A stretch of 64,000 nucleotides of DNA from Takakia lepidozioides. Its lineage: Eukaryota; Plantae; Bryophyta. The stretch spans positions 51,336,001 through 51,400,000 of the forward strand of contig CM060731.1 of the NCBI GenBank assembly GCA_030704615.1, given 5' to 3'. Positions 1 to 64,000 of this stretch are shown piece by piece (positions within the stretch are counted from its first letter, which is position 1; the number at the start of each line of letters is the position of its first letter). The notes below the pieces were generated by a model. It was not told the origin of the DNA. It did not search any database and worked only from the letters and a program-made list of their open reading frames with translations. The position numbers and the translations under genes are program-made.

Positions 1-24
1 TGACAGCAATAGATTTTGTAAAAA

Positions 25-460
25 TCATTGTATGAAAACATAGAGTAAAGATCATGGTGTAGAATTGTTTGAAGTGAGAACAGATCCTGGTGTAAAATCA
101 TGGTGTAAAGATCATGGTGTAGAATTGTTGGCAACATACAGAACCAGTGTATCCGAGTAGCTTGTGGAAAATAGAGTGGGTAGCAATAAAATGAGGTATC
201 ATTTTCCCAAGATATCATTTTTCCAAGGTAACATTTTCCCCAGATATGTAACATTTTCTCAAGGTAACATTTTCCCAAGGTAGCAATTTCCCAAGGGAGC
301 CAGTAGTTCCGAGTATCTTATAAAGAAGAGTGGGAACGTACTGAGTGGCAACCGTTCGAGTTAGAGTGGTACAGTGAGGTAGCATTTTCCCAAGGGAACC
401 AGTAGCTCCAAAAATCTTGTAAAAGAAAGTGAGAATGTACTGAGTGGCAATCGTTCAAGA
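25..460. repeat. Degenerate short tandem and direct repeats
   Basis: gtaaagatcatggtgtagaattgtt occurs twice and (g)gtaacattttccc-like units about 5 times. A ~98-bp imperfect duplication covers ~288-360 and ~386-460. Confidence 0.7.
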
Positions 461-498
461 AATAGCCTGTAAGAGCACTTTGGGGGTTAGAGCAAGAA

Positions 499-1010
499 TT
501 ATGGTACAAAACATATGAAGATATAACAGTACATGGGGAAAAATGAGGCAAGAAGATCACAGTGTACAACATGAATAGCAGGAGCATGTGCATCTGAGTT
601 AGTAAGATGTAGATAAACAGTAGGGGTGACGACAAGGAACGAGGCCTTGTCATATAGATGGGAAGAGAGGTACATGCTGGTCAGACATTGTTTGGTGTTG
701 GTGTAAAAGCAGGTACGACTATGAGAGCATAGAACTATTATGTGGGAGGGCCAGGCATAATAGGGCAGGGGCAGGCCTGCTTTGATAGAGCCATGAGACC
801 ATTTACATTGGGTCTGATTTAAAGCGGGCTTGGCAAGCAGCAGATGCATGGTAAGAGTCCTTAGCTTTGGAAAGGAATCATGCAGCATACAGTATGGCAG
901 CACTAGTAAGGGAGAAATAGATAAGTCGAGGTGGTGACCTGTGCTGAGACTAAGCTCAGGCGGATATAAATTGAGAGGTCTTGTACTTGGATAAGTAAAT
1001 TGTGTTACCA
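499..1010 (-). mobile_element. Possible degraded Penelope-like reverse transcriptase fragment
   Basis: Translation gives NLYPPELSL..HLDLSIS and HLYDK..YLHL, resembling PLE RT and thumb motifs. No YxDD was found and the motif spacing is atypical. Confidence 0.25.
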
Positions 1011-1849
1011 TGGGCGGTGGTTGACATGGGGAAGTCTGTTGAGATTGCTGGTCTTGAGCAGCAGAGTGCCTTTGGGGTTTGTGTGGCTGAGCCTGCTGGA
1101 CAGTGGGTTGCCACTTAAAGTTGGGAGGCCATCTGGGACATAACAACTGTACATCAGAGAGTAATGACAATACATTGTATGCAATGTGAAGTATTTTTAT
1201 CAAGGAGGAGGGGAGTAGCCAAGACTGGGGAGAGGGGTGAGTGTGCTCCCTGAGAGTAAAGGGACATTGAGATGATTGGGGACAAAGGTGGAGCCGCCAC
1301 TGCTGCCACTGCCAGGGCTCCAGAGTGTTCTTACTGGCAGCTGCATTCCTGATGCTGGTGTGCTGGTGCTGCGGATGCATTGAGGCACGGGCAGGGACGG
1401 TAATCCAGCGGGAAGACATGCGAGTGGAGGGAGTGGGCGAGCTGGAAAGGTTGAGAGGCCAGCAGTTAGGGGTGCTCGAGCATGGGAGTAGCTTTTGAAG
1501 TCCCAAACATAAGCCAGAGCGCTGTTTGCTGCGACAGCAGGGCTCTTCATAGAGCAAGAATACTCGGACTGTTGTCTCGCATGAGCTGTGCTATGGAGCC
1601 TTTGCAGCAGTAAGTTATTGACGGCTGCAATCCGGTCATGTTTCCTGAAGCACTTGACATGCTTCACTGATGGGATATGCCGAAGGTTGAGATCAAGGTG
1701 GAGAGGGTTGACGTCAAAATGAGAGGAGGCAAAAAGGCTTGCTTTGTGCTTGGAGTGAATACAACCACTAACAGCAGCATTGCATCTGAGGGAGCGGGGG
1801 TGGAGTCTCATCAACTGCCCATGTCGGAGCACCGGGGTGATAAAGTTGG

Positions 1850-2830
1850 CAGTTGCAGCTTGACGTGTATCGTTCATGCTCGCACAGTTGGCATACATAT
1901 CTGCAGGGGCAGTCTCCAGGACGACATCTGTAGCAATTCCAGCTTTGACATGGCCATCCAACCTGGCCTGCTGCTTCTGCCGTGGAGGCAGGGGTAATTC
2001 AACAAGAAGATCTCTACTTAAGAGGCCATAAGCATAATGAGAACCTGGGGAGGGACATTCATCAAACAGGATGGGAGGCAGTATAACTGAGTTCCTGCCA
2101 TCTCTCAACATAACACCATGATCAAGTAGCTGCCCCTTCAGCTTCCTGTGATCGAACTCATAAGTTGTAAGAAATTCTATCAAGGTCCTCCAATGACGCG
2201 AGTTCATGAAATTCACTGTACCGCATCCATTCTCAGCATATCCAGCTATCATTGTATTCCATGAGATCCCAGCTCGTTTAAGCATGTCATCAAACACATG
2301 TCGTGCATCATTCAAGTTCCCGCATTTGGCATACATGGCAGAAAGGGCAGTCTTCAGATTGACATCTTGCATAATGCTAGCTTTGATGATAACAACATGG
2401 ACGCCTTTGTCCATTCCCAGGGCTGCAAGAGTGGCACACGTACTGAGAACACAAATGGGTGTTACATTGTCGGGCTGCACACCTTTCCATTGCATTTGTA
2501 CATACATCTCAAAAGCTTCCCTACCACAACCTTGCTGGGCATATCCTACAATGACCGAGCTCCATGAGACCACATCTCGTTGATTCATATTGTTGAACAG
2601 TACACGCGCTTCCTTCATGCCCCCGCACTTGGCATACACACTTGTGAGGGTATTTTTCAGATTCATATATGATGGGATTCCAGCTTTGATGATATCAGCG
2701 TGGACCTCTTTGCCCTTTTCCAAGGCACCAAGACTGGCACACGCAAATGAGAACACAAATGAACATGATCCTGTCTGGTCTCACACCTTCCCGTTGCAAT
2801 TGCTCATAGATAGCTGGGAACATGCCCCAA
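1850..2830 (-). pseudogene. PLS-class PPR gene fragments within a chimeric ORF
   Basis: PLS motifs (CASLGALEKGKEVHADII, MYAKCG..DARHVF, DVVSWS) at ~2225-2830 and ~1850-1970, interrupted by non-PPR sequence. Frameshift near 2760; no N-terminus or E/DYW domain. Confidence 0.85.
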
Positions 2831-4284
2831 AGCGGTGAGTGTTTGATGGCAGGTGGCAGGCCATGTTGGAGGTTAGGAGAATCATACCAGCGCCCTTTGG
2901 GGGGTCTGTCGAGAAATTTGCCATCGTATGGTACAGCAGCCAGGTAACAAAATACGCTGGCCCCGATTCTAGGTCGAGCGGGGTGTGCTTCGTACCTTTC
3001 CATCACTGCCCCTTCCTTCCTGTTGTTGTCGTACTTGTACTGAAACTGTTTGTGGGGGTGGAGGCAGATTATGATGTCACTAATACCACTCATATTGTTG
3101 TTGTTCAAAACACCAGCCTGGCCAGCCACCATGCCTATCTGCCCAGGCTCGTTTCTCCAAGAGCCTTCCCCTGCGACCTTGTGCTCATTCATGCCAGATC
3201 TGCGGCGTGCAAGGTTAGGGATCACTCCGCCAGATCTGCCAGATACCGCTCCTGAAACAACACTAAACTGCATGTTGGATTTAGCATTCAATACATCAGC
3301 CTGGGAATCACAGCTGAGGTACTGAGTAAGGAGGCGACCTTGGGGGAGAATCGTCCCATGGAATGCCTTGAAGCCAAAAGGGGCCAGTCTGAAATAAAAT
3401 TGCCCTGATGGGTTGCGTTGCCAGAAAAGCTCAGCACCCCGCCACTGCCTGGCAATGAGTTGCCCTGCAACGGCGCCAAACTTAGGTCCTCGGTGGTTAT
3501 CTGTTGTTGAAGAGCTCTGGGGGCAGGTTGCGTGGCAGACACCAGTTGTGAGGGCTCTTGCGGTGTACTCATAAGCTTCAGATTTAGCATTGCACACCTT
3601 GGTCCATTTTGTGACCTCTTTCGCTGGGAGCACGGTACAGCCAGGCATGTAAAACAGTCGATTGGAAACACCAGGGGGATGTCGTTTGTACCGCTCCAGA
3701 TGGAGATCGAACATGGTGTAGTGCAAGGTCTTCAAAACATGCAGCAAGCATCGTGCGAAGAGATCTTCAAGCAAGTGGATTTGTATATAGCCCACCGTAG
3801 ACACTAGTCTGCAGACGACACCCTGCATAGTTCTAGGATAATCATAGTGTCCCGCACTTCATTCCACAAAATCGCAGAAGATACATAGTGAATACGGGGT
3901 GGGGAGAACGAAACTTGTAAGGGCGCCCGCAGCACCATCGTAGTATAATGGGAGCTCTCGGAACAACTCGGACTGGGGCTTAGTAGCTTCAACCTTCGTA
4001 GTAAGCCAATGTAGTTGGTGCGTAGGAGCTCGAGTGCGCAAAGAAGCGTAGATCCTATCCTGATACAGAGGGGGTGGGTGGAAAGACTTCCACCCGCACA
4101 TCGGGTCATCGTCATAGGCAGAGATATCGGGAGTGGCAGTATTGAGCTTGAGGGTGAAAAGCTTAACAGAATCTAGCAATGCATAGCTTAAAAGAAGCGC
4201 AAGAGTCAGGCAATATAGAGCAGAGTAACAACTATCCTTAGCAGGGCAACAACGCTGCGTAGCAGCGTGGCGAGCACGAGACAT
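2830..4284 (-). pseudogene. Intronless type-II-membrane-like protein of unknown function with one in-frame stop
   Basis: ORFs 3859..4356 and 2695..3828 share a frame and are separated by a single TGA (3859-3861). There is an N-terminal hydrophobic segment (YSALYCLTLALLLSYALL), and the 3' end runs into PPR sequence. Confidence 0.45.
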
Positions 4285-4389
4285 GGCGGCGGCCACAGCT
4301 AGAAGCAGAGATCGTGGCAGAGTGGCGGAGCCGCTAGAGAAATTATGAAATAACACATAGACGCTAAATAATATAGCGGAACCCTAGAT

Positions 4390-6168
4390 ATAAGTCATGA
4401 CTACAGATTCTGGCGACGGTAATGGCAAGAGGGCGGAGCTCCGGCCTCACGATCGTGCCCTTTTAAAATAGTGTTAAATCGTCTTGACGCCCCCCACAAT
4501 GTATCCCGGACCCTATACGATGAGGCTCTATCATATGCGGATGTTGGAGAAGAAGAAGATGAAGACATGGTAATTGAAACCGAGGTGGAAGATGATTCAT
4601 ATGTGCCTTTTGGTGACCATGCCATTTATGACCACGACTCTGATAAGCAAGAAGACATGCAACTTGATGAGGACGAAGAAACTCCGGATGATGATGTTCA
4701 AGTTGATTAGACACGTAATCAAAGCTACATAATAATTCTCGCACAGAACTCTACCCATCCCTTTGATTGATTGTACATGTACATGCATGTAGCTTATTTC
4801 TATGATTGATTAATGAAAATCCATGAAAAAAAAATCCTTTGTAGGTGTGGCGATTTAGGAATGATTTTAGTGAAGTTGTGACTCGAAAAGTGACTCTAGG
4901 ATTGTTGAGTTTTTGTACGAGGGCAAGAATGTTGGAAGACATGGTTCTTGTTATACAACTGTTGACCAAGACTTACCCCTGGAAACCCTTCAATCGATTT
5001 GGTTACCATGATCTCGATGCAACAGAAAGAAATTGGTGTGAAAGACAACAATGTTGCCAAAGCCATTGCCAAAGCAATTTGCCCTCAACCCTCTAATCTC
5101 ATGGCCCTTCCCTTTTCCTTTCCTAGAGTCCCCACCCCCTTTTCTTGCCCTTTCTCTTTAACAATAAGGCCGCCCGAGTTGATCACGGTCTCCCACATGC
5201 AAGACTATTATATTGTAGCACAGAAGGAGGACTAAAAAGATTTGCAACAATGAATCCATTCAGCTTGGCCTCTGCCATGACCTTTGCAAAGACACAGAAA
5301 AGACAATATTGCGATTCCCCGCCGTCGCAGACCTGTTGGGGCATCGCAATGTCGTCGCAATACCGTCGCAAGGCGACTCCTGGAGGTCGCAACCCCCTGC
5401 ATTTATAATATCTATGATTGCGGATTTTTCCTACGCAATGATTTTTGTTTTAGTTCTATTTTGTTTTGTGAATGCAAACCCCAGACCACTACATCCATGG
5501 AAAAAATTGGACCAAACAAAAAAAAAAAACAAAAAAACAAACAAAAAAAACAAAGAGTTTCCTTCACTCACTATTGCGGAACTCTCTATGGAGAGTGCAT
5601 GAAGTTGAAAAGAACTTAACTTGGGAGTGCAAATGAGGGAAGAAAATATGGTTTTCAGTCCAAATGATTTCTGTTCACTCCCAAAATTTGCACACACATT
5701 GCAAACGCTGTCATTAAGCATATGGCTTGGGAACGGAATAAAACAAAATCATCTTCATGTGCAAAAAATCATCATCCCACCTGAGAGGAGGAGGAGGAGG
5801 ATGTGGCGGCGGCCGTCAAGTTTGCTGGGATCGGTACCAATGGTGGTAGAAAGAACTATGGCCCTGTTATACAGCAAGAGAGAAGGAGCACTCTCTCGTG
5901 TTGCGATTCCCTACAGTCGCAGCCTTGCGGGAGCGTCGCAGAGGGTACGTGCGACGCAACCCGCAGCTTGCTGGCGGATCATGCCCCAACAGTAGCGACG
6001 TGGCGGAATTGCAAGCAGGTGAAGCGTCACTAGAGCGGCGCGGCGGCGACGGGCCGACGTCGCAATGTCCGGGCCGGGCGCCTGCACGACGCTGCAGTTG
6101 CAGGAGGGTCGTCGCGTCTGGCGCGCCCGGGGTCTTGGCGTCGATAACCCCCCCTAAACGTAGTAGTG
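4390..6168 (+). mobile_element. CACTA (En/Spm) DNA transposon remnant, one terminus
   Basis: Ends in TAGTAGTG (6161-6168, reverse complement of CACTACTA). Clustered GTCGCA/GCGAC subterminal motifs at 5310-5395 and 5915-6145, and an acidic ORF tail at 4471-4710. No matching other terminus was seen. Confidence 0.55.
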
Positions 6169-6789
6169 CTTGTGTGCAAGCTTTGAGATCTACACTCTAG
6201 AATCAACTTTCCCACTCTCAGTAGTCAGTGGTTCAACTGTCGTAAGATAGTGGCCATCACTATTCCTAAACCTTATGGACTCAAGCTGGTTTCCCACAAT
6301 CGTCAAGTACAACGATGTTCTAGGAAGGTATGTACGTTTCCATTTGCTCCCAGTACCAAAATCCCTTCGAGACTTGAAGACCAGTTGTCGAAATTTCGAC
6401 CAGAGCCCCATTGCGCCAATAACTTATCACGAGTTCCAATGTCCCTTGAACTCATATACATGTTTTCTCATATGCATCGCCACACTATACCATGTGAGAG
6501 CAAGTGTGGCTGATAGACTAAACAATCAGAGAGGATAATGACACCCGACAAGTGTTACCTCAAAACCCACAAGAACCCACATGAGTACTATTGAACAGAG
6601 CACACTCAACAACATGGGGGTAGCACAACTGAATGAAGTCACAGTCAAAATGCCAAAGAAGTGCGTGCACAAGAGGGAGCAACGAAAGAAAATAAAAATG
6701 CAAGAAGAAATATGGTTTTGACAATGCCACCCCAGCTGCTATACCAGCTAATCCATGAAACATTCCCGACTGGGTCACGACCATTGATC

Positions 6790-7540
6790 AGCCCGACGAT
6801 GACCAATTCCCGTATAGGCCAGCAGTGGGAAGCAGGTAGTTCGCCAGCCAAGGTACGCGCCTCTTGACATCACATACTCTGTGAGTCACGCTGGCAAATT
6901 TCTCAAAGTGCCAAGCCCCCGCACGTCAATGCTGTTAAGCGGGTGCTGAAATACCTGCGCGGTACTCCCAACATGCGGATTACATATTTCGGAGGAGGCC
7001 AACAAACCAACCAGCTTATCGCCTACTGCGATGCAGATTTTGCAGGTGATGTTGATGATCGTAAGTCCCGTTCTGGATACATTCTCATGCTGAACGGTGG
7101 TCCTATTGCTTGGGGGAGCAAGAAGCAAACTTGTACAGCCACAAGCACAACTAAATCGGAGTACATCGCCGCTCATCATGCCAGCAGAGAGATTGTTTTC
7201 ATCCGGCAACTTCTTGCAGATTTGGGCTATCCACAGCCTCAGCCCACTGTACTATATAGCGACAACCAAGCCGCAGTTTGTTTGATTCTCAACCCTGAGT
7301 TTCACCAGAGGACCAAGCATGTTGATATCCGATACCACAAGATTCGCGAGGAGGCTCACAGGCATGAGCTTTTTCCCCGGTATATTCCCACAGACAGCCA
7401 GTTGGCTGACATCTTATCGAAGCATCTGCCCCGTGACAAGTTCGTTCGGCTTCGGGGACAGATGGCCTGATCGAGACAAAGATTGACGAGAACACGGGCC
7501 AAGACCAGTGAACATCCCCCGAGTGAGAGTATTAAGAAAA
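6790..7540 (+). mobile_element. Ty1/Copia LTR retrotransposon fragment (RT C-terminus and RNase H)
   Basis: Motifs FPYRPAVGS, AVKRVLKYLRGT, AYCDADFAGDVDDRKSRSGY, SDNQAA, HQRTKHVDIRYH and QLADILSK; purine-rich tract at ~7521. Confidence 0.93.
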
Positions 7541-8212
7541 TATATGTTGGTAACCCCAATAGCAAAGCTATCAGCGATGTACGAGTGAGGTTCACCGGGT
7601 ATCGTGGCTAACACCGGGTATCGTTTGTATTCTGGGAGGCAGCATGGAAACCATCATGAGCCTCTTTCCCACTGATCAGCCTGTAGTACTAATGAGACCG
7701 TCTCCCTTACCTTTTGCTAAGTTATCCGTGTATAGTATTGTGGTTTAGCACTGTCAGGCTAGTGAGCCAAGCCGTTGTCCTGTGCAAAGGACGCATTGTA
7801 CCAAAAGTTGTGCTTTGTGCTCAGAGATTAATACACTGGAATGGGGTTTGTGGTACATTCGGTGTATGTGTGAGTGAGTCACAGTTGTGGTTATTTAATG
7901 CCTGTTTTTAGCCACTTTAACAGATACTGAGGTTGAGGAGAGTGAAAGAAACCTCCAGGGATCCTCCTATTGCAATTAGTAGTACAATCATCCTACACAA
8001 CAACTCCCTAAGAGAATGTCTTTTAACCCTCAATCTCCCAAATGTGTTTTGGAGATTTGTGGCAGCATCCGCAGATGCTCTCAGATGGGGATGACGATAC
8101 GAGCTCCGGATTCTTCTCAAAGACTTATTCCCTTCTGTCAGGATGAGGGATGAAAAGAAATAAATTATGACACAAGCTATTTTTGGTTATTTCGGACTTA
8201 TCAATATATGAG

Positions 8213-8456
8213 CACATCAGCTGGTAGCTCAGCTGGTAAGTGCACAGTGTGTCACCCTGGTGGTTCGGGGTTCAAACCCGCTGCCCTGCCTGGTGTGTGG
8301 ATCGTTCGTGACCGGTTGGTCTGGTGGTGATGTTTCCCACCTGTGTGCCTAATGGCTTCTCTGAAAGGGGGTTGATTTTCCCCCCTCCTCAAGGGCCTGA
8401 ATCGTGAGCTCCCAGGTTTTTTTTTTAAGAAAATAAAATAAAATATGTATATATAC
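8213..8456 (+). mobile_element. tRNA-derived SINE
   Basis: Pol III box A (TAGCTCAGCTGG) and box B (GGTTCAAACCC), a non-tRNA body and an A-rich tail. Candidate 9-bp TSD atatatgag at 8204-8212 and 8457-8465. Confidence 0.8.
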
Positions 8457-9039
8457 ATATATGAGTCGAGATGTTTGTTTTGTTTTGTTTTGTTGGCCCT
8501 GCCCTCCTAAGGCAGGACTACGCAAAGGGTTCAGCTGCTTTAGCACCGATACTTTCAATTACACTTCCAATTTGATTGAGACAGATGCCACCAAAATATT
8601 CTGTCCATATTTCTAATGAATGACATCCCCTGGACGAAGTTCATGGTCAAAACTAGTTTTGTTTGGCCTTTAGGTCTGGAGTTCAACTTCTTGTGCATGC
8701 CATAGATGAGGACATTACCCTGCGTGCCACTTGGGTGATTCAAGGCTCAAATCCTGTTACCTTGACAACATGAAGCAAGCTTACGTGTAAAGCGAACAAG
8801 CAAAGTCACAGTGGAGACCCTCATCTCTTGAGATGAGCTCATTGGAGAAATTGAGGCAAGGCATTAGCCCCTTTTTCTCAACTAGAAAATCGCACAAAAA
8901 CTGCCAAGACAACAGCAAGTGTAAAGATCATAGGTAGATAAGCCCAGCTAGCTCAGGCACTACGTGCATACAAGATCAATTTGACGCCAGGTAGAGTAAG
9001 TATGCAGATTTACCTTCCAGAAAAGAAAATGCCTTCCAA

Positions 9040-9345
9040 GACACCACATCTCAGTGTTGAACACTCCCTTTGCATCCTTAATGCACCCGCATTTGACATA
9101 CATGTCCACAAGGGCACTGTTCATGATGACAATGTCAGCATGGACCTCTTTCCCCTTTTCCAGAGCTCCCAGGCTTGCACACGCAAACAAATGTGATGTG
9201 GTGGGTTTCACCCCTTTGCACATCATTTGCTCATAGGTCTCCAAAGCCTCATATCCTGCAAATCTCGTTCAGCCATACTGTTGAACACTCCCTTCATACA
9301 TGTCCACGAGGGTATTGTTCAAAATGATATTTGGTACAATTGCAG
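9040..9345 (-). pseudogene. Internally deleted PLS-PPR fragment
   Basis: ACASLGALEKGKEVHADIV..NSALVDMYVKCG..DAKGVF with deletions; same motif family as 52322-54320. Confidence 0.85.
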
Positions 9346-9477
9346 AACAGCCTTATGGCAACCTAGTATAGGCACTCAAGGGTTTTAATTTTAATTTTTT
9401 TTTCCTTCAATAATGCAAATAAAGCTCCAAAGGGCTTCCTCCCCTTTTCCTTTAACAAAAAAAACAACCAACTGTCA

Positions 9478-9565
9478 GTACCTCCATTGGTTAAGTGCCC
9501 TGAATGCCACCCAGATGATTTTGGGGTCAAATCTTGCTACTGACGGGTGTGGTATGTTCGTGGGC
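9478..9565 (+). mobile_element. Degraded SINE head, same family as 8213
   Basis: Aligns by eye with 8224-8312 (degenerate box A and B, then ggtgtg..gttcgtg). Confidence 0.6.
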
Positions 9566-9566
9566 C

Positions 9567-10026
9567 CTAGAGATATCAAAAGTTAGAATGCTGACATGAA
9601 TAACAATAAATAATGTGAAAAACACAATCACCAAAAGTTTGGTTTTTTGCGTTCAGTAAACCTATGCAAAGTGGATCGATCCCTAAGGAACCTCCGAAAG
9701 GGCTTAGTCCAAATGGTACACGAAAGCAATGAAGTTGCTTCGGCTACCAAACCATACGTTTTTTTTTTATTCATTTAACTCGTGAATTGGATGATTGGGC
9801 AGGTCGGTGGACTTCCAAGAATAAACTTGGTGGAATTAGGAGAAATAGGATTCTTCCAGTGCAAAACAAATTGTATCCCAAACCAACACAGGTGAACAAG
9901 TAGAGTATACTAAGGCTTTGAGAGAACTATTTTGAAGGAACTCGGCAAAATGACCCCGTAACCTCGGGAGAAGGGGTGCTTTCCTATTCTTGGATCAGAA
10001 AAGTGGCACATACCAAGGGGTAGCGA
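9567..10026 (+). pseudogene. rrn26: NUMT: mitochondrial LSU (26S) rRNA fragment
   Basis: Conserved LSU tracts gaatgctgacatga, ccctaagg, aacacaggtgaacaagtagagtatactaagg, gaaggaactcggcaaaatgaccccgtaac and gcacatacc..gggtagcga of plant mitochondrial type. Partial and mutated. Confidence 0.88.
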
Positions 10027-10036
10027 GGTTCGGAGG

Positions 10037-10168
10037 TTCGGAGGCTCCTTAGAGATCGACTCACTTTGCGTAGGTTTACTGAACGCAGAAAACCAAACTT
10101 TTGGTGATCGTGTTTTTCACATTATTTATTGGTATTCATGTTAGCATTCTCACTTGTGATATCTCTAG
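10037..10168 (-). repeat. Inverted duplicate of 9567-9698 (rRNA-derived foldback arm)
   Basis: About 132-bp inverted repeat with 11 mismatches counted by eye; both arms end in CTAGAGATATC. Confidence 0.92.
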
Positions 10169-10309
10169 GTGTTGTCACCAACAACCTTATTTGAACTACA
10201 AAATGTTATGCTATTGACATTATATATATATATATATATACCAACCACCTCCATTTACACAGTAATTGCATGCTCCACGGTTATAGTAACCTCATCCTAA
10301 GCATAGATA

Positions 10310-12477
10310 TATAGGGAGGGTTCTGGTTGCAAACCAAATCCTTTTGGCAAGCACATGGTTCATTGCTTCTCTTTGGTCCCCGGGTCCAGCCCTCTTCAAG
10401 TCCCTCAAGGCTCTCATTAGAAACTTCATTTGGGGAGCAACGTACGTGGATTCATCTCGTCGGGCAAGGATCTCATGGCGGCAGTTGTGCCTCAAGAAAA
10501 ATGAGGGGGGCCTTGGTCTCCTTCACCATGAGACTCAAGTTTCTGCTCTTCTCGCCAAATGGGTGCCTCGTGCCCTCTCGCACTCTGCCCCTGGAGTTCA
10601 ACGAATCAACATTATGAGCATCATTCCTTCCTCTTCATCCCTCTGGCGCCCTTCTCTGCAATGGGCGGTTCCTGATAAATCTGCCAATAAACACTCTTGT
10701 GCAGGGTCCAGTGTCTGGCCTGCCATCTAGGCTGCCTGGCACAAGGTCTTCTTCAATCCCCCCCCCCCCCCCCCCCATGACTTGGGATGAATCTATTAGG
10801 CAACCTCTTTTTGAGAATGGGTTGCAACAAGGTCTGGCTTCGTGGTCTGCTAGATGGGCACCCTGGGAGCATCATGGCATTGTCACTTCAGGGAATGTGT
10901 GGGGCCTTACAGGCCCTTTGAATGTGTACTTCGCCGAGCAATATGTGGGTGCACGGCGTGCTCATCTCACCTGGGGGACTATTATTGATGCCATTCCAGA
11001 TGCGTGGAGCTCTCTGCTTCGCAATCTTATTTGGAATACCCCGACCTAGAAGGGTTGCAAGGACTCCTTGCCCGCTCGCATCTTGTTGATTACTTCCTGT
11101 GATAATGATCTTGCTCATGGGCCTAGTTTTGAAGTTCATAGCTGTGGTAGGCTGGTTTACTCTGATGATCTATCATGGCCCATGAACCTTCTTTTCTCTG
11201 TTCGTATTCTGGATGGGAAGACATGTGACATTGACCCATTACCTGATCATTCCCGCTCGACCATCAGCTTTGGGCACGATCCTCTTGGCTCTTCTAGTAT
11301 AGGAAAAGCCCCTTGCTGGATCTTTCTTTTGATCCGGGGAAATGGAAATGGTCTAGTAACAACTCCTTCTTTAACTACTCAACTAAATTGGGTTACTCGT
11401 TGTCCCTGTGCCTTTCTGTTCCCACTAAGAAATGGGCTGCTAAAGGCTCCATGTAATGCCTTTCCTGGTGAATTGGGAAAAATTATGGAAGCATATTTGG
11501 GCTCCTCAGAGGGCAGCCAAAATATCGGGTTTCCTTTGGAAAATTGGTAACATGATTCTCCCTGTGGGTTCATCCTTGGTCCCCTCAATCTGCTTGCTCC
11601 ATTTGCAATGAAGGATTGACCGACTATTTGGAGCATTGTCTTTTTAGTTGCAGGTTTGCTTCTAGCATATGGTCTCGGATCAGGGCTTTTGTATCAATAA
11701 CACCAGGAAGGGGCTTTGGAAGGACTTGAGAAGTTTGTCCACCCAAACCCATGAGGAGGAAACCAGTGTCACAATTCATCTACTCAATCTCCATCAGGGG
11801 CAGCTCTGGTCCAAATGTGCTATTTGGTCATGCCTTCGCTCTCTCTCTCTCTGGCAAATCTGGAAAACTCGTTGTGCTAACTTATTTTTGGGCACAGCCC
11901 CCTCCATTGCTGCTTCATTGCAGTTTATTTATTTCAATCTTCTAATTGAAGGGCGTAAGGCTTGGGAGGTTTTGGTTGCAGCTCTTCTCAGATGTTCTAA
12001 AGCTAATCGTTTCAAGTTCATCAAGCTTTTGACTCCACGTGGGGTGGGCGCGGGATCATCTGCTCCAGCTATTCCAACGAAGGCACAATCTGGTCCTTCG
12101 GCATTCCCATGGCATGGTGCTTCACCTAATCACTGGCCATCTCCTGCAGATTGTGATGATGACGGCGCCACCGAAAACTCAGGAGCTCCAAGATTCAAGC
12201 TCACTTAGAATTCGAGGCTCTTAGGGCTAAGCGCTGATTAGGCTTGGGTTTAGGATGCTCTGTCTGATCCAATCATGCTCTGTCCTTGTTCGCAGATCTT
12301 TGTTCTCTGACTTCCTTGGTAGTTGTTGTTGTCGTCTTTTGTGACACTGCGATCCTGAAGTGACCTCACTTTGTACTCCTCATGGCCTGGAGGTTATTTT
12401 CTCCTCGTTATTAATTTGATTAAAATGGCCTCCGTCCCCTTTCCTTAAATTTTTGTTTAAAAAAAAAAAAAAAAAAA
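10310..12477 (+). mobile_element. 5'-truncated, degraded L1-clade LINE with poly(A) tail
   Basis: FIWG..ISWRQLCLKKNEGGLG, a zf-RVT-like C..C..EHCLFSC, WQIWKTRC, and poly(A) at 12459-12477. Confidence 0.88.
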
Positions 12478-12484
12478 CTCGACT

Positions 12485-12860
12485 GGTTTTTTGTGTTCAT
12501 AGTCGAAGATAAGTTGGCGCGGACTAATAGTTTTTTTTTTCCCCTCTCTGATGAACTTAAACCCAAACTGATTTTAGTCGAAGGCGCCGACTAATAGTTT
12601 ATTTTATTTTATTTTCCCTCTCTGATGAACTTAAACCGAAACTGATTTTTTGTGTTTATAGTCGAATATAAGTCCCAACTAATAGTTTTTTTTTTTTTTT
12701 TTTTTTTTTCTCCCCCCTCCCCTCTTTGATGAATTTAAACCCAAACTGAATTTTTGTGTTCATAGTCGAAGATAAGTCGGCGCCGACTAATAGATTTATT
12801 ACTATTATTACAATTTGTTTTTAAATTGTTTACCTCTCTGATGAACTTGTATGAGTTCAA
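12485..12860. repeat. Four-unit tandem repeat with palindromic core
   Basis: Blocks AGTCGAAGATAAGTCGGCGCCGACTAATAG and CCTCTCTGATGAACTTAAACC(C/G)AAACTGA separated by variable T-rich tracts. Confidence 0.85.
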
Positions 12861-15610
12861 AGAACCAATAATTTTTGCATGAAACAATTTCTTTTCTCTT
12901 TGACACTTGTAGTTTTTTAAGTTTGTCGTGGCAGAGATTGTTTAATATGAAGTCGATGCCGACTACCCAGCGACGGTGGGTCTATGCATGGATTGCTAAG
13001 TATGATTTTTGCTATCTCCTTCAAGGATACTGCCGCTGCAGTCTTCTTCGGACCATTATCTAATTGGTAGTTGAAGTCCGTTGGAGACCATCCCTTCAAA
13101 GTGAATAATCTCACAATTCATTGAACGAAAATTTCCAGTATCGGAGGGAGTTCAAAAACGTGGTTCATTAGGCATTTTGTCATCTTCGACATCCCTTCCG
13201 GAAGTTACGTACAGATCGCCCATACCTTTGCTAACGATTATGGTAAAGAAAATTATGGGTGAAACCATGGAGGGAGGTCACTACAGAAACTGCCATGTTA
13301 CACAATTTTTGGTCCACCCATCTGTGCTTTTACCCAGGTCGTTGGTGATTGTGAACAGCTGCTCATTGAGTGCTCGGGGTTCCTCTTATGCTGTGTGGAC
13401 TTTGACATTTTCTGCGTCCAGTTCGCTCATGACGTTGTTGTTCAAACTTCTCCTGCCATGTAGCACGAGTGCTCTCCGGGATGTTGTATTGCTTGAGGAG
13501 ATTGTCATATTGAGCTTGCAAATCATTGATCAGGGCCTTGTGGTTGCAGGGTGGTGTGCATGCCGCTTCCAACTCTGCTTGGTGCTTGCGCTGAAATTCT
13601 TCCTACATTGTGAGTAGAGTCTTAGAAGGAATATAATTGTTGGCCCGACCAATGAGGTTGGTGGCACATTGTAGTGCTGCAACTGTTTGTGCAATTACGT
13701 TGCCCGGGACGTCTTCCAGTCCCTTAGTCCCTCGGTGTCTGGGACATTGTGTAGCAGCATCAGGTCCAAGCCGAGGTGCATCTCCTGGTGAGTGGTCTGC
13801 TTATGTGGGGTTGATGTTGCCGCTGTTACTGCTGGTGGTTTTGCTTGCACCTCAATAGTTTGCAGAGCTTCTGCATTGTTGTCTGGAGCAGCCTCCGTTG
13901 GGGTGGTCTTTTCTTCCTCCCTGTTGCCTTCTTTTTGATGCAGAGTTGACTCCAGGATGGAGTCAAAGTGTAGTTCTTCCTGCTAGGCTCAACATGCTGG
14001 GTCCGCCATGGTCGGTCCGTGGTTTCTTTGCAGCTCCCCTAAGTTCATCTCCTAGGGTCACTGAATCTCCCTCGTCTTCAGTAGTGATTGTTGCACTCAT
14101 GATGCCGAGAGTGGCCCGTTCTTCTGCTGTGAGGTGAACAATGTGCCGAATCATGTAGCAGAAGTGGGGTCGCCGTTGTTTGTGTTGTCCGTCTCTTCTT
14201 TTAGAGAATTCTGTTGAGTTCGGATAGCAGATTCTTTAGGAGGTATCATGCCCAATTGACAGGTTGTCCATTGGGGCCAAGCAACACCTACTCCAGGAAC
14301 CCCTTGATATAATAGTTATTGTTGTGGCTGAGGCAAAACAATGAATTCAACATTGGGCTGATTCTACCAAATCCTGGAGTTCGGCAGTGATTGCAAATGT
14401 ATCTTTGATGTGGTTGGCTCAAGTCATTGAAGAGATCTACAAGGACAAACTTATGTAGCGCATTTGTCAAAGACGGAGTGTCATCACATGATAATGGAAG
14501 ACGGTGGCCAAGTATGGCTCTGTGAGCAGGATCTGTGTATCGCGCGCATGTGTAGTGCGGGTGCATACATTGTAGTTCTATAGGAATTATCTGCACAATT
14601 TTGTCATGCTTGAGGTTCCATTCGAGGGTGGTGATGAAGAATCTGAGGCCGAGACTCTCCAAGATCGCCTGCGTAGCTTCGTTCCTATCAATTTTCCTTA
14701 CAACCGGGCTGAGCTCGAAGTTCACACTTTCGTAAGGACTTTGGTTCTTCCGTTTGACGCCCGTTATTCTCACCCGGTAAGTTGCAGCAAGGAATTGCAT
14801 GATCAATTTTTGCAGTAACAATAGCATGGTGTGGTAAGAACAGAAAAGAAATTGCGTTGGAAGCAATTGCCAATGTAGGGAAGAGAGGGTTTTTGAGTCC
14901 TGCAGGGGTTTAAATAGAGAATCCGACATCATGGGATTCAAATGAAATACCCTAGAGTTCTTCATGCATGTAGCTGTATTTGAGGTCGTAGCCATGCTGT
15001 GATGTTTCATTTCATTTAAAGCGCTCGGGGCTTTAAATATTCTTTCAGCCATTATCAAGAAGCATCCCGCTTCCCGTAACGATTTCGTGAGCCAGTGTTC
15101 ATCCCTTCGCTGGATGATTTTTGGTCTTTGTCGTTGTTTTTTTCTTTTCCGTTCATTCTTTCGAGATGACAAGGTTTTAGGAGGGTACGACATTCTTGGA
15201 GGAAAATGCGGTGGCATATTAATACAGTACATGCAGCTGTGGTTGTCGTTATTGCCTTCTGCCATCTTTCTTTGCGCTGTTGGGCTATGTTGTCGTTCCC
15301 GCTTGCTTTGATGATGAATTGTAGTGGTGTAGCCACATCGCATTCGGCTTCCCTGTCATGTTCCCATCCATCAGAGATTTGTTCCCATTCATGGATTACT
15401 GCTCGTGGTCGTTGTTGAGTCGTGATGGATCGTGGTAATTCTTGTAGAATAGTAGGAATTACTGGCGAAGCTACGATTTAAAAAAAATTTAGTGTATTTT
15501 TCTATTGATATACTCTGTGATACCTTCGATATTGCTGCGATAGAGCAGTGTTCTTCGATATTTTGTATGCAGCCGATAGTCTATCATTGACTGGATGATA
15601 GAAAAAATGG

Positions 15611-16929
15611 ATGAATGATTATAGAGGATGGATAAAAGAGGTTGAGCGGTTATTAAAGTTGTTGGAGCACTATGTTATATATTGCGTTCATGTGAAGCAG
15701 ATGGTGTCAGTTGAGCCAAAGAGCCGTGACCAGAGAGCCAGAGTCGAGATAGAGTGATTTCTCAATGGTAGATTAATACTGCGTTCTTGTGATGTTGTGT
15801 TTGTGAAAGAATAGAAGAGAAGAAGGAGAAAAAGGAAGTTCAATTCACTTTGTGTTGTGTGAAGAATAGAATGATGGAATGTGGGTCCAATTCTGAATGT
15901 AATGGTTGAAGAATTATAATTATGTGAGATAGTGAGAATGTGTACAAATGGAGAGGATAAAGATTCTAAACGAGAATTAATTCCTGGTTTACCCAGAGAA
16001 ATATCGATTCGGATATTTAAGAGTTTATCCTGCAATGAGGCAGAGTTAGTTTGAATAGAAAGTGTGAGTAAAGTCTGGAGAAAGGAATTATCAATTCTAT
16101 ATAAACATCGTCAATTGGGGCGTGAGTGGATTAATATGTGGTGTTGTCCTTTGGATGGTTATCCGGAGTTCATAAAGGGGCAGATTAAGGACTTGAAGAT
16201 AGAAAGTCTTCGATTGGATTAACTGGAAGAGAATGACAGTGAAGTAAAACCATTTGCATGACAGAGAGCAATGATGAGGGAATAAAAGAATTATCAGAGT
16301 TGATCACCGGATTACCATATCATCTATTAATAAGAATCTTTCAGAAGCTTTGTTGTGGTGATAAAGAAGTATTTTAATTACAATTAGTCAATAGAGGATG
16401 GTACAGGGAGTTATCAATTCTATACAGGAATTGTTATTGGAAGCACAGTTGGTTGCAAATATGGCATAGACCTTTTGAAGACTATCCTGAACTTATGAGA
16501 GAATGGAATAATACCTTTGGTGAGGGAAAGTCTCTGGAGGAACTGAAGAAACAAGATTGGTGGTGAAGCACAATCAATGGTGTTGTGTGGAGAGGAGAAA
16601 GAATGGAGGACCCTATAGAATTAATTACTGTATTACCTGATAGTCTATCGATAGATATCTTTAAAAGACTGCGATGTAGTGACATAAAGATAATCAATCT
16701 ATGGCTTGTGAGTAAAGGCATTCGTAACAGTAAGGTTCCCCCACCTGGTTTTAAACTATGTCCTTATTGCAATTTACGTTATCAGCATAAGAAGGCAGAG
16801 ATCCCTGAATGCTTTTGGAGTAAGAAAAGGAAGAGTGGGACGATTGAACTTCCGGGTGTGAAGCCAACGAAAAGCGGAGATGCTAGCTCTGGCGATAGCT
16901 CAGGAGGAGCATATTCAATTGTCACCTGA
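15611..16929 (+). pseudogene. Decayed gene with three tandem F-box-like repeats
   Basis: ELIPGLPREISIRIFKSL (15974), ELITGLPYHLLIRIFQKL (16297) and ELITVLPDSLSIDIFKRL (16618); ~322-bp period and many in-frame stops. Confidence 0.65.
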
Positions 16930-17379
16930 ACAGGAGAAGACGCCAACGACACTCGAATTGTCTGTTGCAAGAAATCGAGGAGATCACCTTGTTTTCTCAA
17001 TAAAGAAAAAGGGGTTATGGGGAATGAAGGAATCCCCCGTGAGAGCGGAGCATCAGGCTAAGGCCAGGGCCGATCGATTGGCAGTGTGGATAGCACGACG
17101 TGCATTATTAGCCCACACAGATAGCTGCATCGGCACCACTTAACGTGCCCCCTATTGCACCCCTCGCACTACCTATTGTACCATCTATTGTACCAGCACC
17201 AATGGCGGCTGTACCGATCGCGGCCGCTCTTCAATCAATCCCAGTGGTGGTGAATGTGGGAGGACCCAATGATAGAACCGTCAATGTATCAAAATGCCAT
17301 GAATATATAATTTAGGGTGCCAAAAGAGCAGAAGTCGGGGTGAATAGTAGATTAGCTCAAATTTTTATTTATTTTTAGC

Positions 17380-17800
17380 TCAATATTATTGGCGGTCGCA
17401 TGTAGATATTAAAAGAAACAAACTAGTTACGACCGCTGGTTTTTAGCAGTCGCAGCTCATTAAAAAATACATAAATATATGCAACCGCCAATATTTGGTA
17501 GTCGTATGTTATTATTTTTTAATAGCTCCCACCGCCAAATTTTGATGGTAAAATATAATTTAAAAAACACAAATAGCTATGATCGCCAAAATTTGGCTGT
17601 CGCAGCTAATTAAATATACATATAATACAAACAACTACCAATATTTTGCGGTCGCAAGTAATTTAAGGAAAAAAAAAAACCTACGACCACCGAAATCCAG
17701 CGGTCACAGTTAACTATGAAATACCTATAATGCAAGCGACCACCAATATGTGACGGTCATGTTTTTATTTTATATAAATAAATTATGACCGCCGATATGT
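17380..17800. mobile_element. CACTA-type subterminal repeat array
   Basis: Alternating GCGGTCGCA and GCGACCGCC motifs in AT-rich spacers, more than 10 copies. Confidence 0.6.
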
Positions 17801-18545
17801 AATTAAACATTACATAAAATTTTAACTCATGAGTTTATAATTCTAGAGTCATCGTAGCCAGGTCATCGTAGACACGTCATCGTCGTCGTCAATTTCTTTG
17901 GAATCTGCCTGGAATGCCCGAAAAAACCAAAAATGACTTCTTGAGCTCAAGCTCAAGTGCGGTGTTTGATGGACTAAACGGGGGTAAGTAGCACCTTCAC
18001 CATTTGTATGGGGCTCTCCAGCTTAGAGAATCTCTTGATGTTGAATTAGATTTGTGGGCTTTTGATTGTTGACAGTGGGTTCACAAGGAAGCAACTATGC
18101 TGCCCTTAACGGTTGTCTTCAGAAGCTCTAGGTTTTCCATGGAATTTCCCAGGTTGTACATTCGCTGTATTGAATGAATGCGTCGTCGGATCTAGGCTCG
18201 GAATTGTGTTGTGCAATTCAGTGGGCGAAGAAGCAAGAAAGCGCATGCGATCGTAGGCAATGCCGATAACTGTTATGTCTGGCATGTAGGTCAACGCTGG
18301 AGCATGGAACAGCGTTGACAGGATTGTCACACCTGATCATTGTCACAGACCACTCCAGAATCTCCAGTCTACAGACATAAGCTGAGTTTTCAACCATCTA
18401 CCCATGTAGGTTTATTGTAGCTATTGATCCACATGGAATCATAGGTCATCTGGAGCTTGAAGTCCGCCCTCTTGGATGAACCTGTCCACTCACACACTAT
18501 CCCTGCTCCTTCAGCTATCCATGCCTCTGCACAAATCATACATAC

Positions 18546-18653
18546 ATCCTTGCCTTGCTTTTCTTTCAACCATGGAGGATTCAACCGACCATCCACCCAA
18601 AGGACCTCTTGTGTGTGCTGCTTGTGTTTGTAGTCAGGTGGTCTTGGATTGGT
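18546..18653 (-). pseudogene. Orphan exon encoding the second half of an OSB-type PDF motif
   Basis: After a cacAG acceptor it reads TNPRPPDYKHKQHTQEVLWVDGRLNPPWLKEK, paralogous to exon 54704-54523. Confidence 0.8.
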
Positions 18654-18727
18654 CTGTGATGAGAACCACCACAGTGCAGCTGAGCAGCCATAGAAACTCT
18701 TTCGAACATATCCAAACTTACAAATAT

Positions 18728-19224
18728 TCTCCTTTTCACCTTCCAGCACCGGGCAGGTGTCATACTCCATACATCGTGTTACCACTTAGCAGAGTCGTGT
18801 GTTTTTAATAAACAGTCGCTACCCCCTGGTATGTGCCACTTTTCTGATCCAAGAACAGGAAAGCACCCCTTCTCCCGAGGTTACGGGGTCATTTTGCCAA
18901 GTTCCTTCAACATGGTTCTCTCAAACGCCTTAGTATACTCTACTTGTTCACCTGTGTTACAATTTGTTTGGTACTGGAAGAGTCATATTTCTCCTAATTC
19001 CACCAAGTTTATTCTTGGAAGTCCACCGACCTGCCCAATCATCCAATTCACGAGTTAAATGAATAAAAAAAAAACCTATGGTTTGGTAGCCAAAGCAACT
19101 TCGTTGCTTCTGTGTACCATTCAGACTAAGCCCTTTTGGAGGTTCCTTAGGGATCGATTCATTTTGCGTAGGTTTATTGAACGCAAAAAATCAAACTTTT
19201 GGTGATCGTGTTTTTCACATTATT
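18728..19224 (-). pseudogene. rrn26: NUMT: second mitochondrial LSU rRNA fragment
   Basis: Reverse complement of ~9610-10026, extended 3' with actgtttattaaaaacac..gacacctgcccggtgctggaagg. Confidence 0.88.
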
Positions 19225-19902
19225 AGCATATATATTTTTTAATTTTTCAAGTGTCAAAGCAGAACATTTTGTAACTCATTCGCCTCCATGGCGCTTAAAT
19301 GAAAGAGGTTATTTTCTCCTCTCACTACTAAGGGGCCTGATTTATGAGCTGTCGCTCCCAGGTGTTTCCTCTTTAAAAAAACAAAAAAACAGAAAAAGAA
19401 CAAAATCATTTATATATAGATATATATTTCATATTATGATTTCTGCATGGTCAAATTCAGGCAGAATAGGGCGATTAGCGATAGGCTTGCACCAATCATA
19501 CAATGCAGCGGACATACATGCTACCGTACGATGACGCGTCAACTTTTCAGTGGATGGCCTATATGGTTATATCCGCTTGTCGCAGAGTCACATACTTACA
19601 TTCTGCACTGGAGCGCACTGAAGTTGCAACTCGTCTGATGATTTGCAAGTACCTCTTAACGTTCTCTCCGAAAGATCTCCGGAAGCGTTTTTGTACACAC
19701 GTCGTGATTGTTTGCTTGGAGATTTGCTTTGAAAATGCTCCCTTCTATTAGTACTTCCAAAATGCCACGTGAGGCTTCTCCTCGGTAGTTTATCGAAAGC
19801 GTTCTCTCATTGCAACATTTGTTGACGAGGGATAATTATAGACTGACCTGAGGTCCTGTTTGTTATCCTACAACTCTCCAGTGGAAAACGCTTACTGCAG
19901 AC

Positions 19903-22900
19903 ATGGCTGTTACATCATCAACTGCTTCTGCCTTTCTGGCGTCTTCGTTCATCTTTGTGCACCGACCTTCACGGACCTTAAGGTATGTGCATCAATTGAC
20001 ACGATTGCTTGCGCTTATTCTTCTATTTGATTTGATGTACAAACTAACTTGTGTTTCGACGCTCCAAAGTTGATCAAGTAAGTATCTGCGGAAACCTCCA
20101 GCTTCAGTTGTGTGTATCACATTGGAAGGAATGGCCAGCGAAACTGAAGAATATTGTTCTGACGTACATTTGAACTGTCGAGATTTAAACCGGCTCCCCA
20201 GATGCACAACTATATCATCCCTGTCTCCAGGTACCTTCGGGATTAATCCATGTGATTTCCACAAAGAGAGCTTTTAAGAGACTGTAGAGATCTCGCTTCA
20301 GTTCCGAGGCAAGAGGGCGAAGCGAGCTACACTTGATATCATTAAGTCATTGGGACTGGTCTGCAGACAAGGTGTTCGACATTGGGAGTGCAATGTCATT
20401 CTGTATAGATTTTGATTGGCTTAAATGTTGTAAAACACTACTCCTTAGAAATGCACTCGCATGACGGTGTGTAGCATTGAGGTCAGGTGTTTTCTGCTGA
20501 AGTTTGCACACTGAACTTTGATGCACATGGACTACTTTTTTCTTACTGATTCAGCATTTTTTCCCTCGTTCATCTGGCGAGGTGCACATTTGGCAGCTCG
20601 TGTGGTGTGGTGATACTGGGGAGAGGGAGGGAGGGCTTGAGGGGATTTTGCATTTTGGAAGGCGGTATGTTTGTGACACGTAGCAATGACTTACAAGCGT
20701 TACCCTGCTCACTCAGGATTCCAACATGTAGCTATGGTCAATGTCTGTGTGGTCTGCCAGTTATCTTTTAACTTTTTGAAGATGAATGTTCCAGAGTTGA
20801 GCAATGTAGTGGGAGGAAGATTGGTGCTGGAGTACGGTGCTCTCTCAACCTGCCATCTATGGTAGTGAGCGCAATGGATAATATACAGGCTGCTGCTGTG
20901 GTATCCATGGCTGCTATGCTGCTTATGGCCCCTGGCAGTCAGGTGACCCCGTTGATTCCAGCAACTCTTTTGTGTTCTTAAGCAGCTTAGGTCAACCTCA
21001 TTGAGTTCAGAGGCATATAATTACCAGATTTAACAAGGGAACTAACGGGGTTGACTTTTTTACATGAAAGTCACACAGTTCTCAAATGGCTTTTGGTTCT
21101 TCCCGAGAGGTCAGACATATTACTGTGGTATTGGAGGCATGGACCGTTTACAAAATTCTTATTTCCTAAAGACAAGTCGTTCCTGCGATATTGCCTCATT
21201 TGCTGGTGGTTCCACAAACTGTGGACGAGAGCAGGCCCTCCCCTTTTACCTTGGTAGTTTTCAAAAGGGTGCAGCTCATGGACTTGGTAAACTGAAGGCT
21301 CAAACAAAAATAAGTGGAGGTTATAGCAGGGTATTGAGGGATGTTGATAAGTACCCAGGACAAGCCCACTTTTTAGCTGGTCCAAGAAAATTAGAAACTG
21401 TTGAGATTTTCAAATGAGTAGCTACGATGATGATGTCCCACAGGTGGCCCTTGCAGAGGTGCAACCATTGCCTGAGAACATGTGTGAGCTTGCAGCAGTT
21501 CCAGATACAAGCACTGTCCTTAAATTGGATTCGTCATCTGAGACTGGGTCAGAGGAAGGTGGGCCACCTGCAATGACAGCGGGCATGACAATGAGAAACT
21601 TTGATCCAATACGGTACTCAGGCCGTTGGTTTGAGGTCGCCTCCTTGAAGCAAGGGTTTGCTGGACAGGGCCAAGAGGATTGCCATTGTACTCAGGTATC
21701 GTGAAGGGCATGTGTGTGTATAGTCTTGCTTCTATCTCTGTTACTCTAGTGTTTATTGAATGCTTAAGAAACACAAGGCATACTTCGTGTTAGTTTCTGC
21801 AGCGGTTAAAGGTTGTTGTTGCCAATAGTAGGGCATTCTCTAGCTAAGATATGCATTAGAACCTGCAGTAGTTCACCTCTATGTGGCATGCGATGTTGCA
21901 GGGTGTATACTCATATGACGAAACAAAACAGGCAATTCAGGTTAGCCTCTTCTATTTCAATCAACAATGTGCAGGAATTTGTGCTGAGTGTTTAGTAAAT
22001 CTCCTGAGATCAGTTGGCACTCCCAGATCGGTGCCGACAGGTTGGCTGGCCCATGCACAATGGGTCATCCACGTTTCAGGCTCCACTCACCAACCAGGGA
22101 CTGTTTTTGTAGAATCCCCTGAGGCCCTCAGTTCATGGGCGCTGGAGCTGGCGACTTTACAGTGTAAATGCATTGGTTGTTTCAAAATGATTCTTTAAAG
22201 TTCATGCTGAAGTATTAGTTATATCAGATCGGAATAGCTTATTAGTTGAGTGCAACTTTACAGTGTAAATGAATTGGTTGTTTCAAAATGATTCTTTAAA
22301 GTTCATGCTGAAGTATTAGTTATATCAGATCGGAATAGCTTATTAGTTGAGTGCAAATGTTCATATGCAGGCCCATGGTCGTGCTATAACCATTTCTAAG
22401 GACTGTAGTTCGTGCAACAGGTGGACACATTCTGTGTGCACGGGAGCCCCACAGGTTACATCACAGGCATACGTGGCAGAGTGCAGTGTGTCACAGACGC
22501 AGAGCTCGTGAGGTTGAAGATTAGTGATTTCGAGAGAATGCAAATGATACGACAAAAGTGCTACTTGCGTTTTCCTAACCTTCCCTTCATTCCCCGGCAA
22601 CCCTACAATGTGATCGCAACTGACTATGACACCTACGCCCTTGTGTCAGGGGCCAAGGATGCTAGCTTCATTCAGGTGCAGCTTTGAATCACCGCTCTTC
22701 CCTTAAGGGGGAAACATATAAAGAGTAGTCCAATGACACAGGCTCCTCACTTCTTTTTAAAGACACTAAATATATACGGATATGTGCTTGCAACTGCTCT
22801 CCAAGATGGATATGTTTTGGCAAGTTGTGTATTGCTTGTTCCATTGAGAAGACTTTCTGATAGGAGTGGGTGACACAGATCTATTCTCGAACACCAAATC

Positions 22901-23166
22901 CAGGGCCTGAATTTATTGAGAAGCACAAGACATTCCTTGGCACACTGGGATACGATGCGGAGGATATAAAGGATACACCCCAAGACTGTGAAGGGACATC
23001 GACGGCCGACTTGAATCGCATGATGTCCATGCCAGGCATGGAGGGGGCAATGACCAATACGTTCCCCGCCCTTGAGCTTTCGAAGGCTGTGCAGTTTGAC
23101 CCCTTCACAAGTGCATTTCAGACGCTCCGAAAGCTTGTTGAGCTGTACCTGCCAAAGTTCAAGTAG
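19903..23166 (+). CDS. CHL: Chloroplastic (thylakoid lumen) lipocalin
   Basis: Exons 19903-19982, 20795-20942, 21444-21695, 21902-21940, 22421-22675 and 22879-23166, all GT-AG and in frame. Lipocalin motifs RYSGRWFEVASLK, ATDYDTYALVSG and IYSRTP; bipartite transit peptide ending ALA. Confidence 0.93.
22154..22356. repeat. 101-bp tandem duplication in CHL intron 4
   Basis: Two adjacent copies differing at one position. Confidence 0.92.
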
Positions 23167-24734
23167 TTTTGTATGCACCATCCAAACGCACCCCCACGTG
23201 GCTTTGCCACTTTGTGTGTGGGGGCAGTTAGAAAAGGGACGTGCTGTCTCTGGATCACAATTTTTCTGAATGCAGGCAGTGGACTGGTGATCTTCAAGCT
23301 TCTGGCAGTGAATGACATGGAAGTTGGAGTTGTTGGCTGTTTAGTTGAGGTTCCTGCGAATCTTTTGAAAAAATGTTTGGTCTCTTCCCGATGATAATCA
23401 CGCTCACAATGCACACAACTGCAGGTTATGATAATGATTTTGTTGCGTCGGACAAAAATTGAGAGACGAAAGGCTATTGGTTTTGGGTGGACTTTCAGGC
23501 ATCTCCATTGATAGTCACCAGGGCACTTTGCAGGTTAGAAATCTGCAGGCTGAAATAACGCTGTGCACACTAGTTAGTTCTTATTCTTTTGTTTGTTTCC
23601 ATGTTGGCTGTAGTTGCGTGACAGGCTCTGTGAATAGGCTGGATGGCACAGCAACATGCTTGCAAGGCTGGATGCATGTATCTGCCAGTCTCATCCTCAG
23701 ACAGGACACTATACACCATGTCTCTACCTGGTGGAAACATATTGTATCTTGTATTGACCATTGGAGACTGAACCGTATAGTGGGGATTTGATATTAGGGC
23801 AGTGACACCACAGACAAACCCTAACTGTGATCTTGCAGGTAACGTCAACGGCTCATATGATAGCTCATCCTCCTTACAAGTGGGACATTTCAAGAGCCAC
23901 ACCACACACATGTTATTGACATCATACAGGACTGAGCGAATTTCCAACTTTGGCAAGCTCACTATGCTATGGCTGGAGGGAAACACCAGGGAGCGGCTAA
24001 TCACACTTGTGTATCAAGCAAGCTTATTTTTACATGGCGTTGTCTCAGCCCCCTAGAACATTTACTTGCATTTATTGATAAGATGAAAAATTAAACAATC
24101 TGGAAGAATGGATCATGAGGGATACATTTGTGTGCATGTGGACTGGTTTAAGGAGTTCAAAGACGGCCTACCACTCATGTAGGCGTGATGTCACTCGTTA
24201 TAGCCAACCTAGCTATAAAGAAGGGTTTTGCTAAGTCTAGCGCACATCTAATGTGAGGGTACTTAAAGTGTGAGTACATGGGGACTTTGGACGACATAGC
24301 CTCGTATGGCTGGTAGGTGTCCACCTTCCAAACTGAAGGTGGCAAGTGGCAACCCTTTGGGTGACCATAAGTTCTGAAGGAGTCAACCTTCCTTCTTGTC
24401 TCAATGGGCTGCTAAGTTTAGCCCTTCCCCAGTAGCTTTCTAAAAATTATAGGTTTTTTTTGGTGAGGGTCTTCTATCAATGGGATTGTCTTTATGCAGC
24501 AAAATGAGTCTGGAGAAGAGAGAAAAGTGAGGATGAGAGGGAGTAAATCCTCCTTCCGCAATAGCCTTCCAAAAATGACCAGTCTGGATTTGCTGTCTGA
24601 GTCATACTTGAGATGAGCTATAGACACGACTATGAGAGAACCCATTCTAGTGGCAAGGCACTGTGTATTGGCATACCAGTTTCGTAGGTATGTGGACTGT
24701 TCTTAAGCCAAAAGTGGCAAACTGTTGAAGTTCA

Positions 24735-27700
24735 TTACAGGTATTTGGCAAGCCACGGTAGCTCCTTGTCCTCCTTCAATGCAAACGAGACATCATCACT
24801 GCACTCACATTATCACCGGGGAAGAGGTCAGAGGAGACAGATAGAACCACATCAATCCAGATCAGACAGGCAAGCTTTGTAGTTTGAGATGTGCTTCTAC
24901 ATTATTATGCAGATAATATACAAGACAGAATAATGAGGGCCGAACCAAGGGAAGTTAAGTTGCAGCTTTTGAAGGCGATGACGAGCCCCTGGTTCACACA
25001 GTAGCAGTCGACATGCTCCAAGCCTACACCTGCATGACAAGCAGAAAAACTTGTCTCACTAAAGATTTCAAGATCAAATGGACAATTCATAGGTTGACAG
25101 TCAAACTTCACTGGTCAGCCTGAAAGCAACTGCTTGTGATCAAACTTCATGTTGACCTAAAGCACTCTCAGGATATGTCATTGCATAAGTGCATTGCTAG
25201 CTGAGACAGATCTACTGCAGTTGGGTGCAAGGCCAGGAGGTTGCAGTATGTCTAACAAACTAGTGAGCACATTCTCTATTGATGTATATATGTAGGTATT
25301 TCATTAGACAACTGTGGAGCTGTTTCACAGAAACAGAAATGCATTTCAGTAGTACCCGATAGCAAGAAGGGTGTCCCAATCAGGGCACTGCTCCCCATGG
25401 CTTGCACACATCCGTATACATGCACCCACTACCTGGTCACACGTTTGCGAGTCCAAGTCAACAACGGCAATTAGACAGCCAAGCTATGTTGTTCTAATTG
25501 CAAAAGGAAAGATTGCAAAAGGACCTTTTGAGCCTTGCCTTGCACAAGATGCACTTGCCTTTAAAAGAAGGCTTTAATATGGCAGTATGTGGAGCTACAG
25601 GTCCAGGGACAATGGGGTTACCTCATGTATCACAAAAAAAGGAAACAATAATCATGAGTGTCTCTTAACTTTTCTCTCAAATATGCCAGATCCATGGCAA
25701 CATGGTTAATGAAAGGAGTCTACAGAACAACCTCTCCAGACAGCCAACTGTCCTTGGATGTAGTGAATAGAATTTCACTGCAAACTAAAGGTATGAGTGA
25801 GTAACTGCAGTTAGAGCACAGCAAGCAACTGCCTTTTCAAAAGTAAGCCAGTCCTTATGCGTCCTTTGGCAGTAATATAATATGCTAAAGGCTTTACCTT
25901 TTCAAATGTGGTCTCAGCCATTGTGGTGCGATGCTGCTCAATGACCATAGACACCAGAAAGATCTTGGCCTGCTTTGCACATCTCTTCATCATCTGCAAA
26001 TGATGAGTACCTAATTCCATCAGACACTATGCACGGAGACTTGGACTCACAAGGTTTTGGCAAGTTTAGGGTTGCACCTGAAGACATTCATGATCATACA
26101 GTACAGGAACCTTTGCTCCTCCTGCGCTGCATGTAATTTCAAGCTCCTGTGTCTTTATAACTAGAGAAGCTGGACATGAACAGCAAAACAGGATGTTGGC
26201 AAACACCTGCCTGAATATGTGGGGCTTGGAACATTTCGGTAATAGCAGCCTCTATGTCAGCCATGCCTATCAGCTTGCCCAGCCCTGCTTCATCCACTAA
26301 CCCACTAGTCAGTCAAGAAGGGAGAAAACTGTGCTTGCTAAATCAATGCAAACATTCTTTGGAAGTGTCCAATCAATGTACTAATTTATCCTTCAGAGGA
26401 CAAGGGGTTCAAACCAGAGATGTAGGCATATTGAGGTAACATTGAGCCAAACAAAGAACCTGGAGAAGCTTGTGGAGGATCCATCGGAGGGGCTACGGGT
26501 ACATTTGGGGATGTAATGGCCCGGGCCAGGCATGAAACAGAGGATAGCATGCGCAATTCAGTGATTTCAGCAGCACGCCTACAGAGCTCCAATGCTCGGC
26601 GTGCGTCACCAGATACAGCTGCCACCTGGACAGGACATTTCTTTATTCGTGAGTCGCTTCAACTCTATCTTAACGGGACCTCTCAATTTGGATATCCAAC
26701 AACCAAGTACTTGCATCTGTTGACTTCATTCCGATTCTGAACGTGTGGCCCCATGGTCTCTTGGTTTGTCTTTCTATCTGCTATTGATCTTTCCCGCTCA
26801 AACTGGGCGCGGGGTCAATGGCCACAAGGCTACGGCAAACAACGTCTTATGAGTACAATCTCTATCTGCTATTGATCAAAATTTGAAATTGCACACATGG
26901 AATGGAACAAGGAAAGACCTTGCGGGAAGCAAACTCAATAGCCTGCTTGTCAAAGGCTGGGATGCCCTTGAGACGTGTTGCCAGAATTTGTTGCAGCTGC
27001 GAGTAGGAGTAGGGCCCAAAGGAAATTCGGTGAAGTCCCAGGCGACTTGCAATCCGTGGCAGCAGTCGCTCTGGCAAGTCCATTGTATTGGCAATCCCTG
27101 TGTTTATCGACCATCCGGCTCTCAGGATATTTGTTTGTATGTTGAATCATCCATCTGTGCTATGTACAGGGAACTTCAGTTCGATAGTGTAACATTAACT
27201 AGTTTCACTATCAAAACGGAGCGAGAAGAAATTTGGCACCTGGCCCGAGGCGTAGGATTTTCCCTCTTGTGTGGATAGGAGTATGCATTGATTCAGGCAG
27301 TCAGGGAAATGTAGATGCATCCACATGGTGATCAGCACTTCCAGCCAATGCCCTCAGAAGGCAGACATATGGCCTCAACAGATGAAAGACAGCTTATCTA
27401 AAAGCAAAGTAAATTGAGAAAGGAAGGAGCTCCTTACCAATGACAATCACTCGGGAATTTGCACGGGTGGGCCAGTCAAAGAGGTTGTAAAGTACCTGCA
27501 ATTCCACAGCACATTCAGACCCCTAATAGAGCCGAGAAAGGTATCACAGTTTAGCTGTTATGGAACAATGGCCACAACTTCTGTCAAATGGATCACAATC
27601 ACATAGGTGCACTTGAAACAGGCACACAGCAGTCTAGTTAGACAATATATTTAAAGAGCAGGAGGAAGTACCGATTGATTGCGGGTCACCAGGAGGTCCA

Positions 27701-30700
27701 GTTCATCGACTAGGAGAACACAGGGGTGGGCATGGACACCCTTCAGAGGCTTGGCCTCAGAAAACCGGGCATCCAGGAGCTGCAAAGCTCGTCGCCATCC
27801 AACATGCTGTCCTGTCAATGCCTCATGGAGCACCTGCCCAAGCATATCAAGATATGTCTTGTGATCAAGTTGTTTATCTTTGGCCGCTATTTCTGGTTCT
27901 CAATCAAATCCAGGCCAAGGATTTATTGCACTAGGCAAGAGCAAGGAATCTCCCTTCCTTTTATCTCTCTTTCCCGTGGATTTTCATGGATGTTAAAAGG
28001 TTCCTTTATTTTTTTGATTCTTTCTTCCTTCGTCCAGGTTACACACTTTGCAGGCACAGAGAACTTACAGTGTAGGTGTGCTCGGGGGAAGGCAGGCGGA
28101 GACCATTGATCTCCACAAACCGGTAGGGTGGAAGTTCGCCCTTGTCAACTTTGGCTCTCAAATCTTTCATGACCTCTAGCACTGTTGCAGTCTGCTCATA
28201 TGACAACCACAGCAGCACTCAATAACTATTCAGCATACCAACAAATGAATTGTTGTGCCAGCCATAGATGTGGATATGAGTTCACCAACCACTGACTGTT
28301 TAAAGTTAAAGATAATACGAACCTTGCCGGTACCAGGTACACCACTTATATAGAGGCAACGCCCTAAGCATTGCTCCCCAGCTGCTACAGCATCCTTCAC
28401 AAATGCCTCAATCTCCTTTCTCTCCCTGCAGCCCACCAGTTCCCTGACTGAAAACGAAGACATCTTGAGCCACAATCAGGTCTACCTAAGCTAGCTTATA
28501 TCTACTCCTGCTCGAGATTTCAAAACAAAGTGACATTGCACAGTGGAGTCAAGTGGTGACATGCAATTACACAAGACCAAGGACTGGAAGAAAACATACT
28601 CGTCTCGGCAGGGCAAGGATGCTGGAGCAGCGGAAAGCATGAGAGCAGCTTTGGCTTTCTCAAGGTCAGTCAGGGGTCGCTTTCGAGAACTTGCAGGAGC
28701 ACATTTTGCCCCCACACCTTCAATACGACCAGGATGGCTCTGACGTGCATTCTGCAGGAGAGTGTTGAGGTATGACCAAGTCAATGAGAGAACCCAGCAA
28801 GCGACCATAGGTACCAAAGAACCAGGACAACATCCACAGTATCTGAGAGAAAAGATATAGCCACCAACTTGATATCATGTCATCTCTTTTATCAAGCTAA
28901 CAACATCCACCTCATGCTTTCAGGATGAGATTTCAACAGGCCTCTTGAATCAGTACTGTTTAGTTATAGTTCTAAACCAACCGCAGCAGAAGTAGCCCCC
29001 TTCCGACGTCGTCGTGACTGTAATTTACTTGGCTGCCTGCTCCTCCGACCTCCATGGGCAGTATCCTCATACAAGTCCTCCTCCTCCTCCTTTCCTGTTG
29101 CATGAGGCCCTCGCGAAGGAACGAAGTTCTCATCATCGCTGTCATCCCTCTCGCTACCCTATATTGAAGAACTAGACATCAATTCCTCCAGCTAATCCAG
29201 CTAAAACTCCCAGTTTCATATGATCTAACTATAGAGCAACAACTCCACATATGCAAGGTAACCCAAACAGATATTGCTCCAGTGGAAGTTAAAATCTAAA
29301 CTAGCACAACATAGAGAGTGCAGTTTTAACAATGTGTTGTAGCCAGTCATCATGTGTGGCAGTGACAAACTGCCACACACTCCCCACCGACTTCATGAAC
29401 TTCCAACAGTGGGTGTAGATCATAAAAGAGTGCAACTGTCTCTCCATTCTCACTACGAATTGTTGATCCCATCCATTACTAAAGTTCGTGTCCAAAAGCA
29501 GCTACGTCAAAATCCACACCCTGTAGACATTATAGGCTACCCCTGCAGACTTAGAGAGTGTGACCAATTTACAAATCCTATTTTATCAGCCCCAAATGTC
29601 GAATAATTAACTCCTCAAAGCTGAGGTCGAATCAGCTTCTTGCTGCTTAAGAAGAAGACACTGAAAGCGGGTGCTTCACTTTAGAACGAAGCAAGGCAGC
29701 TTCGGCGTGGTAAGGTTTTTTACCTCCTAGTTCTCATGCCCACTCTTCAGTTCATGCTGGTCCAAGGCTGACCATCAGCATACCTGGATGATGGGTACCA
29801 AATTTAACTCTGGGATCCATTCTAGCTGGAATAGGTAGCTACATGGAACTACCCCAAGGAACCCAGGACCATCTAAGACCTAGCAGAATATTTTTGAGCA
29901 TGCCATACCACACCAGAAGAGAAATTTATGGCTTATGAAGATAGAAATTGGAGACATACATGGTCTGCTGCGAAGTCATCTGCAATGCGTTTAAATGTCT
30001 GATGTCTGAAACTGTACCGATGACCACATAGAAATACATCATCGCCCTCCTGGCTGGCTTTTAAATACTCACAAGGAGTCATAACATAGCAATGCCGGAT
30101 GATCGTATCCATCTGCAAGACCACAATTTTGTGTCAGTTTCATCCAGCATTTACCTCCTATCTGTTTAACATTCCCTTCTTGAAAATCAGCTGCTTTGAC
30201 TACCTTGAGCAGCTGATTTTCGAGACTTTGACTGCTTTGCTTTACCTACATACAACTCCAAAAATAAGTTCATTGACAGGATGCAGAATAAGACTTTTGA
30301 GCAATAAGCAACATCTACAGAGCCTAGAAGCTAGGTACAAGCCGAAAACAAGCTACTTGACAGAAGCAAGATTTGAGCTTGTACATGCAACAATCAACAT
30401 CTAGGGAGCTGTAACAAGAATGGAAATGCTGGGAGCAGTGAGACGAACCTCATTTTCATCTACCAAATCAGTGCAGAAAAGCTCGCGACGGGCATGCCAG
30501 GGTTGTCGTCCCTCTGCTGTTTCTTCTGGTAATGCCCACCAGCGCCCTTGGAACCAGTAAGTACCATCCTTTTGTCGCCATAGCCTGTATGGTTGTGTCA
30601 TGATAAAACTGATTCAGCTGAAGGAGATGTCTGCGCAGATGCGGATGCAGTTGCAGAGAGGAAGGGAAAGGGGTCCATGGATGAGTGAATTGGTGAATAG

Positions 30701-31499
30701 AAAAACTTGATGTAAGTACTGCATACCAAATATGAATGCACACACGCACACAAACACACCATCAAACCATACACCAGCTACCCAACCAAACAATGCAAGG
30801 CCTAGATTTCAAATTCCTTGCTGTACTTTTCTCACACAAGCAGGTGGCTTGCGTCCAAGGGGAAGGTGGTGGGGGAGAGGAAAGCTTTACTTCTCAATGC
30901 GGGCAGCCAATATATCTGCTGCCAGAAGCCGCTCTCGTGCTGTCCTACGCCTTCGCTTTCCTTGTGCTGGAGGCAACAGCTGCACAGAGCCTTGATTGGC
31001 CTTTAAGCTCTCAATGATGAAATAATGAGAGTAGATTCAGAAGTCCAGACATGCCTCCTTACAACGCTTGTTTTGAAACACATGTACAGACCAGTAAGGT
31101 ACCAACCAATGAGACTTGCGATAGTATTTCAATGTGGACCACAATTACCTGCCCTCCCTTGGTGAGAAGCTCACAGTTGAAGCAAATCCAATCGCCCTCC
31201 GGAACCTCAGTCAGGGGTGGTTCCAAGCAGCTGAGATGATACCCACCCAGGCAATCATTACACTCGATCATCACCTCCTTCCCAGTCTCACCGCATATCC
31301 TGCAATCTTCCATTTCTTCATCAGACTCGGATCCCATGCCTTCATCTTGAGACCCACCTGAGCTCAAGTGTTCCTTCCTTCCTTTGCGAACATACACGTC
31401 ATCGCCGACATTGAATTCAACGTCTCGAAATTCCACCCGTTTGAAGAACCGCCTTTGTTGTGCATCGTGCGCACCTTTTCTTCCTCTAGATTTCCTCAT
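24735..31499 (-). CDS. ORC1: Origin recognition complex subunit 1 (BAH-PHD-AAA+-WH), multi-exon
   Basis: BAH ([15 protein letters not shown]), PHD ([24 protein letters not shown]), Walker A GVPGTGKT, Walker [22 protein letters not shown], and C-terminal [14 protein letters not shown]. Start codon inferred. Confidence 0.95.
26790..26860 (+). mobile_element. 71-bp 3' fragment of a tail-less LINE in an ORC1 intron
   Basis: Matches the 3' end of 42285-43505; 17-bp TSD tctatctgctattgatc at 26773-26789 and 26861-26877. Confidence 0.92.
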
Positions 31500-32199
31500 C
31501 TTATCTCTCTTCCTCACAAAACTCCGACCCCTACCATTTGAGCATGTCCGGCCCACCACCTTCAATAGTCCTGCTCGTCATCTACGAGTGCGCCTGTAAA
31601 CAGCAAACAGAGAAAGAAAGAAAAAGATCTATTACCTCAGCGGGTAGAACATCAAAGAACCACACACAATAAAACAGTGGACCCGGCAGAAACCGAATAA
31701 CTACACCAACATAAGAAAGAAGGAAGCAGCACAGGAGAAGAAAGAGAGAAAAAAGAGAAGGCATACGAAAGAAACTTGGAGACACACGCACAGAGAGACT
31801 GACCCAGTTGAGAAGTGGGATTCGGGAAGAGAAGTCCCTGAGAAAAATAGGGAAGGAGCGCAGGGGAGCAAATCTCCCTCTCCGAACAGTGAAGAGCGGG
31901 AACTCTGAGTGGTCAAAACTATAAACTTAACCCTGCTGACTTCGAATACGACAAACTGGATGCAAGAGGAATTTGTCTGGCAAACAAATTGAAGTAATCA
32001 ACGCGGGTGGGTCCAGAGTCCAGAGTCCAACCCCATCCCTCAACCCGGATGGTACATAGCCTGACAGCATCACCATCGATTGTATTGGTACGTGCAAGGC
32101 AAACACTAAGTTAAACACCCTGCAAAACACGAAGATTGCTAGAGTTATAGCATGGCATTCAAAGACTCGAAATTCGGCCATTCCAGTGGCGCCCAGATT

Positions 32200-32335
32200 G
32201 GCCATTTGGGCGGGAGAGAAACAACCCTCTTTCTACGTGCCAGATTCTTATTAGAGAGGAAAGCAAGGACCCGATTGATCTCACCGAGGGGCACCTGCTG
32301 CAGCAATGCAGTGAGTGCCACGTAGTATAAAGCAG
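32200..32335. promoter_or_regulatory. Divergent ORC1/IDI promoter region with candidate motifs
   Basis: Head-to-head genes; ACGT box GCCACGTA (32317-32324) next to TATAAA (32326-32331); E2F-like GGCGGGAGA (32209-32217, one mismatch). Confidence 0.4.
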
Positions 32336-32376
32336 CAGAGTGTTTTTAGCCTCTCTCGGTTTGACAAGAAGCTGCG

Positions 32377-36152
<3,776 letters not shown>

Positions 36153-37517
36153 GGGGAAATATGTGCTTAGCTGGCATGATAACTTGTGCCCTTTTAGCCT
36201 TTAAACTCGACTGATCGCGGCCATGCTCGATTGTAATCTGTCATGGCAAAAGACTGCTCAGGGTGTATAGATCTGTCCATCCTACTTGCATTTCATGTAT
36301 ATGTTTGTGGTCCTCAACATGATCTAGCGGTTTGTGTACAAGGCAGCCACTTATGACAGGGAAACATTTGACATTGTAGAGCAATGCGCACGGATCTCAA
36401 ATGGTGTCTCCCAGAAGAACAAGTACTTGATGCAGGTTCTGTATAGGGTGCTAATCCGTGATCAATAAACCAGCTTTTGCACGAGGATGGATGTCTAATG
36501 CCCGGGCAAGACTGCACTTGTTTCGGTAAGGACTAGTAACATATTCATGACTTGAGAATTCTGTGGGAATGCTTGGTGTTAATGGTTGTCAATGGATGGA
36601 AGCTTTGGTGAACCCCATCTTGGATGATGCCAGCGAACAGAACAAGTGGCCACATACAGAGAGCTCTTGCCCTGTCCCCAATTTGGCCCCATGTTTGTTG
36701 AGGTGGGGAAAAAATGAGTGGGAAGTTGGAGGGTGTTCATCAGCTTCCCGGGCAAGTCAGTTGGCATGTCCCTGCTAACATGTCCTCCGGTCTTACTTTT
36801 AGTCTCCAGTATTTGACTGTAGTTCGGAGGATATTGGCTCTGACCTCTGCACATATGGAAGCTGTCCTTTGAACTTATAGTGGCCGTTATTCTCGTTGAT
36901 CGCTTCACACACAAAGCCCTTCTCTTTCTCATAGGCCTCAGATAACAAGAGTTGACTAGTGCTTTGTGGGTTCATTGGAACATGTGGCCCTTCGGATTGC
37001 ATTCACTTGTCAGTTTCTCTCTCCCAGCTCTCAGATAACAAGAGACACTGTAAGTTCTTTCTGGGTCTTTCAAACATTTGGCAATATGCCTGTGACTAGG
37101 CAAAGTTCAATCCCTTTTTGCTAAATCTTGTGCGCTCTCTCTTCTTATCGGCCTCCAGAGAGGTTTCAAAGAAACGAACATTAAACAGAGGACAGAAGAC
37201 CAGTCATTGTCCTGACATAGAGAGGGAAGACATGGTTTGTGTGTGCACCTGCCCTATGGGTTTGACTTTCCACATCAATCTCTGTCCCACCTAAAGCTCC
37301 GTGTGAAACTGGCTACTCCCTTGTAGAAAACTTCCCAATTATATGCTCCAGGGACAGGTTACCCAAAAACAAGAAGAAGAAGACCTAGACTTCGGCACTT
37401 ACCATTACATTAAAGTTCGGGCAAAGAAGGAGTACTTGAGACCAGACATCTCTCAAACGGTTAGACAAGATAGGGAAGGGGGAAGGCCTCTCGTTTGTTA
37501 ATGAAGATCGTAGCAAC

Positions 37518-40500
37518 ATGGCAGCAAATGTCATGGTGGCATCCGGCATGGCTGCTAATATCTCCTCAGTGCCCATTGACAAGCTCCTACTTGAGCAAAC
37601 TCTACGGCACTCTGTCGGAAACACTGTCACTAAACGGCGCAAATGCCCAAGGGAGAGGGGTGTTCAAAGCATGGAGTCTAAGATCCTTCCTCCGGTTTCA
37701 GACAAACGGCCGCGCTCTGCCCCCGCAGATACTGACTGCGGTAAGAGAGAAGTTCATAACTCCTTATCTAGATCCTGCTATATTTTGTTGGATTGGTATG
37801 CATATGTATGAACTACTGTGACTACTTGTGATTGCGATTGTTTCACTTCTCAGAGAGATTATGTGTACACGCGTCTGTTCTCAAGTAAGGAATTCTAACA
37901 GTTTTGATTCAGCAGAGCGCGTGCGAGTCACGGTGAGAGTAAGGCCGCCCACCAGAGCGGAGCAGAAGGAGGAAGATGGAGCACCCTTTATCTTTCTTGA
38001 TACTGACAAGAACACTGTCATCTTACGCCGCAAGTATGCCCCTTACCTTATCTTGGCTCCCGTTTCATACCTTTCTTAGGTTGAAACAAGGCTGTACTTT
38101 TCGCTCATAACGCTGAGCGAAGGTGTGCACTTGTGCACATTGACTAATACCGTGAAAATTGGCCACTAATTAGCAAAACCCTCCCAGATGGGGTTCTACA
38201 TGTGGCTTGAAGACTTATTAGATGAGACAAACAAACAGAGAAAAAGAAGAATTCCCTCCACAGTCTAAGGGACTGACAGAAAGTTTCAAAGGACATTCCT
38301 GAAACAAACTCAAAGCAGCTGACAAAATCAAGTTTCAAGTCTTACAGCAATATTTCCATGGCCTCCCATGTGTCTAAATTGGTCAATCCGGTCGTGTTTA
38401 GCTTGTGATCTGTGGTCCCTGACATGATTTAGTTCCCTGATCCAATTCTCCCGTGCCTTTTTACATTATGTATATGCAGAGGGAGTTTTGTGGATTTCAC
38501 AGAGTTCCAGTTTGATGCAGTTTTGCCATCTACAGCTCTTCAAGTTGATGTCTATAACATGGCCGCCAAAGCTGTTGTCACGGTAAACTTTGTTCTTCCA
38601 GACCACTATTCTTAATTAGTGAGGCATTCGGGCTCACAGCACTGGCATTGAGGCATGCTTGGACAGAAAACCTCTCCTGATTCTATCACATGAATAACCA
38701 TCTTTTCAACTATCGATTTGAAGGGTCACTGGGTTTTACTGTTAAGTGGAAGAAGGAAGATATGACAGAACAAATGGCAGTTACTGAATGTTCAACTGAT
38801 AATGCTCATGTCATGATTGGCATTGTATTGCAGGATGTCCTCAACGGATATAATGGGACCATAATGGCATATGGTCAGACGGGAGCTGGAAAAACGTACA
38901 CGCTCTCTGACAAGCTCTCCACAGGGGGAGGCATCACTGCAGTTGAAGGTCACATCTTCCTCTCCAATTCAATTCTTGTCAAATGTCTTTTCTAAGGTAA
39001 GTCATACTACTGGCGTCAGCCCCTGACAAGGTAGTCTCTGTCCCTTTGTGTTCCGCTCAAACTGGGCACGGGGTCAATGGCCACAAGGCTATGGGAGACA
39101 ACGTCTTATGAGTACATTCTATTCATGTCAAACTGGAGGTAGCGTCTGTATTGTCAAGCAGTCTAATAAGTAGACTAGTCAGTAAGTAGTGCGCGTTAAA
39201 TTGAGACATTTTTGATGTATAGCTGGAGAAGGCTCATGTGAGATGGCTCCAGGGAGAGTTAGAAGCCTACATTTATCTACTAATCAGACCATTTGTTCGT
39301 GCTATGTACAATCAAACTGTAGTGCGCTTCTGAAATAGGACTCTCTACTGATAGAGAGCAGGTGAACCACTCTAAAGTCCAGCTTTTGATCCGCTCTCTA
39401 GGAAAGTAATATTCGTCCATGATTGTGCAGGCATCATTCCACGGTCAGCTGCAGAGATTTTTGAGAGGGCGGATACTGACAAAGAATATGAATACCATGT
39501 TTCCATGTCCTACATTCAAATCTATATGGAGCAGGTGATTTGTCATACAGCTTTACACCCATAATGCTGTCTCCCTGTGGATTATAAAGTTTATTTCTTT
39601 CCTCCTTTCTCTTTCTCTTGCTTTTGGGCTGTTTCTTGGCTCTGGTTTTGTTTCCTCTCTCTTGTTTGTTCCATCTTGTCCCATAAGCTCTTTGAGCTTT
39701 CCGTGGACGTTATAAAGTACCATTTCATTTCATTTCATTTCATTTCTTTCTTCTTTCTGCTTGAGTTATTTCATCTTAGTGAATCTCTTGATGAATACTT
39801 GTTTTTGGGCTACTTGTTGAGGGTCCCACTTTCTTTCTTGTATCCTGCTTTCTTTTGTGCTATAAGCTCTTTGAGGTTTCTGTGGACCTTGTCCCTCGGC
39901 CCTTTCGGCCTTTCTTGGATGATCTGACTTTCTTTGTTCTTTCTTCTGTGCTCTGCGTCTGGTGACGGTCCTTTTTTTTTCCCTCCTAGCATGAAATGTT
40001 AGTGTGTTTAGATGGGGTGTGAGCACCACATCCAGCTCCAAATCTTGTCCTTATGTGATGTAGATACAAGACTTGCTGCGGCCAGAGAGCTGCAACATGC
40101 AGATTCGAGAGGGTGACAATGGGGTCTATGTGTCTGGTGTTGAAGAGGTAGTCTCACCCCCCACTGGTTTGTCTACAGTACCAAAGACAACCTTGTCTCC
40201 AAAATGATCTATAAGCAGGCGTTAAGCCATTCATGATTAGTGTTGATAACTTTGAAATCCTGATGTATTTTCTGACAGTTTTGGCTTATCTGAACACTAA
40301 AGCTACCGTTGGATGAGACAGATACAAGTTAAGTCGGTGGAGGATTGCATGAAACTGTTGATGCTTGGAGACCGCAACCGCTGTTTTGCTTTCACAAGGC
40401 TGGTATGTCTCCTGAAGCCAATTGATTGGCTGGCTCATGGGCTCTGATTTCCTAAAATTACCTGGCAATAAAGACATGGTATATGGGTTACCCCATCCCA

Positions 40501-43500
40501 TTGTGGAGTCCTTGACCTATATCTTTTATCTCTGGGGCGTGCAGGTTGGGCAGTAACTGGTAGATTTTGCAAATTAAACACATGAGAGTATTTAGGTAAT
40601 GTCATAAGATTAGGTAATGGTATTGAGTATTTAGGTAATGGTGATGCTGCAAAAATACAGTTCGGTGTTGGCAAAGCAAAGTAGGCGTGCCTGCCAGTCA
40701 AACTGCAATGCTTAAGCAAATGTTTGCAGTTGAACGCTCCAAGTAACAGACAAATATTTAAGTATATCCCCTCAGGGTGTTCTATGATTTTCAGAATGCA
40801 CATTCATCCCGGAGCCATGCCATTGTGATCCTGACTGTTGAGAAGAAAGCGAAGTATCAAACAGCCGAGCAGAAGGCTGAGTTGGCCGAGAGGCGGCGAT
40901 TGAGCTCTTGCTTCTTAGAAAGTGAAAGGTGCAACAATCTCTCATTTTTCCTTACTCTAGGGAAGGGAAAAAGGGGCATTCCAGCCTTAATTCAACATCG
41001 AAACCACAAGAGAGCAACATAGATGTTCCTACAGTCTGCTTGATGTAATGTATGTGTATGGGGGATCTGATTGTTTGCATCATAGGACTATTCAGGGTTA
41101 AAGACTTTGATGTCAATCTGCAGTATGTTTTGTCCATAGTATAGGGAATAAGTGGTAAGTGTGGCTTGGCTCTGATTGCAGGGTTCTGGTGGGAAAGCTG
41201 TTTCTTGTTGATCTCGCAGGATCTGAGCGATTAAAGAAGAGTGGTAGGCATTAGGTGCAGAGCGCCTTACATCTACCTTTTTTTTACCTGTCTGTTGCGA
41301 CTTAGTTGAGGCCACAATGATAGACTATCACCAACTAAAAGACTATGAACTGTCTCATGTCTCTCTTCTTTCTCCCTATTGTAAATTATTTCTTGGTTTT
41401 CTTTCCATTACATTTCTCCGTTTTCTCTAGTATACTGTCGCATCTGAGCTTTCTGGGCTTCCCGTGGATGTACTAGATTTTTTTCCTTGGTTTGTTCTAA
41501 CCCTGTCTTTGTGGCCCTCTGTGGGTGCTATAAAGTTTTCTCCTTTCCCCTTTCTTGTTTCATGCTTCCTCTTGTCCCATAAGCTATTTGAGCTTTCCAC
41601 GGACATTATAAGTATCATTTCATTTCTTTCTTCTGAAGTCTTCGACTATGAGGATCAGAAATGCTTGGCGGCTTACCTGCACGAGGCACTCACCCTTAGA
41701 CAATCACTCGAGCAATAGTTTTAATCTTTGGCTCTGGTTTTGTTTCCTCTCTCATGTTTTCTTCCATTTTGTCCCATCAGCTCTATGAGCTTTCCGCGGA
41801 CGTTATAAAGCACCATTTCATTTCATCAGTCACACAAAAAGTCCCAGGGCTTAGTTCCCAGTTGTGCACCAGGCTTAGGTTCAAACTCAAGAAGACGCCT
41901 CCCTCTTTGAGTTAATGGAGATGGGAGAAGGGGAATCCACATGTCTGATCCGTGTGTAGGATGTGTAGGTTAGCAACTGTTGTCTCATGCATTGTAATGG
42001 GCACTCCGCTGCACGAGAGGCCTTCTTTAGATGCATCAAATAGACTGTCACTGCACATCTCTTCGCTGAGTTGAAGAAGGTTGGAAAGCACTGAAGCAGT
42101 GGCCCTACTTTGGTGAATTCTAGTTGCTGCTAAAACTAGAGCTTTCGAGGAAAAATTTCTGGAAGGCGAGGACTTTACACTATTTGAGGAAATCCCGACA
42201 TGGAACTAGCCATCCGGGACTGCGACTGCTCCTATCGTGCTCTCCTCCCATCCCTTCCCCCTCTTTCCCACTCTCTTCTCTGTGCATTCAACGACAGAGG
42301 AGAGGGAGGAAGTGATCTTAAGTGGCAGTGGGGTAGCCAAGAGATCCCGGTCCTCCCTTCCTACACTTACCTGGGCGTTGAGTTCTCCTCCAATTGTAAT
42401 TGGGATGCACATATCCGGAAAGTTGTTCAAACTGGCAAGGGCAAAGCTCTGGGGCCACTAAATTTTTCCACTGCAGAGGGGTCAACTCTGAGGTCAAGAA
42501 AACCATGCTTTGTCGCGTTATTAGACCTGCCTTGGAGTACGGATCTGCTATATGGGTTGATACTCCAACCAGGCTAAGTCTCTAGAATCCATTCAAGTGG
42601 GGGTGCTTAAGGAGTGTATGTCAGCATGCTCCAAAACAGCCAATGTGGCTGTTTGGGGTGAGTTTGGCATTCCGTCCTTAAGCTCCCGACGAGATGAATT
42701 CAAGGTCAGATGGTGGGGTCAGCTGCAACATATGCCCAACACCAGATATCCTAAGTTAATCGACTCTATATCTTGGAAACAGGACCGCCCTGTCAAACAG
42801 GCTAAGTCCTGGCAGAAGAGAGTAGAAGAGATCCTCAAGGACCTGGACCTGGATCCGCAAGTCTTGACCCTGCTGGATAAATCTGACTTAGAGGCTGTAG
42901 TGTCCTCAGCCATGTCTGTTGCCATGAGATTGTCTGATGAAAATGAAGTTAGGCAGAAAACTTCCCTGAACTTGTTTCCAGTCTGTGACGTGGGGGAGGA
43001 CATCTTGGATGACCTCAAGGGTCTACCCACTCTCAGCACTAGACTGAAATTTAAACTCAGGGCAGGAAGCCTACCTTTGAACAGCAAACAGAAGCAGAGA
43101 GGAAAGGGAGAGTGCAATTGCCCGTTGTGTGGGCAATCTGAAGACAGTATTCATTTTCTGATACACTGTCCGGGGTTCTCTCACCAAAGAGACGCTCTCT
43201 TCAAATCTATTAAGGGAATTGTGCCTGTACCCCTGTTTACCTTTGAAAGTCTCGAGGCTGAGCCAAAAGCCCAGGCCCTCCTGAGGCCTAGTTTTTGGGC
43301 AAATCACACACAGCAGATTGATGCTTGTGTGAAGGGATTTCTAGAGGATATCTGGAAAACCCGGATTAATTCTTTATATGGAGGTAAGTCTTACAACCAA
43401 CGTCAGCTCCTGACAGAGGTAGGTTCTGTCCCTTTTGTTCCCGCTCAAACTGGGCGCGGGGTCAATGGCCACAAGGCTACGGCAAACAACGTCTTATGAG

Positions 43501-46500
43501 TACAATCTCTTCTCTGTGTAGATCAAGCATGGGGTAGAAAGCAAGAAAAGTCTAATCTGTACATTCCCCTGTTTCTCATGGACCCTCTGGGCCTCCCATT
43601 GATGTACTAATTTCTTCTCTATTTCTTCTCTCAGTGGCTCTTGGTATTAGCATCAGCCTAAAATACATACCATAACGAGTAAGGTGTAAGATGGTAGAAT
43701 AACATCAAATCCCCTTCTTTTGGTGAATAATTGGGCGCCTGTATCTCAAACCTCTCTAGCTAGTAAAGGAAATGGTTTGGTGTATGCATGGCACAGGTTC
43801 CGAAGGTATACGTGCCAGTGAGGCAATGAGCGTCAACTTATCTCTCACCTGTCTAGGTACGCTCGCCTTCCTCTACATTTTTTGGGGAAAACTGCTACTT
43901 TGTTGCATTGGAGAATAGAGGTAAAAGACTTCGTTTGGTAGTTGACACTATCCAGGCTATCAAGTCTGGGTGGATATCTGCTATTCATCTCAACCACTTA
44001 CTGCAACATTGAAGATTGTGTATTTTTGTGGGTATGTATATGAGAGAAAAAGAAGGACACATTCTGTCATAGGCTCAGAGGGCTTATGGGACAATCAAGA
44101 GAAATGAGAATGGTACTATAGAGAGAAAGAAACAAGAAAGAGAGAAGGGCCCTCCACAAGCAGCCCAAACATAACTGCTATTCAAGGGATTGTGTAAGAA
44201 TCAATGCCTCATGCAGGTAAGGTGCCAAGCATTATATGATGTAACTTCCATGGGAAGCTCAAAGAGCTGTGGGACAAAGAAACAAGGACAAAAGTGGGGC
44301 CCTAAAAAAACCGCTTAATCAAATCTGTTGGATGATTTGGCAGGCAAATGTATAAGTGCCAGAGCAGATCCAAACATGACGCATGTGCCTTTCCGTGACT
44401 CTAAGCTCACTAGACTTCTGCAAGAATCTCTTGGAGGTAACTATTTGTTCTTTCACTCTCCTCCCTGCTGTTCAAGTTTTCATTCTCTGTGCTGGGATGC
44501 CAATAAAACCCCCCATTGATAGGCAACCAGAAAAGATACCACCTTTGGGGCAATGACTTCATGGGGGTGGGTGATAACTAGGATAAAATAGGAGGGTAAG
44601 AATTCTCAAATGGGTTGGGCAACTGAAAACTTGAAACACGCACACACACACGCACACAGAGAAAGAAAGCAATCAAAAGAAATGAAGTGAAAGCTATGCC
44701 TCTTGCTCCCCTTTCCTAAGTGAAGGTCACAACATTACCATTACTACCAATATCCTCTCCCAGAATACAAGGAGAAGACAGAGATAGGGATTGGTGGCTG
44801 AGCTGTTTACATGTGGGCTGAGCAGGGAATGCAAAGACATCATTGGTGATCAATATAGCCCCCTGCAGTGAGTATTTGCAGGAGTCTCTTTCATCTCTCC
44901 ATTTTGGTTCACGGGTGAACTCTCTCATCCTTAGCTGCCGTGCTTTTCAAAGTGGTTTTCTGGCGTTTATTGAAACCTTCATAGAACTACATGCCGAATC
45001 CAATTGTTACCATTTCAGATTAGAGTTGGAGGATGGGAATTATGAGTTGACGAGTGGTCTCCAGAAGTTGTGGAAACTGACTATCATGTTTGGATGCATG
45101 ATTATGAAATCTACCCAAAAGGGAGGGTTACTCGTGAATCTAGCCATGGCCCCTGACCAGAGATTCCATGTTTACAGAAAGAAGAACAGCTTGCAATGTC
45201 CACAGAGGCCCAAATGGCCTGTGGATGAAAGGACACAGTAGAACAATCATAGGACTTCGTTTGCTGTACCCTTGTGGCCAACAGACACCAAAGAATAAGT
45301 TTGAGCACTCCAACAACTCAGCTGAGAATCTTATGGCATGGACAGGCAATGAAGGTGGCAACTCGGGCCATTATAAATGTGGAAGAGGAGTTTCGAGTTC
45401 TTACAAGGAATCTACAGGAAACACTTGACTTGCAGGATGAGAAATTGCAATCTCTTGAGGTATTGACTTACTCGTGTGCCTCATTCTGCTTTCTTTTGTT
45501 ATCTCTATTCTTGAACATTCTCTTAAAGTCTAATTTCTCTCCTTGTGCTCTGAAAATTCAGGTTGTGGTCAGTGAACTGCCAATGAACTGCCTTCTAGGG
45601 CATAATATGGGTTGTTCATGCAGATATGAAGAATATGAAAGAGTGCTTGGCTTACAGTAATGACCAGTAATTTTGGGAGGGACTGAGGGATGTGTGTAGG
45701 CATCAGTACTGTCGAAGGATGAACAGTTGTTGCAAGCGAGGCAAAGTTTGGCAGAGAAGGCGAGGCAGGTGGAGCTACTGCGAGAAGAACAAAACAAATT
45801 CAATGAGAAATTCATGGAGCAACTTCGGGTCAAGGACGAGAGCTGGAAAAACAGGTCCACTTGCATCTATTCCTGTACAACACATCAATCGACACTGGAG
45901 CTGTGATCAGGCCTCTGTGGTTCAGTCTGTTGACCCATATGGGCCATCCTGTTTGTGACTAAGCACTAAGCACCCAATCTGAAATTTTGGACATCTGTTT
46001 GATGTCAAGAGTCTGTGCATAGACTAGAACTTTTACTAGACTGAAATGTTATAATGTGCAGACTGGAGAATGTAAGAAACACGGCAACCGACAGTCATCA
46101 GAAGGTTTGTACACCACTTCTCAAGCTAATGAAGGAAGGAGGACAAAGGTCCTGTAGAAATCAGGTGGGGTGTAAGGAAGCATGCATGATGAAGACTAAC
46201 ATACTGGCAGATGAACTACATCAGCCAGCATCTTCCACTCTGCATTCACCGGTCAGGCAACGGTGCGGGCAGGATGGACCTCCCAACTGCACCTATAGCC
46301 ACCTTTGGAAGCTGTGCAGGAGGTTTCAGCAAGGAGTATGCCCATTCCTTCATACATTCATTTCAACTGGGCAACTGTGAAGTTGTGAACTGTGGAACAT
46401 TCTGATTCCTGAATGTTTGACCTACTAAAGATCAGTGAGGTGGTTGAGTGTTTCTAGAAAGACTAGTGATGCTCATCCACATTGGTTCCCACAGAACAGG

Positions 46501-49500
46501 TGGTTTTGAAGGGTTCAATCACCATTGTAGTCAACCTGTTAGATGCTAACAACCTGTAGGTGGTTTGCATAACGTTCTAATGGAGTATAGAGGATAGAGT
46601 ACTTGCAAGCGGAGCTGATGAGGCTGAAGGAGGGAGATCACTATGGCAATGGACCTGGGCCCCTTCGTGTGTTGAGTAGTGGGCTTGCCAAGGTGCATTT
46701 TCTATCCATTATACTAACTTATTGGACAGTAGTACCCTATTTCCTCCTCATTCCTCCTGGAATGAGATGACATAGCAGAGGATGGTGAAGATGAATAACA
46801 TGTCTGGCGGCTAGCGTCATTCACAGCCCTTATGTTGACCTCAACTGCAATTCTCGAATTGCAAGCTATAGTCCAACACCCTAACCCTTCCCTCCAGTTT
46901 CTTGCGGATCAGGGCCTTAGCTGGGCCTTAGCTGATCCACTGGGGTGATGGCCGCAGTAGATATAAGGGTTACTGGGTGTGTTGCAGTAAAAAAAGTTGT
47001 TGGTTTCATCAAAGTTGGCATTTGGGTATATATACATATATATAACGCCAGCCGGAACTAGCGCAAATACATAAGAGCCTCTTCCCCTTGCAGATACTGC
47101 CCCCTTTTCGGGGTGGTCTCTATCGGCACCAAAACCAGTCACATAGTGGCTAGCTGGCCACTTTCAATCTTACGCTTATTGAGGATTAGGGCTGTGAGCA
47201 ATGTAATAGGTGTAAAGTGCATGGTGCGTAGGAGAGGAGTGGTATGCTTGGGCAGTAGTTTGAGGTTTTTCTAGAAACTGTGAACATTATGGCTATGTGT
47301 GCCTCCTTGACACCTATGGTGATAATAGTCGAGGGGGCCGTGTTCTATCCATGCTGACGAAGGCCAGTATGAGGGGTTCATATTTGTCACATTTATATGC
47401 AATCGAATGGTCTGGGTACCTGTCGTGACAAAATGTGAACTCGACAAAATGGATAGTGAGGGAGGGGAGTGGATCTGTTGGCAATGATCACAAGATAGAG
47501 AGCCCATGGGTAAGTAGGATATTCGGAGCAAGGGTGGATGAGGCATGTGCACTGCAAGAGTCGTAGTCCGGTGGTCTTCCTTGAAATGTTCTCTACATTG
47601 ATGAGGTTGAACCATCTGGACTTAGGGTGTGATAGTAGAAGTTTTTAGGAGTTGTCTGACTCCTTGATTATGTCGGGTTACACAGAATCCATAGATTATA
47701 GGGTGGTTGCAGTGGAGAAGAAAGTGCGGCCATTTATCTGTTTGGGGGGTTGGACATGGCATAGCGTACAATGTTTGTTACGGTAAATAAAGGTCAGAAT
47801 AAGTTTCTTTGGTTATTTGAAATTGTAGTGTCTGTCTAATTTGGGCATCAGTTACCATAGGGGATGTCCAAAAATGGTTGGACATAATATGGAGACATAC
47901 TTGGATGTACAGGCATTTGTGTAGGTGCGGGACCTGTATTAGTTCTTTGGTTTCTCCTACAATGCATGTATGTAGGTCTCGTATGGGGAATGAGATTAGC
48001 CAAAACGGGTGTATCATACGGCTACGCGACGTTGTGCCGTGGACAAGCACAATTTGTATTGGCAGGCGGGGCGGATCTGAGACCTTTTACGGCTGATGAG
48101 CCTTATTTATCCTCCATGTGTGCAGGCCTTCAGCCACTAGCCCACATTGGCCAAGCAAGCGTGAATTATGGTGTCTCTTGACACCCAAGGGCTATTGCCT
48201 TCCTAGGTGTGTGTGGACAGTAGGCCCACTCGGAAAAGGGACAGTGGTAGTCGCAAGGGGAGGACTTAAGGTAAGAACTTAATGCACTCCTGCCATCTGA
48301 CGGCACTTTTGCCGGATTCCGGCAGCCTGGGCTCTTCCACCGGGGCCCTTGTCAATTCCTCCCACCTCCTCTTACCTTCGGTCCACAATTAAATACTTAA
48401 GAATCCAAGAGGGTGTCCTGCTATGGTGGATAGCCTGTTGGTAAGGTGATTGCAATGTACGCAGCGAGATTTCGGGTCGATTCTTGATGGGAGGCTATTG
48501 TAGTGTAACCCCCCCCTTAACCCCGATGTCTTGTGTACCTCTTCTTAGTCCATTTTATACTTAGTCAAATTTCGAGACCAAGTGTGAGTTGCACCGAGTG
48601 GAGCTATACTCCATTCTGTGTAACCCCGAGTGGAGTTACACACCCCCCATCGTGTAACCCAGTGTAATCCGAAGTGGAGTTACACTACCCACCTTGTAAC
48701 CCAATGTAACCCCAAGTGGAGTTACACTCCCCACCATGTAACCCAGTGTAACCCCGATTGGAGTTTACACTCCTTTAGTTCCATGTCACTCTCAAGAGAG
48801 GGTGGGGAAGATGTGACATGCCGAAAATCGGTGTACCATCATGTCAGAGGTTGCACGTGTGCATTAAGTTCTTACCTCATTTCTAGGAGAAAAGTTCTTA
48901 TCTCATTTCTAGTATTCTCCGTTGCAAGGCGAAGGGGCTCTTAATTACGCCGGCTTTTGGTCAAAGTCCAACATGCAGTTTGAATCCACAACCAATAGTG
49001 AAGAGGTGTAAGCCCTTACCACTGGCTAAATGTTGGTTGTCGTTTGGGTGATATGCGGTTTGCGCCATAAGCTTCTTCTACATAAGCATCAAGCAGTCAT
49101 TGGGTCACAAGACTGCCTTACAAATGGTCCTGTGTTCAAAGCCACATAAACCCAGCTACAAAATGGAGGGAGCTGGTCAGGATATCTTTAGACTTTCGAG
49201 TCATTGAGAGAGGTTGCAATAGTTTCGTCCCAATTATGGCTGTCCACCTTCCAAAGGGAAGGCAGTAGTCCTTTGGGGTCGGAAGGAAGTGACACCATAA
49301 CTTATACATCCTTCGGGTAAGAGTGTCTTCCTCTTTTTTCCACGAAAGTTTTTTTATTAAGAGGATCACACATGCATTGCAGCATATTTATTCAAGGCTC
49401 TCCTCTTTGGAGAAGGACTTGAACTTGAATCATAGTTTTGTGCTTGTAGTGGTAGGCTGTTGGGGTTATGGTTTTATTTTTATTTTTAAAGTAAAGGGAG

Positions 49501-50762
49501 TGGTCACCCTAAACTCTATAATCAGGGGAACTACAGTTGTCCCAAGAGTACAATGAGGAAAAACCTCTGTAAGGGTGTCTTTTTCTATTTTCCTTTAAGC
49601 TCTTTCAGCTCCCAGTGGCCGTAATAATGTCCCATCTTTCTTGTTTTCCCTCGTGGTACTTCTAGTCATCTGTGGGTCTTTTGGAACTCCTGTGGACATA
49701 GCACATTTTTTTCCTAAGTAATTCTATGGTTCCCTTTTGGTCCTTTTAGGCCTTTCGCGAAGACATCATGAGTTTTTCAATTCTTTCCCTTCACATTGAA
49801 GATAACTGCAGTGAGCAATAGGAGTCCATAATCTAATCTAGCTGTATAGCTCAGGTGTGATGTATTCTTCTTCCACTCAACTTCTGCGTGAGCTTATTAC
49901 TCCGCCCATTTTAATGGACTCCTATTGCCGCGGCTGATTAGCCCCCTCCTCCATTCTAAACATGGAGTAATTACACCACCTACTGCTACTGAAAACAAAC
50001 CTATAGTACAGGGGTAATAAGAGGCTTTATGAGCTCCTTGGTCTCCTCACCAACAGAGTGAATGTCAGCGGTTGTGAAATTTCAGATCCTGCATATTTAT
50101 TGGGCCATACGCGATTTGGAACAACAGTTGGTCATTTCCTTTGTCTGACTCTTTATAGCTGGTGTGCAGGATTTTGCAGCCCGAATCATTCAAAGAGCGT
50201 ACAGACGGCGCTATCTTGACAAGCTCCACAGGGTTTGCACCTTCACATTTCCCCCTCTGCTTGCTTCTAAAGCACTGTTCTTGCATGAATTCATTCTCCC
50301 TTTTTTCGGAGAAGGGGAATCCACCCTCCACATGCAAGAAGGGGACCCCAAAAAGAAACAATTCAAAGGCCTGTGCCTAGTACCCCTCAACAGGGGTAAA
50401 TTGTTTGTCTTCTGAATATGGTAGGAAATTAATCTTTGACCCAGCTATACGGAAAGCCAGCTACAAAGTACTGCCAATGTTCCAGCAGTTTGAGTTGATA
50501 TAGAGCAGCAGATATGCAGGCAGGCATGCATGTTCTGAAGCATGACTTCACTGTACAGCACCTGGGTTTCAAATATGTAATTTTAAAGCAACTGCAAGCC
50601 GGAGATTGTGAGATACAAAAAACTGTGGTCCAGGAGAAGCGGAAGCTGGAAGTAGTGGCTGGGTACCAGCTGATGGCAAACTCAGCATCTTGTGTGTTCA
50701 ACAGGATGAAAGTGCTGGATGATTTCTTCACAAAGAGGAGATTGCAGAGTGTAATTCACTGA
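37518..50762 (+). CDS. ARK-like kinesin motor (no armadillo repeats seen) with coiled coil and C-terminal IQ motif
   Basis: About 18 exons with [65 protein letters not shown] and IQ-like [12 protein letters not shown] (50170-50232). The termini are less certain. Confidence 0.88.
38994..39115 (+). mobile_element. Older 3' fragment of the tail-less LINE in a kinesin intron
   Basis: Diverged copy of ~43382-43505; degenerate TSD attcaattcttgtcaaa / attctattcatgtcaaa. Confidence 0.8.
41340..41830 (+). repeat. Old dispersed intronic repeat, probably the 3' end of another LINE
   Basis: The block tcccataagct..tgagctttcc..ggac.ttata and/or the YLHEAL-coding block recurs at ~39570-39960, ~44040-44310 (inverted), ~49560-49760 and ~58130-58340. 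Confidence 0.6.
42285..43505 (+). mobile_element. 5'-truncated LINE (RT thumb and CCHC finger), no poly(A), in a kinesin intron
   Basis: [30 protein letters not shown] and [17 protein letters not shown]; 13-bp TSD tctcttctctgtg at 42272-42284 and 43506-43518; two frameshifts. Confidence 0.93.
47140..48060 (-). mobile_element. Non-LTR retrotransposon remnant with a restriction-like endonuclease (Dualen/R2-type C-terminus)
   Basis: [32 protein letters not shown] (CCHC plus RHN), [36 protein letters not shown] and LILNKRKIE, read across frameshifts. Confidence 0.75.
48425..48500 (+). mobile_element. Degenerate tRNA-like SINE head
   Basis: Box A-like TAGCCTGTTGG and box B-like GGGTCGATTC at tRNA-like spacing. 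Confidence 0.45.
48618..48773. repeat. 42-44-bp minisatellite (~4 units) with an internal inverted repeat
   Basis: Unit GTGTAACCCCGAGTGGAGTTACAC..CCAC..TGTAACCCA. Confidence 0.9.
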
Positions 50763-51369
50763 CCACTTCACTTTTAGATGAAGAATTGAGTTAGGATCAG
50801 AGATGAGTTGATCATGATGTGCAAGGGGTACCTAAATTTGTAAAGGCAAATGAGAAGAACGTCATACTTTCGGGTGAAAACTTTTGTTCTTTTTCGAAGT
50901 CAGATAGCCTGATGCTATTTTCATCAGGAATATAAAGGGCAAAGCCGAAATAAGTACAAGCACCTTCCGTTCAATCCACATCTGTGCTCTGCTTGAAAAC
51001 TTACATGCTATCAAAATTCTACAAGCGGAGCTGACATATGACTCCGCTTACTTCTCTGACTGGATCACCTGCCCAGGAAAATCCCAACGGAATCTGATCT
51101 AACCACCTTGTTGCTCAAGGCTGATCAATATTTTAGAAAGAAGCAGTCACTTAGGTGGCAGTAGGGGGAGTTCACCCATTACTTTAATGCGCTGGGTTGC
51201 ATATCAATAAGGAAGGTCCAAATTGTTGCCTTCAACACCACAAACATTCCTTTCAACTTAAATCTTTCCTCGGTCATTGCCCTGCACACAACCAGGAGTG
51301 ATGACTGCCGGCAAAATACTGGTGGGCTGAGTTCGTTCTCAAATATTTGGATTTGTCCCCATTGGGTAA

Positions 51370-51662
51370 GAGTACAGAAGCCTCCTGTGCCCTGCTCACA
51401 CCCCATGCATGTCATTTCTGTGGTAAACACAGGGCTATAAAACTAAAATCAATAACCCTGCAACCACTGACCAGACTGTCAAGTTTGCATGTGGACAAGT
51501 GCCTCTGTGAGTGCCTTAATGGCAGTTGCGGGAAAATAAGTTTATACCTGCAGCTGAGTTACAGGGATAAGCTAAACCATGGTGACGCAAACCCCACAAA
51601 AGGCTCCGGGGTGGTTAGTTTTCTGTGGGGTCAATGGCCGTAAGGCTATGGCGAGCCAATGT
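51370..51662 (+). mobile_element. Diverged relative of the tail-less LINE 3' end
   Basis: ggggtcaatggccgtaaggctatggc resembles ggggtcaatggccacaaggctacggc of the young family. Confidence 0.5.
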
Positions 51663-51749
51663 TCACAGGGAGCGGCATGAATACATTCTTTCCTCAGCCA
51701 GATGGCTTCCACTCTCACATTTGAAGCAACAAGCTCTTTTCATACATGT

Positions 51750-52321
51750 ACTCCCACCAGAACAAATCATTTTGGAGGTGGTAAAGTGGTGCTTGACATC
51801 CCTTGGAACAACTGCTGCCCATAATCTTTGAGATGAACTTGGTGGTGTGGCAGTTACCACAGAAATAAGGTTCTCACGAATAGACCTCCCAGGGGCATGC
51901 TGATGAGTCGCAAAGCAAGGGCTAGCTTCACAGTGCGGTGGAAAGGAGGAAATTAGCTGCGCTTGTCCTCCAAATCATGCAATACAAAGCCAGTGTCAGG
52001 CACATACCCAGCATCCTTCACCTGCTCAGACAATCTCTCAGACTTCCAACTCCTTGGAAATGTAGGGAAGGTCTACTATTAGGTGTCGATGCTAGTTCCA
52101 CGTGAAACTTTAATAGAATGGTTTTCTTCAATCTATGGCTGAAATTTGTGTTCCACAATGGAGGTATGCAGTATGCACCCAGTTGTCCACACCAATGCAG
52201 CTGCATGGCGCGACCATTCTGACACCTGTCCTCCATCAGTTTTCTTGCCTTCTGGCTTTTTTGTCCCACAATAGGTCGCAGCTTATATGTTCGATTGCAG
52301 CATGTAAGCCACACCCTGCTG
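51750..52321 (-). pseudogene. Decayed E2/DYW domain of the PPR gene
   Basis: Remnants AYMLQSNI*AA, CSCIGVDNWVHT, MKDAGYVPDTGFVLHDLE, HRTVKLALA and CGNCHTTKFISKI, with stops and frameshifts. Confidence 0.85.
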
Positions 52322-55300
52322 TTAATCAGTCTCGAGGATTCTTTTAGCCACACGCTCTGCTCGCTGCACATCGTCATGATTTCTGCAGGCACCAAGCAAG
52401 GCCCCCCACAGGGAAGCATCTGGCTTGATTGACAATTTGCTAATGAAGTCCTCTGCCTCATCCAATCGCCCTGCACGGCCAAGGAGGTCCACCATGCAGC
52501 CAAAATGCTCCACCGTAGGAGTGAGGCCATGATCTTGGCTCATGGAATTAAAGTAGTGACGGCCTTCATCCACTAGGCCCACATGACTACATGCAGAGAG
52601 AAGACCTACAAAGGTGATACCATCGGGCTTCAAGCCTTCCTGTTGCATTTGTTCAAACAATTGGATGGCCTCCGGAGCACACCCATGCTGAGCATACCCT
52701 GCTATCATTGCACTCCATGAGACCACATCTCGTTGATCCATGTTGTTGAACACGTGACGTGCTTCCTTCATGCTTCCGCATTTGGCATACATTTCAACGA
52801 GGGCGGTATCCAGGATGACATCTGGCTGAATTCCAGCTTTGACGATATCACTATGGACCTCTTTTCCCTTGTCCAGGGCTGACAGGCTGGCACACGCACA
52901 GAGAACACAAATGAAGGTGACCTTATCAGGCATCAACCCTTCTCGTTGCATTCGTGCATAGATCTCCAAAGCCTCACTACCAAACCCATGCTGAGCATAT
53001 CCTGTTATGATCGCACTCCACGAGACCACATCTTGTTGAGCCATACAGTCAAACACTTGACGCGCATCCTTCATGCTTCCACATTTGGCATACATTTCGA
53101 CAAGGGCAGTCTCCAGCACAAGATCTGGCACAATTTTGGCTTGGATGATGTCAGCATGGACCTCTTTGCCCTTTTCCAGGTCCCCCAGGCTCGCACACGC
53201 ATTCAGAACACAAATAAATGTGACCCTATCAGGCATCACCCCTCTCCGTTGCATTTCCACATAGGTCTCAAAAGCCTCCCCAGCGCACCCATCCTGAGCA
53301 TATCCTGCTATCATTGCACTCCAAGTAACCACATCTTGTTGAGCCATGCTACGAAACACTTGACGCGCATCCTTCATGCTTCTGCATTTCGCATACATGT
53401 CAGCAAGGGCAGTATCCAGAATGATGTCTCCTGTAATTCCAGCTTTGATGATGTCAGCATGGACCTCTTTGCCCTTTTCCAGGGCTCCTAGGCTGGCACA
53501 TGAATTGAGAATGCAAATGAATGTGACCTTGTCGGGCATCATCCCTTCCTGTTTCATTTGCTCATACATCCCAAAAGCCTCCTTAGAACAGCCATGTTGA
53601 CCATATCCTGCGATCATGACATTCCATGAGACCACATCTCGTGTTGCAATATTGTTGAACACTTGGCGTGCATCGTTTACACTGCCACATTTTGCATACA
53701 TGTCCACAAGGGTGTTCTCTAAAATGATATCTGGCACAATTCCACTTTTGCTGATGTCTGCATGGACTCTTTTGCCCCTTTCCACAGATCCTAGGCTGGC
53801 ACAAGCATTTAGAACGCAAGTGAAAGTGACCATGTTAGGCATCACCCCCTCCTGTATCATTTTCTCATAGATCTCAAAAGCGTCCATACCACATCCATGC
53901 TTGTTATATCCTGCCATCATTATAGTACATGTGAACACATCTCGTTCTGGCATTTTGTCAAACACTTGGCGGGCATCCACCACCTTCCCACACTTGGTGT
54001 ACATGTTGACAAGGGTGTTGAGTAGAAAGTTGTTTGGCTTGAATCCAGTTTGGATGATGTGAGCATGCACTTGCTTTCCCGATCCCAAGTCTTTAAACTT
54101 GATGCACTCCTGCAGGAGAGAGACATAAGTATTGGAGTCTGCCGAAATGCCTTGTTGGTGCAAAATATGCAGTGCCTCTTTTACTTTTCCTGCCTTACAG
54201 AGTGTCCTCACATTCCCACATATACCAGACGAGGTTTCATTGACCGTTTCTCTTGGTCCCCTTTCAAAAGAAGGGATCATCGTGGAGGTGCTTGATTCAA
54301 ATGACTCTGCCACATTCATCCTGCATAACTCCAAACTCCTAGTTACAACTTTACACTAAATCTTCATAATCTATTGGAATCTTGTAGATACTTCTTAAAG
54401 AGGACAGGCTCCTTAGTCAAATCAACTGGGTGACAAAACTTCTGTAGCCATCCACTCAGGAAACAAACTGCACCAGTTCTACTTATTTGACTTGGAACCG
54501 TATATCATTGTCAGAATGTTACCTATTGTACTGTCGGTGTGGAACTCCATGCTGTGCATGAAGACTGAAACCACCACCAGATTGTGGTTGACCTTCTATC
54601 ACAGCAGCTAGCTTTGCTTTCACCCAAGGCGGGTTTGACCAACCCTCAATCCAAAGGACCTCCTTTGTGTGCTTGTGCCTGAAGTCTGGTGACCTTGGAC
54701 CTTTCTGTGTGACACCAGTGGGCAGCTAAGCAGCAGCTTCACAGATTTGCAGAAACCAGGATTCTCCACCAAAACTCCAAGCATTGATCAAATGTTGAAC
54801 AACTCCTAGCAACAATTAGAACAATTTTGCTTCTTTTTGCCCTTTAAGAGCCAAATTTTGACATCTATGCTACTGGAGATGTATGAGTCCACCAGCATCA
54901 TCATACCAGTTGCTCCGGCAAGGTCGTAAATGAAAATAACTTCACCTTATCAAACCTGTTGTCCCACCACTGTGAAGGATCCAAAAAGAACTCCTGCCAG
55001 AGCTGTTCTGTGTTCAATGCCTGACCTGCATGCAGAAAGTGCAAGAATATGAGAGGTTTGACCGGAGCCTCCATAGAGGTGTGATAGTAGTGTAATGAAC
55101 ATAGGTCTTTAGCACCTCTTGGCCTGTATTGTAATAGTTTTGGCTTCCCATTAAGTAACCTCTCTCTCGGTCTTCCGGTGATGCTTGATGTACTCTGAAG
55201 TAGTTCATGATTTGCTCTACCTTGTCCTATGGGCCCTCCTGGACTAATTTAAAGTCTCTCTCTCAAATATAACATTTTTTCTTTTACAGTCTTCTCTCCC

Positions 55301-55646
55301 ACAAAATCCAGCGAGATTATCTATTTACGGACATCCAATCCACCCCAGCCACATCCGTCACATCATCTGCATTGAGAAACTACACGCCTCCAAGGAAATT
55401 CTTCCAGGAGTCGCAGAAATTTTCGTGTTCCCAAAATTACGTACCTTTCTTGGCTACCATTTCAGACTGGGGAAGCATAGCTCGCAAGGGTCGGGGATCC
55501 AGCATGCCCAAGCTGGTCAGCTCTACAGTCTGGCCGGCTACTCTGCTGCATGATGCGAGGCGTCCCGGCCATCCACCGTAAGGAAAAGCCCTCGCCCACA
55601 TGGCCTCTCCCTGCGCACTCCGCAGAAGCGGCGGAGCCGCTGCCAT
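52322..55646 (-). CDS. PDF-motif / PLS-PPR fusion protein (~820 aa): leader, OSB-type PDF motif, 17 PLS repeats, truncated E1
   Basis: Exons 55646-55445, 55025-54946, 54704-54523 and 54320-52322 are joined by GT-AG introns in phases 1, 0 and 2 with no stops. The PPR exon is unambiguous; the splice model is inferred. Confidence 0.85.
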
Positions 55647-56291
55647 CCCTCCGTGCGCATGTGAGAGGCCAAGAGGCAGCGTAATAGAAACACCACACAA
55701 GCAGGCGCTCACTCCCTCTCGTAATAAACAGGGTGATAACTAACAATCATCGCACTTCGATCATCTGACTCAAGTTCAGCTTCGATAATCCAGCAGCAAC
55801 TTTGTTGCTCAAAATTGCTGAGGATGCTCATGTTGTCAGACTTGGTGATCAATCATCGTAGTTCCTGCGATCACATCTCGTTTGTGCATTTTCTCGTGCG
55901 CTTGGCGACCCAACTTCGGATGCATCCCACAGCCTCCAGCTCTTGTGGGGAACATCTGACTGGAATCTAGGTTTTCAAGCTCGTGATTCAGTGATTCAAA
56001 CTGGGCAGCGAGGAAACCTTCGCAGCAGCCATCCAGACGGAAAAATCACTGTTGCAGGCGATGAATACCAGGGCCATCCAGCTGACCTGGGGTTCAAATC
56101 TTGGAGGTGTAGCCTTTTGGGCTTGTGGGCTCCTGTGATGAATCTAACGCAACCACGCCTCGAGATGTCCGCTCCGAAGAAAGAAGAAGAGGAGACACAA
56201 AGGGGAGGACGAGAGAAGGACAACTCAAACGGGGTGGGAGGAGAGGAGAAGATCAACAAGTGCGTGAGCGATAGCAGGCACATTGCATTGG

Positions 56292-59200
56292 ATGGCAAGC
56301 ATGGCAGCTGCCACGGTTGGCAGAATTTCGACAGCCATGGAGTCGGCAACTAAATCCTTGTCTCATCCCTCGGTCTCCGCTTCGTCTTCGGTTCCGGTGT
56401 TCCTGCGTCCCTCGCTCTCCCATTCTAAGCTCTCACAGGTGTTGATTTCTAACAGTAGGCTCTTTCATAGTCAGGAGCAATGGCGAGGCTCGTCGAAGGG
56501 CGTGCGGAGGCATCAGCGGGGAGTAGTACACATGAGCGTGAGTGTGGGGACCGATACGGTGACAAGCGATACTCTGTTCGCAGATTACAAGGCCACTACA
56601 GCGTTTCTCTTCCCAGGCCAGGTATCCCTCGCATTTCAAAATTGAACTGGAGATCGTCGTGTGCCTGACGTATGCTGGAGAAAAATAACAGTTCATTGAA
56701 GTCAATACTGTATAGTTCTGCGGTTCCGAGAAACTCTTTCTCATTGGCTTCCAGTACGCATGTTAATTAATTACAGTCATCAGCTTTCTAGACCTCGGCC
56801 ATCGTGAATAGATGCAGCATTCTGAGCACAATGGGTACATCCTTTGAGCCAAGAGCAGCTACATATTAGCTAGCAATCGTTCAGGTAACATGTCTGCTTA
56901 TAGTTTAGCCTGAGATGTCGCATAGATATAACGAAATGTTTCGCTCTTAATATTATTTGCATCTTGTCCGAGCTCGTCCGGTGATGGAGGTTCACGTCAA
57001 TTCATTGGGCTGCAGGGAGCTCAAGCTGTGGGGATGGGAAAAGATGCACACACAGTGCCAGCTGCAGCTGCTCTGTATGCACAAGCTAATGAAATCCTTG
57101 GGTAAGCCATTGTTTACACCAAACACACCAGTTCCAAAATTTCCTTCAACTGTTTTGGAGGCAAAAGCTGTGATTTTGTTTTGTAGGTCGAAGTAGAGAC
57201 TTCTAGATGTGATGGCTGAAAGGCCTGGCTCCATACTCTGTATCTACAGGCAGGCGGAATTAGCTTAGACAAGGGGAAGTAGATGAAATCCCAAGTCACA
57301 ACTACTAATATGTACTTTCCCGTTTGCCTTACTTTGTGACCAGATGAATTTGCCTGTGTATGATTGTGAGCAGGTATGATTTGTTGGATGTGTCCATCAA
57401 CGGACCAAAGGAGAAGCTGGATTCTACAGTTGTGAGTCAGGTATGAGCACTCTTTCTTGTTCAAAGGGCACTACCCATAAGGTCATATATATGTCATGTA
57501 TTCAGTAATTTGCGTTGTCTTTGCAGCCAGCAATTTATGTGGCAAGCCTGGCAGCAGTGGAGGCGTTGAGAGCTCAGGAGAGGGGGCAGGCCATCATTGA
57601 CTCAGTGGATGTCACTTGCGGCCTCAGTTTGGGCGAGTACACAGCGCTTGCTTTTGCTGGAGCTTTCAGGTCAGCCTTTGTCTTCATTAGGACAGTTTCA
57701 TGGTGAAATGCAGGATAAAAATGCTCCCTTCCATGACATGAAACCCACCAGTGTCTCACAAGTTTTCTGCAAATTCCTACTGTGACATGAGTTAAAATTG
57801 GGAACGCTTTTGATCCACCACCAGATGTAATCACCACCAAGCCAGAAAGTCTGCTCAGAGAGGTTCTCCGAAAGTTCCATTTACAGAAAAACCATTTCTT
57901 GAAAAGACACCTTCCTTGTCATCAGAGACATCTGCATCATCATGTCTTTTCACTCTACTGTGTTTACCACGTCCCTCACGAGGGTCTTGGGCAACTTCAG
58001 AGAGTTTCACACTCTACGGATTGCGACAGGGGGATGGACTAAGATGCCTGTGGGGATGGCATCTGCCCAACTTGTACCACTCATGAAGTGGAGACAGCAC
58101 ATCATTTCTTCCTCTTGTGCCATACCTAGTGCAAGATCCTATGAAGATGCTGACATCTTTCTAAAGCAGCAGAAGCCTTCAGCTATGAGAACTCAAAAGT
58201 ACCAAGGGGCTTATCTTCATGAGGCACTGTGTCTAAATGCTGGTTGGGTTTGAGTGGTTCTTTGTTTTCAATTTTCTTCTGTGTTCGATGTGGCCCTCTG
58301 TGGATTTTATGAATTTTTTCTCCTGTTTTTTTCCGAAAAGTGAGGTCTTATGGGAATATGATATGCACATGCATCTGCCTTTTGAAATCCATCTTCTGCA
58401 TTGAAATCCAAGTTATGCGCAGACTTTCAAAGACATAGACTGGTGTTATTTGCAGCTTTGAAGATGGGCTCAAGCTTGTCAAGATAAGAGGTGAAGCCAT
58501 GCAGGTATGCACAGAAGTGTGCCACACTCTTATGCTTTTAGGGGTCTTCTTATTCATTTCCTGTATAGATTCTACTGGTTGCAATGACTGAGGGTCTATA
58601 TGCAATCTTTCTCTGTTTGTACTTAACTTTAGTACTGAGAGGGTCTTTGTTCTGTTACCTGGTAAAGGTTCCCACTTTTCCCAGGCCCACTGGAGAGTGC
58701 TGCCAAAAAGAGATGTTGCACTAATTGTAGTGTGCAGTCTTCTATTTATGTCCGAAAGAACCAGAGAAGATTTTATCCCTGCTCCAGCAAGTTGTCAGCA
58801 GTTCTAGAAACATTTTTGTCTGCCTCCTACTATCATATCTGTACCTGGATGTCTGGAGTACTACTGTTAAGATGGCGTACTTTGAGTGGAATTGTAGGCA
58901 GCAGCAGATGCGGCTCCTAGTGCAATGGTGAGTGTGATTGGACTGGACTCTGAGAAGGTGGCTGCCCTCTGCGAGGCCGCCAATGCTGAAGTCAGTGTGG
59001 AAGAGAGAGTGCAGATCGCCAATTTCCTCTGCCCGGTATGTATTGCTCCCCGACACCCCTTTACTAGTGTGCATCAAGTCTGACTCTCCTCTCATTAATG
59101 TCCCCTGGTTTGGGAATAGTCAAATTAGACATCTTTCCAGAGCTGGAGTCGACCCCTGGAACAAGCCTTCAATGCTGGAAGTGAACCCTTCTTTTTTCCT

Positions 59201-60434
59201 GTGCATGCAATTGGGCGTGTGCATGAAGCTGAGAGTGTAACTTCTTTCAGACTCATGTAGGTTGCTCTAAGCTTGATCTTACCTCAGATAAATTTAGCTG
59301 ATTTTCCTCTAGTTGTGTGGAAGAGTTACTTATTTTGTGGTCAGAATGGATGGTCCCTGAGCTGCAGCATGAAGTTACCACTGAACATGTAATCAACCTT
59401 GGAAGTGGGGTAATGTAGTCGAGATGTGCATGACTTACTTATGTAGAACAGATATTGACCACATTGGAACTGGCATAATCTTGCAGGGCAACTATGCAGT
59501 GTCAGGTGGTGTCAAAGGAGTGGAGGCAGTTGAAGCAAAGGCTAAGAGTTTTAAGGCACGCATGACGGTAAGTCCCTTGATTCTCTGCAATGTGGCCTAT
59601 ATATGGAATAGCAACTGATTTCTTTGAGTGCAATTTGAAAGAAGAATTGGGTTGGTGTGAGACTTGGGGAGCATTAGCTTAGGTTTGGCTGTAGAATCCA
59701 ACGTCCCTTACTTTGCCTTGGTCAGTTGGTGATAATAGAGTTGTACGTCCTATCATTACCAGAGGTGGAGGTGGGCTCTTTGCAGGTCCGGCTGGCAGTA
59801 GCGGGTGCCTTCCATACACGGTTCATGGGCCCAGCTGTGCAGAAACTGGAAGCTGCTTTGGCTGCCACACAGTTAAAGATTCCAAGAATTCCAGTTATTT
59901 CCAATGTGGATGCCCAACCACACTCGGATCCAGCAGCCATCAAGAAAATTTTGGCACAACAGGTAGGACATATTGCCAAACTGATGTCTGTCCTTCATCT
60001 TTCTCCCAGCTGTGTGGTAGTACTAAGGAGCCTGGAAAACTGTGTTTAATTCCAGGTGACATCTCCTGTGCAATGGGAAACCACTCTACAAATCTTGCTG
60101 GGCAAGGGATTGCAAGGCAGCTACGAGCTTGGACCTGGCAAGGTACTGAAGGCTGCTTCCTTGACTACTCTGTTGTGAATTCACGCGCATCCAGTTATGC
60201 CGAATGTTTATGTGACATACATTTTTCTCTTTTCCTAGCCCCCATGTGGAGCTGCATGATGTCTTCTTTTGGCTTCTTTGGCTTGATGATGTCTGTTAAG
60301 GATAGTCTTGTGTCATTCTGTGTACATTCTGCTAGATAGTAGATCTAACCCAAGTTATCTCTCTGCAGGTAATTGCTGGCATTGTAAAGAGAATTGACAA
60401 GAAAGCAGCTGCTGTAGAGAATATAAGTGTTTAG
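56292..60434 (+). CDS. MCAT: Plastid malonyl-CoA:ACP transacylase (FabD-like)
   Basis: Eleven exons; Ser-rich transit peptide, FLFPGQGAQ, catalytic GLSLGEY, ANFLCPGN, LAVAGAFHT, SPVQWE, ELGPGKV and ENISV*. Confidence 0.96.
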
Positions 60435-61627
60435 GTGACCTGGTGCTATTGAGTTACAGTGAGCCCACAAGGTTTCCACATAACTTCCTTGTTACCCAAC
60501 AACAGATGTGGGAAACGGTGACTAGACCAAGTTTTGGCAGAAATTTTGTATTTGTTCAGTGCTTGTCCAAGCAACTCCATTTTGCTATCTGCCTAGTTGG
60601 AGTGGCCAACAACAAATGGATAGATGGCTTGCTCCTGTTATACATTACATTTGAAACTCTTGTAGTGGTATGTTTTGTACCTGTTGGAGAGTAAGATAGC
60701 CTCCTCCATTTACGTTCAGCAGGCTATGAGGAATCTGACTGACATAAGTTAGGCAACAAACTAGAGGCCACAAGCCGATGTCGTGAAGTCTTTTTTATTC
60801 TTCATATTGTGTTGTTGCTGCAGGACATTCACTAGTGTTCTTAATCTTGGCTAGTAATAAGAAACTCCCACCCTCCGAGGCTAAAAATGTCTTTAGTTGT
60901 CAATGCCATTTGAATAATTAAATAATGAGAGGACGGCAATTTGATGGGTTTTTCCAACCAAACCCCCTCTTCCACATTGTATACCAATAGAAAATCATAA
61001 CTGAAGGGCATATCTTCACGGTAAGCTATATAGTAAATAATGCCATTGCAAATAGCTCACTAATGATTGTGTTTGATAGTGTAGCACTAGTGGAATGGGA
61101 CATCTTCAAATAGTAAATGTGAAAATCCTATTTCTCTGTAGCATTCTATGGGCTTGAAACCAAAAAAATCTCATAAGATATTGTTTTTGGTCCACTTTCA
61201 TATAAATGCCCAATACATGTTTTCTTGCAATTTTTCAAACTTGATGAACCCCTCTTGTGATGATAGTGGAGGGATGAGGTATTAGAGGCAATGTAGGGAA
61301 TTCCATAAAGGCCTTGATGTGAAATGCAGCGCAATTCACTTGATTAGATGCCAATTCAATTGAACTAACCCTAATTTGCAATTCAATTGAATTGTAATCT
61401 ATAATTTTTAACGCAGTTTTGTATATAATATATATAATATATTATCATGTATATGTATATGTATATGTATCGTATACACATATACATACGAGAGTATAAG
61501 CTGAATATACATGTTGGCCCGTCTATTCCTGCTGCTTGTCCATCCTTTGCTTGTGGTAAGGCCTAAGTCACGACATGAGTCGCGTAGCCTAAAGGAGAGA
61601 TATATATACTACACATATATACTAGTA

Positions 61628-61875
61628 GAGGTATCGTCATTAGGTTGTAGCCCTGTTTGATATATCTACAGAGGTATAGTATTTCATTTTACAAGAAAAG
61701 TTGGCCAAATTAATCTATATTTATGCGGAGGTATCGTCATGAGACAGTAGCCCTATTTAGTATACCACCAGAGGTATAGCGCCTGACTTACAAAGAAACC
61801 TGGTCAAATCAGCCTATATGCAGGTTGAGGTATCGTTATGAGGTAGTTGCCCTGTTTAGTATACCTACACAGGGA
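61628..61875. repeat. Degenerate ~100-bp tandem repeat (about 2.5 units)
   Basis: gaggtatcgt(c/t)at..gccct(g/a)ttt..ata at 61628, 61728 and 61827. Confidence 0.75.
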
Positions 61876-62276
61876 TTGGCAACGTACGCATTCTTATCTC
61901 TGTTTTTATCCCAGTCCTCGCTTGTTAGATTCTACAGCTGTTCATCGCGTACCACTTGGCTACATGATTGTCTATTGTTTCTGGTTTACTCAATAAGAAG
62001 AGTGGGATAGAAATGTCAAGTGAGTTTTTCATGGTACGTGTCATGGTTGGGTGGACAGGAAGAGGCCAAGGAAGAAGCAGCAGCAGAGCTGACACATTTG
62101 GTAAGGCAACCGTGTCCATCCTGAGTATGAAGGATGTTGCACCCTCGGAAATACAAGATGCTTCAAGTAAGTTCAAAGAGCTTTCTTCTCTTTCTGGTGT
62201 GCTGGATATGTATGCGGAGGACAACTAATATCACCTTAGGTGCCAAGGGAGAAACAAACAACCGGACCCTATTTCA

Positions 62277-62282
<6 letters not shown>

Positions 62283-62358
<76 letters not shown>
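62283..62358. repeat. (TC)n microsatellite
   Basis: Uninterrupted TC run of about 75 bp. Confidence 0.98.
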
Positions 62359-62361
<3 letters not shown>

Positions 62362-62954
62362 TTTCTCCCTGTCCTCTAGGAAGCCTATTGACATTGGGTG
62401 GACTTGAAACGGGAGTACATTAATGTCTCTGTCACTAAATGTCGGCCTTCTGACCTCGTGTCCTTGTTTGTTTCGACCTTAAGCGTTTTGCTTCAGGTAA
62501 GGTAGTGCATTGGATTTAGTTGGAAAGCTTGGGGCCTTTCCCTCTTTAGAATATGCCTACACGGGCCATTCCCTGCAACTCCCTGGAGTGTGATCTCTGA
62601 ATGGTAACAAGCGGACTCCTACCGCTTGGGGGCAGCCCCTCCGCCCAAATTGGGCAGTCGTATGCTCTGTCTAGCATACTCGGCACTTGGGCTCGGGTTG
62701 GTTCCTGTGCTTAAACTTATGGCCTGCGAAAACAATCAAAAATTTAGCTCCTATCAACATCAACACTCCTCAGGGTGATCCCTGGGAATTGGTTACTTAT
62801 GCCAAATCTAGGGCTTCATGTGTAGTTTTTGGGGTGAATCCCAGGATGGACGATGTGTCCTTTAAAACTACATGCTCTACCTTAGGCTTGGATTTCATGG
62901 TTAATGGTACCATCTCGAGACTTGATAACAGGGGTACGTTGAAGGTTGCAATGA

Positions 62955-64000
62955 CCAAAAGTGCTTCTAATAGAGTCCCGCATCAATTCAATCTCAAATA
63001 AGTTCGTCCGTGATTTCTTGTTTGACAATTGTGAAATTATCAACAAGGGTTTGAGGTACGAGCATAGTATCTGGCTAAAACTGAATTTGAAGGGCGGCAT
63101 GAGTACTCTGCTGGACCTCTTTGTCCGTTGTGTTTACATGCCCACAGAGGGGACCCTGTGTGCTGACGCAGACAAGGCCTCACAAGTTTTGAAGCTGGAC
63201 TGTGCTTCGTTCCTTGCCAAAGGTCAGGTGGTACTATTGGGGGACTTCAATGCCTGGGTGGGCAAAGGGATCCATCAGGACGATATCATTGGACCTTTTG
63301 GTGAGGACGAGCTGAATTCTAATGGCAGACGGTTAATTAACTGTCTAGAAGAGCTTCAGCTTTTGACCTTGAATAACAGGACAAGAGGTGACCAAGTGCA
63401 GTGGACTCGTGAGAAACCCCAAACTGGGGAACGTTCCATTGTGGACTATATCATAATGGACAAAATTTTGTTCCCCCAGTGTGCCGATGTGTTGATCGAC
63501 AGAACTGATATTGGTACCTCTGACCACTTGCTGGTTTGGACTGACATCAAAAGGTGTTTTCCCACCACCAAGAGATCTGTGAAACGTTCGATTCGGAAGT
63601 GGCGCATAGAAAAATTCCACAATGAGGAGGTCAAGGCTGAGTACGTCCAGGCCTTGCAAGAGGCTCTCCCTCATTTTGTCCAATCGCTCCAAGAACTTCA
63701 GTCACGCTCTGTTAACGCAATAAATGAAGTCGAAAGAGCAGTGGACTCTTGGGAGAGTTTCGTTTCCTCCGTGGCTGACAAGATCATTGGGAGGAAACTA
63801 ATTGTCTGCGGTAGAGCAGTTATTTGGTGGACTAATGAGATTAAACTCAAGATAGCTGAGAGAGGAGCCCTCTATAAACAGTGCTGCAATTTGGAAACCA
63901 ACAGAGAATTGTGGGCGAGGTACTACCAGCTCCGTAAAGATATCAATCAGCTTGTTAGGTCTCAGAAAAAATTATACTGGGACAAGTTATACAGTGAAAT
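62955..64000 (+). mobile_element. LINE ORF2 with apurinic-like endonuclease, open to the window end
   Basis: Open frame with CVYMP, VLLGDFNA, NSNGRRL, SIVDYII, SDHLLV and WWTNEIK. It is absent from the ORF track because no stop occurs before the window edge. Confidence 0.92.

What the first reader, a model, noticed from the sequence alone, without database searches (positions are those of the whole stretch)
52322..55646. Hidden fusion of an OSB-type PDF ssDNA-binding motif to a PLS-class PPR array
Seen: three upstream exons splice in frame (phases 1, 0, 2) onto the PPR exon. They give MAAAPPLLRS..., then EQLWQEFFLDPSQWWDNRFDK|KGPRSPDFRHKHTKEVLWIEGWSNPPWVKAKL, a linker and 17 PLS repeats. Established: LW..FF..P..WWDNR..K..P..PDF.HK.T...LW is the PDF motif of plant organellar ssDNA-binding proteins (OSB1/PTAC9 family), where it follows an SSB-like domain; PLS-PPRs are sequence-specific organellar RNA binders and editing factors. 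Inference: this protein could couple organellar ssDNA (nucleoid, transcription bubble, R-loop) to a specific transcript, for example for co-transcriptional editing or RNA-anchored DNA targeting. I know of no functional description of this architecture but cannot check databases.
Basis: partly seen in the sequence, partly recalled or inferred. Interest (0 to 1): 0.92.

Follow-up and report, generated by a model that had tools for sequence, protein, structure and literature searches.

The report
Truncated PPR editor carrying OSB module
This expressed plant gene joins a small single-strand-binding 'PDF' module, captured exon by exon from organellar DNA-binding OSB genes, to an organellar RNA-reading PPR protein; the combination is ancient, widespread in seedless plants and in no paper I could search, but this copy has lost its RNA-editing enzyme domain.

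Summary
Four GT-AG exons join in frame (820 aa): a presequence-like N-terminus, one PDF motif split over exons 2-3, and 17 PLS repeats. A profile built only from OSB-named proteins matches both PDF exons. The phase-1 and phase-0 introns at the motif sit at the same places in OSB genes from liverworts to angiosperms, so the module was captured from an OSB gene. RNA contigs show the exon 2-3 splice (many paralogs) and imply the locus-specific exon 3-4 splice; the exon 1-2 splice was not seen.

The frame stops at the end of E1, followed by a transcribed E2/E+/DYW remnant with about 10 lesions, while exons 2-4 have none: a deaminase-less derivative of an editing factor, probably still selected. 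And the fusion is not a one-off: it occurs in moss, liverwort, lycophyte and fern proteins (28 of 120 PPR homologs, 0 of 35 gymnosperm ones). This scan already holds 618 notes with the words PDF and PPR, and those shown are other loci of this genome.

Likeliest role (inferred): a non-specific single-strand clamp that helps the PPR array load on organellar RNA. A DNA tether is possible but untested.

The parts
55445..55646 (-).
   Evidence: Frame and donor; composition like homolog N-termini but no sequence match; an RNA contig covers 55863-55467 but may be the neighbour's 5' UTR
54946..55025 (-). Exon 2: first half of the PDF motif (helix and WWDNR)
   Evidence: OSB-only HMM 31.2 bits; phase-1 acceptor and phase-0 donor as in OSB genes; joint in RNA contigs
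54523..54704 (-). Exon 3: second half of the PDF motif (54704-54609) and linker; phase-2 donor inside an Arg codon
   Evidence: OSB-only HMM 35.7 bits; phase-2 Arg intron at the matching place in a Sphagnum relative; contig arithmetic
52322..54320 (-). Exon 4 coding part: linker, degenerate repeat, 17 PLS repeats (54136-52418), most of E1, TAA stop
   Evidence: locus-specific RNA contigs at 54319-54125 and 53088-52707; repeat-versus-repeat dN/dS 0.28-0.49
51745..52321 (-). Decayed E2/E+/DYW remnant, transcribed but untranslated; about 10 stops and frameshifts counting the terminal stop; catalytic Glu of HxE lost
   Evidence: contigs over 51531-52404 with 0-3 mismatches in both runs
18396..18653 (-). 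Second, orphan PDF second-half exon (18653-18546) followed by a degenerate half motif; probably a relic of a paralog
   Evidence: OSB-only HMM 26.4 bits

Best explanation
A transcribed, spliced nuclear gene of a seed-free land plant, descended from a PDF-PLS-E1-E2-DYW organellar RNA-editing factor. SHOWN: the PDF module came from an OSB gene as its two PDF exons (shared introns); the fusion is shared by mosses, liverworts, lycophytes and ferns; this copy ends in E1 and its deaminase region has decayed while the PDF and PPR exons stayed intact. INFERRED: the protein is imported into mitochondria or plastids. The 17 repeats read about 17 nt of one transcript. The Trp/Lys/Arg-rich PDF fold, sitting at the N-terminal (RNA 5') end of the array, grips single-stranded nucleic acid without sequence preference and so raises affinity or keeps the target unpaired: an aid in cis for a job that seed plants may give to separate MORF proteins. 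Without a DYW domain this copy acts as a non-catalytic site-specific binder (stabilising or remodelling RNA) or as a specificity factor that borrows a deaminase in trans.
For: Profile match. Atlas fold match to an OSB cluster, TM 0.89. Identical intron sites in OSB genes of Marchantia, Calypogeia, Adiantum, Camelina and Elaeis and in PDF-PPR genes of Sphagnum and Calypogeia. All 111 long proteins found with the PDF region carry PPR domains. Spacing from the last PDF to the first YxKC repeat motif is near constant, 91-93 aa in moss and liverwort and about 100 in Diphasiastrum. PDF columns are at least as conserved as the adjacent PPR, 0.81 versus 0.72 (inflated by how the set was found). 41 of 126 PDF-PPRs end in DYW and 38 of these keep HxE..CxxC. 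PDF in 0 of 35 Ginkgo and Cryptomeria PPRs versus 23 of 42 named seed-free ones; MORF is restricted to seed plants (PMC13386178). Lesions: about 10 in 579 nt versus 0 in 2257 nt, where 27-39 would be expected at the same density.
Against: No binding or localisation data; the only biochemistry cited is ssDNA binding by the OSB1 PDF motif (PMC6963530). Moss PPR56 edits in E. coli with only 14 residues upstream of its repeats (PMC10482289), so an N-terminal module is not generally needed. Absence in gymnosperms rests on two species and on gene models that may miss 5' exons. The linker here is 35-45 aa longer than in most homologs. In angiosperms, borrowing a deaminase is described for E and E+ proteins (PMC11897456), and this one lacks E2. 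The exon 1 splice is not shown.
Confidence: 0.5

Rival explanations
1. One reading: the PDF binds organellar ssDNA (nucleoid, transcription bubble, R-loop) and tethers the PPR near nascent RNA, or both parts bind ssDNA.
For: The PDF motif of AtOSB1 suffices for ssDNA binding (PMC6963530). OSB1 is proposed to restrain R-loops (PMC8330923). Designer PPRs bind ssDNA with the RNA code (PMC12733224). The invariant residues are those of OSB. Some Diphasiastrum members keep 2-3 PDF copies, like OSB2/3.
Against: No data on location or substrate. Most members have one copy and all lack the OB fold; a single small motif is likely a weak tether (inference). The constant short spacing to the array suggests action on the strand that the PPR holds.
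Confidence: 0.22
2. This copy is a transcribed pseudogene or a relaxed by-product of birth-and-death evolution; the intact 5' part comes from recent recombination with a live paralog or from ascertainment among hundreds of copies.
For: Broken deaminase. PPR and PDF debris elsewhere in the window. 85 of 126 PDF-PPR homologs lack a DYW end and stop at variable places. Transcription could be driven by the head-to-head housekeeping gene. Repeat-versus-repeat dN/dS reflects old selection, not current selection.
Against: Zero lesions in 2257 nt against about 10 in the adjacent 579 nt. Leaving out the stop that defines the border and allowing for about 600 paralogs still leaves p of roughly 0.04 to 4e-4 (6 to 9 lesions; hand calculation). 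Splice sites are intact, and locus-specific contigs have similar depth, 11-12, over three parts.
Confidence: 0.2
3. The PDF is a structural cap or protein-contact module, or a passenger captured along with an OSB promoter and presequence, with no role in binding nucleic acid.
For: In moss and liverwort members the last PDF helix runs almost directly into the first repeat, and the two-part model is confident (pLDDT 91.6, pTM 0.76). The motif is lost or halved in some relatives.
Against: The Trp, Lys, Arg and His residues stay conserved across liverwort, moss and lycophyte. The motif may have been recruited more than once (AU p 0.022), which a passenger would not predict.
Confidence: 0.1

Closest known systems
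PLS-class PPR editing factors of seed-free plants (DYW:PG type, e.g. Physcomitrium PPR56)
   Same: PLS triplets ending P2-L2-S2, E1, and remnants of E2, E+ and DYW in the usual order; code residues (TD, SD, ND, TN) at positions 5 and last.
   Different: N-terminal PDF motif on separate exons; the frame ends in E1, so there is no deaminase.
OSB1-4 / PTAC9 organellar ssDNA-binding proteins
   Same: PDF motif by profile, fold and two intron positions.
   Different: No SSB-like OB fold; the PDF is N-terminal to a PPR array instead of C-terminal to the OB fold; one copy.
C-terminally truncated E/E+ PPRs that recruit DYW1, DYW2, MEF8 or PCW1 in trans
   Same: Site-reading PLS array without its own deaminase.
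   Different: Cut earlier (E2 absent), with the old DYW still visible as a decayed 3' UTR; the trans partners are described in angiosperms only (PMC11897456).
PPR fusions with accessory editing domains (RRM-PPR, MORF-RRM/ORRM1, RanBP2-PPR; PMC13386178)
   Same: An auxiliary nucleic-acid-binding or chaperone domain fused to a PPR protein.
   Different: Those fusions are few and mostly P-class; PDF-PLS is a large family, and that 364-genome survey does not mention OSB or PDF in its main text.

Membership tests
PLS-class PPR | Tandem P, L, S motifs ending in P2-L2-S2 | tested here: met
   17 repeats parsed; Pfam
PLS-class PPR | Organellar targeting peptide | tested here: inconclusive
   Composition only; no predictor available; exon 1 splice not seen
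PLS-class PPR | Sequence-specific RNA binding | not testable with these tools
   Code residues present; organellar genome not at hand
DYW-subgroup editing factor | In-frame E1-E2-DYW extension | tested here: not met
   TAA at 52324-52322 ends the frame in E1
DYW-subgroup editing factor | HxE(x)nCxxC zinc site with catalytic Glu | tested here: not met
   The remnant has Val for Glu and is out of frame; CxxC kept
E-subgroup PPR | Complete E1 and E2 motifs | tested here: not met
   About 30 aa of E1, no translated E2
OSB family | PDF motif | tested here: met
   OSB-only HMM 31.2 and 35.7 bits; shared introns
OSB family | N-terminal SSB-like OB-fold domain | tested here: not met
   No Pfam hit in exons 1-3; only 67 aa precede exon 2
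OSB family | ssDNA binding | not testable with these tools
   Needs EMSA
PDF-PLS-PPR family of seed-free plants (unnamed) | PDF motif directly N-terminal to a PLS array | tested here: met
PDF-PLS-PPR family of seed-free plants (unnamed) | Phase-1 and phase-0 OSB-type introns at the motif | tested here: met
   Same as in Sphagnum and Calypogeia members; the Adiantum member is intronless

The most novel reading that the evidence does not exclude
The family uses the OSB module to dock on organellar ssDNA (bubbles or R-loops), so that its PPR-DYW members edit co-transcriptionally at the nucleoid or even deaminate the exposed DNA strand, and deaminase-less members such as this one act as sequence-specific RNA-DNA couplers.
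Probability: 0.15. Interest if true: 0.9.

Novelty: new variant of a known kind. Interest (0 to 1): 0.58.

Why it matters
PLS-PPR editing factors are classified only by their repeats and C-terminal domains, and the N-terminus is usually cut off in functional work. A conserved OSB-derived module on a large share of them in mosses, liverworts, lycophytes and ferns has apparently been missed: it has no Pfam model, no solved structure, and its short exons are often dropped by gene callers. It offers a testable answer to how seed-free plants edit many sites without MORF proteins, and a direct test of whether organellar editing is tied to the nucleoid. It could also serve as a small affinity module for designer PPR editors. 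This particular locus is a poor experimental entry point because it lacks the deaminase; intact paralogs are better.

Tried and rejected
Searches were done exon by exon by reference. The joined model was translated once to check the frame and was left out of all searches, folds and trees.

Pfam has no model for exons 1-3. No PDB sequence match to the PDF profile, no fold match (best Z 2.8), and no BFVD match.

An alternative exon-1 donor at 55467 with acceptor 55020 was considered because one contig ends there. It is disfavoured because it would be phase 0 where homologs are phase 1, but it is not excluded; the contig may instead be the neighbour's 5' UTR. No exon-1 frame matches homolog N-termini.

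The PPR tree did not place this gene firmly (no starred set), so the organism stays unidentified; a moss such as Takakia is a guess from the Sphagnum-like third intron and the family size. A single origin of all PDF-PPR fusions was weakly rejected (AU p 0.022, only 64 columns).

Ten literature searches gave no description; the original OSB1 paper could not be read. Genomic loci of two Diphasiastrum members were not on record. Target prediction was not attempted without the organellar genomes.

Full report
1. Observation. Exon 4 parses as a linker, one degenerate repeat, 17 PLS repeats ending P2-L2-S2 and about 30 residues of E1 (Pfam PPR_2 E 1.7e-93).

2. The motif is the OSB PDF motif. A profile of PDF arrays from PPR homologs retrieves proteins named OSB1 to OSB4 from many seed plants. 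In the reverse test, an HMM built only from 27 motifs of OSB-named seed-plant proteins scores exon 2 at 31.2 bits and exon 3 at 35.7 bits, against maxima of 11.4 and 6.8 in 2000 shuffles. The predicted fold of the motif (helix, two short strands, helix; pLDDT 85.7) has no solved relative. In the Atlas, the same region matches an OSB cluster at TM 0.89 and two clusters of phage hypothetical proteins at 0.73 and 0.68.

3. Origin by exon capture. I mapped introns in genomic loci of homologs. OSB genes of Marchantia, Calypogeia, Adiantum, Camelina and oil palm have a phase-1 intron upstream of each PDF motif and a phase-0 intron in its middle, just after WWDNR and three more residues. PDF-PPR genes of Sphagnum and Calypogeia have the same two introns, and so does this locus. 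The third intron, phase 2 inside an Arg codon after a roughly 60-codon exon, recurs in a Sphagnum relative.

4. Expression. Two public runs (RNA by guess; contigs only) hold the locus. The two bins that lie wholly in introns have zero depth. The joint 54946/54704 appears in 13 and 5 contigs; dozens of diverged contigs pile on both PDF exons, so many paralogs with the same intron are expressed. Locus-specific contigs with 0-3 mismatches cover 55863-55467, 54319-54125, 53088-52707 and 52404-51531. The one starting at 54319 has 139 further 5' letters, and the depth of the bin holding the end of exon 3 is exactly what that contig would give if those letters are the end of exon 3 (2.04 = 12.3 x 31/187). 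I take the PDF-exon-to-PPR-exon splice as strongly implied, though the joint was not among the printed rows. The exon 1-2 splice was not seen. The contig over exon 1 stops 22 nt short of the donor and could be the 5' UTR of the head-to-head malonyl-CoA:ACP transacylase gene.

5. After the stop, E2, E+ and DYW remnants run to about 51745. Frameshift-aware alignment to five intact homologs gives 10-12 lesions: stops at 52324, 52285 and 51955 in nearly all alignments, and frameshifts near 52270-52220, 52150, 52046, 51898, 51866, 51816 and 51760; the catalytic Glu is replaced. Exons 2-4 carry none in 2257 nt, where 27-39 would be expected at that density. Allowing for the border-defining stop and some 600 paralogs, this is still unlikely by chance, so the truncated protein was probably kept by selection after the deaminase was lost; recombination with a live paralog is the alternative. 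Internal repeat units show dN/dS 0.28-0.49, which speaks only for past selection.

6. Family. Among the 120 best homologs of exon 4, 28 carry an N-terminal PDF: Diphasiastrum 19/33, Sphagnum 2/2, Calypogeia 1/2, Adiantum 1/4, Ceratopteris 0/1, unnamed 5/43, Ginkgo 0/22, Cryptomeria 0/13. All 111 long proteins found with the PDF region alone have PPR domains, and the named ones are moss, liverwort or lycophyte (biased by the Sphagnum query). Members have one to three PDF copies; 41 of 126 end in DYW. 1320 cluster representatives match the profile at E 0.001 or better; the top-ranked ones are mostly multi-PDF proteins without PPR repeats. In a motif tree, the moss, liverwort and lycophyte PPR-linked PDFs form one supported clade (95/95) apart from OSB, while an Adiantum member and an unnamed one fall elsewhere (AU p 0.022 against one clade; few columns): one old fusion and perhaps further independent ones. 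The scan's index holds 618 notes with the words PDF and PPR, and the eight shown are other loci of this genome whose follow-ups reached the same family reading; I treated them as leads and tested the claims above myself.

7. Mechanism. Established knowledge: PLS arrays read RNA one base per repeat with the N-terminus at the 5' side; the AtOSB1 PDF motif alone binds ssDNA (PMC6963530); designer PPRs also bind ssDNA (PMC12733224); MORF proteins exist only in seed plants (PMC13386178). The last PDF sits at a nearly fixed distance from the array (91-93 aa to the first YxKC in moss and liverwort, about 100 in Diphasiastrum; about 136 here), and in moss and liverwort members its last helix abuts the first repeat. 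I therefore think it most likely (0.5) that it grips the same single strand just upstream of the PPR site, as an affinity or unfolding aid in cis. A nucleoid or R-loop tether (0.22), a relaxed pseudogene (0.2) and a structural cap or passenger (0.1) are the rivals; the pseudogene reading concerns this copy only and overlaps with the others. For this copy, editing in cis is excluded; it would be a non-catalytic binder or borrow a deaminase.

8. Comparison and novelty. It works like a truncated PLS-class editing specificity factor. It fails membership of the DYW and E subgroups and of the OSB family (no OB fold). Ten full-text searches found no description of PDF-PPR proteins, and a 364-genome survey of editing-factor fusions and a 2024 PPR review do not mention OSB or PDF; the library lacks most subscription papers and the original OSB1 paper. 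Verdict: real feature, new variant of a known kind, interest 0.58. The family is the interesting thing; this locus is a truncated member of it.

Noticed in passing
window 56290-60435 (+): Multi-exon malonyl-CoA:ACP transacylase (FabD-type, named from its motifs) gene, head-to-head with the PPR gene; its transcript contig starts at 55837 and overlaps the contig over exon 1 by 27 nt, suggesting a shared bidirectional promoter.
   Followed up: partly
window 18653-18396 (-): Orphan second-half PDF exon with intact splice signals plus a degenerate second half-motif; no first-half exon found nearby.
   Followed up: partly
window 2811-1860 and 9352-8996 (-): Broken PLS-PPR fragments with similar repeats, without PDF exons or DYW; debris of paralogs.
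   Followed up: partly
P0104 residues 46-108, Atlas rows 5, 7, 8: The PDF fold resembles two clusters of phage (Uroviricota) hypothetical proteins (TM 0.73, 0.68) and, weakly, a bacterial Rad52/22-family cluster (0.43): a possible phage origin of the motif.
   Followed up: no
P0339, P0340, P0341, P0342, P0343: Proteins with 9-13 PDF-like stretches and no convincing Pfam domain, one from Kingdonia uniflora; P0372 joins three PDFs to a kinesin domain (may be a gene-model artefact).
   Followed up: partly
L006 1001-3664 (Adiantum P0101) and P0355: Intronless fern PDF-PPR and an unnamed three-PDF PLS protein whose PDFs group away from the moss/lycophyte clade: candidates for independent fusions.
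   Followed up: partly
L009 1787-1977 (Sphagnum troendelagicum): A relative with the same exon-3 boundaries but no recognisable first-half PDF exon; the motif appears half lost.
   Followed up: partly
window 31062-31565 (-): ORF with a PHD finger (Pfam E 3e-10).
   Followed up: no
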